Source: Blastocladiella emersonii ATCC 22665 | Taxonomy: Eukaryota > Fungi > Blastocladiomycota | NCBI GenBank assembly: GCA_025594325.1 | Contig: JANHCV010000001.1 | Span: 1,364,001-1,428,000, forward strand | DNA length: 64,000 nt | Direction of reading: 5' to 3' | Shown here: piece by piece, positions 1 through 64,000 of the stretch | Layout of the letters: the number at the start of each line of letters is the position of its first letter | How positions within the stretch are numbered: the stretch's first letter is position 1 | Position numbers and translations under genes: made by a program | The notes under the pieces: generated by a model | Told to the model about the DNA's origin: nothing | Databases searched by the model: none | Seen by the model: only the letters and a program-made list of their open reading frames with translations

Positions 1-1416
1 CGGCCTTGAGGACGGTGACGAGGTGCTGGATACCCTGGAACTGCTCGGCGAGGACCTTGGTGACCTGGTCGACGTCGGCCTGGGCGAGGGTGGCGCCGTC
101 GACGGCCATGGCGTCGGTCCCGGGCGCGGGGCGGACGTTGGTCTCGACGGTGCGCCACAGCTGGGCGACCTGGCCGGCGTATCGGGTGGGCTTGCGCAGG
201 AGCATGGCGAGCTGCTCGAACTGGGCGCGGATCGCGTCCTCGTCGAGCGACATGGGGACGCCGGCGGCGCGCAGGACCTGGATCTTGGCCAGCAGCTTGA
301 GGAGGCGCGCGGCCTGCTCGGTGTGCTTGCGGCGGTACTCCATGGCGCGCGTGGCCGTGTCGACGAGGTGGCGCTGATGCAGCTTCTCGCAGGTGATGGC
401 AATCTCGCCGAGGCGGTACTGCATGTTCTTGAGGTGCTGGTCCTGCAGCGTCATGCGCTTCTCGAGGTCCTTGAAGCCGACGGCGAGGGCGGGGACGAGG
501 CTGGATGGGTGGTGCGGTGAGTTTGGTACGAGGTCAAGCGTTCGCGATGCAAACGAGCAAGCGCGTACCAGGTCGGGTCCGGGTTGTTCTTGACGGCGTG
601 CTCCCACAGCTTCTCGTCGTCGTTGGGCCCCTTGGTGTACTTTTTCACCTCGCTCGGGTGCACGAGGTTGTAAAAGTAGTGCTTGAACTGGCAGTTGGGC
701 GACAGTGGGTCCCACGCCTCGCGGACCGACTGGATGGTCGATTGTGGGGTCGCCGGCAGCCGCTGCGGGTCTACGCGAGCGGAGTGGGACGGAGTTAGCG
801 GCGCGTCATGGGCCCATAGTACCCGCGCGGAAACGTACATCCGACGGGGACCGAGAAGTTGGCCTGCTGCTGCTGCTGCATCAGGGCTTGCTGCTGCTGC
901 TGTGGCTGGCCGAGCGTCGATCCGCCGAACCCGCTGAGAGTCCCGATCCCGAACGGCTTGGGCGTCCCGGACGCCGCGCCAAAACCGCCGAAACTCGGTG
1001 CCGTGGTGACGGCGGGCGTCGCACCGAACGGCTTGGCCGCGCCGAATCCGAGGGACGGCGTCGCGCCGCCCGGTGCGCTCGCCGCTGGGGCACCGAACGC
1101 GCCAAACGCGGGCGCGGGCGCGGCAGCCGAGCTCGCCGGCGTGGGGGCGAGGGTGCCGAACGAGAAACCGCCCGGCGCGGGGGCAGCGGCGGCCGAGGAC
1201 GCGGGTGCAGCGGCGCCGAACGTGAAGCCCGTGCCTGTTGCAGTCGCCGGCGTCGCGGGAGCGCCTGCTGCAGGCAGGTTGGTGAACGAGAAGCCCCCGG
1301 CGGTTGGCGGGGCCGAGATGGGCGCGGTCGTGGCTAGCAAGGAGAGAGCGGGGCCCAGAGATCAGATCCACGCGAAGACGGCTGCGGTGGGTCGGCGGCA
1401 GCGTACCGAACGACAT
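1..1416 (-). CDS. NUP57: Nucleoporin Nup54/Nup57 (FG-repeat N-terminus plus Nup54 domain); 3' end runs off the window
   Basis: ATG at 1416 and intron 1334-1406 (GTACG..CTAG) lead into the FG-rich exon (GFSF, FGAAKPFG). After two more introns the protein reads AWDPLSPNCQFKHYFYN..LWEHAVKNNPDP and LVPALAVGFKDLEKR, which are typical Nup54 motifs. Confidence 0.85.
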
Positions 1417-1755
1417 GGTCGGCCGGGTCACACGACAAGGGAATGAAGATGGGTTTCGGGGAGGCGGCCGCGGGCAGACGACTGGCAGCGCGTCACGGAT
1501 CTCGGTGCATGGACTCGCGGGTCGGTGGTATCGTTGCGTCGCGGTCGTGTAGAGACGAGGCGCGTCTCAGCGGCATCGCTGCACGGCGCGACGGCGGAGA
1601 GCAAAAGACGCAGAGGCAACGATCAGCCTGAGCCCACGTGGCTGTCTCCGCTCTCTGTCTCTCGCTCCCTCGCCTCGCTGCTCGTCGCTGCTGCTCCCTT
1701 ACCGCCTCTCCAGCAACCCCCAGTCCCGCCAGCGAGCACGGATCCGCAGTCCACC

Positions 1756-3369
1756 ATGGCTCCTGGCAAGGCGAACCCGAACCCCGACGGCTATGCGCCG
1801 GTGCTGCCGCGCATCGCCGAGAGCGCCGACCTCAAGGACCAGCTCGACAAGAAGCTGTACCATGCCGCGCGCGAGGCCGAGAAGCACGTCAAGAAGGCCG
1901 TCGCCTTCGAGACCCAGAAGCTGATCAAGAAGCTCAAGGCCGCGCAGAAGGCCGCTTCCGCTACCGCCGGCTCGCCCGACGCGGCCAAGCTCGAGCAGCG
2001 CATGGCCCGCCTCAAGGCGGCCTCCGTGCCCGCCATGGCCGCCACATGGCTGCACCAGGCCGTCTTCAAGCACGCGTTCCTGCGCGGGATCGCCCCGCTC
2101 GCCGCGCCCGCCGCCGACCTCGCCTTGCCCGACGGCGAGACCGCCTCGCTCGTCAAGGGCAGCAAGGCACTCAAGGCCGGCATCGACGCCGTCACCGCCG
2201 ACCTCGAGCGGTCCGTCGTCCGCCTGTGCCAGGTCCGCGCCGCGCAGCTGCGCAAGGAGCGCACCGAGTCGGGCGAGGCCGCGCCCGCGCCAGCGGCAGC
2301 GGCGGCGAAGAAGTCTGCCGCGTCAAAGAAGAAGAAGGTTGCGCTCCCCGTCGGCAGCGACGGCGAGAGCGACGACTACGTGACCATGAGCAGCGACGAC
2401 GAGGTCGATGCGGGCTCGAGCGATGATGACGACGACGAGGACGCCGAGTGGTCCAGCGGCGAGGTCGACGAGTCGGGCCGCATCGTCAGCTCGGCACCGC
2501 GCTTCTCGGCGCCGAGCGACGACGAGAGCGACGACGCAGTCGACTCGGCAGAAGAGTCGGACTCGGACTTGGATGCCGAGGACGACGACGACGACATGGT
2601 GGTCGAGGACCTGGACGTCGAGGAGCTCGAGCGCATGCTCGCCGAGGAGGAGAACGGGTCCGACGCCGACGCGCCATTGTCGCTCTCGACCGACGACGAG
2701 GAGGACGATGGTGCTGCCGCCGCTGACGGGTACGACTCGGACGGCCTCCCGCTCCCCTCGCCCGCACCAAGGGCACGCGCCGGCAAGTCTGACAAGACCG
2801 ACAAGGCCGCCGCCGCCAAGGACAAGAAGCGCAAGGCTTCGGCCGAGCCGTCTGCCGCCGCCAAGGGCGACGCCAAGCAGCCAGCAGCGAAGAAGCGCAA
2901 GAAGAACCGTCCCGGCCAACAGGCGCGCCGCCAGTACGTTCCCCCGCACTCGTCTCCGCCTCGATCGCACACTCACTCGCCGCTCTCCCCGCTTCGCAGG
3001 CGCTTCATCGACGCGCAGCGCGCCATGGGCGTGAACGTCGAGAACCTGATTGACCGCAACGGCAAGCCGCTCGTGAAACCCGACAAGTCCGCCGCCGCTG
3101 CCGCTGCCGCTCCCGCCCCGGCGCCCGGCACGCTGACCGCGAGCGGCCGTCGCGTGCGCCAGCACATCCCGTCGAGCCAGACCCGCGCCGTGCCGCAGCC
3201 CGCCCCCGCACCAAGGGTCGAGGAGCCGCCCAAGCCCAAGCCCGCGGCGCAGCCCGAACACGTCGGGCCCATGCACCCGAGTTGGGAGGCCAAGCGCCGC
3301 GAAAAGGAGCGCCTCGAGAAGCTCAAGGCCGCGCCCAAGGCCTCGCTCATCACGTTCGACGACGAGTGA
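1756..3369 (+). CDS. BUD22: Bud22/SRFBP1-like ribosome biogenesis protein
   Basis: Helical N-terminus, long acidic middle, KKKNRPGQQARR motif and C-terminal MHPSWEAKRR..ITFDD. In-frame intron at 2934-2999. Confidence 0.75.
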   Translation: MAPGKANPNPDGYAPVLPRIAESADLKDQLDKKLYHAAREAEKHVKKAVAFETQKLIKKLKAAQKAASATAGSPDAAKLEQRMARLKAASVPAMAATWLHQAVFKHAFLRGIAPLAAPAADLALPDGETASLVKGSKALKAGIDAVTADLERSVVRLCQVRAAQLRKERTESGEAAPAPAAAAAKKSAASKKKKVALPVGSDGESDDYVTMSSDDEVDAGSSDDDDDEDAEWSSGEVDESGRIVSSAPRFSAPSDDESDDAVDSAEESDSDLDAEDDDDDMVVEDLDVEELERMLAEEENGSDADAPLSLSTDDEEDDGAAAADGYDSDGLPLPSPAPRARAGKSDKTDKAAAAKDKKRKASAEPSAAAKGDAKQPAAKKRKKNRPGQQARRQYVPPHSSPPRSHTHSPLSPLRRRFIDAQRAMGVNVENLIDRNGKPLVKPDKSAAAAAAAPAPAPGTLTASGRRVRQHIPSSQTRAVPQPAPAPRVEEPPKPKPAAQPEHVGPMHPSWEAKRREKERLEKLKAAPKASLITFDDE

Positions 3370-3410
3370 GTGGACCATGGATATATATACAGCTAGTGAA
3401 CCCCACACGA

Positions 3411-6326
3411 TCACCGGCCCGCATTTGGCATCCGCGACCGTGCGAGTTGCAGCGTGACGGCCTCGAGCTACACGAACGCGAGAAAGAGAGGGATGAGCGA
3501 ATTCGTCATCGGTGTGCGGAGTAGCGAACGGACCTGCTTCTCGAGCGCGACGACGCGCGCCTCGGCCTTGGTGCAGCGCAGGTACAGCGCCGCATCGGTG
3601 CCCGTCGCCGGATTCGGAAGCGGGTTCGGTGGCTACGAGCACGCGAGTGAGCAACGAGCACTTTAGCACCTTCCGAAGGCCGAGGATAGCGTACCGGCCG
3701 CGCGTCGGATCCATGGCCAAGGAACGACGAGGTCGCAGGGAGTGCTACAGACAAGTGGGCGCAACGCGTCAGGACCAATCACATTGCTGCACCGCAGGAC
3801 ACGCACCTTGACCCGGACCCGCGCGGTGGCTCGCGACGAGCGCCTCGAGCTTCTGAATCACCTGCTCCTGCTGCTTGGCGAGCCGCTTGAGCCGCTCCAT
3901 CTTCTTGCGCGACACCTGGATCAGCCGCGGTCAGTGTACGTCCGTCGCGACCAGCCCCGCGATGGGCGACCGCGACCGCGGACGTACCTCGAGCTCCTGC
4001 AACTGCAGTTGTTGCTGCGCGAGGACCTGCTGCAGATCCTTGACCTCATCTGATGCAGAGCCCTAAAAATCAGCGTGATGAGGGTTGGGAGTGAGTCAAA
4101 AGATCTTCCGCGCCGCCCCCGGCGCAGCATTGCGGCGCGCGCTACCCCGCGTTCGCGACCACGTACCGCTGCCCCCGGCGCGCGATTTTGCACCGCTCCG
4201 CCTCCGATCCGCCCGGGCGCCGATTCGAGCGCCTTGAACGCCGCCTGGAGCTGCGCTAAGCATACGGGGCGCGCACGGGCGTCAGTGAAGGGACTGATCG
4301 GGGCGACGCGAGGACCGCATATACCGAAGCGATGGACGAGCTCCTCGTGCGGCAGCGACTCGGCGTACCCGGCCGGCAGCGACGCGGCGGATCGTGCGTC
4401 CTCGAGCCGCTGCTCCATCTGCCCGCACTCGACCTGCAGCCGCCGCTTCTCGATGCGCAGCTCCATGATGGCGTTGGCCATGTCCTGGAACTCGTTGGCG
4501 AGGTCCGTCGACTGTGCCTACAAGGTGTATGTATGCGTCAGTTCTCGTACCAGCAATCGGCAGCGATAAAAACGTACCGGCTCGAGCGCAGGCAAATCAA
4601 CGCTCTCGTCGCCATGCTCACCGTCGTCCGCCATGCCGGCCGATGCCGCCGCAGCCGCCGCCGCCGCGCCGCGCGGGACCTGGACCCGGACGTCGACGTG
4701 CAGGTAGATCTTCTGCCGGCCCGTCTGGCTCTGGAACACAGGCGTCGGGAACACGCGGACGCGGTGCTCGGCCGCCTCCCCGCGCGCGACGGGCGCGAGC
4801 GGGAGCGACGCGTACCCGAACAGCTGGTACTCGTTGCCGAGCAGGACGTAGACGCGGAACACGAGCTCGGCGCGCGCGTTGAGCAGGCGCGCGGTCGTGA
4901 CGGGGACCACGGCGTGGTGATTCCACTTGAAGGGCGCGCCCGTGACGGCGGCGCGCGTCGACTGGCTCACGGCGTACTTTTCCGGCTGGTGCGCGTTTGT
5001 CTGGTACGCCGTGGCCCACGCGTTGCCGCACCCGGTGTGGTCGAAGGCGAGGACGGGGAACCGCGGCAGCGCGCACGGTTTCGTCGCCCCGAGCATGTCG
5101 GCGAGGAACGCGTCGTGGTCGACCAGGCACGTCGTGTGCAGGATGCACCGGCCGCGGACGGGCAGCGGCACCGACGTCTCGCGGATGTGCAGGTGGACCA
5201 GGCCCATGGTGTGCGTCGGGTAGTGCGGGGCGAGCGACGCGAGCGTCGGCGCGGCGAGGTCGGTGCACGTCAGCAGGACGGCGAGCTCGAGCACGTCGAG
5301 CTTCAGCGTCAGCGGGACCTGCGTGAGCGACGGCAGGGCGGCGCCGGGCAGCGGGATCGGGAACTTGACGCGGGCCTTGTCTTTTTCGAGGACCGCAAGG
5401 GTGACGAGCGTCGTACCCGAGTAGTGCGAGTCGACGACGGCGCCAAACGTCTGCGAGAGGTACACGGTGCTAGATTCGCGCGCGCCGGGTCAGTTCACGC
5501 GCCAAGGTTGAAACCCAGCGGCGTACTCGGAGGAGACGAGGAACGGCGGGCACTTGGCCTTGACCGCGGTCCCCTGCATGAGCGCGAGGTGGATCGACTG
5601 GTTCTTGAATGCGTGCGCGTTTCGGATGGCCACCACCGTCAGCACGACCCGTTTGCCGCACAGTCCGGGGCCCGGAACTAGGAGCAGAAACGGCGTGTCA
5701 GCCGAGCCCCGCGACGTAGCGGTTCACGTACGGTGCTCGTCCTCGGGCGACTCGCGCCGCGTCTCGGCCCCCTCCTCAGCGGCTCCCTCGACCTCCTCGT
5801 CGGCCGCACTCGGCGCCGCGGCCACGCGCCCGTCCTTACTCTCGAGCAACCGGGCAACCGCTTTGACGGACCCGACGGGCTCGCGGTGCGCAGCGTCGAG
5901 GAGCTGGAGCGCGGGCCCGCCCTCGACGAGCGCCGACGCGTGCGCCTCGGCCTTGGCGGCGAGGATCGGGCCGTCAGCGGCGAGCTCGAACAGCTCGAGC
6001 GTGACGAGCGGGTCGGCGGGTGCAGCGGGACCGGCCGCGGGCCTGTTGGCGACCTTGCTCCCGCGGAGTCGCCCCGCGCCCCACATCGACTTGGCGGCAG
6101 CGGCAGGCGGTTCGCCCGGCGCGCCCGTGGCAGGCGCTGCAGTGGCGGCATCGGCGGTGAGCTTGAAGTGAAACCTGGTGAGCTGGAACCGCGGGGTGAG
6201 CGAGGGCTCGGCGGCGACGTCGGTGCGGAGCGCGTTCCCGCCCGCGACGCCGACGCGCACGAACACGAGTTTCGGCGGGTCGTGCAGCAGCTCGAGCTCG
6301 GCGATCTGGACAAAGACAACGCGCAT
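3411..6326 (-). CDS. Multi-exon C2-domain and coiled-coil protein, CCDC33-like
   Basis: Two or more C2-like beta-rich regions (MRVVFVQIAELE..; ELVFRVYV..LFGYASLPL). Splicing short GT..AG introns joins coiled-coil exons DMANAIMELRIEKRRL, KQQEQVIQKLE and AEARVVALEKQ/L, ending at TGA 3411-3413. The motifs resemble CCDC33 from recall. Confidence 0.55.
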
Positions 6327-6463
6327 AGTGGGATGTTCATTCGATTGGCATGGCGGGCGGTGGTGAGGGGTTCGGGGAGAGGGAGCGCGAGGAAGCGCGA
6401 GTGGGAAAAAAGCAACGCGTCGTCACCAGGTCGCGTCGCAAACTCTAAATCGGCGTGTAGGCG

Positions 6464-6468
6464 AAAAA
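6464..6468 (-). terminator. RNA Pol III oligo-T terminator of tRNA-Thr
   Basis: TTTTT on the minus strand about 9 nt downstream of the tRNA 3' end. Confidence 0.6.
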
Positions 6469-6476
6469 GAGGAACG

Positions 6477-6548
6477 TGCCCTCACCGAGGATCGAACTCG
6501 GGACCTTTGGTTTACAAGACCAACGCACTACCACTGTGCTATAAGGGC
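6477..6548 (-). tRNA. tRNA-Thr (anticodon UGU), intronless
   Basis: Minus strand reads GCCCTTATAGCACAGTGGTAGTGCGTTGGTCTTGTAAACCAAAGGTCCCGAGTTCGATCCTCGGTGAGGGCA. The acceptor stem pairs, the anticodon stem is TTGGT/ACCAA with loop CT-TGT-AA, and the T-loop is GTTCGATC. Confidence 0.95.
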
Positions 6549-6675
6549 AGATGCTTTGCATGTTGGCCTGAGCGATCTAATACTCAATGCCTTTCACGTG
6601 CGGATGGACGTCGCGCTCCGTGACCCAAGGCGAGGCTTGCGACGCGACTTCCTCCCTCACAGCACCCAACCGCAA

Positions 6676-7677
6676 ATGAAGCTCATTCTCGCACTCTTAG
6701 CTCTTGCATTTATCGCACTCGGTGCAGCTTACGCCGACACCCGATGCGCGCCGCTCCTGTCCATGGCCGACGCGGCGGCCGCTGGCGGGGCTGAGCTCGT
6801 GACGGCTCCCGACGGTCCCTACGCGAACCTCACCCTCTCCGACCTCGCAACCGTGCCCAACCTGCGCATTGCCATCAACTACGGCGACCAGTGCTGCAAA
6901 CGGGCCCAACCGCGCAACTGCGCAACGGCGCTCGCGCACGGCGCCGACGCGTGCATCGCGTACCGGCGCGCAGCCATCGCGCCTGCCTTTCACGCCGCGC
7001 ACGCGCGCATCCTCGACACGCGCCGCGGCGCCGGGCTGTGGCTGTGGAAGCCGTACGTGATCGCGCACGCGCTGTGCAGCGTGCACCCGTCGGCCACGGT
7101 GCTGTACATGGACGCGGCGTCGGACGTGACCGCGCCGCTCGCACCCGTGTTCGCGCTCCCGCACGCGTGGCGGCAGGGCGTGGTCCCGTTCATCGCGCCA
7201 GCGCGCGAGCGCGAGGCCGAGTACTCGCGGGCCGACGTGTGGCGGGCGATGCTCCCGGCGTACGCGGGCGTGAGCGAGGAGGAGGTCGTTGACACGCCGC
7301 AGATGCTCGCCGGGTTCTCGGTGTGGTCGCGCGCCGTGGAGCTGCCGCCGGCCGCCGCGGCCATCGACGCGCAACTCATCGACGCGTCATCCCCGCCCGA
7401 CTCACTCGCCCTCACGCGCACCGCGTACCCGCGCGACGCGCTCGACTGGTCGCTCGCGTGGCTCGCGTGGTCGACGGTGCCCGGGCTCCTCGACGACACG
7501 CCGCTCAACGCGTCGGGCGAGCCGAACGCGGCCGGGTTCCGCGAGCACACGCACGACCAGTCCGTGTTCTCAGTGCTCGCCAAGGCGACGCGGCTGCGCG
7601 CGGCCATGGACCCGACGGGGCAGTACGGCGGCGGCCACGAGGATGTGTGGGTCAACCTGCACCGCGATCGGTCGTAG
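6676..7677 (+). CDS. Secreted or membrane-anchored putative glycosyltransferase-like protein (WKPY / YxDA / HxHDQS motifs)
   Basis: Hydrophobic signal peptide MKLILALLALAFIALGAAYA, then GAGLWLWKPYVI, VLYMDA and FREHTHDQSVFSVL. No introns are evident. Confidence 0.65.
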   Translation: MKLILALLALAFIALGAAYADTRCAPLLSMADAAAAGGAELVTAPDGPYANLTLSDLATVPNLRIAINYGDQCCKRAQPRNCATALAHGADACIAYRRAAIAPAFHAAHARILDTRRGAGLWLWKPYVIAHALCSVHPSATVLYMDAASDVTAPLAPVFALPHAWRQGVVPFIAPAREREAEYSRADVWRAMLPAYAGVSEEEVVDTPQMLAGFSVWSRAVELPPAAAAIDAQLIDASSPPDSLALTRTAYPRDALDWSLAWLAWSTVPGLLDDTPLNASGEPNAAGFREHTHDQSVFSVLAKATRLRAAMDPTGQYGGGHEDVWVNLHRDRS

Positions 7678-7781
7678 CTAGACTTTTATAGACACAAAAT
7701 TGGATGAAGACCACGGAGAGAGGCGAGGCGGGGCGAGGCGGAGGAGAGAGTGAATGGATGGTATGATGGGATGGAGGAGGA

Positions 7782-10762
7782 TCACCGCCAGCCGTGCGGT
7801 GGAGGCGGCGGCGGCGGGTCGTGATGGCCGCTTGGACCACCAGCGGGACCGTGCGGCCAGTTGTACGGCGGCGGCGGCGGTGGATGTCGCTGCGGCGGAA
7901 GCTGGTCGGCCGCGTATCCGTGCCCGTGCCCGTGGCCGTGGCCGTGGCCATGGTGGTGGTGCACGTACATTCCGGGCGGGGGCGGTGGCGGCGGGGAAGC
8001 CACGCTGTACGGGTCGGCGTCATACCCGCCCGAGTACGGGTCGTACGGCCCAGGCGGCGGGGGCGGCGGCAGTGGCTGTAATGGCGCCATGGCGAGCGCG
8101 TCCATGTCGAACCCGCCCGCGGCGGCCGCTACCGTGTCGCTGCTGCCGCCGGCGCCGTACTGGTGGTACGGGTCCCAGCCGGCCGATGTGGGCGGTGGTG
8201 GCGGCGGCGGTGGTGGATGTTGCGCGAACTGGCCGTGGCTCGGCGGCGGCGGGCGCGACCGAGAGCCCAATGGCGGGGCCCAGTGCGCGGCGGAACTCGA
8301 CGCAAACGACGGCTGGGGGTGGTGCGGCGCGTCCCACGGGCCCGGGTATCGCTGCTGCTGCTGCTGCATCCCGTCCTGGTACATGTAGGGCGGCACGGGG
8401 TTGCTGAGCGTGCGGCGCGCGGACCGGTCGGGCATCGGCGCGCGCCCGGGATCCACGACGGGCGCCGGCGCGCCGCTGAGCGACGAGGCGGCCGTGTTGT
8501 TGGCCCACGAGTTGGCGGACAGGACGACGCCCGTGTCATGGGCGGACGTGGATGGGGTCGGGGTCGGCGAGAAGCCGGGGAACGGGGCGAGGGAGAGCGG
8601 GAGAAACGGTTCCACCGCACGTTCACCCGCCGCGGCGGCTGCAGCTGCAGCAGCGGCGGCGGCGGCCGCGGAAGCACCTGGCTGGTGTGGCGGCGCAGCG
8701 GGGACCGCAAAGGAGGCGGGCGCGCTCGACGTGGATCCATCGGGGGACCGCGACTGCGTGTCGGCGCCGCCACCGGTGCCGTCGCTACGCCCGCCACCGC
8801 CGCCGCCGCCCGCGCGGCGCGCGCCGTCGTCCGGGCGCCCGGTGCCGCTCGGGATGCGCGAGTAGTGCGACTCGCCGTAGTGGCCGGGCGAGCGGCCGCG
8901 CACGAGGAACGGTTCCGACGTTGCGCGCGCAACGCAGACGGTGCCCACAACGGCGTCGTCGGTGCGCGCGAGCAGTTCGACGCGCAGGCGGAACAGCTGG
9001 CGCGGGGTGCCGACGCGCGACACGTTGGGCGTCGACCGCTTGAACTGGACGCGCTCGAAGACGGCCTGGCGGCGGTCGGCGAGCGTGTCGCCGTGGGCGT
9101 CGACGGTGACGACCTCGTCGAGCGAGCCGCCCGGGTGGCACACGCGCGGCGCGATCTCCGAGACGGGTCCGCGGTCGCGCTTGACGGTGAGCTGGACGAG
9201 GCCGACGGGCTCCTCGACGTTCGTGGTGCCCTTGATGGAGAAGGCCGAGATGGAGATGAGGAACTCGGACACGGCGTGCCACACGCCGGGCGCGACTTCG
9301 ACGTGGCACGGGAGCCGCAGCTCGTGCAGCGGGATCGGGGCGGGCGCGGCGGGCGGCTGGTGCGGGGCCATGTCGAAGGCGGCGGTGATCTTGGCGTAGT
9401 TGCGGCGGTAGCACGTCAGGATGTCGTCGATGAGGTAGAAGCCGGGCCCGAACCGCGCCTTGACGGTCGCGGCGAACCGCACGCCCGTCGCGGGGTCGGC
9501 GACGGCGCACAGCTGCTCGGACGTGAAGGTGGGCGACAGCTCGTGCGGCGCCGATGGGCCGCGCGGACGGGGGAGGAACATGGACGCATGGTCGGTGTCG
9601 CCCGGCGGCGAGTAGAGCTGCTGCTGTTGCGGTTGCTGCTGTTGGTGGTCGGCCATCGGAGCCGGAGCCGGCGGCGCAGGCCGGTCGCGCTCGCGGGGCC
9701 AAAAGTGGCCGTCGGGGAGACCCGCAGCGGCATCGTCGAAATGGTGGTGCTGCGGCGGCGAGACGAGGGCCGAGGATGGATCCAGGTGCCACGGATCGTA
9801 GGGTGCCGACGCGGGCGCGGGCGCGGGCGCGAGGGGCGGCGGGCGCCAGGCCGAGTCGCGGGCGGGCGGCGGGTACGGGCGCGCGGGCGGGTGGTGCGAG
9901 TACGGCTGGTGGGGTGGATGCGTGTGCGCGTGCGGGTCGAGGTGGAGGTGGTCCAGCTGCCGTGCGGCGAATTGGGGCGCCGCTGCCGGACCCGCCGCCG
10001 CTGGATCCGTGTGCCAGGCGGCGGCGGCGGCGGGGTGGGCCGTGTGCTGCGGGTGGTGCATGCGTGCGCGTCCCTGGGCGGGCGCGTGGCGCACGGACGC
10101 GTCGGTGACGTTGTTGGCGGCGGGCGGCGTCGCGTTTGGAGCCATGCGCAGCGGCAGCGGTGGCCCCGCAGCCCCCGATCCGCCGCCCCCGCCGCCAAAA
10201 TTGCGCCCGCTGCTTGCGCCGGCCCCCGCGCTTGCCGCAACGGGATCGCGGGCTGGGTTGCCGCCGCCGACACCAGACGAGCCAGTCGACGAGGTCAGTG
10301 CGCTGGAGCCAGTGCTGCCGCCGCCGACCGTGAGCCCCGAGCTCGACGCGGACCCGGAGCTGGTGCCCGACACGGACGCGGACCCGGATGCGTCGCCGTA
10401 CGCCGCCATTGGGCCGAGTCGTGGAAGAAGCGCGAGCGAGGGTGGTGGGTTGGAGCTAGGAATAGTGCGTCAGTTTCGATCGCGGCGCGCGTACGAGTGA
10501 ACCATGGCGTACGTGCTGATGCTCGGTGCGGCAAACGAGGTCGCCGATCCGTGTCCAGCGGCTGTTGATGTGGTCTGAGACACGTCTTGGCCCCACACGG
10601 AGCGGTCTGGCGCGCCGAGGACGCGAACAGGGACGAAGCCCGTTGATCGCGGCGGCTCCTGCTGCTGCTGTTGCGCGTGGGGAGGCGACGCCGAGGGCGA
10701 GAGGGGCGGACCGGCGGCCGCGGGCAGCTGCCTGTTCGAGGGCGGCTGCGGGTTCCTCGACA

Positions 10763-10763
<1 letters not shown>
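7782..10763 (-). CDS. NDT80: NDT80/PhoG-family transcription factor
   Basis: Contains LTCYRRNY, LVQLTVKRDRGP, VFERVQFK and SEPFLVRGRSPGHY. Intron 10456-10512 (GTACGC..CTGAC..CTAG) joins an upstream exon in frame. The start at 10763 is tentative; an alternative lies at 10988. Confidence 0.85.
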
Positions 10764-10795
<32 letters not shown>

Positions 10796-10847
10796 AGCGC
10801 GCGAGGACGGTCGGGGTAATGGTGGCTGCGGGTCGAGCGGCTGTGCC

Positions 10848-10897
10848 AGATACGCGTGTGTCAGTGCCGTGGAGATACGCGTGTGTCAGTGCCGTGG
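10848..10897. repeat. Perfect 25-bp tandem duplication (AGATACGCGTGTGTCAGTGCCGTGG x2)
   Basis: Read directly from the sequence, just upstream of the proposed NDT80 start. Confidence 0.9.
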
Positions 10898-12535
10898 AAC
10901 TGATGATCGACTCGGTGATGGAGGAGGGAGAGGAGCGATATCGAGGCAGCAGACGACGGCCAGAGAGGAGGGAGCTGCGACGATCCATCGCGTCGCCGCC
11001 CGCTGCACGTTGCCCGCCGCTCGCTGCCCGCTGCCCGCTGCCCGACCCGATCGCGGCGCGCCAAGCGACAGCAATGCGCCCGGCGCCAGCACCCGGCGCC
11101 TTGTGTCGGACGACTTGCCTGCGATGGAGAGCAGCGAGCAAGGCGGACGGCGAGGCGGGTCATGCCGGTGAGGCCGATCACACACTGCGGCGGGCAACGC
11201 GTGGGTGCAGGGTGCAGACGCGCCAGTCAAATCACGGCGCCTCGCAAGCCACGGGACGGATGAGCAGCGCCAGCGAACCGTGGAGCTGGCCGCCGTCCAC
11301 GGTCAGCACGTGTGACTGATCGTGACGCGGCCCCCGGCATGCGCGTGCGCGGGTCGCTGCCACCGACGCGGCAGGGCTCACGAGCGACGACGCGGAGGAG
11401 GGCACGGGGAGACGCGACAACGCGTACGCGTCGGGACGCGAGGTGGAGTGCAGGGAGAGGAGGGGAGCAATAGAAACAGACGAGGAAGCGCACCGAACGA
11501 GGCCGCGCGGAGCGGTAGCGCGATGGCGCGGTGACGCGATGGCGAGGGACGCGGGGCGGGGGGAGCGGCCGAGGATCGCCGCGAGTGAACGAGGCCGAGC
11601 AGCGATCACGCGGGCAATCGCCGCGCCGGGCCAGGTGGACGCGTTCGCGCCAGGTCCGAGTCGCGTTACGGTGCGCGCGCCAGATATAGCCGCGCAGCAA
11701 TCAGGCAGGGCCGGCGAGGGCGTGGACCGCGGCCGGGGGGAGCGCGATCGACGTGGCACGCGCGCGCGCACAGCGCAGTCGCCGTCGGGCACGCTCGCAC
11801 GACGCGTCGGCCACAAGGAACCCGCCGCGCGCCGTGGGCTGCTCGCCACGGGCTATGTCTGGTGGCCCCGCGGGGACACGCGTCCGAGACCGGGACGGCG
11901 AGGGGGAAGCGGACAAGGCCCGCGCGCACCGGCGTAACCGAGGCCAGGCGGGCGTGGGAGGAGGGAGACAAAGGAGCGGCGAAGGTGGGAGGCGCCCCAA
12001 CGCGTGCGTGCACCGCTGGCGGCGGCGGCGGGCGATGGTGGGAGTGCGGACGCGGCGCGGCGGCGGCGGCGGCGAGCGTGGCCCAGGACGGCGGGCGGGA
12101 CCGCTCGGTCGGGTGGGCCGCTCGGCAGATCCGCTGAGGTTCCCACCGCAGCGCAACGGCGGGGAGGGAGGGAGACGGCGCAACAAGGCGCCGTTGCGGG
12201 TGCGGGTGCGGGTGGGAGATCGGGGCGGTCGCGGTGCTGGCGGCCGGGCGCTCCGAGGTGGCGGAGGCTGTGGGTGTGCCGGGCTGGCGGAGGCGGTCGC
12301 GAGCGAGAAGGGCTCGGAGCGTTGAATGAGGACGAGAGCGCTCGCGGGCCGTCGATCGGGGGCGGCCGACTCGATTGCGCAGAGAGAGCACGGTCCAGCG
12401 GCGCGCGCGCCCGGCCACAATGCGGCTCATGGCGGGCGTGGCGGACGTCGGCGGGGGCCACACAAGAGTCCGGTCGCGGGCGAGCCGCCCGGCCCGCCCG
12501 CTGGGAGCCCAGCGAGAACAACGACTTGGCTCACT

Positions 12536-12560
12536 CGGCACGGCACGGCACGGCACGGCA
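12536..12560. repeat. (CGGCA)5 microsatellite
   Basis: Read directly from the sequence. Confidence 0.9.
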
Positions 12561-14249
12561 CGCGTGGGCCTCGCGCGGATTCCACCTGGGTCTGCTCGCT
12601 TCTCTTCTCTCCTTCTTGCTCACTCTCTCTCATCTATCGCTCACTCGTCGCCCACAACCTTGGCCAGCACCGGCGCCTCGGCCGTCGCCACAGTTCCCCA
12701 CGCGAGCGCAATCGAGCACCATAGCCGTCGCGCGGCGTCGCACCGGGCTCGCGGGACACGGCCGGTCGACGGCGTTGTTGGCCGAGAACAAGGCGGGACG
12801 GATCGGACCCTCGCCGCGGCCAGGCTCGCCGATGAAGATGAGAGCCGCACTGTTTTTAGCCAGCGCGAAGGGACGCCATCCGGGCCGCCGTGGTCGGTGC
12901 CGGTGGGTGGGTCAGTCGGCTTGGTCGGCAACGATCCTACACGGCCGCCGCCGTCTACCTTGGACCTTGATCCTGAGCTCAGCCATCGATCCGACAGCGC
13001 GTCCGCCGCGGCCACCCGCGAGGATCACGGCCGCATCACCGCGGCCGAGGGAGAAGCGAGAAGCGCGTCGCGGGTGACGACTCCCTGAAATAGCTTGCGG
13101 GCTGTGTGGCGCCGGCTGCGGCTCCATTGTCTGCGATGGCAACATCGTGCGCGCGCGCATACAGAGGGCAAGGCCGCGCGCGCGTGCGCGCTCTTCTTCC
13201 TTGTCCATCAGCCCGCCTTCCTCTTCCATGACGAACGATGGACTCGCGCCGCGAACGACGGACACAGCGTCTATTGCGTTGCCCGTGGGAGTCGGTCTGG
13301 GAGTAGGTCGGCGTGCTCCACCGACCCTGACCCCGACCCACGCCGCCGTCCTCCAGGCCGTCTTCCAGGCCGTCCTCCGCCCTGCTTCTCTGTTTCGAAC
13401 GCGTCGGCCCGGTGCCAGCATGTGTCGCGCCGGTAGCAGCGTGACACGACCTGAAACCCGTTTGCGCGGGTCGGCGGACCCGTGGCGCATCGATCGTGAG
13501 CGCCGCCACCGCGTGTGCGTCGCGTCGCGCCACGCGGCGCCGCCGTCCACCGCGTCGGGCTTCTTCCGTCCGCGCTGCTCAACCTTTCTGCAGCGGAGCG
13601 CGCCTCCCAAACACGTTTTCTCAACGTTGCCACGCCCGGTCCCGAGAGTTTGCCGTTGCGCGCGAAATGAGGTGGCCCCCGCGTGATCGTCCCATTGTTC
13701 TCTCGTCGCCGCGCGCGCGCGTCATCGGCCCGGCAATGTGGGCCATGTGAATGCGCCAAGTCGCTGCTGGACACTTCTCCGCCCAACTACGCCAGCGTCG
13801 CCGCAGCCGACCTGACCGTGTCACTGTCCGCGAACCGCGCGTGTCCGCAGCAGAGGCGCAGTCGATCAGAGGCGATCACGCCGCTCCGATCGCGTCGCGG
13901 CGTCCGCCACCTCGCCGCTGCCGCGATGCGCTCTGCGGTACACGGCCGCGGTCGGGCGACCTCCGGGGATGGGGGCGGCGAGGGCGCCGAGTCGATGGTC
14001 GAAATGTGAGCGCATCGCGGCCTTCCAGCGACCAGCGACCGCGTTCTGCGCGTGGCTTCCGCGGAAGCAAATGTTCGCATCTAGCATCTAGCCGCGTGCA
14101 AACGAACGGATTCGACCCACCGCACGGTCCTCGCCAGGGGAGCTGTCCTCGCTGTCCGCCGTCGACCCGCGTGAAAACGATGTGCTTGTACAAAAAGCTC
14201 GTGTATCCGTCTACCGGTCCATGCAATCTGTCCTACTCTTCGGCTCCTC

Positions 14250-17200
14250 CTACTGCTGCTCCTCGTCGTTGTTCGAGTACAGGTCAATGACGTCCGGCCA
14301 CGCCTTGGCCTCGCGCGTCTCCCAGTACCCGCCCTTGTACACCCACTCGTCGTCGCCCGAGTTGGCGGTGGCGGGCTCGAACCACTGCGGCGTCCACGTC
14401 TTGCCGTCGGCGTCGAGGGCGCGGCGGAACGCGCGCTGCTTCTCCTCGAGCCGCACCTTCTCGGCCTCGGCCTCGGGGAGCAGGCCGCGCTCGAAGAGCA
14501 CCTGGTCGGGCCGGAACCGCGTGTCGGTGGGCGGGAGGTAGTCGGCAATGTCGGGGGTGATCTCGTTGAGCTCGATGGTGAACTGCGTGAACCCGTACAT
14601 TTCCTGGCAGTTGGGCAGCGGGTCGTTGGCGCGCCACAGCACCTGCGTCGCCGCCGGGTCGTCGGCCGGCGTCACCATGCACAGCTCGCTCCACCGGCCG
14701 CGGAACACGCCGGCCTTGCTGCCGCGCGCCGTGTACGCGACGCCGACCACCTCGTTGGCCGTCGACGGCCCGCCGCCGAGCCACCCGCCGCCGCCGTTCT
14801 CCTTGAACGTGATCTCGGCCCGCTCGCCCGTCGCGTGGTTCTTGACCACCATCTTGCCGTAGTGGTCGAGCGACTTGGGCCCGCCAATCAGGTTGCGCAT
14901 GCACGTCGTCACCTTGGCCCACGAAAAATGGTCGCCCGTGCCGGGCAGCCGCACGTGCAGCGTGCCCGACGGGATCAGCTCCATGGACTTGCCCCAGAAC
15001 TTGGACTTGAGCCGAGAGTCCTGGTGGAACACCCACGCGCCCGAGGTCGCCTCGGCGTGGCACGCCATGATCGGTGGGTAGTGGCTCACCTTCTCGGCGA
15101 CGAACCGGAACCCCTTGTCGGGCCGCACGCACTCGTACGTCTCGCCGTGCAGCGGGTTGAACGGCTTGCGCGACGACCGGTTCGCCGACGACGCGTACGA
15201 CGACACGGCGAACGCCGCCACCAGGTACAGCCGCTGCATCGAGTCCGTCGACACGGCCGCGCGGTCCAGCAGCTCAGAGTACTCGAGGTCCTCGGCCAGC
15301 TTCTGCAGCAGGTTGATGGGCTCGTTGAGCGAGATGGGCATCGACACGGTGCTGAGGTCCTTGCCCACGTTCTTGCGCAGCAGGCCCAGCAGCGACACGT
15401 CGTCGCCGACCACGGGCGACGGCAGGAACCGGCGCCGCTCCACCACCGCCAGCGCTGTCGAGTAACCCGCCGACGTCGACCCCGCCGACGACGCGGTCCC
15501 GCGCCGCGGCCGCTGCGCGGTCCCCGCGCCGTTGCCGTTGTTGCCGTTGGCGCCGTTCTTGCCCATGAACACCGAGTACCCCGACTCGTCGTCATCGTCG
15601 TCGTCGCCCGAATCGTCGTCGTCATCATCATCGTCATCCTCCTCGTCGCCCGCCTCAAACTCGCCCATGGACACGCCATTGTTGCCCGCGCGCTTCTCGT
15701 AGATGACCATCTCAGGGGCCTGCGCGCCGCCGCCCGCCGCGACCGCCGCCGACGCGGCCGCCATCGCCGCTACGGCGGCCGCCGTCGACGACCCGGCGAG
15801 CTCGTCGTCGCTATCGTGCCCGCCGCCCGCGGACAGGACGACGTCCTCGGCGTCGAACCACTGGTCCGAGACGGTCGACGCGATCGACCCGGCGCGCGCG
15901 TGGACCGCGGCAAACTGCGGTGAGCTCGCGCCACCAACATTCGACGACGTCGCGAGCGGCAGCGTCATGCTGTGGCGGTGGAACGACCCGGTGTTCCGCT
16001 GCCCCGTGTTCCCAAGGGCCGGGGACGCGGCGAGCGCCGAGGCCGCGAGCGATGCGACCGACGCGCTCGGCATGGCGTCGGCGCCGAACCGCGCGCGCAG
16101 CTCGGCGTTCTCGCGCGCGAGGTCCGTCGCGGCGGAACCGAGCGTCCGCGCGCGCGCCGCGTCTGCGGCTACCTGGTCGAGCAGCTCCTCCTTCTCGGCG
16201 GCCAGTGTGTGCGCGAGCGCGCGGACTGCGTCGAGGACCGCGTCGTCGATCGGGCCCGCGGCTGACCCGACGGCGAGGTGCAGGCGCGAGACGTGCGCGT
16301 CGACCGAGGTCACGAACTGGCGCATCAGGTCGTGCACCGAGGTCGCGGTCGAGGCCGGGGCGCCGGCGCCCGTGGCCGCGATGACGGCGGCGGCCGCAGC
16401 GGCCGAGGACGAGGTGGCGGCGACTGACGGCAGGGTGACGGTGGATGCCGAGGGCGGGGACGCCGTCAGGTGCTGCTGGTGGTGGTGCGGGAGGGTGCCG
16501 GGAGCGAGGACCGTCGAGGGAGCCGCGGCAATCGAGGTTACAGCGGCGCTAGAGCTGCTACCCATGCTGGTATCCATAGCGGACGCGGGCCCGACAGCGC
16601 CGCCGGTATTGTCCATGGAGATGTTGCGGGAGAGCGAGGCGGCGCGGAAGACCTCGGCCTGGACGGCCTTGTAGCGCTTGATGACGTCGACCCACATGTC
16701 GTAGTCTGCGCGGGTGAGGGCGCGGAGGTGCCAGAGCGAGGTGCCCGAGTCGATGTTGATGATGCGGTGCTCGACGTCGACCGAGATGGTGGAGAGGGCG
16801 ATCGGGACGGACCCGCGGCAGAAGCCGCCGGGGAACTTGTAGTAGGCAAGCTGGCCGCGGTCGCACTGGAAGTAGCGCTTGGCCCAGCCCTGCATGCGCT
16901 TGCGCTTCTTCTTGAGCAGCCAGCCCGTCAGCTCGGCCTGCCGCTCCTCCTCCTTGGCCTCGCCGTCGCGCATCGCGACGAAGAAGGTCATTTTCTTGGA
17001 CGTGTTGCGCGAGAAGGTGTTGTCTGTTCACGATTTTGGAGGGTTAGGCGCGGTTTCGGTACACAGTATGAGTGAGGAAACGTACCAAAGTAGAGGACGT
17101 AGGTGCCGTCGCGCGTGACCGACTTCTGGCCCTTGATGGTGGTCTTGGACGACTCGAAGCGCGAGATCGGGACCACGGGCTCGAGCAGCGGCTCGCGGAC

Positions 17201-17700
17201 CGCCGTGGTGCTGGCCGAGCTCTTGGTGCGGTTGCGCTTGCCGCCGGCGGCGGCCGACGTGGCGCCCGCGCCGCTGTCGCTGCACGGCGCATCGCTCTCG
17301 GTCCCGCCGATCGTGGTGGCCTCCGACAGGTCGCCGTTGCCCGCACCTGCTGCCGCGGAGGAGGACGACGACGCGCCGTTGTTATTGGACGACGACGAGA
17401 AGCTCGGCAGCAGGTTGCGGCGCTTGGTCGCGGGCGACGTCACGCTCGCGGCCGCGTCCGACGCGGTGCGCCCGTGGTGGCCGTTGTCTGTTCAATCGGG
17501 CTTGGTTAGCCGACTGTCGCCACGACCGCTCTGGGCGCGAGAAGCAACGTACGCGCAGCATGCTCGTCAATCTGGTAGAACAGGCCAAAGCCAATGTTCT
17601 TGCGCTTGGTGGAAAAGTTCCACATGATGGTCTTGGGCGTGCCCGAGACCTGCACATAGTACTTGAAGCAGTCCCGCGGGGGGATCTCGATCTCCTGCAT
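14250..17700 (-). CDS. OSH3: Oxysterol-binding protein Osh3-like (GOLD, PH and ORD domains)
   Basis: The GOLD domain is split over three exons (MQEIEIPPRD..NIGFGLF..YVLYF/DNTFSRNTSKK). PH domain GWLLKKKRKRMQGWAKRYF; ORD motifs KPFNPLHGETYE and EKVSHYPP. Confidence 0.9.
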
Positions 17701-18158
17701 GGTGGCGAGGTGGTGCGTGCGCGGCGAGGCGCAGTGTCGATGCGTAGTGTGGGTCTATGTGTGTGTGTCGGTCGATGCTGGCAGGCCGCGGCGGTTGATT
17801 GATTACGTTGCAAGAGCGGGTTGAGGGGAGGACGGAGCGGAAGCGAGGCGGGATGGCGAAAGCGGGCGTCAGTCGGCGAAGCGGCGACGGCGAACGCACG
17901 CGCCGGGGACACGTGGCCGCGCGCCACCCAGACTGAAACGGCTTGGCAACGCGGCACGTGCGCCCCGGACGCGTCGCGCGTTCGTCCCTTTGCTCGTTCG
18001 CCCGCGGCCGCGAGGTCGGGGTCGGAGGTGGCCAGCCAAGAGCAATGTATGATAATGGGGACAGGAGGAAGCGCGCGGGGGGTAGCGAACGGGAACGCAA
18101 GCAAATGGAACAACGGCAAATGGGAACGAGAAAGCAAAAGTCAATGACGACGACGTCG

Positions 18159-20308
18159 TCAAACGCCGTACCCGGCCTCCCCACCGCGGTCGCCGCGATC
18201 ACGGCCCACGACAGCAGCAGGCACGGGCTGCGACGGCATCGACACGAGGTCGGTCCCGGAATCGCCGCGCTTGCTGAGCGGTGGTGGCGGCGGGCGCAGC
18301 GACGCGCCCGACGCCGCGCGCCGCACCGAGACCGACGCGGACCGCGCTGCCACGTCCGCGGGCATCGACGGGAACCCCGTCTGCTGCGTGTGCGCGCCGG
18401 TCCGCGCCCGCGCCAGCGACGCCGTGTGGCTCGCGTACGCGTCGGCCGAGTACGCTGGGCCGGTGCCGGTGCCGTTGCTGCTGCACTGCCGCGCGTGCGA
18501 CGCTGGAGACAGCGGGCGCTTCCGGTTCGCCGACTCGGCGCCGGCCGCGTGCGGGTGCGCGTGCGTGTGGGCGTGATGCGGCTCGGGCATGCTCGACGAG
18601 TACGGGTACCGCGCACCCGGCGCCTGCTGGTACTGCTGCTGCGGCGCACCGGGCTGTTGGGGCGGCGGCGGCATCGATTGGTACGCCATGGGCGGCGGCG
18701 GTGGTGGCGGGAGATGCATCGAGTTCTGCACCGCGTGGTGGTGCCCCGCCGCCGCGGCCTGCTGCTGCTGCTGCTGCTGGCGGAGCGACGGGTGGTACAT
18801 GGGGTGCTTGGACGACGCCGACGACGCGGGCGCCACCGCGGCGGGCGCGCTGCCGGGGTACCCGTACCACCGCTGGTCGCGCGGCGGGAGCGGGCCGCCG
18901 ACCGAGGACGACGGCACGGGCCCCGTCGCCGCGCTCGCCGCGTAGCCGTACGGGTACGCCGGAGGCCCGCTGCTCCGCGACGCGTAGTAGTTGGCCGTCG
19001 ACGCGGCCGCGGCCGCCGCGACGTTCGTCGCCGGGTGCGCGTGCTGCTGGCCGTGGTACACGGGCGCGCCCGCGGCGGGCGGCGCCGACGCCGAGTACGC
19101 GGCCCCGGTCGACGCGCTGCGCTGCAGCTGCGCGTACGCGTGCTGCTGCTGATACTGTGGCGCGGGCGGCGGCGGCGGCTGGTAGTATTGCGACGCAACG
19201 GGCGCGCGCGGGTGCGTCGCCGGAGCCGGGGCCGGGGCCGGCGCGTGCGCCGACGAGTCGGAGCTAGGCGGCGACGCCGACCGCGTCTGGCGAGCCGGCT
19301 CGGCGGGCTGCGACGGCGGCACCGCGAGCACGGGCGCGGACCGGCGCTGGTTGGCGTCGGCGAGCGCGGCGGCGTGCCGGGCGGCGGACCTGGACGGGCG
19401 CCGCTGCAGCGACCGGGCGGCGTCGTGGTGCGCGCTGTCCTCCTCGGCGGCGACGGCGCCGGCGCTTTCGAGGCCGGTCGCCGGCTGGGCCGTCTGCGGG
19501 AGCTGCTGCTGCTGCGGCGCCGGGTGGGCAAGCGTGACGCGGCCCGTCTCGTCGACCTGGTCGGGGCGCGGCGGGACGTACGTGTCCTCGTTGCGGAACG
19601 ACTGGTTGAGCTCGGCCTGGAGGCTGGGCTGCGGTCCGGGGTTCCCGGCGCCGGACGCCGGGTACGAATTGATGAGGGTGGTGATCTGGCCGTCGAGTCT
19701 GGCGAGGTGGGCGTGCCACATGGCGCGCGGGATGACGAGGTCGAAGTGCAGGTACTCGAGGAACTCCCACTCCATGCGGTTGATCTCGGCGAGCGTGAAG
19801 AGCCCCTGCGAGACGTGGACCCAGGTGCGGTTCGAGTACGTGTCGTCGTACAGCACCTTGCATGCGAGCATGATGCCCGCCAGCATGACGCGGTGCGGCG
19901 TCACGGCGGTCCCGACGCAGTTCGGGTTGCGGTCGCGCAGACGCTGCACGAGCAGCAGGCCCGTCACCATGGCGTTGAGCGGCGTGCGCGTCCGCTGCAC
20001 CGCGTTGAAGATGAAGTCGCGGAACGCCGGGATCACGGGTTGCGCGGGTGCCGCCGGTGCGGGGGCGGGTGGCGCGGCGCCGTCGCCGTCCTCGGCCGCT
20101 GGCTGCTGCTGCGGCTGGTCCGCCAGTGGTGGGCAGTTGAAGTACTGGCAGATGAGAACATGGCTGAGGTCTGGACAGGGACGCGGGTGAGCTGACGATG
20201 TCGTCGATGATCAGCGCGGTGCGAGAGCGTACCAATGACGAGCGGGCGCAGCCGCTTGAGGTTGCCGTCCATCTCCTTGGCCCACTGGTCGTCGTTGACA
20301 ATGTACAT
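18159..20308 (-). CDS. Pho85-type (Pcl/Clg1-like) cyclin with a long low-complexity tail
   Basis: Cyclin box FIFNAVQRTRTP..HRVMLAGIMLACKVLYDDTYSNRTW..EINRMEWEFLEYL. ATG at 20308 and a 41-nt intron at 20192-20232 join the exons in frame. Confidence 0.8.
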
Positions 20309-22454
20309 GGTGGCGGTGGCGGCGGCGTCACGCGAGCAGGAGGGATGGGAGACAGGGCAAGGGGTCGTCGGTGGGGCGAGAGGCGAGGCGTAATGGCGGT
20401 CCGCAGCGGGATCGGTCATCCAAGAGGGGAGAAACGAGCAAGGGGAGGGAGGGAATGGGTTGGCGGGGGAATGCTGCTGCTGCTGCTGGTCGTCGAGAGT
20501 GGGTATAGTGGCGGCGGTGGCGACGCGCGTCGTCGTCGGTCGATCGCGTCGCACGCGGAGCAGACAAGAGTCTAGGGTTGAATAGTGGGACTAGACGCGC
20601 AGAGTGGTGGCGCGTCTATACGGTTTCGAGTGCGGTTCAGTGAGTGGAGAGGAGATCCAGTGCGGTAAGCGAGGGAGCGGTGAGAGAGGGAGTGCGAGGG
20701 CAAGGCTTTGACCGCGGCGCGGGCGGGCGGGGCGCGTGGGCGGTGGTGGGGCGGCGACGCGTCGCGCCACACGGGCGGGTGGCACAGCAGCAGCTCGACG
20801 ACGTACGGCAAGGGACGAGGAGGGCAGTCAAAAAGCGACCGCCGGCGGAACGAGAGTGCGGTGGCGCGCGCGAGAATAGAATCTAACTGAGTGGAACAGT
20901 GGTTGCCGGGCCGCAAGCGCGTCAGTGAGGACGGGTCCCGAATGCAGATGACGAGAGCGGAAGGGAGGCACCCCGGCGATGGCCACGGCGCGCGACACGC
21001 CGCGCCACGCCGCCCCGTGCAGCACAGCGTCGACCACGGGTGGGCGGTGATTGGTCGGCGCCGCCGAGGGGGGAGACGCGTAGCGCGCGGCGCGACGCGA
21101 CGTGTGACGTCGCCGGGGCGTGGACAAGAGTGGACGGGGCGGGCTTACCTCGATGGTCGATGGCGTCGGCAGCGGACAATGGAGACGGCCGGCGTGCAGA
21201 TCGCGATGTGCAGGCGCGAACGGTGATCGGGGGGAAGCACGGGCGGGTATATGCCGGTCGAGGCGTCCTGGGTGTGCGTGAAGAGCAGTTGCCACGGCAA
21301 TGGACGGCGGCGCGCGGGAAGGAGAGAGGGAGCGCGAGCGAGCGGCGGCAGCGGGCAGGGACGGGGGCCGGCCGCGGGGTCGATGCGGGTATGCGGTCGA
21401 GAGGGAGGCGAGCGTCGACAGCGGCAGATGGCAGTGCCGCGCGGTTGGAGACGGCGGCGGTGCACACGGGACGCGTGTCGGTTGTTCGACGGTGACGAGG
21501 TGTGAGTGCCAGGTCGGACGGAAGTCGGCGGGGCGGCGCGGGCAAGGGGGTTCGAGGGCGGCGCGGCGCGGCGCGGCGCGAAAGAGGCGGGCGAGCGCGC
21601 GCGCGGTGCGAGACACGCGTGGGGGGAGCTCACGAGACGCGGCGGGCGAGCCCGATCGCGGGTGCTCTCTGGGCGGCGGGTCCTCGCGGCGGGTCCTCGC
21701 GCGCGAGGCAAGCGGGGAGCGGGGCGCGGGAGGAGACGGGCGGGGCCGAGGCGGCGCGGTCGCCGGAACAAGGCGAGCGCACGGGAGATCGAGGGGCCTG
21801 GAGGGGGACGCTGGCCGGCCAGCCATGGGGGTCAGCGCCCATGCACGGTGATGCGGCACCGAGGCACTGTGCGTCATGCCTCGCGGCGGATCTGCGTACC
21901 ACTCACTCGAGGTCAAGGTCGAAAGCGGAAGGTCCACGATACCGTCGCTGATACCGCAGGTGTCAAGGAGGCCGGCGCGCTATCGTGCGTGACTTGCGAG
22001 TATCCCAGCAGCACAGGGGGACCAGCGGGATGTCGATCGCCGTGTGCGTGTGCGCGTGTGTGTGTGCGGCGCGAGGCTCTGCTTGTTCATTGCGGGAACA
22101 AGATTGGGCGTTGGGAGGCGAGGGGCGGGAGGCGCGGCCGACGCGTGAGAAGAGAAGCGAGAAATTGGGCCCGTGCAAACACGCCGGGAGAGGACAGGGA
22201 GAGCCGCGGCCGCTGTGGGAGGCAGCCCGTCACCGACGCGTCTTCTCACGTGGCGCGCCTGCCCCGCCGTGAACGCGTCGTGTTTCAGAGCGCGCGCGCA
22301 ACCGTCTCCCCCTCCGCGCGCCTGCCCTCGCCTATTGCGATCGCACGCCGATCGTCTCCTCGTCCTCAGTGAGCGACAGCTGGTCGTGGGATACTCTGTC
22401 TCGTTGTTTGTACAAGTGGACTCATCGTGCGTCACAATCCATCATCCATCACCC

Positions 22455-24680
22455 TCACTCGTCGTCCGCGACGCGCGCAAACACCGTGGCCGAGCGCGAC
22501 GGCAGGTACAGCTGCACCGACGCGGCGCGGTTGTTCCACGGCGCGTCGGCCGACGCAATGTGGTCGACCGTCGGGTCGACGCGCGCGAACCCGCCAAACT
22601 CGCGCGCGTCCGAGTCGAGCACCACGCGGTACGTGCCCGGCCGGTTGACGCCGATGCGGTACCCCGTGTACGACTGCGTCGGGTGCCAGTTGAACACGAA
22701 CAGCAGGTGCTGCTTGCCGTCGCCGCTCCACCGCTCGAACGCCAGCACCTTGTCGCCCTCGTGCTTGAGCGACACGTACGTGCGCCCGCACGACGCCGGG
22801 CCGAGAATGTGGAAGTCGCGGTCGAGCTGCAGCATGGCCACGTCAAACTGCTGCAGGTACCGGTACCGCAGCGTCGGGTCCGACGCCAGCGACCACTGCC
22901 GCCGCGCGTAGTGGTAGCTCTCGCCATTGCCCGCCCGCGGGAAGTCGAGCCACTCGGGGTGCCCAAACTCGTTGCCCATGAAGCACAGGTACCCCTCGCC
23001 GCCGAGCCCGAACGTGACCAGCCGGATCATCTTGTGCATGGCCATGCCGCGGTCGATCGTCGGCGGCGGGTGCTGCGAGTACACCTCCGACATGTGGTCG
23101 TACATGTCCTTGTCCATGAGCCAGAACGCCATGGTCTTGTCGCCGACGAGCGCCTGGTCGTGCGACTCGGCGTACCCGATCGTCGCCTCGTTCCACCGCC
23201 GGTTCGTCAGCGTGTGCGCCACGTTGCCCATGTCCCAGTCCTCGTCCTTGAACTCCTTGAGCAGCTTGATCCACATGTCGGGCACCGCCATGCCGAGCCG
23301 GTAGTCGAACCCGACCCCGCCGTCGGCGACGGGCCGGCACAGCGCGGGCATCCCCGACACGTCCTCGGCGATCGTCACGCCCGTGTCCGGGACCAGCTGG
23401 TGCACCAGGTAGTTGGCCAGCATCAGGTACGTGACCGCGTCGTCGTCCACGAGCCCCGGCCCGAAATACTCGTGGTAGTTGCCCGAGAAGCCGTAGCCGA
23501 TGCCGTGGTGCGTGTACAGCATCGAGGTCACGCCGTCGAACCGGAACCCGTCGAACCGGTAGTCCTCGATCCAGTAGGCGCAGTTGGACAGCAGGAACCG
23601 CAGCGTCTCGTAGCTGCCGTAGTTGAACAGGCGGCTGTCCCACAGGCTGTGCCAGCCGAGCGGGCCGCCGTGGAAGTAGCAGTGGTCGGTGCCGTCGAAC
23701 ATGTTGAGCCCGTCGAGCACGTTCTTGGACGCATGCGAGTGGACCAGATCGAGCAGCACCACGATGCCGAGCGCGTGGGCCTCGTCAATGAGGCGCATCA
23801 GGTCCTCGGGGGTGCCGAACCGCGACGAGGGCGCGAAGAAGGACGTGACCTGGTACCCGAACGACGCGTAGTAGGCGTGCTCCTGGACCGCCATGAGCTG
23901 GATGGCGTTGTACCCGAGCGTCTTGACGCGCGGCAGCACCGTGGCCGTGAACTCGGCGTACGACCCGATCTTGGGCTCCTCGGACGCGATGCCGACGTGG
24001 GCCTCGTAGATGCGCAGCGACTCGGGGCGCGGCGGGCGCGGGTGCTTGAACGTGTACTGCTGCTCGCGCGGCGGGTTCCAGTACACCGACTCGTACGCGA
24101 CCGACTTGGACACGTCCTGCACGACGCGGCGCGCCCACGGCGAGATGCGGTCGAACGTCTCGCCCGCGCCGCTGGTGAAACGGATCTTGACGCGCGACCC
24201 GTGCGGCAGCGTGCCGGCGGGGACCGTGACCGACCACACACCAAAGTCGTTGCGCGTCATGCGGTGCGCGGCCGAGTCCCAGTTGTTGAAGTCGCCTACG
24301 AGCGCGGCCGAGGCGGCGCCGGGCGCGTACTCGCGGTACACGACGTCGCCCGACGGCAGGTCGTGGAAGCCAAAGTACTTGTGGCCCTGGGCGAACGCGT
24401 ACAGCGAGCCGTGGTTGGTCGAGGCCACGTCGAGCCAGTGGCGCATCTTTAGGAAGCGCGACTTGAGCACGCCCGCGAACGGCGCCAGGTGCTCGTCGTC
24501 GCGCGCGACGCGCGGGAAGTCGGGGCTCGTGGCCACCTTGAGCGCCCACGCCGAGTCGCCGTTCACCGTGATGCCGGCGGCCGCGTCGGCGGCGGGCTGG
24601 CTCGCGGGCGGTGCCGGCGCCGACTTGGTCGCGGGCGCGGCGGCGGTCGCTGGTGGTGCGGGGGTCTTGCCGAGCATCAT
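22455..24680 (-). CDS. GLC3: 1,4-alpha-glucan (glycogen) branching enzyme
   Basis: GH13 motifs YEAHVG, LDLVHSHAS, FDGFRFDGVTSM, IAEDVSGMP, YAESHDQALVGDKT and FMGNEFGHPEWLDFPR. Intronless ORF; the exact start is uncertain. Confidence 0.95.
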   Translation of the reverse strand: MMLGKTPAPPATAAAPATKSAPAPPASQPAADAAAGITVNGDSAWALKVATSPDFPRVARDDEHLAPFAGVLKSRFLKMRHWLDVASTNHGSLYAFAQGHKYFGFHDLPSGDVVYREYAPGAASAALVGDFNNWDSAAHRMTRNDFGVWSVTVPAGTLPHGSRVKIRFTSGAGETFDRISPWARRVVQDVSKSVAYESVYWNPPREQQYTFKHPRPPRPESLRIYEAHVGIASEEPKIGSYAEFTATVLPRVKTLGYNAIQLMAVQEHAYYASFGYQVTSFFAPSSRFGTPEDLMRLIDEAHALGIVVLLDLVHSHASKNVLDGLNMFDGTDHCYFHGGPLGWHSLWDSRLFNYGSYETLRFLLSNCAYWIEDYRFDGFRFDGVTSMLYTHHGIGYGFSGNYHEYFGPGLVDDDAVTYLMLANYLVHQLVPDTGVTIAEDVSGMPALCRPVADGGVGFDYRLGMAVPDMWIKLLKEFKDEDWDMGNVAHTLTNRRWNEATIGYAESHDQALVGDKTMAFWLMDKDMYDHMSEVYSQHPPPTIDRGMAMHKMIRLVTFGLGGEGYLCFMGNEFGHPEWLDFPRAGNGESYHYARRQWSLASDPTLRYRYLQQFDVAMLQLDRDFHILGPASCGRTYVSLKHEGDKVLAFERWSGDGKQHLLFVFNWHPTQSYTGYRIGVNRPGTYRVVLDSDAREFGGFARVDPTVDHIASADAPWNNRAASVQLYLPSRSATVFARVADDE

Positions 24681-25547
24681 GCGGGTCTGGAAGCGCGCGC
24701 GGGTGATGGGTGAGTTGATTGCATGGTGTCGCGGGGGAGCGCGCGGGACGGCATACATGGTGAGGGGGTAGAGGGAAGAGGTTGGCGTATCAGGCGGGGA
24801 GGTTCCAGCGCGATACATGAACAGTTTGCTGAAGCGAGGCGGAGGAGAGAGGAGAGAGAGCGAGGGCGAAGGGCGGGCGGGTGGGTGGGGGGCGGCAGCG
24901 GCAGCGGCGAACGTTGCCGTTCGACGAGTGCCCACGCCGAGCTGAGCACGGGTCAACTCCCACGGTCCCTCAACGCCCCAACACCAACACCCGCGCGCTC
25001 AATCTCGCTCTCGTGTTCGCGTTGAACAGACGGCTGTTGCTCAAGCGGCGGCAAGGGCTCGCGTTGCTCATCGCGAGGCGGGTCAGCCTGAGCTGATCCG
25101 GAGATGAGGGAAGCTGGAGGGGAGAGGGGAGGCGCCGCGCGCGACGACGCGTCGCTACGAGGTCGTCGTCCCCAACCGCGACGCCCACCGTGATCGTCGA
25201 GCAGGCCGCCGAGCAGGTCGCCGAGAACAGGAGGTGGCGAAGGCTGGAACAAGACGCGTCGCGACGAGAGTCTCGGTCACATGACGCTGCAGATCGCGGA
25301 GGCTTGCCTTATCGCGTCGCTCGCTCGCGACGACCGCGACTGCTTCTACGCCGTCCCTGAGCTCGAGCCGCACGCGACGTACTCTATGGAACGCGCCCGA
25401 ACCCTGGGCACCACTCCCTAAGGCACCTCCTGCAGCCGCTATCGGCCGAGCCCGACTTCTCTCGACGCGTCGCGCCCGCCGGCGCCACCACCACCAGAGC
25501 CATGTCTGGTGCGTGACTTGGCTCCTCCCTATCTCAGACCCTGGCGC

Positions 25548-25554
25548 TATAAAA
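25548..25554 (+). promoter_or_regulatory. TATA box upstream of TPS1
   Basis: TATAAAA about 75 nt before the ATG, in otherwise GC-rich DNA, followed by a CT-rich tract. Confidence 0.5.
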
Positions 25555-25627
25555 GCCGTCGCGCGCCCCGTCCCTCCTCCCTCTTGCTCCCCGAAACCGC
25601 CGCGAATCGCTACGAATCAACCTGACC

Positions 25628-28207
25628 ATGATGACCGTCACCGACCCGCACCCGCCGCCGCCGTCGTCCACCCACGGCGCGAACCCCGCAGACCCGTCGG
25701 CTGCTGCCGCCCACGCCATCCACACCATGGCCGGGCCCGACTCGACCGAGTCGCTGCGCCTCATCGTCGTGTCCAACCGCCTGCCCGTCACCATCTCGCG
25801 CGACGCCGCCGACGGCTCGTGGCGCGCCAAGATGTCGAGCGGCGGCCTCGTCTCGGCCCTCTCGGGTCTCAAGCGCGAAATGAGCTTCACCTGGATTGGG
25901 TACGGTCTCTCTTCGCTGCCGCGTGTGGCCCGCGACTCGGACCGCGTGTCTCACCTTGACTCTGCTCCCGCGAACAGATGGCCCGGCGTTGACTTCTCGC
26001 CCGAGGACCGCGTCTCAGTCAGCGACCTGCTCCAGCGCGAGCACTCGAGCGTGCCCGTCTTCCTGCCCGACGACATTGCCGACGCCCACTACAACGGCTT
26101 CAGCAACTCGATCCTGTGGCCGCTGTTCCACTACCACCCGGGAGAGATCGCCTTCGACGAGGCCCACTGGGACGCCTACGTGACGGCCAACCACGCCTTC
26201 GCCGGCGCCATCATGACCAACGTGCGCGACGGCGACCTCGTGTGGGTCCAGGACTACCACCTGATGCTCGTCCCCGAGCTGCTGCGCGCGCGGTGCGAGG
26301 CCGCGGGTCTCAAGCACGTCAAGATCGGCTTCTTCCTGCACACGCCGTTCCCGTCCTCGGAGATCTTCCGCATCCTGCCCGTGCGCCGCGAGATCCTCCT
26401 CGGCCTGCTGCCCTGCGACCTCATCGGCTTCCACACCTTCGACTACGCGCGCCACTTCCTCTCCTCGTGCACCCGCATCCTCGGCCTGCACACCATGCCC
26501 AACGGCGTCGAGCACGAGGGCCGCTTCGTCCACGTCGGCACCTTCCCGATCGGCATCGACCCCGACCAGTTTGTCGAGGGCCTGCAGAAGCCGTCGGTGC
26601 GCGACCGCGTCGCCCACCTGCGCGCAAAGTACGAGGGCGTCAAGATCTGCGTCGGCGTCGACCGCCTCGACTACATCAAGGGCGTCCCGCACAAGCTGCA
26701 CGCCTTCGAGGTGTTCCTGTCGCAGCACCCCGAGTGGATCGGCAAGGTGGTGCTCGTCCAGGTCGCCGTGCCCTCGCGCACCGACGTCGAGGAGTACCAG
26801 GCCCTGCGCCAGACGGTCAACGAGCTCGTCGGCCGCATCAACGGCCAGTACGGCACCGTCGACTTCATGCCCATCGTGTTCATGAACAAGTCGGTCACCT
26901 TCGACGAGCTCGTCGCCCTGTACGCCATCTCGGACGCGTGCGTCGTGTCGTCGACGCGCGACGGCATGAACCTCGTGTCTTACGAGTACATTGCGACCCA
27001 GGTCGAGTCGCACGGCGTGCTCATCATGTCCGAGTTTGCCGGCGCCGCGCAGTCGCTCAACGGGTCGATCCTCGTCAACCCGTGGAACACGCAGGAGCTC
27101 GCCGACGCCTTCTTCGACGCCGTCACCATGCCGCCGGCCACGCGCCAGGCCAACCACGCCAAGCTGTTCCGCTACGTGACCAAGTACACGGCCGCGTACT
27201 GGGGCCTGTCGTTCGTCAACGAGCTGCGCCGCGTCCGCGACGAGTTCAATTCGCGCATGCGCGCCTTGCCCAAGCTCGTCCCCGGCACCGCGCTCGCCCG
27301 CGAGACCATCAACGACCGCTTCCTCAAGGCCCCGAAGCGCGTCATCCTCCTCGACTACGACGACACGCTCATGGCCACCTCCAACAAGCTGCCCGAGTTT
27401 GCCCGGCCCTCGTCGACCATCGTCGACACGCTCGCCGCGCTCGCCGCGCTCCCCGACACCTTTGTCTACGTGCTCTCGGGCCGCGCCCGCCAGCACCTGT
27501 CGCTGTGGTTCCAGGGCACCGGCATCGGCCTGTCGGCCGAGCACGGCGTTTTCTACAAGCACCCCGACACCTTCAACGCCGCCGCCGCGCCGCCGTCGAC
27601 GGTCGCGCCCGGCGCCGACATGGACGGCGGGTGGTACCGCCTCGCGCGCCACGTCGACCGCAGCTGGCGCGAGACGATCCGCCCGCTGTTCACCCACTAC
27701 ACGGAGCGCACACCTGGGTCGTTCATCGAGGAGAAGGAGACGAACCTGACGTGGCACTACCGCAACGCCGACCCCGAGTTTGGCGCGTGGCAGGCGGCCG
27801 AGCTGCAGGTCAACCTCGAGAAGATCCTGGCGCACCTGCCCGTGTCGGTGATCCTCGGCAACAAGACGCTCGAGCTCCGGCCCTCGGCCGTCGACAAGGC
27901 GGCGGTCGCGCGGTCGATCCTGCGTGACCTCGGCGCCCTCGACACGGCCAGCGCGGCGCCTGAGCAGCAGCCCTTCATCCTGTGCGTCGGCGACGGCAAG
28001 ACGGACGAAGTCGTGTTCACGATGCTCGCCGACCGCCCCGCCGCCGTCACGGTCACGGTTGGCAAGAAGCAGACCGACGCCAAGTACCACGTCGACAGCG
28101 TGCGCGACGTCCAGGCCCTGCTCGCCGAGATCGTCGCTGTCGCCAAGGGCGGCGAGGCCGCGGTCCCGCCAGCGATCTCGCCCACGGGGTCGCCCGCGCC
28201 GGCGTAA
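25628..28207 (+). CDS. TPS1: Trehalose-6-phosphate synthase with a fused C-terminal phosphatase (HAD) domain
   Basis: VSNRLP, SSGGLVSAL, WIG/WPG (in-frame intron 25900-25977), QDYHL, GVDRLDYIKG and RDGMNLVSYEY. The TPP domain has LLDYDDTL, LSGR and GDGKTDE. Confidence 0.95.
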   Translation: MMTVTDPHPPPPSSTHGANPADPSAAAAHAIHTMAGPDSTESLRLIVVSNRLPVTISRDAADGSWRAKMSSGGLVSALSGLKREMSFTWIGYGLSSLPRVARDSDRVSHLDSAPANRWPGVDFSPEDRVSVSDLLQREHSSVPVFLPDDIADAHYNGFSNSILWPLFHYHPGEIAFDEAHWDAYVTANHAFAGAIMTNVRDGDLVWVQDYHLMLVPELLRARCEAAGLKHVKIGFFLHTPFPSSEIFRILPVRREILLGLLPCDLIGFHTFDYARHFLSSCTRILGLHTMPNGVEHEGRFVHVGTFPIGIDPDQFVEGLQKPSVRDRVAHLRAKYEGVKICVGVDRLDYIKGVPHKLHAFEVFLSQHPEWIGKVVLVQVAVPSRTDVEEYQALRQTVNELVGRINGQYGTVDFMPIVFMNKSVTFDELVALYAISDACVVSSTRDGMNLVSYEYIATQVESHGVLIMSEFAGAAQSLNGSILVNPWNTQELADAFFDAVTMPPATRQANHAKLFRYVTKYTAAYWGLSFVNELRRVRDEFNSRMRALPKLVPGTALARETINDRFLKAPKRVILLDYDDTLMATSNKLPEFARPSSTIVDTLAALAALPDTFVYVLSGRARQHLSLWFQGTGIGLSAEHGVFYKHPDTFNAAAAPPSTVAPGADMDGGWYRLARHVDRSWRETIRPLFTHYTERTPGSFIEEKETNLTWHYRNADPEFGAWQAAELQVNLEKILAHLPVSVILGNKTLELRPSAVDKAAVARSILRDLGALDTASAAPEQQPFILCVGDGKTDEVVFTMLADRPAAVTVTVGKKQTDAKYHVDSVRDVQALLAEIVAVAKGGEAAVPPAISPTGSPAPA

Positions 28208-28415
28208 AGAGTTTGCTTGTGGATGTGGAGTTGTTGATGGACATAGTAATATCGCAATCGTGTACAGTTCAAGGATCTGCGAGGGGTGAGTGCGGGAGCG
28301 AGGGAGAGTGTGCAACCGTGGCCGTGGCCATGGCCAGGATCGAAGTGCGTGACTTCCCCGAGACATGGAGCCGTGATGCCGAGCAACTCTATCGATCTAT
28401 GAATGGAATGACAAA

Positions 28416-31400
28416 CTATACAGGCACGGGTGCGGTGACACTCCCGCCCGCGCCGGGCAGCGGCGGCAGGCCACCGTGCGCTTGCGGCGGCGGCGTTCCG
28501 CTGCTGACCATGCCGCCAACCTGCTGATGGTGCTGTTTTGGCACGCTCGCGTCGGACGACGGCGCCGGTGTCGGCGCGCCCTCGTTGCCGGCCGGGTTGA
28601 GGTGCTGCTGGAGTTCCTGGAGGACCGTCAGCGGCTTGGGCCGCGGGGCGCCACCCTCGATGGCCACGGCCTTGAACTTCTTCTGCTGCAGCACCTTTTT
28701 GAGCGTGAGGTACTTTTTCTTGAACTCCTGGCACTGGCGCGTGAGCTCGGCGACCTCGTTGCGGTAGTCGAGCGCCTGCGATTGCAGCATGTTGAGCTCC
28801 GAGGCCAGGGCCTTGGACTCGCGCGTCTTCTCCTTGACGAGGTTCTTGAGCGTCTCGAGCTGCTGCACGACCTCGGGCCCGGGCACGCGCGACAGCATGG
28901 CCTTGAGGTCGAGGTACAGCTTCTCCTTGGCCTGGAGCAGGAGCTCCTTCTCGACGACCTGCTCCGTCTTGGCGATGAGGCGGCGCTGCAGCGTCTGGAC
29001 CTTCTGGACGAGCTCGAAGGTCGACGGGTCGGACCCGGCCAGCTTGCGCCACCGGTGCATGTTCATGGGGTTCTCGAGCTCCTCCTCGAGCACCTTGACG
29101 CGGGTGCGCTCGTTGAGCATCTCCTTCTGCAGGCGGTAGATCTCGTTGCGCAGCGCCTCGACGTTGGTCGTCTCGTGCTGCAGGATCGTCTTCTCGCGCC
29201 GCAGCTTCTTGACCTCGAGCTTGAGCACGCGGATGTCCTCGAGCCGCTCGCGGTACTGGATCTCGCCCTTGTTGAGCGTCGACTGCTGGATCTTGATCTT
29301 CTCGTACAGCAGCGCGAGCTCGTCGTTGCGCCGGATCAGTTGCGTCCCGAGGATATCCTACACGCAATGTGACGTGGTGTGAGCGATGATGGTCGAGACC
29401 ATGGCCATGGCCACCGAGACCACGATCACATACCCGCTCCTGGATCACGGCCTCGTACTCCTTCTTCTGGCGCATGCGCTCCGTGTCGGCCTCGGAGATG
29501 ATGTGGCGCAGCTTGTTCTCCTCGGCCTGCTGGTTCTGGATGAACTGGTGGGCGGCGTCGAGCTGCTGCTTGAGCTTCTGGACCTCCTGCTTGGCCGCGT
29601 CCTTCTCCTTGTCGACCTTCTGGTGCTCAAAGTGCTCCTTGAGCAGGGCCGACTCCTTGGCCGAGATCTCCTCCTTGTACTGCTCGATCTGGTGCGTCAT
29701 GATCTTGAGCTTGCGGCGCATCTCGGTGATCTCGTCCTGCGACTCGATCAGGTTCTTGGAGTAGAGGTTGCGGTCGGACCGGACCTGCTCGTACAGCGCC
29801 TGCTGCTGCTTGAGTTTGTACTCGGCCTCGGAGATCTTCTTCTTGTAGTCGAAGATCTGGTTCTCCTTGATGATCACCTCCTCCTCGGCCGCCTGCTTGT
29901 GCTGCTGGATCTGCGCCACCTCGTTGACGTAGCGGTCGCGCTCCTTCTCGAGAGCCAGGATGAGCTTGCGCTGCTTGGCCGCCTCCTCCTTGTACCCCGA
30001 GATCTCCTGCTCGAGGTTCTGCTTGGTCTGCTCGTGCAGCTTGACGAGGTTGGTCTGCTTCTGCGTGGCCGAGGTGGCCTTGAGGTAGTTCTTGGACAAA
30101 ATGTCGCGCTCACGCACCAGGTCCTCGATCTGCTTGCGGTCGTTCTCGGCCTGCTTCTTGTGCGACTCGACCTGGCGCTCGAGCGAGTAGACGAGCGACT
30201 TGAGGGCGTCGCGCTCCTGCTCGGCCTCGGCCTTGCCCTCGTCGACCTGCTTGAGCTTGCGCTGCATCATCTCGCGCATCTTGGCCAGCGTCTTCATCTC
30301 GGACTGCATGCGGTCGGCGTCGTCGTCGGCCAGCTTGACCTCCTGCGCGAGCTTGGTGTTCTCGGCGAGCAACGAGTTGGTCGCGAACAGCTGGTGGTTG
30401 GCCTCCTCCTCGAGCTTGGCCTTGAGCGCCGCGAGCTGCTCCGTCTCAGTCGCGAGCTTGTCGCGGGCGTCGCGCGTCTCGCGCAGCTGCGCCTCGAACC
30501 GCTTGAGGTCCTCGCCGGCCTTGGCCAGCAGCTCGCCGCGCGCCTTGAGGTCCGTGGCGCGTGCGTCGGCGGCGGCGCGGGCGTCGCGCAGCTCGCGCTC
30601 GAGCCGGTCGCGCGCGTTGGCCTCCTTCTCGCCCTCCTCCTGCTTGAGCGCGACCAGCTCCTTGAGCGAGGCCAGCTCGCCCAGCAGCGTGGCGCGCTCG
30701 CGCGCCTGCTCCGACTCGTGCGCCTGCATGTGCTCGAGCTCGTTGCGCAGCTGCGCCTCGCGGCTCGTGCGCGCCTCGACCTCGCGCGCCAGCGCGTCGC
30801 GTTGTTGCACGATCTCGAGCACCGACGCGCTGTCGGCGGCGCCCGCTCCACCCGGCCCGCGCTTGCCGCCGGCCCCCGCGCCGCCGAGCGACCGCGTCTG
30901 CGCGGCCAGCTTGCTCTGCAGCTCAACGATCTGGTCCTTGTTCTGCGCCTCGCGGCTGTTGGCCTCCTCGAGCAGCTTCCACGTCTTCTTGAGCTCTTTT
31001 TGCAGCCCGATGATGGTGCGGTCGGTCGCCGTCACGTTGATGGTCGGCGACGCCGGGGCGCCGCTCGCCGCGGTCGAAGATGAGGCGGCGGGGGCCTGGA
31101 CGGACGGCGCGTGGGCGGTTGTTGTGCTCGGTGGCGGCTGTGACCGGGAAGGCGCCGCGGCGACCGGCGCCGCGTGGATCTCGGCCGACCCAAAGTTGCT
31201 CTGGCCGTCGTCGTCCTCCTGGATCGCGATCGCGGGCAGCCGGCTCGGCGGCGGCGGCACGTCCTCGGAAATGGTGATGTTGGGCGCGTTGATGGGTACG
31301 GCGACACTGGCCATGGACGAGACGGTCGAGTCGGTGCCCGTGTCGCGGCTGTGGCTGCTGCTCGCAATCGACGCCTGCGACGCCGTGTGGTCGGCCCCAC

Positions 31401-31506
31401 CGCCCGCGGCGGGCGCGTCGGCGTCGTCCACGCTCACCGTGACGGGCGCGGGTGGCGGCGGCGCATCGCCGTCGTGCGCGCGGTGGCGCGCATCGTCACT
31501 GTCCAT
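28416..31506 (-). CDS. CFAP58: Cilia- and flagella-associated protein 58 (CCDC147)
   Basis: Long coiled coil with YEQVRSDRNLYSKNLIESQDEI and YEAVIQER/DILGTQLIRRNDELALLYEKIKIQQS (intron 29358-29433), plus NMHRWRKLAGSDP. Confidence 0.9.
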
Positions 31507-32053
31507 GTTCTGCTTCCATGTGTTTGCGGGTTACGGGTTGGTGAGGTTGCGAATGCGTGCAGTGATACGCGTCGAGCAGGCGTCTCGCATCCGCCGCCAA
31601 CGACGCGGCGCAGTATCACGCGAGGTCGCTGCCGTGTCTCGCGGCCCGTGAGACGCGGGTGCGAGACGCGTTGCGCCCCCGCGGGGACATCACGCGGCGC
31701 GCGGGTGATCTCCGCGCCAACGCGTCGCTCGGAGAAAGTTGGCCGAAGCGCGGAGAAACGCCGCAGGGCACGTCGCGGCAGGGGTGCTAGTGGGGTGTGC
31801 GAACCCGAAGGGTGAGCAGAATCCCTTTTGGCGTTTTCTCCGACACGGTGAGCGATTTCTCCGACACGCGTCGCGCGAACACGTGATCCGCCATCTGGGA
31901 ATCTTGCTCTCTCGCTCGGCCTTCGGCCTTCGGCCTCGCACACCCCACTAGCACCCCTGGTCGCGGTCGGTCCCCACGTCGGCCACCCTTTCTCTCCTCT
32001 CCCCCGACGAGCCTAAGCAGCGGCGATCGCCTCGCCGTACTCGTTGCAATCTC

Positions 32054-33640
32054 ATGGAAACCGACGCGCCCGTCTACCAGAACACGTGCTCCAAGCTGCG
32101 CAACCGCCGCGGCGACGACGCCGCCGACAGCGCCGTGTCGGCCTCGTCGCGGTCCGCGTCGCCGTCCCCGACATCCGCCGCACGCGCCGAGAAGCCCGCC
32201 GCCCGTCTGTCGGACGCGATGCTGAACCCGCGCACCACAAGCTACGAGTTCCTCGGCCCGCCCGGCGCCTTCTTCCTCAACTTTGTCCTGCCCGGGTTCC
32301 CGCTGCTCCTCAACGTGCTGTGCACGCCCGAGGGGTGCCCGAACCTGCGCACGCTGTCGTCGCTCGACGCCGCGCTCGCGGCGCTGCAGGAGGGCTTCGC
32401 GTGGGACCGCATGTTCAACTGGGGTGCCCTCTCCGTGTTCGTCGGGTGGATGGCGTGGTGCGTCGCCATGTACCGCGTCATGCCCGGCGAGTACGTCCAG
32501 GGCACCGTGCTCCGCACCGGCGAGCGGTTGACGTACAAGGTCAACGGTACGCGACCAGACCCGGCGCGGGGATTGGGGTGGATCGGACCCGCTGACGTGT
32601 CATTACCGAGTGTAGCCTTCAACACGCTCCTGTTCACGCTCGCCTCGCTCGCCCTGATCGTCAACTTCCACGGCCTCGACCCGCTCATCTTCGTCGCCGA
32701 CAACTTTATCCAGATCGGCTTCAGCGCCGCCCTCTTCGCCGTGGTCCTGTCTACCGCGCTCTACCTCGCCTCGTTCCGCAAGGGCGCCCTTCTCGCGCTC
32801 GGCGGTAACTCGGGTAACCCCATCTACGATGTACGATTTCCTCTCGACGACTCGAACTCCCGAACTGTCCCTGACCAGCGATTCCGCTCTGTCTAGTTCT
32901 TCATTGGCCGCGAGCTCAACCCGCGCATCGGCAGCTTTGACCTCAAGTACTTCTGCGAGCTGCGCCCCGGCCTCATCGGCTGGCTCCTCATCAACCTGTC
33001 CTTCATGGCCAAGCAGTACGCGACCCACGGCACCGTGACCGACGCCATGGCGCTGGTCGTCGTGTTCCAGGCGTGGTACGTGTTCGACGCGGTCAAGAAC
33101 GAGGCCGCCGTCCTGACCACCATGGACATCACCACCGACGGGTTCGGCATGATGCTCGTGGGCGGCGACCTCGTGTGGGTGCCCTTCAGCTACTCGCTGC
33201 AGGCGCGGTACCTCGCCATGCACGATGCCACCTTCCTCGGCCCCGTGCCCGCCGCCGCCATCCTCGCCGTCAACCTGCTCGGGTACTGGATCTTCCGGTC
33301 CGCCAACTCGGAAAAGGACGCGTTCCGCAGCAACCCGAACGCGCCCGACGTCGCCCACCTCAAGTACATGGAGACGGCGTCCGGCAGCAAGCTCCTCGTC
33401 TCGGGCTGGTGGGGGATCGCCCGCCACATCAACTACTTTGGCGACTGGATCATGTCCGTCGCGTGGTCGCTCCCCTGCGGCTTCGCCGACCCGCTGCCCT
33501 ACTACTACCCGATCTACTTTGCCATCCTCCTCGTCCACCGCTTCTACCGCGACGAGCACAAGTGCAAGTCCAAGTACGGCAAGGACTGGGACGAGTACTG
33601 CCGCCGCGTCCCCTCGCGCATCGTGCCGTACGTGTTTTAG
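32054..33640 (+). CDS. ERG24: Delta14-sterol reductase (ERG4/ERG24 family)
   Basis: [46 protein letters not shown] and [14 protein letters not shown]. Introns at 32547-32615 and 32831-32896. Confidence 0.9.
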
Positions 33641-34216
33641 CGGGAGCGGTCCGCGAGGCTCGCAGAGGTTTTGTTGCAAATGTAAGTTGTATTTCCAATC
33701 ATCGAAGCGGCATCTGCGCAGCGCAAGCACGGGGCAGGATCAAGGCCCCACCGCGGTCATCATGGTCGCGGACGCGGCCATCGTGGCCTCACTGCTTGTC
33801 GCCAGATTCTTGGCCAGCGCGGCTGCCCACGGACCGCCGAAGCGGACATCGGCACGCGAGAAGTCCTGACCGCCGATCACGGCTGCATCCGATTTCGCGC
33901 ACATCACGGTAAATCGCGTAGCTGATCCGTTCAAGGGCGGCGTGCCGAGCGGATGTTGATGAGTGTCCGGACGCTCAATCTTGCTTTGTGCGTGGGACCA
34001 GATTTGCTAAGTCCGATCCGGCAGGCCATGGGTCGCACTGGTGCGTGCTGCGCCACCGCACACGCGTGTTACACCAAGGACCATCCGCTCGGTACGCCTC
34101 CCGCGAGCGGACCGGGAGACTCCTTGTCCGAGGACAACGGTACCGAGTGAATTTTGAAGTGAATGTATTTACAAGTCGACTGAATCGACACCGCCACGCG
34201 GGCGCGGGGGAGGGGA

Positions 34217-35320
34217 TCACGCAAAACGGCCACCGTGCGCCGTAGGCGACGTCGGGCTCACGCTCGCGGACGCCCCAATGAGGTTACTCGTCGACGGGGC
34301 CAGGATCCCGGGCGAGCTCTTGATGGTGCTCGTCGCGCCCAGCGGCGCCAGCCGCACGCCCGACGATGCCTGCACCGACGACGTGGTGCCGCCCGTCGCC
34401 GAGCGATCTTGGCTTTGCGACCCGGTGCCCGACTTGCCCGCGCCGGCGCGCATGATGCTGCGGAGCCGCTGCAGGAACGTGCAGATGACGCGGAGCCGGA
34501 GGCTTTCGACTAAGAAGATCGAGGCCCAGAGGTAGTCGAACGTCGGATCGACCTGCACGGTGATGTTTGCGGCAATCATGAGCGCACACTCGACGAACAG
34601 CATGACCTGGCTCTGCCGGATCGCGGACGTGAGACCCTCGCGCAGGACCGGCCCGCCGTCCCTGCGCTTGGTGAGATCGTTGACGCGGTACAGGAACACG
34701 GCGGAGATGAACCCGTTGATCAGCGCGTCGCCCATCGACCAGTCTGATGGCGGAGAGCAATGACAAGTTAGTGTGCAGCCACGGCGAACGAGCAAGCCGG
34801 CAGCGACCGACGACGCGACGCGACGCGACGTACAGTTCAAAATGGTGCCGGCAACGCCGACCGGGTCGATGGGAACCCGCTTGCCGATCTCGACCCAGAA
34901 GAAGATGGTGTCGATGAACTTGACGAGGGCACTGAGCGCGGCGAGCCCAGCGCATAGCTGACTGATGCGTGGGAGCACGCCCTTGCAAAACCGCCATAGT
35001 CGGAACCCGTTGAGGAGAACGAGACCAGCCCCGTCAAACAGCGCCCAGGTCGCGCCGGAAAGGTCCCAGCCCACGGCCGTCGCGCGGCGGAAGCCGTCGG
35101 CATCGACCCCCTCGCTCATGTCGGCCAGGAGCGCCATGAAGCGCGACGTGATGTCGAGCATGTGCGCGATGCAGATGCCGCACATGGCTGCCATATAGAA
35201 GGACTTGGTCGACCGGAACGACTCGTACGCGACGAGCAGCGTCCCGAGGTCCAGCGTGAGCGTGATGCCGAACGCGAACGAGCCGCTGCTCCAGAGAAGC
35301 ACCGGTTCCGTGAATCCCAT
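34217..35320 (-). CDS. Predicted 7TM (GPCR-like) membrane protein, paralog 1 of 4
   Basis: Seven hydrophobic segments and a Ser/Thr-rich C-tail. One in-frame intron at 34744-34833. Motifs LLNGFRLW, WSMGDALIN and SLRLRV are shared with the next three genes. Confidence 0.75.
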   Translation of the reverse strand: MGFTEPVLLWSSGSFAFGITLTLDLGTLLVAYESFRSTKSFYMAAMCGICIAHMLDITSRFMALLADMSEGVDADGFRRATAVGWDLSGATWALFDGAGLVLLNGFRLWRFCKGVLPRISQLCAGLAALSALVKFIDTIFFWVEIGKRVPIDPVGVAGTILNCTSRRVASSVAAGLLVRRGCTLTCHCSPPSDWSMGDALINGFISAVFLYRVNDLTKRRDGGPVLREGLTSAIRQSQVMLFVECALMIAANITVQVDPTFDYLWASIFLVESLRLRVICTFLQRLRSIMRAGAGKSGTGSQSQDRSATGGTTSSVQASSGVRLAPLGATSTIKSSPGILAPSTSNLIGASASVSPTSPTAHGGRFA

Positions 35321-35636
35321 TGCAGCGAGTGACTTTTATATAGCGTGTTTGATGGATGATATGTCAAGTTGGAGCGTGAGGGAGCTGCGACAAGGGTCGT
35401 TCGCGATCCAGCGGGAGACGTCAAGGTGACAACGGCGCGCGCTCCGCGGACATCCTCCCGAGCCCATTTCAGCCTTCGTGGTTCAAACGTGCTGCGTCAC
35501 TCCGCAGCCCCGTGCCCAATCAGCTTCGCAGGAGCCTGACCGCGTTGCGCCACTCACCCGCACCCCAAGCCCGCCGAACACAAGCAAATGGTGCTCAAAG
35601 ATCAATTGCCCGGTATATTGGTCAGGGCCTTCGCTC

Positions 35637-36826
35637 TTACTCAGCACGGCCGAGGAGAAGCGAAGGAGAGGTCGGCGAGACCGCGCTCGTCGCGATCAGC
35701 GAGGCAGTTGTCGCGGGACTGAGCCCGCCCGACGATGCCTTCATGAGGCCGCTAGCCGACGGCGCCATGCGGTTCCCGACCATACCGCGCTGGTTGCTCG
35801 AGGCCGTCGCCGAGGAAGTCTGGTCGGCGCTGTTGGAGCCCGCGTTGGTCCCGCCGCCGTTCTTGGCCTGCATGATGTTACGCAGCTGGATCAGGAAGAT
35901 GCAGGTGGCCCGCAACCGGAGCGACATGATCAAGAACAAGCCGGCCCACAGCGGGTCAAACATGGGCTCGACCTGGACCGTGATATTGGCGGCCAGCATC
36001 AGCACACACTCGAGCGCGAGGAGGAACTGCGACTCGCGGATGGCGCGCTGAAGGCCGGCGCGGAACACGGGTGCCCCGTCCTTGCCGTTGCCGGTCATCT
36101 CCTGGACTCGCCACAGAAAGACGCCACAGATGACACCGTTCAGGATCGCATCTGCCATCGACCAATCTACGCGACAGAGATCAGACCAGCATCGTACTCG
36201 CACAGCTGCCGAACGTACAGCAAAGCAATGTTCCGGCAGTCCCGACCGGGTTGATGGGCTTGCGAGTGCCAATTTCGACGTAAAAGTAGACGGTGTTGAT
36301 GACCTTGACGAGGGCACTTACGCATGAAAGGCCAAGGCACGCGAGGCTGATGCGAGGGTAGGCGGCGCCGCAAAACTTGTACAGACTAGCGGGAGCAATG
36401 AGTTAGCTATGCCCGGAGAAGAGACACCTTGAGCACGTACCGCCACCCGTTCAGTAGAACGAGGACGCACTTGTCGAGCATCGCCCATGTCGCGCCGTTG
36501 AAGTCCCAGCTAATCCCGCGCGGATGCCGAGTGCCGTCGGCGGCGACGCCTTCCACAGCGTCCGTGAGGAGCGACATGGTCCGAGACGTCGTGTTCATCA
36601 TGTGCGCGAAGCACACAAACATGATGCCGGCCATGTACCACGACTTGGTCGACCGGAACTGCTCGTAGGCGAGCAGGAGCGTACCCGAGTCCGCGGTCAG
36701 GTTAATGCCATAGGTGAAGCACCCCGTGCTCCAGACGAGGGTCGGCTACGAGCGGTTTGTGGTGCGTGAGTGCCGATGACTGTGATGCATAAGGTCGCCG
36801 CGCTCGCATACTTCAGTGATTCCCAT
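35637..36826 (-). CDS. Predicted 7TM (GPCR-like) membrane protein, paralog 2 of 4
   Basis: Introns 36746-36811, 36386-36440 and 36167-36218 give MGITEPTLVWS..LLNGWRLYK..YWSMADAILN..SLRLRA, colinear with paralog 1. Confidence 0.75.
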
Positions 36827-36957
36827 TATGATGCGTGAAGTGCAGTGTGTCTGCTGGGAGAGTGAGCCGCAGCGAGGCGCCCGAGGTTTTTCAATCTCGC
36901 GACGAGCGGTCACCAGCAAGTCAGTCAGTTCTCCGAAACACGTGGGAGGTGGCGCGG

Positions 36958-36992
36958 TGCGAGACATGCGAGACATGCGAGACATGCGAGAC
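36958..36992. repeat. 9-bp tandem repeat (TGCGAGACA, about 3.9 copies)
   Basis: Read directly; 130-165 nt upstream of the paralog 2 ATG. Confidence 0.85.
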
Positions 36993-37148
36993 GCGTTGCG
37001 CCACGTTGAAGCAGAACAACGGACAATGACCCACTTGCCAAAAGTTCAGGTTGGAGACTTTTTTTTTTGAAAAAAAAGACCTATGTATAGTAACTACCGT
37101 CACTCGCGGCATCCGTGCTCCGCCGGTCGCAACTGACCGACTCGCGTG

Positions 37149-38376
37149 TCAATCGTCGTCGCCAGCCTCGGAACTCGCGCGAGACTGCGATACGAGCGCG
37201 GTAGCCGTCGAGCTGTGTACCATGCCCGTCGCCGATTGCGCTGCCTTGAAGGAGGCGACGACCGTCGGTGCCGTGACGCGCGCGCTGGCCGAGCTCTCAG
37301 TTCCGCTCGACGAGCCGCGCCCGCGCTGCGAGGTGCCGTTCTTGACCTTTCGCGACATGATCTCGCGGAGGGTTTGGAGGAACGAGCACATGACGCGCAG
37401 TCGAAGAGACTACACGCGACGAGAGCGAGTACGGACGGGAGCGATGAGTCGGGTGAGGGAAGAACGTGCGCGGCCATGAGCGTACCTCGGCGAGGTTGAG
37501 ACTTCCCCAGCTCGGGTCCCAGTCGGGATTGATGACAATGACGACCAGATTGGCGGCAAGAAGGCACGAGCACTCGACGACCAGCATCAGCTGGTTTACG
37601 CGCACGGCCGTGAGCAGCCCGCCGCGGTACGACTTTTGGTCGCCCATGAGCACGCGAAGGTGGTAGAGGAACATGGAGCTGATCCCGGCCTGGATGACGG
37701 CGTCCATGAACGACCAATCTACATGCGAAGCTGTGAGCCGTCGACACGCATCGCTGGCGCAGGAAACGTACACGGCAAGAGAGTCGCGGCCGGGCCGGTG
37801 AAGTCGAGCGGCTTGAACGTGGCAAACTCGACGTAGAACAAGATGCAGCTAATGACCTTGAGCGCGGCGCTGGCGACCGCGAGGCCGAGGGAAACCTTGG
37901 CCGCCCGCGGCGACGTCTTGTGGCTGCTCGTCCACAGGCTACAGAACCGCGAGTGAGATCCGAGCACATCACTTGATCACGGTCCACAATCAACGTACCG
38001 GGCGCCGTTCAGAAGCACAATCCCACCGGCACCGATCCATGAGGCCGTGGCCCCGATCATGTCAAACGTGACGGCCGACGAGAACCGATTCCCCTCGGGC
38101 GTGAGCCCGAGCATCGCGTCGGTGCTGCGCGCGAACGCAATGCACGTTGACTCGAGCGCGTGCGCCGCGCTGATGATGGCCAGGGCGAGCATGTACTTGG
38201 ACTTGGTCGCCGCGAACGACGTCAGGGCGGCGATGCACGTCCCAATGTCGAGCGCGTTGACGAAGCCCCAAATGTACGAGTTTGTCGATATGACAAAGAT
38301 TGGCTACGCGAGTTTGATCCATCAGTGGGCTGATTTTGAGTTGCATGGAGTGGGCGCCTACATCGGTGAAACCCAT
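37149..38376 (-). CDS. Predicted 7TM (GPCR-like) membrane protein, paralog 3 of 4
   Basis: Four GT..AG introns give MGFTD/PIFVIS..TKSKYML..LLNGAR/LW..YWSFMDAVIQ..NLAE/SLRLRVMCSFL. Confidence 0.75.
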
Positions 38377-38651
38377 TTTTATGATGATGCTTGATCAGGG
38401 GAAGCTTTTGCCTGGCAGGAGTTTCGACGCGTTCAAGAGCCTGTCGGTGCCTCGCCGATGCAAGGCCAGGGTCTCCCGCGCGAATGCCTGGGCTGCGTTG
38501 GAAGACGCTGTGAGACAGTCACGTGTTCTGAACGACGCGCCTCGTTTCAAGTTTGCCGCCGGGCAGAACGGCGTGGCGGGCTTGAGACGACAGGCATACA
38601 ATGGAAAGCCCTTTAGGCGAGTATATCACACGACACTCTCGCGCTGGGTCC

Positions 38652-39895
38652 TCACTGAGGGCCATCCATGGCCGCCGTCGCCAGCGGGATCGGCGAGCCC
38701 TTGCCGCCCGCGCCGCCGCCGTGAAGGAGCTTGGTCGTGGACGGGTGGGTGATGGAGCCCGTGCGCGAACTGCTGCTCGTGGTTGCACCGCCGCTGTTGA
38801 TGGACCCATGCTCGCCGCGCGGAGCCGTGCCGGACTTGGACTTGCGACTCATTATCTCGCGAAGCGATTGCAGGAACGAGCCGAGAACACGTAGCCGAAG
38901 AGACTACACGGTAGAGACGAGTAATCAGTGGTTAGAGAAATTCGAAAGTAAGTCGACGGTGATGGACGCACATCCTGATTGAGACGATGATGGTCGGCCA
39001 GATGCGATGATGGGTTAGTGGTGGCGGACGCGAGGGGCCAGACGATGATGGCGGCGTACTCCGAGGCACAGCGTTCCCCACATCGGGTCAAAGTCGGGGA
39101 TCACCTGGACGACGAAGTTCACGGAGATGAGGTAGAAGCACTCGATGGCCAGCATCGCCTGGTTGAGCAGCATGATCTTGGACAGGCCCTGGCGCTGGAC
39201 GTGGTCGTTATCGCCGCCCGTCATCGAGCGCAGGTAGAAGAGGAACGTCGAGCTAATGCACGCGTTGATGATCGAGTCCAGGATTGAGAACCCTATACGA
39301 TCACGCACGCGCGAGTCAGCAACAGCGGCGGCCTGTCGAACAGTGGAGGACTTACACGAGAGCGACACGTTGCCGGGGCTATCCCACGCGATCGGCTTCA
39401 TGGACATGGTTTCGATTATGAAGAGAATGGAGCTGAGCGTCTTGAGCGACGCGCTGAACACGGCCGCGCCGAGGCACACCTTGGCCGCGCGCGGCAGCGC
39501 CTGCCGGCAGGTGCGCCAGAGTCGGTAGCCGTTGAGAAGCACAATACCACACGCCGCGATCCATGAGGATGTGATGCCGAGGAGCGCAAAGGTCATGGAC
39601 TGCCAGGAACGGATGCCCTGGGCATTCAGCCCCGGCGTGATGGCTCGGTAGCGGCCGAGCGAGATGAACGTGTTCTCGAGCGCGTGCGCGATGCTGACGG
39701 CCGCGAGCGCCAGCATCACGCGTGACCGCGACGTGTAGTACGACGCGAGCGCCGAGGCCGACGTCCCGAGGTCCGTCGCGACGATAAACCCCCAGATGAA
39801 CGCGCCGTTCGACCAGGTGAACAGGACCTACGCGGACGGACGTGAGGGTCGAGAACTCGCGGGAGCCGCTTGCATACTGTTGTAAACGATGACAT
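38652..39895 (-). CDS. Predicted 7TM (GPCR-like) membrane protein, paralog 4 of 4
   Basis: MSSFTT/VLFTWSNG..LLNGYRLW..WFSILDSIIN..DPMWGTLCLG/(D)/SLRLRVLGSFL, with a probable 3-nt micro-exon at 38972-38974. Confidence 0.75.
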
Positions 39896-40087
39896 GGCGG
39901 ATATATTGACAACGAAGAGAGGATCCAGGCCGTGGTCAAGCGACCCTCTTGAGGAAACGAGTGCCCGCAGACAGTGCGAGACGGGCCAGGAACTCGGAAC
40001 AGGCGCGGGAGACAAATCGACGTGTCGCGCGCGTGTGACATCCGAGGTATGATGATTTGTATTACACTTGGCCAGAGATACACTACG

Positions 40088-41537
40088 CTACGCCGTCAGC
40101 GACTTGACGAGCTGCTCCTTCCACGCGAGATACTCGGCAAACCGCGCGCCGTGACGAGGGTCCATGAGCGGGATCATGTGGTAGAATCCGACACCGCGGC
40201 GGGCCTTGCTGACGAGCTTGGCGGGCGCGAGCGGCTGTGCCGGAGGCGGGGGCGCGAACGGCGCGGATTCGGCCACAGAAGCCGACTGATCCGGCGCGGC
40301 AGCAGCGGGAGCGGCGGTGCGGCCGCGTGGCGTGCGGAGCGGGAGGCGGATGACGGGCACCAGTTTGCGCGCGCTCTTGGCGGGGCGAGGCGTGACGAGC
40401 TCGTCGGCCGGTTGGTCCGCGGCCATCGGAGTGCGCGATGGAGTCGCAAGTGTCCGAGTCGATGGCCGGCGCGTCGGGGTACCGGGCGCCGCGCCAGTTT
40501 CGGGTACGAGAGGAACGAGCGGTTCGGAGGAGGCGGGCGCGGACACGCCGAGAAGGTCAAGAGCAGAGCGAGGGGAGTTGGCTGCAGCCGCGCGCTGCTC
40601 AATGATCATGCGCGTGCGCTGCAGGAGGCTGAGCGTACCCGGCGACGTCAGTCCGGCAGGGCGCGGGACCGACGTGACGTTGGACAGCGGGCGACGCGCC
40701 GAGAGCGGTGGGGGCGCGGGTGTCGAGGAGGCGACAGTTGCGGGGTCGTTCTCCTCCTCGCCCTCAGCGTCGGTGCGGGCGCGCTTGCGCGAGGACTTGG
40801 CCGGGGTCGAGGGGTCAAGACGCGACTTGAGCTGGTCGGCGCACTCGGTCCGCAGCCGCGCAACGAGAAGGTCAAAGGCGTCGGTGCGCACGCCGAGCGT
40901 CTTGGCGACGTCCGACTTCTTGAGCCCATTCTGCAAGTCAGCTCGTATTAGCGTCAGTACTAGCGTTGCTGCTGCAACCAGCTGATTCCGTACCTTGCTC
41001 CCGGAACCGAGCACAAAGAGCGCGGCGCACTGGTACCCGAGCCGCAGGTCGCTCTCGTCCTGCGTCGCGTTGAGCTCGCCGCGCTGGCGGAGGACAGCGA
41101 GCGTCGACTCGGCGAGACGCTCGATAAAGTCGCGGTCGACGAGCGCGGCGCCGAGCTTGATGAGGATGTCGCCAAACGTCTTCTCGCGGATGCGTAGACC
41201 GGGCACGTTCTGCTTGATCGAGTTGACGGCGGCCGAGAGCGAGGTCTCCTGCTTGGCCGTGCGCACCTGGAGATGCTGCTTGTGGTCGAGGCCGATGCCG
41301 CTCCTACGAAGAAATCGGGCGTGAGCCGACGCTTCAAGGCAGGGACGAGTATGCGGACGCATACTCCTGGCACGCGAGCTTCACACAAGCGCGGTAGACC
41401 ATCTCGGGGTCGCGGCGGTTGGACCCCTTGAGCTTGGCCGTGTAGACGCTCTGGATCTCCTGGGCGCGCTGGAGGACCGCCTCCCGCACGGCGTCGTCGT
41501 CCAGCGGCAGGGGAAGGTGCATGGATGTGCTATTCAT
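40088..41537 (-). CDS. ORC6: Origin recognition complex subunit 6-like (TFIIB-like repeats plus C-terminal helix)
   Basis: Helical N-terminal repeats (ACVKLACQ; YQCAALFV), a basic low-complexity linker and C-terminal EYLAWKEQLV resembling the ORC6 (D/E)YxxWK motif. Introns at 41304-41364 and 40931-40993. Confidence 0.6.
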
Positions 41538-41768
41538 GGAGTGCGCAACGTTGCATAGAGCTAATTCGCAAGCTTATATTTTTCCTGAAAGTGTGTGGGA
41601 GGAGAGGAGGGTCAAGCGAGGCTGGCTCGCGCGGACGGGACTTCGAGGTGAGGCCGCTGTGACTAACAGACTGGTCGCGTGACTGATACAACGAGATATA
41701 CACTGGGGTTTATTAAACTCGGCCGTGTGATCGCACGGCCCATGAAATAGTTGAGAAACATGATCCGA

Positions 41769-43706
41769 TCAGATCCCGGCCGCCTCCCGGGCGTAGTTGA
41801 ACATCTTCTGCGCCTGGTCAGGGACCACCGGGTTGCTGCGGCCGAGGATGGCCTTTTCGACGAGGACCGCGGCCTGGACGAGGTTGTGCGGCTCCTCGAG
41901 CATGTCGCGCGGGTAGTAGATGAGGAAGTGGTACTCGTCGTTGGTGCAGCCCTTGGCCGACGCCTTGAACTCGTTGGCGAGCTCGTAGAAGGGCGCGCGG
42001 TCGGCGCCGGTGCACGTCAGGTCGAGCACGAGCGAGTAGTTGGCGCCAAAGTCCTTGGAGTCGTAGATGGTGTCCTTGCTCTTGCCCAGCGAGGTCGCGG
42101 TCAGGAAACGCGCGCGGACGCGGTTGCCCGCCGTCGCTTCGACGATCTTGGCCATGGTCTTGATGAGCGCGACGAGCGCCTCACGCTGCTCGGCGGCCAT
42201 CTCGCCGTCCGCGCCGCGGTGCGCGGCTGGGACAGAGGCGCGCGGGTCGGCAAGGATCAGGCGCTGCGCAAGGTGGGCGAGCCCGTCGTTGAACTGGCCG
42301 TAGTCCATAGCCAGCACGTTGAGCCCGACGTGCAGCGTTTTGAGGGCCATGGCGCGCACCTGGTACGCAAACGAGGTCTCGGGCACCTTGAGCGTCGAGA
42401 CCTCAAGCGCGTACGACGCGATCGTCTCGCGCAGCGTGAACTCGTCCGCGCTCGACGGGTAGCCGAACACCTCGGGCTTGCCCGCCGGCGACGACGCGCT
42501 CGCGGTCTGCTTCGACTTGGCCGACTTACCCGACTTGGGCGAGGGCGGGCGCTCAGCAGCAGCGGCGGGCTTGGTCTCCTTCTTGACGGGCGCGGCCTCC
42601 TTCTTGGGCGCCGGCACCGGCGCGGCAGCGACGGCGGCAGCCTTGGCGGAGGCCGGCTTTGCGGCGGGCTTGGGCGTGGCGAACACGGGCTCCTCCTTGA
42701 CCGTCTCCGAGCCCGAGTGCTCGTCGCTGTCCTCGTCGTCCTCCTCCTCGTCCTCGTCACTCGACGAGTCGCCCATGGTCTGGAACTTGTTGCGCGGAGT
42801 CGACGGCGACACGACCGGCTGCGGCGCGGCACGGGGGATCGCGGCCGGGGTGGCCTTGAAGCCGGCCGAGACGGCGCGCGGCGCCGGGCGGAACTCGCCG
42901 TTGGACGGGGACACGGGAGCCGGGGCAGGAGCAGGAGCAGGGGCCGCAGCGGCGCGCGGCGTGTTGAACACGAACATGGGCTGGGACACGGGCGCAGGGG
43001 CGGCGGCGGGGGCGGCGGCGAAGCTGAAGCCGCGCGCGGCCGAGGTGACTGCCGCGGGGGATACAGCGGGCGCCGGGGCCGAGGTCGGGGCCGGCGTCTC
43101 GTCGCGGGCGCCAAGCTCCTTGAGCTGCAAGATGGCCCAGTCCATGATGCCTTGGGCGTCGCGCGCCTTGGCGGCGTTGAGGTCGTCGAGCGAGTCGACG
43201 TAGAAGACGAGCGAGTAGTCGCGGGCGCCGTCGGGGCTCGAGGGCGGCTTCTGGTTCTTCTTGCTGGGCTGCGCCGCGTACAGGCGCTCGGCCATGGCAA
43301 AGAAGGCCGACTGCGCGACGTCGCCAGGCGGCAGGTGGATGGCGAGCACCTCGACCGCGTCGGTGTACGTCTTGGCCTGGCTCTTGGCGAGCGTCTCGTT
43401 GAGCACGAAGCGCGTCTTGTACGACGGCGACAGCGAGACCATGGCGACGAGCAGGTTGGTCAGGAGCGCGGCGCCCTGGCTCGTGAGGCTCGCAGGCGCC
43501 GTCGCGCGCTGGTTCGGCTGGTCGCCGAACGTCAGGATCTTGTGCGTGAGGTCGCGGACGGCCGGGACCCCGCCGTAGACCTGCGCAATGTACTTGTCGA
43601 CCAGCGCGACCGAGTCGGCCAGTGACTTAAGCGACTTGTCGGCGCGGCCCTTCGCGGCGATCCGCGTCGAGCCGACGGAGGAGGATGCATCAAAATGGGG
43701 CGTCAT
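41769..43706 (-). CDS. Unrecognised 645-aa protein with two ordered regions and an acidic/Ala-Pro linker
   Basis: Long intronless ORF with codon usage like its neighbours (GC3-rich) and a TATAAA at 43763-43768 upstream. Confidence 0.7.
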   Translation of the reverse strand: MTPHFDASSSVGSTRIAAKGRADKSLKSLADSVALVDKYIAQVYGGVPAVRDLTHKILTFGDQPNQRATAPASLTSQGAALLTNLLVAMVSLSPSYKTRFVLNETLAKSQAKTYTDAVEVLAIHLPPGDVAQSAFFAMAERLYAAQPSKKNQKPPSSPDGARDYSLVFYVDSLDDLNAAKARDAQGIMDWAILQLKELGARDETPAPTSAPAPAVSPAAVTSAARGFSFAAAPAAAPAPVSQPMFVFNTPRAAAAPAPAPAPAPVSPSNGEFRPAPRAVSAGFKATPAAIPRAAPQPVVSPSTPRNKFQTMGDSSSDEDEEEDDEDSDEHSGSETVKEEPVFATPKPAAKPASAKAAAVAAAPVPAPKKEAAPVKKETKPAAAAERPPSPKSGKSAKSKQTASASSPAGKPEVFGYPSSADEFTLRETIASYALEVSTLKVPETSFAYQVRAMALKTLHVGLNVLAMDYGQFNDGLAHLAQRLILADPRASVPAAHRGADGEMAAEQREALVALIKTMAKIVEATAGNRVRARFLTATSLGKSKDTIYDSKDFGANYSLVLDLTCTGADRAPFYELANEFKASAKGCTNDEYHFLIYYPRDMLEEPHNLVQAAVLVEKAILGRSNPVVPDQAQKMFNYAREAAGI

Positions 43707-43967
43707 GGCGGATCTAGGTCGTGGGTGAGGGAGAGAGAGGGGAATGCGGGCGGTGATCGGGCTTTATAGTGCGGCGCGTCGAGTCAGGCGATCTGTCCGC
43801 CGCCGCGAGCTGTCCGCCGCGCCACTGTCCGCTGTGGCGCAGCGCGTGCGTGGCGTCTCCCGTCCACTTTTCGAGCGACCCGCTCAGCGACCGTGCAACG
43901 CGACTACGGACAGATCAGCAACAACGACGTCGATCCTATTCATCAAATTACTCCTCTACTAGTCAAC

Positions 43968-46900
43968 TCACTCGAGATCAAACTCCTGGTCGAGCCCCTG
44001 GTACCCGTCGCACATGAGGTACAGCTTGGACCCGGCGCCGAGGTGGGAGACGGTCACGGACATGCGGTCGCGCTCGCGGAACTGGAACCGCCGCAGCTCG
44101 ACGGCGCGCACCGGGTTCTCGCGCCGCTTGGCCGCGAGCTCGCCGTCCTCGCCCTCCTCCTCGCCGAGCTGCTGCTGGTCGCGCGGCGACGGCGGGCCGA
44201 CCACCATCACGTACCAGCCCTCGTACTGCGTCTTGGGGAACCGCGGCGCGTGGATCCGCGTGTCCTTGTTGGTGCGGTGCGCCGGGAACGCGCTGCGCCG
44301 GTGCAGCGTGACCTGGAGCTTCTTGACGGCCGCTTCGACGGCGGCCGGCACATCGGCACCCTCCTCGCCCTCGCCGTTGGCGGCGGCGGCGGCGGCCGGC
44401 TTGGCCTGGACCTCGCGCATGGCGACCTGGACGAGCGGCAGGTTGGCCGCGAACCGCAGCAGTTTGGGGCTGGCCTTGAGCTGGTTCTCGGAGCACGCCA
44501 TGAGCTCGGCGATGCACCGCACCTTGCGCGGGACCGCGCTGCGGGTGCCCGCGGGCAGCTGGTTGAGGTTCGGGTCCGAGATCCACTGCGCCTGCTTGAC
44601 CGACTGCAGCAAGTGGAGCACCTGGAGGCACGTCTCGGAGAGGCCCTTGTACACGGCTACGTCGAGCATGGCCTGCAGGACACGCACCGACTGGTCGAGC
44701 ACGCTGAGCGTGTCCGTAACGTAGTCGACGATGGGCAGCGTGGCGCGCGAGATGTGCGCCTGCAGCAGCAGGTGCGCCTTGAGGTGCGGGTTGTCCCACC
44801 CGGGGAAGTGCGTCACGTTGAACGGCACGTCCTGCGCGAGCTGCCGGTTCTGCAGGTCCTCGTTGTGCCGCACGGGCAGCTCCGCGTACTCCTGCGCCAG
44901 CGCCAGAATGTCGAGCAGCTTGCGCGGGTTCGCCACCCCGGGACCCGCGCGGATCGACCCGTTGAAGTGGTCGAGCGTCTGGTAGAACATGTAGTAGTAG
45001 CTGCCGATCTCGCCCATGCGCTGCGGCGTCACCTTGACCCCGTCGAGGTCCATGCACCCGGCGCGGTCCAGGTCGCCCAGCACCTCGTCGACCATGCCCG
45101 ACAGGTACTTGGACACCTCCTCAGGCGACGTGCCCTCGAGCCCGTAGTAGGTCGGGTTCTTCTGCAGCCGCCGGAAGAAGTAGGTCCACGTCACGTAGTC
45201 GAGCGCGTCCTGCTTGCTCTTGATCGTGCCCGTCGCGATCTCGGCGTTGAGGTGGTCGTGCAAGAACCGGTGCAGCGACGACTCGACGGGGAACGGCGAG
45301 TGCAGGAACTTCTTGTAAAAGTTTTTCTTGGACGCCTCGACGAAGACGCACGCGACGCCCTTGTCGTCGTAGCCCGGGCGGCCCGCGCGGCCCATCATCT
45401 GCAGCACGTCCGTGATGTCAAAGTCGACGTACTTCTTCTTCTTGGCGTCGTAGAACTCGGTGCCCTTGATGCACACGAGGTGCGCCGGCGTGTTGACACC
45501 CCACGCGAGCGTCGACGTGGCCACGAGCACCTGGATCTTGAGCGACACGAACAGCTCCTCGACGATGCGGCGGTCCGAGTCGGCGAGACCCGCGTGGTGC
45601 ATGCCGATCCCGAACGAGAGCGTGTGCGCGAGGTTCGGGTCCTTGATGCGCGCGAGGTAGTCCTCGAGCTCGTCGTCGGACATGTGCAGGAACCGCTTGG
45701 GCTGGTCGTCGAGGCAGCAGTACGAGATGATGTCGAGCGCCGTGAGCCGCGTCTGGCGCCGCGACGACACGAAGATGAGCGCGGGCTTGGTCGGCGAGTG
45801 CCGCAGGATCGCCGCGTAGCACGGCCGGTTCATGGTCGCCATGCGCGGGCAGTAGTGCTTGCCGGCGAACCCGTCAATGTACGTCTCGATCTGGACCGGG
45901 CGCACCGCCGGCTTGAAGTTGAACATGCCCGTCGGCTTGATCCCGAGCCAGTCGGCGAGGTCGCGCGCGTTGGCGAGCGCCGTACTGAGCCCGACGATGC
46001 GGATCGGCTGCTTGGTCGTCTCGGCAATGTAGTGCATGCGCGACACGATGATCTCGAGGATCGGCCCGCGGTCGCCGCCGAGCAGGTGGATCTCGTCAAT
46101 GATCACGCACCGCACCGACTGCACGTACGACCGGGCGCGCCACCCGCGCGAGATGCCGTCCCACTTCTCGGGCGTGGTGATGATGAGGTTGCCGCGGTGG
46201 ATGGTCTCGATGTCGGGCGCCACGTCGCCCGTCAGCTCGACGATCTTGGCGCCGAGCGGCGCGAGCTTGACCTTCCAGTCGTCGACGCGCTCGCGGACGA
46301 GCGCCTTGAGCGGCGCAATGTAGACGACCTTGCCGTCGGGGAAGTCGCGGAACGACGACCACATGGCGAGCTCGGCCGCGACCGTCTTGCCCGACCCCGT
46401 GGGCGCGCCGAGGAGCACGTTCTCGCGCGAGTTGTACAGCGTGTGGAACACCTGGGTCTGGATCGGGTTGAAGAACTGGAACTTCTTGCCGCAGATCTCC
46501 TCGAGCACCGGGTTCTTGAGCGCCGACACGGGCAGCGGGTTGAGCGGCAGCAGGTCCGTGTGCGGCGTGTACAGGTCGGGCAGGATGAGGTGGTCGAGCG
46601 TCACCGTGATCACCGACTCGCACCCGATCCACGTGTCCGAGACCCAGTGGATGTAGAGCTGGTTGGGCGGCGGCGACGCGATGGCGAGCTTGCACGACAT
46701 GACAAGCGGGTCGCGGTGCTTGGACTTCTGGATCATGAGCTGCTCCGTGTGCAGCACCTCGCCGCTCGGGTCCTCGATCCACATCCAGAACACCTGCAGG
46801 TTGCCGTGGACCGCGTCGAGCCACGAGAAGTCGCACTCGACGTCGAGGTGCAGCTCGACCACGGTGCTGGTGATGGGCGCGATGCGCGTCGTCATCTCGA

Positions 46901-49900
46901 GCCACGGCAGCTGCCACGCGCAGTCGATGACGACCGACGCGAGCTTCTGGTTGCGCACGAGCTCGCCGACGTCCTGCACCGACATCTCGCGCAGGTCGGC
47001 CACGTCCGTGTGGTCGAGGTTGGTGAGCTTGTCGATCATCTCGAAGGGCAGCACGGGGAACTGCGACAGCGGGTGCACGTAGCCCCACATGCGGCGCTCG
47101 ACCGACTTGCACATGCCGAGGACCGCGTTGGCCGTGTCGACGAAGGCGCGGTTGATGGCGAACTCGAACATGGCGCGCAGGATGCGACCCGCGTTCTGCG
47201 CAATGTACATGGTGTCGGAGATGAGCGCGAAATCCTCGATGCGCGCGTGCGACACGTAGGCCTGCAGCAGCACGTTGACCTTGGTCGGGGTGTCGGCGAC
47301 CTTGTTGCCGCGGATCTGGCACGGGCACGCCGCCTTGAGGAGCTTGTCGAGCTCCTTGGTCTCCTCGTCGCGCAGCTTGATCTGCTTGAACTCGTGGCAC
47401 TCGGACAGCAGCACGAGCACGTCGGCCTCGCCCATGCCGGTGCGGAGCTTCTCGTTGATGAGCTCGACGGTCGGGTGCTTGATGTAGTAGGTGGACGCGA
47501 TGCGGCCAATCTCCTTGCTGGCGAGCGCGCCCGTGTTGGCGTCGTACACGATCATGTTGTTGACGAGCAGGACGCGTGCGGCCTCCTCGACGAGCTTGCG
47601 GCGGCGGTCGATGAGCGCCGGGTCGTCGTCGGCCGTGATGCCGTACCGGACCGGGTTCTTGCGCATGCGCACGTACATGTACGTGTACCCGAGCCACTGC
47701 ACGGCCTCGTCGACGTTGGCCACGGTGCCGAGCGTGATCTCGGCGTTGAGGTTGTCGACGAGCGACGACGCGAACTGCGACTCGATGGGCAGCTGGTGCG
47801 TCATGGCCGACACGTACTTGGCCATCTTCTCGTACGGCGTCAGGATGTACCCGACACCCTCGCTCTCGTACTGCGGGCGGCCGGCGCGACCAAAGATCTG
47901 CAGCACGTCGAGGATCCCGAGGTCGACAAACGAACCGCGCTGCGCGTCGTACACGTCGGTGCCGCGGATGATGACGGCGTGCGCGGGCAGGTTGACACCC
48001 CACGCTAGCGTCGCGGTACAGAACAGGACCTTGATGACGCCCGCCGCGAACAGGCGCTCGGTCAGCGTGCGGTCGGGGCGCAGCATGCCGGCGTGGTGCA
48101 TGCCGAAGCCCATGGTGAAGAGCTCCTTGACCTGGGCCGAGCGCGACTTGCCGACCTGCATCGACCACGTCGAGTGGTCGGGGCTGCCCGTGCAGTCGAA
48201 GAGGTCGAGCTCGCCGTCCTGCGTGGCCTGCTCGCGCATCGACTGCGCCGCGCGGTACGTGTCCTTGCGCGAGTGCACGAAGACCATGACCTGGTGGCCC
48301 TCCTTGAGCTGCTCCTTGGCCATCTCGTAGCACGTGCGCGCGAGCGCCGCGCGCTGCGACCCGCTGTTGGTCTTGCCCTTGATCCCGACAATGTGCTGCG
48401 TGAGCGGGACGGGGCGGAAGCCCGAGTCAAAGTAGAAGAGGCCGCGGTGCGGGTTGACGCGCAGGAACTGGGCCACGTCGACGAAATTGGGCAGCGTGGC
48501 CGAGAGTCCGACGATACGGATCAGCGACTGGCTGGTCTCGACCTGGCGCTGCGTGCGGGCGACGATGGTCTCGAGCACGGTGCCGCGCTCCTCGTTGAGC
48601 AGGTGCACCTCGTCGATGATGAGCAGCTTGACCTTCATGCTGAGCTCCGAGTCGCCCGTCGCCTTGCGCGTGATCACGTCCCACTTTTCTACGGGCGCGG
48701 TCGCATTGCAGGGTCAGCATCGAGCGCTTTGTAAGCGAGCACGCCGAAGAAAACGTACCAGGCGTCGTGACAATCATCTGAGTCGCGAGAATCTCCTGCT
48801 TGGTGAGCTGCATGTCGCCCGTGAGCTCGCGGACCTGGATGCCAAGCGGGCCGAGGCGCTTGGAGAACTTGTCGACGACCTCGGCGGCGAGGGCCTTCAT
48901 GGGCGCGACGTAGATGATCTTAAAGTCCTTTTTCGCGATCCGCGGGCGGGACCCGTTGGTGGGACCGTTGGCGGCGCGGGCCTTGCCGGACGCGACAGTC
49001 CCGGGGGTCGGGCGACGGCGCGGATGGCCGGGCTCGTCGTCGTCGGCCGTGGTGTCGGCGCCGAGGTACCGGATATCCTCCTCGCCGTCCTCGAGCTCGG
49101 AGACGACGGCCGAGTCGGTGTCGGACTCGCTGCCGCTGGTCTCGGCGGCCGACGACTCGGCGACGCCCTCGTCGTCGATGAGGTAGTTGGAGATGGTGCG
49201 CAGGACCGTGAGCATGGCCACGTCCGTCTTACCGGCGCCCGTGGGCGCGCACACGAGCATGTTCTCGTTGGTCTCGAAGGCGATCGGGTGGACGAGCGAC
49301 TGCACCTTGTTGAGCGACTTGTACCCCTTGTAGACGCAGTGGGTCCACGCGGGCATCTTGTTGACGGTGATGACGCTGGCGTCGGGCAGCGGCGCGGCCT
49401 GGCGCGACGCCGGGATGACGATCTCCTCGTAGTCCTTTTCGTTGTGGCGCAGGGTGCCCTCGGGCAGGGCGAACTGGTTGCCGAACAGCGACACGCCGAC
49501 CGAGAGGCGCTCGCGCGCGGCCGCGTCGCCGGTGCGGAACACGCCCGGGTAGTCGTTGACGTTGGGCCCGCGCGGAACGATGCCGCCCGTCGGCATGGCG
49601 GCGGGACCGCGGAGCAGCTGCTCCTCGCGGGCGCGCTTCCAGTCGTCGAGCTGCGACTTCTTGGCCTGCTTGCGCTCGGCCGAGATGGTCCGGATGATGT
49701 CCTCGCGGTGGCGCACGAGCTCCTCGATGAGGTCCATGTTGTCGCTGCCGAGCAGCTCGAACAGGCTCGCGCTCATGGCGTCGTTGCGCTGCGGCTGCTT
49801 GAGCACGCCCTCGATCATGTCGCTCAGCGCACCCGCGTCCATGGGGACCGGGTCGCCGAGCTGCGCCATGAAGACGAGGTGGGCCTCGCAGCGGCTACAC

Positions 49901-50389
49901 GGTTTGGGAGGAGGGCGATGTGAGCGGTCCAGCCGTGCTAAGGATCGCGATCGAGCCGTACCCGAGGAGCCACTCGCTCGTGTACTGCTCGCCGTTGGCG
50001 TGGCCGTTGGCCGCGTCGCCGTTGCCGTTCTGCATGGCGGCGAGATCGAAGGCCGAGACGAACCCGTCGGCGTCGAGCTCGGCGAGCACGCTCTCGGGAA
50101 CGAGCCCGCGGAACGTCAGGCCGTTGGCGCCACCGGCAGCGGCAGCGTCATCCGCCAGGTCGCCCGACGACTCGAGCGCTGCGACGAGGCGCTGGGCCTG
50201 GGCGTCCCAGTCGGCATCGACGGGCGAGTCGTGGCCGTAGAGCGAGGCCGGGGGCGGGATCGCCGAGTGCAGGGCGGCCGGCGACGACGGGTCGTGCATG
50301 CCGGCCTTGCGCGCGTAGTACGTGAAGGGCAGGCCCGCGGGCGCGCGCGCGTCGAGCGCCGCGACTTCGAAGAGACTGAACTGATCCAT
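43968..50389 (-). CDS. SLH1: Ski2-like tandem-cassette helicase Slh1/ASCC3
   Basis: Two DExH cassettes (APTGAGKT..DEVH; APTGSGKT..DEIH) and Sec63 domains; DGISRGWRARSYVQ and RQTRLTALD are ASCC3-type. Introns at 49895-49961 and 48689-48758. Confidence 0.93.
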
Positions 50390-50541
50390 GGTGGCGATGG
50401 GTTGCGGCGAGTTGGTGTGCTCTACCGGGAGGGAGCGGCCTCCTTTTTGTAAGCAGCGAGGAGAGGGGGAGGCGCGAGGGCAAGGCCACGGTTGACGCGA
50501 CCGGCGGCACAAGCGGGACAAGCTCAACACGTCGCGGCCGT

Positions 50542-52476
50542 CGACCACGTCACTCGCCCATCAAAAGTCGCATCACAAAGGAGGTCATGAAGCACAACGT
50601 TGAATGACTGTATTACTGTAGTTACGAAGTGTCTTGCTATGTACAGATCCCGGCTAGTGCGAGCCGCCGACGACCTCGTCGAGCGAGCCGGTACCCTGCA
50701 ACGTAAGGATCGAGGCGCGGGCGCCGCGCTGGACGAGGAACGTGCCGAACGTCCCGAACACGGCGCGCGGCTCCGAGTCGCTGGTCGTTGTCGGCGCCGC
50801 GAGGTTGACGGTCGCAAACGGCGTGCCCGGCCCGCTCTTGCCCGCGTTCCCGCCGTTGCCCGGCGCGATGGGCGCCGCGTGCACGTCCCACGCCGACGGC
50901 TCGCGGACCAGCCCGTTGCCGCGCGCCGTGCCGATGAGCGACGAGAAGAGCGACCGCGTCGTCAACTGGTTGGCCGCCGCGTTCTCGGCCGCAGAGGCAG
51001 CGAGCGAGCCCGGGTGCGGCAGCAGCTCGACCTCCGAGTCCTTGAGCTTGGACGCGGCGGGAGCCGTGGCCGCCGTGCTGGTACCCAGCTGCGATGCGAG
51101 CGCGAGCACGTTCATGAGCCCGTGCCGCTTGCCCGTCACGACCAGGTCCGACGCGGCCAGGTTGAGCACGCGGCGCAGCGCAAACTCGTGCGGCTCCGGG
51201 TGCTCGTACTCGTCGACCGTGACGCGGATGCTGCCCGAGGATACGGATGCGGCCACGACCGCGAGCTGGTCGCGCAGCCGCGCAAACGCCGCGTCGTCGG
51301 GCGTCGCGGCCGACATGGAGTACGACCGCGTGCGCGTCAGCGGCAGGTCGAGCGACAGCGGCGGCGTCTCGCCCGCGATACCGGCAACGGCGGGCGAGGC
51401 CGCGGGCGACGCAGCCGCGTCGTGGTCGGCGGACGCGGCCAGGTTGACGTCGGACCCACTGCCCGCCGCGAGCAGGTCGGCGGGGCGCGGCGTCGACCCG
51501 TTGCCGCTCTTCTTGCGGCTGCGCGCGCCGACGCCGCCCGCAATCGACCCGATGATGCTGTTGCGCTTCTTCGACTTGGCCAGCGGGCCGTACTCGAGCC
51601 GCGCCTCCTCGTCGCCGTACCGCACGCGGAACACGGCCACGTCAAACTGGCCCGACGCCGCCATGCGCAGCACCACGTCCACGGCGTCGCGGTCGTCCTC
51701 GCCGCCCAGGAACACGAACAGGAGCGTCGGCCGGCGCGCCGTCACGCTCGCCGCAAACTTGACCGTCGCGCCGTCGCTCGTACCGGCCAGCCCCTGGTCG
51801 AGCAGCGCGCCGACCGTGACCGACGCCGCGCGCTGGACCGCCGCGACAAACTGGCCCGACAGCCGCGAGCCCGAGTACGGCAGCACGATCAGGTCGACGG
51901 CCGCCGAGTGCGCCTCGGCCGCGACGCGCTCGCCAAACTCGCCCGCGGGGCAGATGCCGAGCACCGACCGCGCCGCGACGCGGTTGAGCGCGGCAAACGT
52001 CACGAGCACGTTGACGAGCGGGTCGCGCCGCAGCGTCTCGGCCGACTCGGCCAGCCGCATCACCTCGGACGTGCGCTCCGACAGCTCCATGAGCCGCACC
52101 GCGACGAGACTGAGCGCGCCCTGCGTGCTCGGCGCCACGGCCGAGGACGTGTCGGGGGTACCGGGCGAGGTGCGCAGCGACTGGACCAGCGTCATGAGCG
52201 CCGGCACGCGCTCGAAGCGGTCGAGCGTGATCAGGACCTGGAACTTGTCGTCGTCGTCGCGGCCGTCGGTCGTGGCCGTCGGGCTCATGGCGCGCTTGCC
52301 CGAGGGGTTGGCCACGGCGCCCGTGATGGTGAGCGCAGTTGCGGCCGGGTCGAGGTACGAGACGATCGGGCTCGTCATCATGGTCGTCGTGACGGCCATG
52401 ATCACCATGACAACGAAGACCTGCGGCGAAATGACCTTGGCGTCTATACCGAGGTTCAAGACTATGAGCTCCACCA
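50542..52476 (-). repeat. Left arm of a 1,935-bp inverted duplication (copy of 57260-59194)
   Basis: The reverse complement matches the right arm at both ends and in every spot check. Paired coordinates sum to 109736 at both ends, so there is no net indel. The translated 606-aa frames are identical. Confidence 0.95.
50654..52474 (-). pseudogene. 5'-truncated duplicate of KHA1 (last transmembrane region plus cytosolic C-terminal domain)
   Basis: Identical to the C-terminal 606 codons of the KHA1 ORF but lacks the N-terminal antiporter helices. The first in-frame ATG is at 52408 (584 aa). Confidence 0.8.
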
Positions 52477-53090
52477 GCCCGGCGGGTGGTGCGGCAGGTA
52501 CGGCAGCTTGAGCGCCTTAATGTCGAGGTGGAACTGCGAGGGGCCGAGGTGGTTGCCGATGAAGGCCGCGATGAGCACGACGAGAATCGTCCCGTTGATG
52601 TACGTCTGCGCAGCGCGGGCTTGTGTTAGCGAGACCGTCGCGGGTGAGGAGAAGCGCGCAAGCGTACTATGTCACCCGTGGACTGAAGCGCAACAACGAC
52701 GATCATGGTCATCATGCGGGAGGTGGTACCCGCCCAGAACACGGCCATGCCGAGCGGCGCCGCGGCTCCGGGGTCCATGAGCGCCAGGGATGATCCCGAC
52801 GGCGCCCTCGAGGAAGAAATAGGCGAAGGTGAGCATGAAGCTGGCGAGCCGATTGAACGGCTGGTGCTCGGCGCGCGTCAGGATGCGCTGGTAAATAGTG
52901 TTCGCGGCCAAACCGGTTGTCGCGTCCGTGGAATGGTAAACCCCCCCTCCCCCCCCGGCCTTGGACATGCGGTCGGCGTACACCTGCTCAAAATTATCGA
53001 AAGGCTGGGGTTGACAATGATCTGCGTGAACATGAGGAACAGCAGCGCGCGTGCGATGATGGTGCCGAACGTGGCGGCCGAACGGTCGCC
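52462..53090 (-). pseudogene. Fragmentary, frameshifted CLC chloride channel/antiporter sequence
   Basis: MDPGAAAPLGMAVFWAGTTSRMMTMIVVVALQSTGDI/TYINGTILVVLIAAFIGNHLGPSQFHLDIKALKLPYLP parallels the C-terminal membrane helices of CLC-6/7. It retains an intron (52606-52667), has frame breaks near 52800 and 52950, and stops at 52462-52464 just inside the KHA1 duplicate. Confidence 0.7.
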
Positions 53091-53373
53091 TCTCCCCCTT
53101 CCCGCGCATACTCAACAACCCCCGCGGTCCCGTCATCCGTAGATCGTCGTGCGTCGTCCCTTTCTGTATTGCATGGAGTTTCATCAACCATCGCAGCTTC
53201 TTCAACTTCCGAGAGGTGAGGAGAAGCGCGCGCTCCATCGCACGTGTGCTTCCGTCATGCCCAAGCCCGTTTGATTCCGTTGCTCCACCACCAGGACCCC
53301 AAATTCTCACCCGCCCGCGCAGGCCAGGTCCTCTCTCCCCTCCGACCACACACGGATCGAACAACGTAACACC

Positions 53374-55343
53374 ATGGCCTCGCTGCTGCGTCACACTGCT
53401 CGCCTGGGCCGCTTCGGCCTCACGTCGCCCGCGGCCAAGTTCGCGCCGGCGCGCCCTGTCGCCGCAGCCCGCGCGGTCCCGCGTCGCTTCGGCTCCACCG
53501 GCCCGCACCACCACGGCAGTTCCGGCAGCTCCTCGTCGTCCGACTCGGCTGTCTGGGCCGTCGGCAGTGCCCTGCTCTTCGTCCCCGCCGTACGCTGCTG
53601 CCGATCCAACCCGATCGGACCGCGGACGCGAAGCCAACGTGTCGCTGCCGTCGTCTAGTTCTTGTACCTCACCAAGCCTCCGGAGAAGTACCTCGAGCAC
53701 AAGGCTGCCGCAGCCCACAAGGTCGCCCACGCCAAGCACGAGGAGGCCGCCGTTAAGGAGGAGGAGGAGGCCGCAGAGGAGGAGGTCCCGGCCCCCGCTG
53801 CCCCGACCTCGTTCAAGTATGTCCTGATCGGGTACGTTTTCTCGCGGTTTCCGGCTCCGAGAGACTGTCCACGCTGACTGCCAGCACCCCTTCCGTGTAG
53901 TGGCGGCACCGCGTCGTACTCTGCCATGCTCGGCATCCAGGAGGTGGAGCCGAACGCCGAGATCCTGATCATCACGGGCGAGGGCTACGCGCCGTACCAG
54001 CGCCCGCCGCTCACCAAGGAGCTGTGGTTCAGCGAGGACCCGGCCATTGCCGACACCCTGACCTTCACCAACTGGGAGGGCAAGCCCACCTCGCTCTTCT
54101 ACCAGGACGAGGCCCAGTACGCCGTCGTCGGCGACGACGCCGCGCCCACGGGCGAGGGCGTCAAGCTGCTCAAGGGCCGCCGCGCTATCAAGCTCGACGT
54201 CGAGAACCAGACCATCACGCTCGACTCGGGCGCCACGGTCAAGTACGACAAGGTCTTGCTCGCCACGGGCGGCACCCCGCGCAAGCTCTCCTACCAGAAG
54301 ACGCTGCCCGAGCCCGCCCAGAAGCGCGTCGTCACGTACCGCACGCTCGACGACTTCAAGAAGCTGCTCGCCGTCGCCGAGCAGGGCAAGCACGTGGCCG
54401 TGATCGGCGGTGGGTTCCTCGGCTCGGAGCTCTCGGTCGCGCTCGCCAAGAAGACCAAGGTCACCCAGGTGTTCCCCGAGGAGGGCAACATGGCCCTCGT
54501 GTTCCCCAAGTACCTGACGCGCTGGACCACCAAGCAGGTCGCGTCCGAGGGCGTTGAGGTGCTCGCCAAGTCGCAGGTGACGGGCCTGCGCTACGACGAC
54601 GAGAAGGACCAGGTCGTTGTCGAGGTCAACGGCAAGGCCCGCAACTTTGACCACGTCGTGGTCGCTGTTGGCATCGAGCCCAACGTCGCCCTCGCTCGCG
54701 AGGCTGGTCTTGAGATCGATTCGCAGCGCGGCGGTGTCGTCGTGAACGCCGAGCTCGAGGCGCGCCACAACGTGTTCTGCGCCGGCGACAACGTCTCGTT
54801 CCACGACGTCGCTCTCGGCCGTCGCCGTGTCGAGCACTACGACAAGTGCGTACTTTCTGCCATGCTGGACCAAATTCAGCCTGCTGACCCAATTCTGTTT
54901 CCGCGCGTAGCGCCGTTCTCCAGGGTCGCTGGGCCGGCCGGTCCATGGCGGGCAAGCCCAAGGCGTTCCTGCACCAGTCCATGTTCTGGTCGGACCTGGG
55001 CCCCAAGATCGGCTACGAGGCCATGGGTGTGCTCGACAGCTCGCTCGTCACCGTCGGCGTGTGGGCTCAGGAGGAGAAGAAGGCTGCCCCCGCCGCCGCT
55101 GCCGAGGCCGCCGAGGGTGCTGCTGCCGTCGTCCCCGCGGCCGAGAAGCCCGTTGGCAAGCCCGCGGGCTCCGAGGAGTTCCGCAAGGGCGTCGTGTTCT
55201 ACGTGCGCGACGACACGGTGGTCGGCGTGCTGGCGTTCAACGTGCACGGCAAGATGGACGTGGCGCGCCGGATCCTGCTCGAGGGCCACAAGCCGTCGGC
55301 GGCCAACGAGCTGGCCAAGAAGTTTGGCATCTTCTCGGCGTAG
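53374..55343 (+). CDS. AIFM1: Mitochondrial apoptosis-inducing factor (AIFM1-type FAD/NADH oxidoreductase)
   Basis: Arg-rich presequence and a TM helix, then LIG/GGTAS, PYQRPPLTKELWFSED, VIGGGFLGSEL, RRRVEHYDN and HQSMFWSDLGP..GYEAMG. Introns at 53590-53658, 53832-53900 and 54846-54910. Confidence 0.9.
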
Positions 55344-55997
55344 AGCGCGAGCGCGCAGTGTCGGTTGCCCCTCTCATACACGTTGTTCCTTGTTTTTGTC
55401 TCGCCCAAGCAGCTTGATTCGACCGGAAGCGAACCCGACGATGCGGCCGAGGGTAGGCGTGGCCCCGTGATACTTTGACGCGCTTCCGGCGCCCACGCGG
55501 CCCCGTGTGAGGCGCGACGCGTCTCCGGTGCGAGGCACGCGTGTCTCGCACCTTCCTTTCCCCAAACAGCCGCTCTGATCCCTGAACGAAAAAACGTGTG
55601 TGCGAGCGGGCAAACGTGTCGGCGCAAGGTCCCTGCCCAAGCACCCAATCGCGTGCGCGCAGGCCTCCGTGCGGCGCGGCGGCCAGGGACAAGCGGCAGC
55701 GCCCGCCCGCGTGAGCGTTGCTCGCTGGCCACGTTCATGTCGCCGCGGTGTGTTCATGCACGGGCATCGTCATTTTGGCGCCATTTCATTTGTCTCCCGC
55801 CGCCTCACGCGGGGGCCCTCAAGCCGCGGGTCGAGAAGGGACCCCACGCCACGGCGCCACGGCGACCGAAGCGCCCAGAACGGCGGCAGTGCAACGCGTC
55901 GCGGGTCTTAAGGGCACGACGCCCCCGCTCCCGGTCTCGTCTCCGCTAACGAACAACTTCACGCTCTACTACGCATCGACACTACCAGCACACGACC

Positions 55998-58900
55998 ATG
56001 GCCGGCGCGGAAATCACCGTGTGGGACGGCACCAACCCGTTCGCGCCGTCGCAGACGGTCGCGCTCTTCCTCCTCCAGACTATCATCATCATCGCGCTGG
56101 CCCGCGGCCTCGGCGTCATCCTGAAGCGCCTGCAGCAGCCGCGCGTCATCGCCGAGGTGCTCGGCGGGATTATTCTCGGTCCGAGTGTCATGGGCCTGAT
56201 CCCCGGTTTCTCGGCCACCATCTTTCCCAAGCAGAGGTATGCTTAGTGCGAGCGTCCGTGAAGTTTCGAATGGACGCTGACGACGTCCATCGTTTGTGTA
56301 GCCTTCCGCTCCTCGGCATCGTGTCCAACGTCGGCCTCATCCTGTACCTCTTCCTCGTCGGCCTTGAGCTCGACCCCAAGATCCTCCGCGCCAATGCCCG
56401 CCAGTCTATTGTACGCCTCCCTCGCATTGCCCCGTGGTGTGAAACGAGTGGCGGCTGACACGTGCGCACGCGTAGCTCATCTCGGTCGGCGGCATGGTCG
56501 TACCTTTCGCGTCGGGCGTCGCCGTCGCCAAGCTTCTCTACGACACACTGATGCCCGCCGACACCACCGTGCCCTTCTCGTCGTTTTTCCTGTTCCTCGG
56601 GGTCAGTATGAGCATCACCGCCTTTCCTGTCTTGGCTCGGATCTTGACCGAGCGCAAGCTGCTCAATACCGAGGTCGGCATGGCCACAATCGCCGCCGCG
56701 GCCGTCGACGACTTTGCGGCATGGTGTCTGCTGGCGCTCGTCATCTCGATCATCAACGCCTCGTCCTGGACCCACGCCGTGTACACGTTCGGCACAACCA
56801 TCGCCTACGCGCTGTTCCTGTTCCTCGGCGTGCGGCCCGTCCTCCTCCGCGCCATCGCATGGGCCGACGGATCATCCTCGAGGACCGAGCTCCTGACAGT
56901 CACCATGTTCCTGCTCATCTTCGTGTCGGCCATGTTCACGCAGATCATCGGCGTCGACGCCATCTTCGGCGCCTTCCTCGTCGGCCTCTGCGTCCCGCAC
57001 GAGTCCGGCTTCGCCGTCGCCATCACCGAGAAGATCGAGGACCTCGTCACCATCGTGCTGCTGCCGCTCTACTTCACCAACTCCGGGCTCAAGACCCAGC
57101 TGTCGCTGCTCAACGACGCCACCATCTGGGGCATGGTCGCGCTCGTCGTCTTCGCCGCGTGTGCCGGCAAGCTGATCGGATGCACGGCAGGCGCGCGTCT
57201 GGCCGGCATGTCCTGGCGCAACTCGATCACGGTCGCCACGCTCATGAACGCTAAAGGGTTGGTGGAGCTCATAGTCTTGAACCTCGGTATAGACGCCAAG
57301 GTCATTTCGCCGCAGGTCTTCGTTGTCATGGTGATCATGGCCGTCACGACGACCATGATGACGAGCCCGATCGTCTCGTACCTCGACCCGGCCGCAACTG
57401 CGCTCACCATCACGGGCGCCGTGGCCAACCCCTCGGGCAAGCGCGCCATGAGCCCGACGGCCACGACCGACGGCCGCGACGACGACGACAAGTTCCAGGT
57501 CCTGATCACGCTCGACCGCTTCGAGCGCGTGCCGGCGCTCATGACGCTGGTCCAGTCGCTGCGCACCTCGCCCGGTACCCCCGACACGTCCTCGGCCGTG
57601 GCGCCGAGCACGCAGGGCGCGCTCAGTCTCGTCGCGGTGCGGCTCATGGAGCTGTCGGAGCGCACGTCCGAGGTGATGCGGCTGGCCGAGTCGGCCGAGA
57701 CGCTGCGGCGCGACCCGCTCGTCAACGTGCTCGTGACGTTTGCCGCGCTCAACCGCGTCGCGGCGCGGTCGGTGCTCGGCATCTGCCCCGCGGGCGAGTT
57801 TGGCGAGCGCGTCGCGGCCGAGGCGCACTCGGCGGCCGTCGACCTGATCGTGCTGCCGTACTCGGGCTCGCGGCTGTCGGGCCAGTTTGTCGCGGCGGTC
57901 CAGCGCGCGGCGTCGGTCACGGTCGGCGCGCTGCTCGACCAGGGGCTGGCCGGTACGAGCGACGGCGCGACGGTCAAGTTTGCGGCGAGCGTGACGGCGC
58001 GCCGGCCGACGCTCCTGTTCGTGTTCCTGGGCGGCGAGGACGACCGCGACGCCGTGGACGTGGTGCTGCGCATGGCGGCGTCGGGCCAGTTTGACGTGGC
58101 CGTGTTCCGCGTGCGGTACGGCGACGAGGAGGCGCGGCTCGAGTACGGCCCGCTGGCCAAGTCGAAGAAGCGCAACAGCATCATCGGGTCGATTGCGGGC
58201 GGCGTCGGCGCGCGCAGCCGCAAGAAGAGCGGCAACGGGTCGACGCCGCGCCCCGCCGACCTGCTCGCGGCGGGCAGTGGGTCCGACGTCAACCTGGCCG
58301 CGTCCGCCGACCACGACGCGGCTGCGTCGCCCGCGGCCTCGCCCGCCGTTGCCGGTATCGCGGGCGAGACGCCGCCGCTGTCGCTCGACCTGCCGCTGAC
58401 GCGCACGCGGTCGTACTCCATGTCGGCCGCGACGCCCGACGACGCGGCGTTTGCGCGGCTGCGCGACCAGCTCGCGGTCGTGGCCGCATCCGTATCCTCG
58501 GGCAGCATCCGCGTCACGGTCGACGAGTACGAGCACCCGGAGCCGCACGAGTTTGCGCTGCGCCGCGTGCTCAACCTGGCCGCGTCGGACCTGGTCGTGA
58601 CGGGCAAGCGGCACGGGCTCATGAACGTGCTCGCGCTCGCATCGCAGCTGGGTACCAGCACGGCGGCCACGGCTCCCGCCGCGTCCAAGCTCAAGGACTC
58701 GGAGGTCGAGCTGCTGCCGCACCCGGGCTCGCTCGCTGCCTCTGCGGCCGAGAACGCGGCGGCCAACCAGTTGACGACGCGGTCGCTCTTCTCGTCGCTC
58801 ATCGGCACGGCGCGCGGCAACGGGCTGGTCCGCGAGCCGTCGGCGTGGGACGTGCACGCGGCGCCCATCGCGCCGGGCAACGGCGGGAACGCGGGCAAGA

Positions 58901-59082
58901 GCGGGCCGGGCACGCCGTTTGCGACCGTCAACCTCGCGGCGCCGACAACGACCAGCGACTCGGAGCCGCGCGCCGTGTTCGGGACGTTCGGCACGTTCCT
59001 CGTCCAGCGCGGCGCCCGCGCCTCGATCCTTACGTTGCAGGGTACCGGCTCGCTCGACGAGGTCGTCGGCGGCTCGCACTAG
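55998..59082 (+). CDS. KHA1: K+/H+ antiporter Kha1 (CPA2/CHX-like)
   Basis: QPRVIAEVLGGIILGPS, SITAFPVLARIL, FGAFLVG and MNAKGLVELIVLNLG. Introns at 56237-56301 and 56411-56475. Confidence 0.92.
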
Positions 59083-59194
59083 CCGGGATCTGTACATAGC
59101 AAGACACTTCGTAACTACAGTAATACAGTCATTCAACGTTGTGCTTCATGACCTCCTTTGTGATGCGACTTTTGATGGGCGAGTGACGTGGTCG
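57260..59194 (+). repeat. Right arm (source copy) of the 1,935-bp inverted duplication
   Basis: KHA1 3' coding half plus about 112 nt of 3' flank; reverse complement of 50542-52476. Confidence 0.95.
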
Positions 59195-59278
59195 GCGGCC
59201 TCAACGTTGCGCTCGCGCCCTCCGGTTCTCCTCGCTGACCTCGTTTGCACTGAGACAGAAATGAAATATAGTTGAGTA

Positions 59279-60213
59279 TCACTCGTCATCCACGCCCAAA
59301 TCGAGCCCGTCGTTCAGGTCATCGTCGCTGTCGTCAAAGTCCTCGTCATCGTCCTCCTCGCTGTCGTCCTCGTCGTCATCGCTGAAGTGGCGGCCGCCGC
59401 GCGAGGGACTGCCTGTGACCTTGTCGTCATCGTGCCGCCACTCGTCGGGGTGCACGACCTCGACGCCGCCGGGCTCCCGGTACGCGCTCGTCGCGAAGGC
59501 GGGGCTGGTCTTGGACTTGGACTTGCTCTTGCCGCCCTGCAGCTTGTTCCACTGCAGGGTCTGGTACTGCAGCGTGCCGCGCTTGAGGCGCTCCATGGTC
59601 GCTTGCAGGTTGCGCGCCTACATCTCGCTAGCGTGTGAGTTCCAGTTGAGCGGCAGCAGCGATGGCGAGGGCGTACGTGTTCCTCCTCGCGCTGCTTCTC
59701 GGCCGCCTTCATGGACTCCTCAATGGACAGGGCATGTATCTTCGAGTCCTGTGCCCACTTCAGCCCGGCCATACGCGGTGCCGCGCTCGGCCGACGTGCC
59801 GCGTCCGCCGCGTCCGTCTCCATGGGTCCCGCGTCCGCCTCCGCTGCTGCCACCGCCGCCTCGGTGTTCTCACCCTCAATCGTGGTCTGCGCGAGCGAGT
59901 CGGCGAGCGAGTCGACGCTCGTGCGGCTGGCCAGGACACCGCGGATGATGGCAATCGTGGACCGCACGCGCTCGCCGCCGTCGGGCGGGGCCAGGGCGCC
60001 CGTCTCGATGGACCGGAGCAGGTCGAGCTGGGTCTTGAGGCGCTTCTCGAGCTCGTGCGACGGCAGCGCGGTCAGGGCCTTGGAGTTGGCGCCGGCGGGC
60101 CGCGCGCTCACGTTGCCGATCCGCGACGGGCCGGCGCGGCCGGACGGCGTCGCGTAGGTGGCAAACACCCGGTTGATGTCGCGCTGGATCGATGCGTCTT
60201 GTGTCTGCGTCAT
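59279..60213 (-). CDS. Gdown1/POLR2M (GRINL1A/GCOM2)-like protein, putative
   Basis: Two exons (intron 59618-59676). Motifs ELEKRLKTQLDLL..PPDGGERVR, DSLADSLAQTTI, ALSIEESM..MERL and AYRE plus an acidic tail are colinear with human Gdown1 as recalled. Confidence 0.5.
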
Positions 60214-60402
60214 TGCATGCGTTTACGTCGTGGATTTGGTCGTTGAGGGGAGAGCGGAAGCGCGCGGCGACGTCGGCGTTCGACTCGACGGCCGCGGCCC
60301 AGGTCGCGGCCGGCCGGCCGGCCGCGCGGTGCTGGCTGGCTCAGCAGCTCGGTCTCGACTGCCCTCCACAGCGACGGCAGCACGCAACCACTACTCTCTG
60401 CA

Positions 60403-63400
60403 ATGGACTCTGCCCCGGGAGGCCTGATCATCCGCCGCAAGCGGCCCGAGGGCGCTTCGCGCTCGGCCAGCGACGAGGGCGCGGGCCGGTCGCGCCTGGG
60501 CCTCGACGCCCTCGCCGAGCGCCGGCGACGCGAATCCGCCAGTGCAACGCCGCCACCATCAAGCTCCTCGCCGTCGTACCGCGAGGGCTCGCGCACGCCC
60601 GGATCGGCGGCGCGCTCGTCGGTCCCGCAGCGGAGCTCGGGGCTCGCCAAGCGCTCGTGGGACGACGACGGCGATGATGTCGGGGACGACTACCGCCGCA
60701 CCGCGTCCGGGTCGCACGCGCCGAAGCGCGCCATGACCTCGTCCAACCGTACGCTGTCTCTCCTGCTCACGGTGTGCGCACACGCTTGCTGACGACGTGG
60801 CACGACCCTCGTTCGTAGGCCGCGAAGCGCTCAGCTTCGAGTCCGCGCCCTCGCCCACCGGCTCGGCGTCCTCGGCCCGGTCGGGCACCCCGCCGACGGG
60901 CGGTCTCGTCATGCGCCGCCAGTACCGCGCCCCACCACCAACCGACCCGCCGGGGACCACCGACGCGTGGACGCCGCGGCCCAAGGCCATCGAGGACGAG
61001 ATCGAGGACGCCGAGGCCCTGTGGGAGGACGACCCGACCAAGCTCGACCGCGACTGGTACGATATCGAGGAGGGCATGGTACTTATCTTTCCGCGCGAAC
61101 CGTACTCGCAGCGCGCGCTAACGCTTTCGCGCGTTTCCTCACTAGGCCGTCGACTATGACCACAACCCGTTCGCCGGCTACGAGCAAGACGAGTTTGCCG
61201 CGCCCGCACAACAGCCCGAGCAACCCGCCGCGCCCGCCGCGCGCAAGCAGTCGGTGCGTGCTCGCGAGTACGCGCGCAACACGGACAAGTGGGAGTCGAA
61301 CCGGCTGCTGACGTCGGGCGTGGTGCAGCGCGCCGAGGCCGACGAAGACGACGACGACCACGAGGAGCAGGTCCACGTCATGGTCCACGACATCCGCCCG
61401 CCCTTCCTCGACGGCCGCGAGGTCCACACCAAGCAGCTCGAGACCGTCAGCGTCATCCGCGACCCGACCTCCGACATGGCCGTGTTTGCGCGCCAGGGGT
61501 CCGCCCTCGTCCGCCACAAGCGCATGGACAAGGAGCGCCAGAAGGCGACGCGCGAGCGGTTCGATCTCGCGGGGACCTCGCTCGGCAACGTCATGGGCGT
61601 CCAGCACGCCGAGGACGCCGAAGCTGACGGACAGCAGCCGCCGGGAACTTCCACTGCGCCGCCCGCGGGTGACGGGCCCGCGCAGTCCGACGCTGCACCC
61701 GCTGCCGCTCAACCCGACCCGGCGGCCGCGCCGGCCCCGAGCAGCGACGCCGTGAGCCAGTTTGCCCGCACCAAGTCGATCCGCGAGCAGCGCGAGTACC
61801 TTCCCGTGTTCTCGGTCCGCGAGGAGCTGCTCAAGGTGATCCGCGAGAACCAGGTCGTCATCGTCGTCGGCCAGACGGGTTCAGGCAAGACGACCCAGCT
61901 GACGCAGTACCTCGCCGAGGAGGGGTTCGCGCGCGAGGGCATGATCGCGTGCACGCAGCCCCGCCGAGTCGCCGCCATGAGCGTCGCCAAGCGCGTCGCC
62001 GAGGAGTGCGGCGTCCAGCTCGGCCAAGAGGTCGGGTACACGATCCGGTTCGAGGATTTGACGAGCGACAAGACCAAGATCCGGTGTACGTTATGCCTCG
62101 CTTGGTCCCGCTTCGATTAACGCTGACTTCTCCTGCTTATCCATAGACATGACGGACGGTATCCTGCTGCGCGAGCTGCTCCTCGACAAGGACCTCGACA
62201 AGTACTCGGCCATCATCATGGACGAGGCGCACGAGCGCGCGCTCAACACGGACGTGCTCATGGGCATCATCAAGCGCGTCGTGGCGCGGCGCCGCGATCT
62301 CAAGCTGATTGTCACGTCGGCGACCATGGACGCGGAAAAGTTCAGCCGCTTCTTCGGCAACGTGCCGACCTTCGACATCCCCGGCCGCACGTTCCCCGTC
62401 GACGTGCGCTTCTCCAAGTCGCCGTGCGAGGATTTCGTCGAGGCCGCCATCAAGCAGGCGCTCAACATCCACCTGACGCACCCGCCGGGCGACATCCTCA
62501 TCTTCATGACGGGGCAGGAGGACATTGAGACGACGTGCGCGGTGCTCGAGGAGCGGCTCGCCGACATGCACAACCCGCCGGGCCTGCTCGTGCTGCCCAT
62601 CTACTCGCAGATGCCCGCCAACCTGCAGGCCAAGATCTTCAACCCGAGCCCGCTGCGCAAGGTCGTCGTGGCCACCAACATTGCCGAGACGTCGCTGACC
62701 ATCGACGGGATCCGGTACGTGATCGACACGGGGTTCTGCAAGCTCAAGTACTACAACGCCAAGATCGGCATGGACGCGCTGCAGGTGACGCCCATCTCGC
62801 AGGCCAACGCCAACCAGCGGTCGGGCCGCGCCGGGCGCACGGGGCCCGGCATGTGCTACCGCATGTACACGGACTCGGCGTTCCACGACGAGCTGTACCC
62901 AAACACGATCCCCGAGATCCAGCGGACCAACCTCGCCAACGTGGTGCTGCTGCTCAAGTCCATGGGCGTCGACAACCTGCTGCTGTTCGACTTCATGGAC
63001 CCGCCGCCGCAGGACGTGATCCTCAACTCCATGTACCAGCTGTGGATCCTCGGGTCGCTGTCCAACACGGGCGACATCACCGAGCTCGGGTCCAAGATGG
63101 TGGCCTTCCCGCTCGACCCGTCGCTCGCCAAGATGCTGCTCATGAGCCACACGCTCGGGTGCTCGCAGGAGATGGTGATCATCGTGTCGATGCTCAGCGT
63201 GCCGACCGTCTTCTCGCGGCCCAAGGAGCGCGCCGACGAGGCCGACGCGGCGCGCGAGCGCTTCTTCGTCGCCGAGTCGGACCACCTCACGCTGCTGCAC
63301 CTGTACCTGCAGTGGCAGGGCAACGGGAAACGCGCCAGCTGGTGCATCAAGAACTTTGTCCAGCCGCGCGCCATGACGCGCGCCGACGAGGTGCGCGCGC

Positions 63401-63960
63401 AGCTCACGGACATCCTCAAGTCGCACAGCATCCCGCTCGTGTCGTGCGGCAAGGACTGGGACGTGCTGCGCAAGTGCATCTGTTCGGCCTACTTCCACCA
63501 GGCCGCGCGCCTCAAGTCGATTGGCGAGTACGTGAACCTGCGGTCCGGCCTGCCGTGCCACCTGCACCCGACCTCGGCCCTCGCCGGCCTCGGGTACACG
63601 CCCAACTACATCGTGTACCACGAGCTCGTCCTGACATCCAAGGAGTACGTCAACTACGTGACGGCCGTCGACCCGCACTGGCTCGCCGAGCTCGGGCCCA
63701 TGTTCTTCTCGCTGCGCGACCGCGGGTTCGGGTTCCGCGAGAAGCGCCAGGCCGAGCGCATCGAGCAGGCCAACCTCGAGTGGGAGGCCAAGATCGCCGC
63801 CGAGCGCAAGGAGCTCGAGCGCAAGCTGCGGTACGCCGACGAGACACGGTCCGCGTCGCCCGGCGCGGGACGGCGCGGCGGCGGCGGCGGCAACTGCGGG
63901 GGTGCGCGCGGCCAGCAGATTGTCGAGATCGGCAAGGCCATCAAGAAGCGCCGGCGTTGA
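60403..63960 (+). CDS. PRP16: Pre-mRNA splicing DEAH helicase Prp16/DHX38
   Basis: [40 protein letters not shown] and [12 protein letters not shown]. Introns at 60749-60818, 61079-61145 and 62086-62146. Confidence 0.95.
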
Positions 63961-64000
63961 GTGAGAGAATACACAAAATATCATCCATTTCGAAACCCTC

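Follow-up and report, generated by a model that had tools for sequence, protein, structure and literature searches.

Four consecutive spliced genes, here called G1 to G4, lie on the minus strand between positions 34217 and 39895 of the window, the 64 kb stretch of Blastocladiella emersonii ATCC 22665 DNA that was analyzed (Table 1). Splice models were based on sequence signals, colinearity with paralogs and orthologs, and agreement with the deposited models. All reading frames are intact, each of the eleven introns (50–156 nt) is bounded by GT..AG, and the internal junctions of G2–G4 reproduce a deposited fusion model residue for residue. An earlier sequence-only reading of this DNA had proposed four such minus-strand genes, and the spliced products of 324–338 aa bear this out. 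A six-frame scan of the window revealed no copy beyond these four.

Table 1. Gene models of the array (positions within the window; exons in coding order)
Feature	Position	Strand	Remarks
G1	34217..35320	(-)	337 aa; deposited as H9P43_000499, identical to the spliced model
G1 exons	35320-34834, 34743-34217	(-)	family profile matches both
G1 intron	34833-34744	(-)	90 nt, phase 1, in frame; directly before TM5 motif WSxxD
G2	35637..36826	(-)	338 aa; residues 6-338 equal residues 964-1296 of the deposited fusion model
G2 exons	36826-36812, 36745-36441, 36385-36219, 36166-35637	(-)	introns of 66, 55 and 52 nt
G3	37149..38376	(-)	326 aa; residues 6-303 equal fusion-model residues 666-963
G3 exons	38376-38362, 38303-37999, 37938-37772, 37718-37486, 37409-37149	(-)	family profile matches each exon
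G3 introns		(-)	four, of 58, 60, 53 and 76 nt
G4	38652..39895	(-)	324 aa; residues 7-241 equal fusion-model residues 431-665
G4 exons	39895-39878, 39827-39356, 39292-39060, 38903-38652	(-)	
Candidate G4 micro-exon GAT (Asp)	38972..38974	(-)	within the unusually long third intron (156 nt)

The first exon of G2 (five codons, MGITE) is putative and was placed by homology to the intronless N-terminus of G1. TM7 of G4 is one residue short unless a 3-nt micro-exon is included. This exon would split the third intron into parts of 85 nt (GTACGC..CAG) and 68 nt (GTGCGT..TAG), each with a CTAAC-type branch motif, and its Asp would stand at position 242 (G1 numbering), where G1 and 35 of 53 members in all have Glu and 8 have Gln. 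We regard it as a candidate only.

In the deposited annotation of this strain, G1 is the only correctly annotated gene of the array. G2–G4 are buried in a 1296-aa fusion model together with an upstream ORC6-like gene, an error worth correcting. A word-indexed protein search with the whole ORF, the 7TM core or a 54-sequence profile returned G1 itself as the sole match; the paralogs were missed because they are hidden in this fusion, outside the length filter. The extra domains of longer relatives (SPA/Afi1, a partial Pkinase, WD40 and Voldacs) all differ, and these are therefore most likely further gene-model fusions that provide no functional clue. The B. emersonii genome paper reportedly lists 54 GPCR genes.

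Family-profile E-values for the four units ranged from 1e-118 to 1e-138, and their similarity is therefore far beyond chance. Core identity was 59% for G1/G2 and 50% for G3/G4 vs 35–43% between the pairs, the same pairing that had been noticed by eye. The tree placed the four genes in one supported clade, ((G1,G2),(G3,G4)), as local tandem duplication would predict; a first round would have given one ancestor for G1/G2 and another for G3/G4, and each would then have duplicated. Intron positions are common to relatives in Allomyces, B. britannica and Sorochytrium. Nearly all of the motifs that had been listed as shared were found in all four proteins: DxGT, AHxx(D/E/N)xT, GxxxxGxR, VLLNGxRL(W/Y), the TM4 Lys, Q..L..EC, SLRLR and FLxxLRxIM. 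Small departures from the list occur at three points, namely SRS for T(K/R)S in G4, FDY for FDP in G1 and D..LN in TM5 of G2. Every family-wide conserved residue is kept in all four paralogs, and the C-terminal tails (65–77 aa, 30–34% Ser+Thr) are Ser/Thr-rich as described.

An exhaustive profile search of 1.84 billion protein representatives yielded 72 relatives, 37 of which were traced to a source (34 besides the window's own two). All traced relatives come from Blastocladiomycota, specifically Allomyces (three species), Catenaria, Sorochytrium and two Blastocladiella species, bar one metagenome contig of unknown organism. The Allomyces species carry many members, and B. emersonii has at least nine copies: the four described here, two plus a fragment at a further locus (L005) and three dispersed genes. 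Tandem expansion, a trait of chemoreceptor families, recurs: Sorochytrium has four copies, and B. emersonii itself has another array. With hmmscan no Pfam family matched the window proteins or 27 relatives at threshold, and PDB sequence searches with both profiles gave non-significant matches only (a Na/K-ATPase fragment and, over one helix pair, microbial rhodopsins). Judged from sequence, G1–G4 belong to an unnamed family that appears restricted to Blastocladiomycota as far as its relatives were traced. The earlier claims that the family is lineage-specific, unrecognized and expanded by tandem duplication thus held up.

An AlphaFold model built with 54 homologs is a confident seven-helix bundle (pLDDT 91.7, pTM 0.89), with helices predicted at residues 12–38, 41–70, 80–112, 117–146, 156–188, 198–227 and 236–265. 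This agrees with the seven TM segments and very short N-terminus initially proposed; the N-terminus comprises about 10 residues and has no domain. The amphipathic stretch after TM7 had been read as a helix of its own, but in the model it is a straight extension of TM7. Net charge in 50 members was +1.8 to +2.6 for loops 1, 3 and 5 and the C-terminal stretch, and -0.2 to -1.3 for the N-terminus and loops 2, 4 and 6. This strict alternation predicts that the N-terminus is outside and the C-terminus inside. The predicted model shows both features that define the GPCR-fold superfamily, seven helices in an N-out/C-in orientation and packing superimposable on solved GPCRs.

Structural searches agreed with the proposed GPCR-like fold. 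The best 50 Foldseek matches against the PDB were all GPCRs (classes A, B, C, F, T and adhesion), with TM-scores of 0.5–0.6 to taste and class A receptors. VIA-align (48,161 chains) ranked Ste2 (7ad3_B) first, with Z 19.6 over 252 of 272 residues, and TAS2R14 second (Z 15.5), about 4 Z units lower. Many class A, B and C receptors followed at Z 12–13, and non-signalling proteins of the same fold (adiponectin-receptor hydrolases, microbial rhodopsins and TMEM87) at Z 12–14. Shape matches in the ESM Atlas were an unnamed Basidiomycota cluster (TM 0.79), Fung_rhodopsin (Pth11-like, 0.73) and DUF6534 (0.67), and DUF7703 was found among AFDB clusters at TM 0.64–0.66. In language-model features, DUF7703 clusters came nearest to G1 (0.95) and G3 (0.92), followed for both by a chytrid 7TM cluster and, third, STE2. 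As judged from the predicted models, the family lies closer in fold to fungal 7TM proteins and Ste2 than to animal class A receptors. The sequence-only interpretation was thus upheld for fold, topology, lineage restriction and duplication.

Residues conserved across the family are N104, R107, D168, N172, S176, F179, E214, D232, P233 and R245, the last of which (TM7) is Arg in 53 of 53 members. TM3 ends on its inner side with N-G-x-R-L-W, TM6 contains x-x-E-C, and TM7 contains E-S-L-R-L-R. Two sets of conserved residues are peculiar to the family: D168/E214/R245, whose burial was judged from helix depth and periodicity, and the N104/R107 pair where TM3 reaches the inner face. The TM3 Arg had been assigned to the DRY-equivalent position; it is indeed conserved at the inner end of the helix, but a search of the family sequences for DRY, CWxP and NPxxY found none of them, and the residue is a positional analogue only. 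The outer halves of TM2–TM4 are least conserved (0.24–0.31 vs 0.39–0.44 for the inner halves), although overall the difference between outer and inner conservation is not significant (p = 0.08).

Ste2 (7ad3; PF02116) is the best solved structural match (rmsd 4.6 Å, 252 aligned residues). It has the same helix arrangement and is likewise a fungal 7TM protein with an outside N-terminus and a Ser/Thr-rich cytosolic tail. DRY and NPxxY of class A are missing from Ste2 as well. A sequence relationship was not detectable: 12% of structurally aligned residues are identical, the STE2 profile matched neither the window proteins (E≤10) nor 27 members (E≤1), and Ste2 was not among the PDB sequences retrieved with the family profile. 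Furthermore, Ste2 is typically single-copy, whereas each blastoclad genome has many paralogs of the family, arranged in tandem, with an N-terminus of about 10 residues and signature residues that are not Ste2's.

Pth11-like proteins (PF20684 Fung_rhodopsin, fungal GPCR class XIV) make up a greatly expanded, mostly orphan 7TM family confined to fungi; they superimposed with TM 0.69–0.73 over 243–255 residues (rmsd ~3.8–3.9 Å). A CFEM domain frequently precedes their helices, the blastoclad family has none, and the PF20684 model matched none of the window proteins or 27 members. Pth11-like proteins are reported to be exclusive to Pezizomycotina (PMC12842992). DUF7703 (PF24802, Ascomycota), with 179–204 of 256 language-model features in common with G1/G3, and DUF6534/DUF6533 (PF20152/PF20151, Basidiomycota) are among the nearest predicted folds (TM 0.57–0.68), and hmmscan with these three models again gave no match in the window proteins or 27 members. 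DUF6534 has been proposed, on computational grounds, as a new fungal GPCR class (PMC12842992). These DUF families belong to Dikarya and have no demonstrated function, whereas the blastoclad family belongs to zoosporic fungi; the likeness places the family but does not explain its function.

TAS2R14/46 (class T) and class A receptors (PF00001) share the overall fold, short N-termini and a basic residue at the inner end of TM3. As here, the gene families are tandemly duplicated in chemoreceptor style, and the ligand pocket, in the blastoclad family a proposed one, lies inside the bundle. Class A membership was rejected. The sole 7tm_1 match, to exon 2 of G4, scored 19.2 bits (gathering threshold 30.5) and would by our reckoning of the model layout be shifted by one helix; 27 members gave no such match at E≤1, and the class A motifs are also absent. 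We read G1–G4 as a new family inside a known fold.

We place the probability of the structural and evolutionary account (genes, family, range, topology, fold, conserved residues and array origin) at about 0.9. That the proteins are cell-surface sensors, binding a ligand and coupling to a transducer, is a proposal built on the predicted model, to which we give even odds. A small ligand would enter an outward-facing cavity walled by the variable outer halves of TM2–TM4 and the extracellular loops. Its floor would be the buried polar cluster of D168/N172/S176 (TM5), E214 (TM6) and E242/R245 (TM7), the last two lying below the D232-P233 turn. The change would be passed to N104/R107 at the cytosolic end of TM3 and to the basic amphipathic end of TM7, which would in turn contact a transducer in the cytosol, a heterotrimeric G protein being the most probable one. 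The disordered cytosolic tail could serve as a handle for phosphorylation and desensitization. We infer ligand binding, G-protein coupling and a role in zoospore behavior from this arrangement, and the family members are plausible sensors for swimming spores.

The same fold could also serve in trafficking, lipid handling, transport or scaffolding, as in TMEM87/GOST, RTA1-like, THH1/TOM1 and PAQR-type proteins. Structural matches do include AdipoR2 at Z 13.9 and TMEM87A at Z 13.5, yet both score far under Ste2 and also under the taste receptors, and nothing other than GPCRs occurred in the best 50 Foldseek matches. Clusters named THH1/TOM1/TOM3 appeared in feature and fold searches, the nearest fungal families (DUF7703, DUF6534) have no demonstrated function, and the acid-acid-base cluster in the membrane core could equally handle ions or protons. 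Other points speak against this reading. The short N-terminus holds no GOLD or luminal domain, no internal 3+1+3 repeat matched SWEET or PQ-loop folds, and the His/Asp zinc site of PAQR is missing, as no His column reaches 60% in the family alignment. PAQR proteins are N-in, and the blastoclad family is predicted to be N-out. Receptors more typically show such a long Ser/Thr-rich tail and recurrent tandem expansion, and we consider a non-receptor role possible but on balance unlikely. Highly diverged true Ste2 homologs (class D), acting as blastoclad mating or gamete-attractant receptors, for example for sirenin or parisin in Allomyces, would account for the clear lead of 7ad3_B among solved structures, for STE2 clusters that recur with G1 and G3 (language-model score 0.84, at lead level only) and for the many Allomyces members. 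That score falls in the tool's stated chance range, no member tested matched Pfam STE2, and identity is low. To our knowledge B. emersonii has no known sexual cycle; with its at least nine copies, a general sensor family fits better than a mating receptor, and we judge true homology to Ste2 decidedly improbable.

B. emersonii is phototactic, which would suit retinal-binding photoreceptors or pumps of the microbial-rhodopsin type, and the weak PDB sequence matches over one helix pair (E 0.08–0.6) and several structural matches at Z 12–14 are microbial rhodopsins. These E-values are non-significant, the Z-scores lie inside the tool's helical-bundle background, and the family alignment has no conserved TM7 Lys (Schiff-base site) and invariant R245 instead. 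The organism already has a known photoreceptor, the rhodopsin–guanylyl cyclase fusion BeGC1 (PMC9730499), and we find the rhodopsin possibility the most improbable of all. The poor annotation of the locus and the residue missing from G4 TM7 under the simplest model could also mean that the duplicates are decaying, or that the assembly or the gene prediction is at fault, and that these are not four functional genes. This is highly improbable given the intact frames, canonical introns, retained family residues and intron positions matched in other genera. The 5.8 kb array is covered from end to end by two genomic contigs from public DNA runs, with zero differences, although the sample may be the one that was assembled; the three public runs consulted consist of genomic contigs and show no spliced joints. 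GC3 was 0.83–0.88, as expected of coding sequence; dN/dS was below 1 for every pair (0.39–0.83), which suggests only moderate constraint and is unreliable, since the extreme GC3 compresses dS.

The sensor reading of G1–G4 would bear on how zoosporic fungi find their way. They swim toward nutrients, light and, in Allomyces, mating attractants, and their chemoreceptors have long been sought. Pfam-based surveys credit blastoclads mainly with animal-like GPCR classes and report fungus-specific classes to be scarce in early-diverging fungi (PMC3251606, PMC12842992). Such surveys would miss the present family, partly because reference annotations fuse tandem copies into chimeras. It adds a sizeable phylum-specific set of GPCR-fold proteins, at least nine in B. 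emersonii and many in Allomyces, Catenaria and Sorochytrium. If the modelled likeness to Ste2, Pth11-like proteins and DUF7703/DUF6534 is a guide, 7TM receptors peculiar to fungi may predate Dikarya. A broader proposal is improbable in our view: these groups would all descend from an ancient pan-fungal receptor superfamily, with the blastoclad family as its branch in zoosporic fungi, and its members would be what swimming blastoclad cells use for chemoreception, sensing amino acids or nutrients in B. emersonii zoospores and the gamete attractants sirenin and parisin in Allomyces. A link to sirenin or amino-acid chemotaxis is speculation. The family provides a short, concrete list of candidates for work on chemotaxis and pheromone receptors in a tractable model.

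Four colinear genes (G1–G4) were modelled on the minus strand of this GC-rich, eukaryotic DNA between 39895 and 34217, and are transcribed in the order G4, G3, G2, G1 across gaps of 275–322 nt. All 11 introns of the models follow the GT..AG rule and span 50–156 nt, most with a fungal GTAYGY-type donor site, and each unit begins with a homologous start, M-G-(F/I)-T-(E/D). The G1 model is identical to the deposited H9P43_000499 of B. emersonii ATCC 22665 (locus JANHCV010000001.1, assembly GCA_025594325.1). Genomic contigs from public DNA runs, possibly of the same sample as the assembly, cover the entire array with zero differences. A phase-1 intron right before the TM5 motif W-S-x-x-D is common to G1–G4 and to the copies read from Allomyces, B. 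britannica and Sorochytrium, which supports both shared descent and the gene models.

Coordinates of the array genes and related features (window positions unless a locus outside the window is named)
Feature	Position	Strand	Remark
G1	35320..34217	minus	337 aa
G2	36826..35637	minus	338 aa
G3	38376..37149	minus	326 aa
G4	39895..38652	minus	324 aa
Candidate G4 micro-exon	38972-38974	minus	3 nt, GAT; inside intron 38904-39059
Repeat region, G3-G2 gap	~36965-37075	minus (reading)	9-nt tandem repeat, ~3.5 copies
Recurring 30-nt piece	36968-36997
Fusion model	35637-41522	minus	1296 aa; upstream ORC6-like gene + G4 + G3 + G2
ORC6-like gene, upstream of G4	~40088-41362	minus	residues 1-430 of fusion
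Independent array, four head-to-tail copies	L004 6019-10253	plus	Sorochytrium milnesiophthora JAVQLU010000008.1; annotated as 717-aa fusion + 286-aa gene
Second B. emersonii array, two tandem copies	L005 6070-7965	plus	JANHCV010000004.1; annotated as single 488-aa protein
Family fragment	L005 9070-9429	minus	within gene model annotated with lipase/OPT domains
Closest relative of G1-G4 clade	L006 23-868		281-aa uninterrupted ORF; JGI metagenome 3300073434, 982-bp contig, short flanks

Several introns are unevenly distributed among the four paralogs. G1 alone lacks the intron after codon 5-6, G2 and G3 but not G1 or G4 carry the one at the TM3 end, and an intron preceding SLRLR is confined to G3 and G4. 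Relatives from other genera also have introns at the TM3-end and pre-SLRLR positions, and we therefore read these patchy differences as losses. The candidate micro-exon of G4 would divide a 156-nt intron into GT..AG introns of 85 and 68 nt, both with a CTAAC branch motif, and the Asp it encodes would occupy a TM7 position where most of the family has Glu. The tandem repeat between G3 and G2 lies beside a palindrome-like T-run/A-run stretch; the 30-nt piece recurs on a separate 994-nt genomic contig from the DNA runs, which indicates a dispersed short repeat.

In the deposited annotation G2–G4 are not separate genes but are chained into one model, which joins the ORC6-like part to residues 7–241 of G4, 6–303 of G3 and 6–338 of G2. 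The predictor left out the tiny first exon and the stop-containing last part of the fused genes. The internal junctions modelled for G2–G4 thus all agree with an independent model. We regard the fusion as an artefact, because truncated seven-helix units strung together would make an implausible topology and every unit carries a homologous start of its own. Protein-length-filtered searches thereby miss three of the four paralogs, and a word-indexed search gave G1 alone because the others are buried in the fusion.

Core identity is 59% for G1/G2, 50% for G3/G4 and 35–43% between the pairs. The shared motifs listed in the sequence-only reading were present, with minor deviations, and no additional copy or fragment of the family was found elsewhere in the 64 kb window. 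In a maximum-likelihood tree of 50 family members, G1–G4 form one supported clade, ((G1,G2),(G3,G4)), whose sister is an environmental sequence. Taken with the gene order G4-G3-G2-G1, this topology agrees with single genes duplicating in tandem in two successive steps, and not with block duplication. GC3 of the array genes is 0.83–0.88, and dN/dS is below 1 for all pairs (0.39 for G1/G2, 0.55 for G3/G4), values that are only indicative because codon bias compresses dS. The spliced models, the identities and the tree confirm the four-gene paralogous array that had been proposed from the sequence. The four genes are real and intact and were born by tandem duplication; that they are pseudogenes or artefacts is very unlikely.

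AlphaFold gave a mediocre model from the four paralogs alone (pLDDT 72.7) and a confident one with 54 homologs (pLDDT 91.7, pTM 0.89), with seven predicted helices at residues 12-38, 41-70, 80-112, 117-146, 156-188, 198-227 and 236-265. In 50 full-length members, net charge is positive (+1.8 to +2.6) for loops 1, 3 and 5 and for the post-TM7 stretch, and negative (-0.2 to -1.3) for loops 2, 4 and 6 and the N-terminus. This strict alternation predicts an outside N-terminus and an inside C-terminus. The top 50 Foldseek matches in the PDB were GPCRs only, from classes A, B, C, F and T and the adhesion receptors, with TM scores of ~0.4-0.6. A Foldseek-independent structure search with VIA-align covered 48,161 chains, with a helical-bundle background of Z up to ~13. 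The best match was Ste2, the alpha-factor receptor of yeast (Z 19.6, 252 of 272 residues), followed by TAS2R14 (15.5). At Z 12-14 followed a mixed plateau of class A receptors, AdipoR2, TMEM87A, designed GPCR-like folds and microbial rhodopsins; as this is near the background, Ste2 alone, perhaps with the taste receptors, stands out. The nearest predicted structures were fungal 7TM families, namely an unnamed Basidiomycota cluster (TM 0.79), Fung_rhodopsin (Pth11-like; 0.73), DUF6533 (0.68), DUF6534 (0.67) and DUF7703 (0.64-0.66). Language-model features, taken independently for G1 and G3, gave this same order in both: DUF7703 came first (0.95 and 0.92), ahead of a chytrid 7TM cluster (~0.90) and STE2 (0.84). 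The model, the loop charges and both structure searches support the initial seven-helix, GPCR-like reading, and the predicted structure has GPCR topology and fold.

To the residues conserved across the family (G1 numbering), TM3 contributes N104 and R107 near its cytosolic end, TM5 contributes D168, N172, S176 and F179 along one face, and TM6 contributes E214. Also conserved are the turn D232-P233 into TM7 and, in TM7 itself, E242, R245 (invariant) and a hydrophobic stripe in the basic end, F252-L253-x-x-L256. D168, E214 and R245 lie at similar depth, 9-13 residues below the outer helix ends; this depth and the periodicity lead us to infer an acid-acid-base cluster buried level with the GPCR ligand pocket. 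The set of buried polar residues is family-specific. Conservation among the helical parts is lowest in the outer halves of TM2-TM4, as expected of a diversifying pocket wall, but the overall outer-versus-inner difference does not reach significance (p = 0.08). Tail length is 65-77 aa, with 30-34% Ser+Thr and few hydrophobic residues.

Pfam models gave no match in the four array proteins or in 27 relatives. A 7tm_1 match on one G4 exon was sub-threshold (19 bits against a cut-off of 30.5) and was not counted; by our own reckoning of the model layout, its alignment is shifted by one helix, so that TM2-TM4 of G4 fall on the model's TM3-TM5. When 1.84 billion cluster representatives were searched exhaustively with a profile built from the four paralogs, 72 proteins were found at E<=1e-3, 49 of them at E<=1e-10. 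We traced 37 of the 72, the weakest and most divergent included: two are the window's own, 34 come from named organisms (Allomyces macrogynus, A. arbusculus, A. javanicus, Catenaria anguillulae, Sorochytrium milnesiophthora, Blastocladiella britannica and B. emersonii) and one is from a metagenome contig with no organism assigned. The untraced relatives are nested within traced clades in the tree. The family is therefore Blastocladiomycota-specific at HMMER sensitivity. Its members are named 'hypothetical' or 'integral membrane protein' at source; an automatic label on two Allomyces members, 'G-protein coupled receptors family 1 profile', was treated as a lead only.

Tandem arrays recur in the family, and other members are single genes. 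A G-alpha gene lies ~4 kb downstream of the Sorochytrium array, probably by coincidence. The metagenomic ORF lacks every intron that is usual in the family; its contig may therefore be transcript-derived or come from an intron-poor relative. Four longer relatives (P0019, P0024, P0049 and P0053) carry unrelated extra domains, namely partial protein kinase, SPA/Afi1/Avl9, WD40 and Voldacs, most likely through gene-model fusion with neighbours and not as true architectures.

We hold the structural and evolutionary account of the family with a probability of about 0.9. The receptor mechanism stands at roughly even odds: the products would be signalling receptors whose pocket binds small molecules, the Arg at the inner end of TM3 and the basic TM7 end would engage a G protein, and the tail may serve as a phospho-regulatory handle. 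The main rival, in which the same fold has a non-signalling use, is unlikely but deserves weight, as the closest fungal families are without known function. Specific homology to Ste2, with a pheromone role, is possible but quite improbable. Microbial rhodopsins and AdipoR2 also appear among the structural matches; a retinal-binding role is excluded by the lack of a TM7 lysine, and PAQR-type hydrolase activity is unlikely, since the conserved histidines are absent and the topology is opposite. The chemoreceptor role suggested in the sequence-only reading is a reasonable hypothesis.

With Pfam-type models, Krishnan et al. (2012) credited A. macrogynus with 3 rhodopsin-like, 2 adhesion-like and 78 glutamate-like GPCRs, and concluded that blastoclad and chytrid GPCRs are metazoan-like, not those specific to Fungi (PMC3251606). 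The B. emersonii genome paper defines eight GPCR orthogroups through PF00001/IPR000276, with 54 genes in all, and also notes tandem duplicates (PMC9730499). A survey of 1,357 genomes found Pth11-like receptors exclusive to Pezizomycotina and fungal GPCR classes reduced in early-diverging fungi, and proposed the Agaricomycotina DUF6534 as a new GPCR class (PMC12842992). A full-text search found no mention of DUF7703, and no description of the G1–G4 family was found in the literature searched, which is no proof of absence.

The family was previously unnamed, is confined to one phylum, and is a new family inside a well-known fold. Lineage-specific 7TM families are common, which lessens the surprise; this one is noteworthy for its phylum-wide restriction and its closeness to Ste2 and to Dikarya-specific 7TM families. 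It supplies a usable list of candidates for zoospore and gamete chemoreception.

What the first reader, a model, noticed from the sequence alone, without database searches (positions are those of the whole stretch)
59279..60213. Candidate fungal homolog of Gdown1/POLR2M, a Pol II subunit regarded as metazoan-specific
The spliced product of about 290 aa shows four colinear matches to human Gdown1 as recalled. ELEKRLKTQLDLL..PPDGGERVRSTI matches ELREMLKRQERLL..LPDKGKKIFDSF. DSLADSLAQTTI matches DNLFIDRLQRITI. ALSIEESM..ATMERL matches LLSIEESL..KLAERL. AYRE plus an acidic tail matches RYRE..DEDDD. Gdown1 binds Pol II, blocks TFIIF and imposes Mediator dependence (established). A true ortholog in a zoosporic fungus would push its origin back to at least the opisthokont ancestor, with loss in yeasts. 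The gene is head-to-head with PRP16, about 190 bp away.
Basis: inference. Interest (0 to 1): 0.75.

Follow-up and report, generated by a model that had tools for sequence, protein, structure and literature searches.

The report
Fungal relative of Pol II brake Gdown1
A small, mostly disordered protein of the water mould Blastocladiella emersonii carries a statistically recognisable copy of the module by which the animal transcription brake Gdown1 (POLR2M) docks onto RNA polymerase II, so this "animal-only" regulator probably predates the split of animals and fungi.

Summary
The gene is real. It has two exons on the minus strand (60213..59677 and 59617..59279, 59-nt GT..AG intron) and equals NCBI protein H9P43_000507 of Blastocladiella emersonii (291 aa). 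PRP16 lies head-to-head, 189 bp away.

The protein alone matches nothing in Pfam or the PDB. A search of 1.8 billion proteins found only Blastocladiomycota relatives (Allomyces, Catenaria, B. britannica).

Profiles of that small family, with the acidic tail removed, put human Gdown1/POLR2M first in the whole PDB:
- E = 3.8e-4 for the trimmed family profile.
- E = 0.008 for the N-terminal block alone.
- E = 0.017 with the query left out.

The alignment covers human residues 6-99. This is the RPB10-binding region with the LPDKG motif, which reads PPDGG here and LPDNG/LPDRG in relatives. A weak second stretch lands on human 299-329 (LLSIEESL), the start of the protrusion-binding helix.

The Catenaria orthologue's best Pfam hit is GCOM2 (E = 1.3e-4, below the curated cut-off). 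Language-model and fold searches also return GCOM2 clusters, one of them from Mucoromycota.

Verdict: homology of the N-terminal Pol II-docking module is well supported. Full-length orthology is plausible but unproven. Published papers still call Gdown1 metazoan-specific, though databases already hint at fungal members.

The parts
59677..60213 (-). Exon 1, codons 1-179 (start ATG at 60213..60211)
   Evidence: Translation; equals residues 1-179 of P0001; GC3 is 0.89.
59618..59676 (-). Intron, 59 nt, GTACGC...ATGTAG
   Evidence: Sequence. The frame is restored across it. The Allomyces, Catenaria and B. britannica proteins align without a gap across the junction.
59279..59617 (-). Exon 2, codons 180-291 plus the stop codon (59279-59281)
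   Evidence: Translation; equals residues 180-291 of P0001.
59914..60078 (-). Residues 46-100: Gdown1-type RPB10-binding-region-like module (short helix, helix 52-70, PDxG loop, helix from 81)
   Evidence: The family profile aligns here to human POLR2M 15-68 / 6-99. The AF2 model of the block has pLDDT 91. Invariant L55, L59, Q62, L65, P77, D78 and G80 match human L24, L28, Q31, L34, P45, D46 and G48.
59974..59988 (-). PPDGG (residues 76-80), counterpart of the LPDKG motif of Gdown1 and TTF2
   Evidence: Read from the sequence. P-D-x-G is invariant in the family: LPDNG in Catenaria, LPDRG in B. britannica. The motif's function in human is described in PMC4007455.
59558..59754 (-). Residues 154-199 (spanning the intron): invariant L162-S163 followed by a long helix, with invariant R189, L190, G193 and T194. 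Candidate protrusion-binding region.
   Evidence: AF2 helix 151-207, pLDDT 77-94. HMMER's secondary stretch aligns to human 299-329 at 3.4 bits. This block is not significant on its own.
59282..59389 (-). Residues 256-291: acidic tail (23 D/E of 36, no K/R) ending in the invariant family motif D-G-L-D-L-G (59294-59311)
   Evidence: Composition; invariant columns D282-G287.
60214..60402 (.). 189-bp divergent intergenic region shared with PRP16
   Evidence: The same head-to-head pairing occurs in Catenaria, Allomyces and B. britannica.

Best explanation
The gene encodes a divergent fungal homologue of Gdown1/POLR2M. It is a largely disordered protein that most likely binds assembled RNA polymerase II.

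Shown:
- Residues 46-100 are homologous to the human RPB10-binding region.
- They are predicted, with high confidence, to form a short helix, a helix, a PDxG loop and a second helix.

Inferred from the human cryo-EM structures:
- This hairpin docks on RPB10 and RPB3.
- The invariant L162-S163 and the long helix 160-207 lie on the RPB2 protrusion, where human L303/L304 and helix alpha5 sit. That occludes the site of the small TFIIF subunit and part of TFIIB.
- Pol II is thereby kept initiation-incompetent, either during cytoplasmic assembly and import or when transcription is shut down globally.

Speculative:
- In Blastocladiomycota the shut-down state could be the transcriptionally quiet zoospore.
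- The invariant acidic DGLDLG tail is a family-specific docking motif for an unknown partner.
For: (1) The tail-trimmed family profile A2 puts human POLR2M (28jc_M/9t5h) first in the whole PDB, at E = 3.8e-4 and 23.6 bits. There are two colinear stretches: profile 40-132 to human 6-99, and profile 156-184 to human 299-329. The next best hit, uL29, has E about 0.1.

(2) The N-block profile A4 alone also ranks POLR2M first, at E = 0.0081, on human 15-68 with a single one-residue gap.

(3) Profile A6, built without the B. emersonii sequence, still ranks POLR2M first, at E = 0.017, in the same register.

(4) Pfam GCOM2 (PF15328) is the best hit of the Catenaria orthologue, at E = 1.3e-4 and 22.7 bits. 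It is also hit by two Allomyces members (E = 0.023 and 0.072) in the same register.

(5) Independent methods return the same rare family.
- The language-model search of residues 40-200 gives an Arthropoda GCOM2 cluster at rank 2 and a Mucoromycota cluster with PF15328 at rank 3.
- The Atlas fold search gives a GCOM2 cluster the highest TM by query among the rows listed.

(6) The architecture matches. It has an N-terminal helical hairpin, a disordered linker, LS plus a helix of about 50 residues, and a disordered acidic C-terminus. The human RBR is 19-73, the PBR is 290-344 and L303/L304 are critical.

(7) The family is conserved over four Blastocladiomycota species, with the invariant residues concentrated in exactly these blocks.
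Against: - The B. emersonii protein alone hits neither GCOM2 nor POLR2M.
- No member reaches Pfam's gathering score.
- The profile that still includes the acidic tail (A1) did not list POLR2M at E <= 10, so the result depends on trimming.
- The C-terminal block alone does not find POLR2M. It contributes 3.4 bits, or -0.4 bits without the query.
- No counterpart of the human external-binding region (224-255) was detected.
- The N-block model also resembles ribosomal protein uL29 (TM up to 0.83, Z 7.5-8), a simple and common hairpin.
- The LPDKG module is shared with TTF2, so it does not by itself define an orthologue.
- No RNA run was listed, so expression is unverified.
Confidence: 0.68

Rival explanations
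1. Module sharing without orthology. This would be a Blastocladiomycota-specific protein that shares with Gdown1 only the LPDKG-type RPB10-binding hairpin, as the helicase TTF2 does. Its remaining parts, and therefore its effect on Pol II, would be different. It need not compete with TFIIF or depend on Mediator.
For: Only the N-terminal block is statistically significant. The C half of the Catenaria protein gives no GCOM2 hit on its own. The LPDKG module is known in two otherwise unrelated proteins (PMC4007455). The invariant DGLDLG tail and the N-terminal helix 3-20 were not aligned to any part of the human chain.
Against: The secondary HMMER stretch lands twice on the same human site, the LL-S start of the protrusion-binding helix. 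The order and kind of elements match Gdown1. The Pfam alignments of three members run colinearly for 130-180 residues beyond the motif, to profile positions 140-178.
Confidence: 0.2
2. Chance resemblance. This would be a lineage-specific acidic, disordered protein whose N-terminal part is just a generic uL29-like helical hairpin. The similarity to Gdown1 would reflect helical periodicity plus a short PDxG turn. Its function, for example an acidic chaperone for basic nuclear proteins, would be unrelated to Pol II.
For: uL29 chains fill the structural hit lists, with TM by query 0.62-0.83, rmsd 1.8-3.3 and 18-32% identity, and Z 7.5-8. uL29 is the runner-up in the sequence profile searches at E = 0.06-0.45. 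The single-sequence searches are blank. E-values of 1e-2 to 4e-4 are modest.
Against: POLR2M, not uL29, is first in three profile variants, and there are many distinct uL29 sequences in the PDB. The uL29 alignment needs a 4-residue gap and lacks PDxG. Pfam Ribosomal_L29 is never hit, whereas GCOM2 is, in two independent lineages. Three unrelated search methods converge on the rare GCOM2 family.
Confidence: 0.1

Closest known systems
Human Gdown1 / POLR2M (GRINL1A), Pfam PF15328 GCOM2; chains 28jc_M and 9t5h
   Same: - N-terminal helix, [L/P]PDxG loop and helix, aligned over about 55-90 residues. Eight of the 14 invariant family positions are identical to the human residues.
- A later L-S-x-E-E start of a long helix.
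- Long disordered linkers.
- An acidic C-terminus.
- Small size: 291 aa here against 368 aa in human.
   Different: - The motif is PPDGG rather than LPDKG.
- No counterpart of the external-binding region (human 224-255) was detected.
- There are an extra N-terminal helix (residues 3-20) and an invariant DGLDLG tail motif.
- Scores are below Pfam's curated cut-off.
- Binding to Pol II is untested.
TTF2 (transcription termination factor 2), LPDKG region 410-458
   Same: It shares the LPDKG-type element that is predicted to bind RPB10 (PMC4007455; bioRxiv 10.64898/2025.12.10.693371).
   Different: TTF2 is a large SNF2-family ATPase. The protein here has 291 residues and no helicase domain.
ESM-Atlas cluster of 82 Mucoromycota 'hypothetical proteins' (271 aa), with PF15328 in 11% of members
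   Same: Fungal, of similar length, and among the nearest clusters by language-model features (scores 0.86 and 0.81).
   Different: Scores under 0.9 are leads only.
Ribosomal protein uL29
   Same: The predicted fold of residues 44-101 superposes on the whole of uL29 (TM up to 0.83, rmsd about 2 A).
   Different: There is no PDxG loop, the sequence E-values are weaker, there is no Pfam Ribosomal_L29 hit, and the context is entirely different. This is probably a common three-helix arrangement.

Membership tests
Gdown1/POLR2M (Pfam PF15328 GCOM2) | Score at or above Pfam's gathering threshold (27 bits) for GCOM2 | tested here: not met
   P0001 has no GCOM2 hit at E <= 10. The best family member, Catenaria P0003, scores 22.7 bits at E = 1.3e-4; the Allomyces members score 15.4 and 13.7 bits.
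Gdown1/POLR2M (Pfam PF15328 GCOM2) | N-terminal RPB10-binding region (human 19-73) with the LPDKG motif | tested here: met
   Family profiles align to human 15-68 / 6-99 and rank POLR2M first in the PDB (E = 3.8e-4, 0.0081, 0.017). The P-D-x-G core is invariant. The exact pentapeptide differs: PPDGG here, LPDNG and LPDRG in relatives.
Gdown1/POLR2M (Pfam PF15328 GCOM2) | C-terminal protrusion-binding region: L303/L304 followed by long helix alpha5 (305-344) | tested here: inconclusive
   Invariant L162-S163 plus the predicted helix 151-207. HMMER's secondary stretch falls on human 299-329 at 3.4 bits, and on 301-327 at -0.4 bits. The block alone gives no POLR2M hit.
Gdown1/POLR2M (Pfam PF15328 GCOM2) | External-binding region (human 224-255) | tested here: inconclusive
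   No aligned stretch was reported for this part of the human chain. The linker 102-153 is predicted to be disordered. The region is short and variable, so failing to see it proves little.
Gdown1/POLR2M (Pfam PF15328 GCOM2) | Salt-stable binding to Pol II, competition with TFIIF and TTF2, relief by Mediator | not testable with these tools
   Needs biochemistry or multimer structure prediction.
TTF2 / lodestar SNF2 ATPases | SNF2 helicase core | tested here: not met
   No SNF2_N or Helicase_C domain appears in the 291-aa product.
Ribosomal protein uL29 (Pfam Ribosomal_L29) | Significant match to the uL29 profile or sequences | tested here: not met
   No Ribosomal_L29 hit appears in any Pfam scan. 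PDB uL29 sequences score only E = 0.06-0.45. The fold resemblance is real but within the range of common arrangements.

The most novel reading that the evidence does not exclude
Gdown1 is not an animal invention. A full-length orthologue that locks Pol II through RPB10 and the RPB2 protrusion already existed in the common ancestor of animals and fungi. It survives in Blastocladiomycota, probably in Mucoromycota and perhaps in Basidiomycota, and was lost in the model yeasts. In zoosporic fungi it may enforce the transcriptional silence of the swimming spore.
Probability: 0.5. Interest if true: 0.72.

Novelty: new variant of a known kind. Interest (0 to 1): 0.6.

Why it matters
Papers up to December 2025 describe Gdown1 as metazoan-specific or metazoan-restricted and state that yeast lacks an orthologue. 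Its Mediator-dependent 'Pol II(G)' state is often discussed as an animal innovation linked to pausing.

A fungal homologue would have three consequences.
- It would move the origin of this Pol II lock to at least the opisthokont ancestor.
- It would recast its primary role as something general, such as Pol II assembly and chaperoning or global shutdown, rather than animal-type pausing.
- It would show which residues matter, because only these survive about a billion years: L24, L28, Q31, L34, P45, D46 and G48 in human numbering, and the L-S start of the protrusion helix.

It also gives a name and a testable function to an unannotated protein family of early-diverging fungi.

Tried and rejected
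- Exon-by-exon Pfam and PDB searches found only compositional hits: TFIIA, NOA36, Nop14 and Cwc15 on the acidic tail.
- Full-length P0001 against Pfam gave TFIIA at E = 0.006 on the acidic, low-complexity region. I rejected this as composition. P0001 against the PDB by phmmer gave nothing.
- The word-index search, run three times, found only Blastocladiomycota proteins.
- The exhaustive phmmer search found four true relatives and one false positive, a repetitive 1760-aa NACHT-LRR protein at E = 4e-8.
- The family profile with the acidic tail (A1) against the PDB ranked uL29 first at E = 0.057 and did not list POLR2M. Trimming the tail was needed.
- The C-block profile alone returned coiled-coil noise such as SMC and G-gamma.
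- BEX and DUF7609 hits on the Allomyces C-block (E = 0.005-0.06) were judged to be helix or coiled-coil noise.
- Foldseek and VIA fold searches returned only uL29-like hairpins and no Gdown1 chain. I could not tell whether a Gdown1 chain is in the fold library.
- The metagenome scan for relatives confirmed none.
- No RNA-seq run was listed.
- Literature searches for a fungal Gdown1 or GCOM2 found nothing.
- TFIIF-beta is not present in this window.
- I could not obtain metazoan or Mucoromycota GCOM2 sequences by reference, so no profile-profile (hhalign) comparison was run.

Full report
**The gene**

The window comes from Blastocladiella emersonii ATCC 22665.
- On the minus strand an ATG at 60213 opens an exon of 179 codons, ending at 59677.
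- A 59-nt intron (GTACGC...ATGTAG, 59676..59618) follows.
- A second exon of 112 codons ends with a stop at 59281..59279.

The word search returned the public NCBI protein H9P43_000507 (P0001, 291 aa). Its residues 1-179 and 180-291 equal the two exon translations, and I used that record by its id from then on.

Exon 1 has GC3 of 0.89. Orthologues align without a gap across the splice junction. No RNA run was listed, so expression is not verified.

The neighbour on the plus strand starts at 60403, 189 bp away. It is PRP16: its best PDB match is human DHX38, E = 4e-252.

**Relatives**

The single sequence has no Pfam GCOM2 hit and no PDB hit. An exhaustive phmmer search of 1.84 billion representatives gave four real relatives and nothing else. 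Further word searches added two Allomyces proteins. All of them are Blastocladiomycota:
- Allomyces macrogynus, two loci (P0002/P0006 and P0008)
- A. arbusculus (P0007)
- Catenaria anguillulae (P0003)
- Blastocladiella britannica (P0004)

A fifth hit, a 1760-aa NACHT-LRR protein, is a repeat-driven false positive.

The family alignment shows three conserved blocks separated by variable, disordered linkers:
- (i) L-P-x-x-E-L-x-x-R-L-x-x-Q-x-x-L ... [L/P]-P-D-x-G-x-R-V-x-x-T-I, residues 46-100
- (ii) L162-S163 and then R189-L190-x-x-G193-T194
- (iii) an acidic tail ending in the invariant D-G-L-D-L-G

AlphaFold2 predicts helices 52-70, 81-121 and 151-207 with pLDDT of about 90, and disorder elsewhere. 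The N-block folded alone has pLDDT 91.

**Test of the Gdown1 hypothesis**

Profiles against the PDB (177,635 distinct sequences):

| Profile | Rank of human POLR2M (28jc_M, 9t5h) | E-value | Bits |
|---|---|---|---|
| N-block, 58 columns (A4) | first | 0.0081 | 19.2 |
| Family, acidic tail trimmed (A2) | first | 3.8e-4 | 23.6 |
| Family without the B. emersonii sequence (A6) | first | 0.017 | 18.1 |
| Family with the acidic tail (A1) | not listed at E <= 10 | - | - |
| C-block alone (A5) | not listed at E <= 10 | - | - |

- The A4 alignment runs from profile 3-57 to human 15-68 with one single-residue gap.
- The A2 hit has a first stretch on human 6-99 and a second, weak stretch (3.4 bits) on human 299-329, MPTQLLSIEESL.... 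The runner-up, uL29, is at E of about 0.1.
- The A6 hit keeps both stretches in the same register, but the second scores -0.4 bits.

Pfam:
- GCOM2 (PF15328) is the only hit at E <= 1 of the Catenaria protein: E = 1.3e-4, 22.7 bits against a cut-off of 27, residues 92-242 on profile 15-164.
- It is also hit by two Allomyces proteins (E = 0.023 and 0.072) in the same register.
- About 15 of the 22.7 bits come from the PDxG loop and the following helix.

Independent methods:
- The language-model search of residues 40-200 puts an Arthropoda GCOM2 cluster at rank 2 and a Mucoromycota cluster with PF15328 in 11% of members at rank 3.
- The Atlas fold search lists a GCOM2 cluster with the highest TM by query among the rows shown.
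- Each of these is weak alone. Their convergence on one rare family is not expected by chance.

**What the aligned regions do in human Gdown1**

- Cryo-EM preprints of December 2025 define an RPB10-binding region (residues 19-73, three helices, LPDKG), an external-binding region (224-255) and a protrusion-binding region (290-344, with L303/L304 and helix alpha5). The last of these clashes with the small TFIIF subunit.
- LPDKG is required for tight Pol II binding and is shared with TTF2.
- The significant fungal match is therefore exactly the RPB10-binding region.
- Invariant fungal L55, L59, Q62, L65, P77, D78 and G80 equal human L24, L28, Q31, L34, P45, D46 and G48.
- The weak second match puts the invariant L162-S163 on L304-S305, at the start of alpha5.
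- No counterpart of the external-binding region was seen.

- The first and third hold, the third only in register.
- The second is aligned elsewhere by HMMER.
- The fourth is compositional, and AYRE is not conserved in the family.

**Caveats**

- The E-values are modest.
- They depend on removing the acidic tail.
- No member passes Pfam's threshold.
- The N-block model also superposes on ribosomal protein uL29 (TM up to 0.83, Z 7.5-8), which is a simple fold.
- The LPDKG module occurs in two otherwise unrelated human proteins.

I therefore rate homology of the N-terminal module as well supported, at about 0.85. I rate full-length orthology at about 0.5-0.6.

**Mechanism proposed**

The steps below are inferred from homology; none has been shown directly.
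- The hairpin docks on RPB10 and RPB3.
- LS plus the long helix lies on the RPB2 protrusion and excludes TFIIF.
- Pol II is held inactive during assembly and import, or during global shutdown.
- A role in the transcriptionally quiet zoospore is speculation.

**Novelty**

- All papers I could search call Gdown1 metazoan-specific or metazoan-restricted and say that yeast lacks it.
- None mentions a fungal GCOM2.
- The Atlas cluster shows that Pfam already tags some Mucoromycota proteins, so the extension to fungi is latent in databases.
The decisive profile-profile and reciprocal searches therefore remain to be done.

Noticed in passing
window 60214-60402; L001:1116-7075; L002:3098-8098; L003:3226-7863; L004, L005: The head-to-head pairing of the Gdown1-like gene with PRP16 is conserved in all four Blastocladiomycota species examined. 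The called genes lie about 190-960 bp apart. The Catenaria helicase core is 83% identical to the one in the window. This suggests a long-lived shared bidirectional promoter.
   Followed up: partly
L002:8626-9643, L004:7030-8038, L005:6836-7860: In both A. macrogynus loci and in A. arbusculus, the gene immediately downstream of the Gdown1-like gene, on the same strand, encodes TFIIF-beta (PF02270). This is the factor that Gdown1 displaces in animals. The adjacency is absent in Catenaria, B. britannica and this window (no tblastx hit), so it may be coincidence.
   Followed up: partly
window 59911-60084 (residues 44-101): The Gdown1-type RPB10-binding module is predicted (pLDDT 91) to adopt the fold of ribosomal protein uL29. 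uL29 chains fill nearly all of the Foldseek top-50 list (TM by query 0.62-0.83, 18-32% identity), and uL29 is also the runner-up in the sequence profile searches. Whether this is convergence or ancient kinship was not resolved.
   Followed up: partly
window 59294-59311 (residues 282-287): The invariant D-G-L-D-L-G motif sits inside the acidic tail of all family members. It is an acidic-hydrophobic short linear motif with no assigned partner.
   Followed up: no
window 56494-59082 (+): A large 862-aa ORF with a multi-pass membrane-protein N-terminus converges on the 3' end of the gene, its stop about 200 bp away. Other readers noted it as part of an inverted duplication with a KHA1-like transporter.
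   Followed up: no
P0005: A 1760-aa NACHT-LRR protein reached E = 3.7e-8 in the exhaustive phmmer search through ten repeat stretches. This shows how repeats inflate scores for this query.
   Followed up: yes
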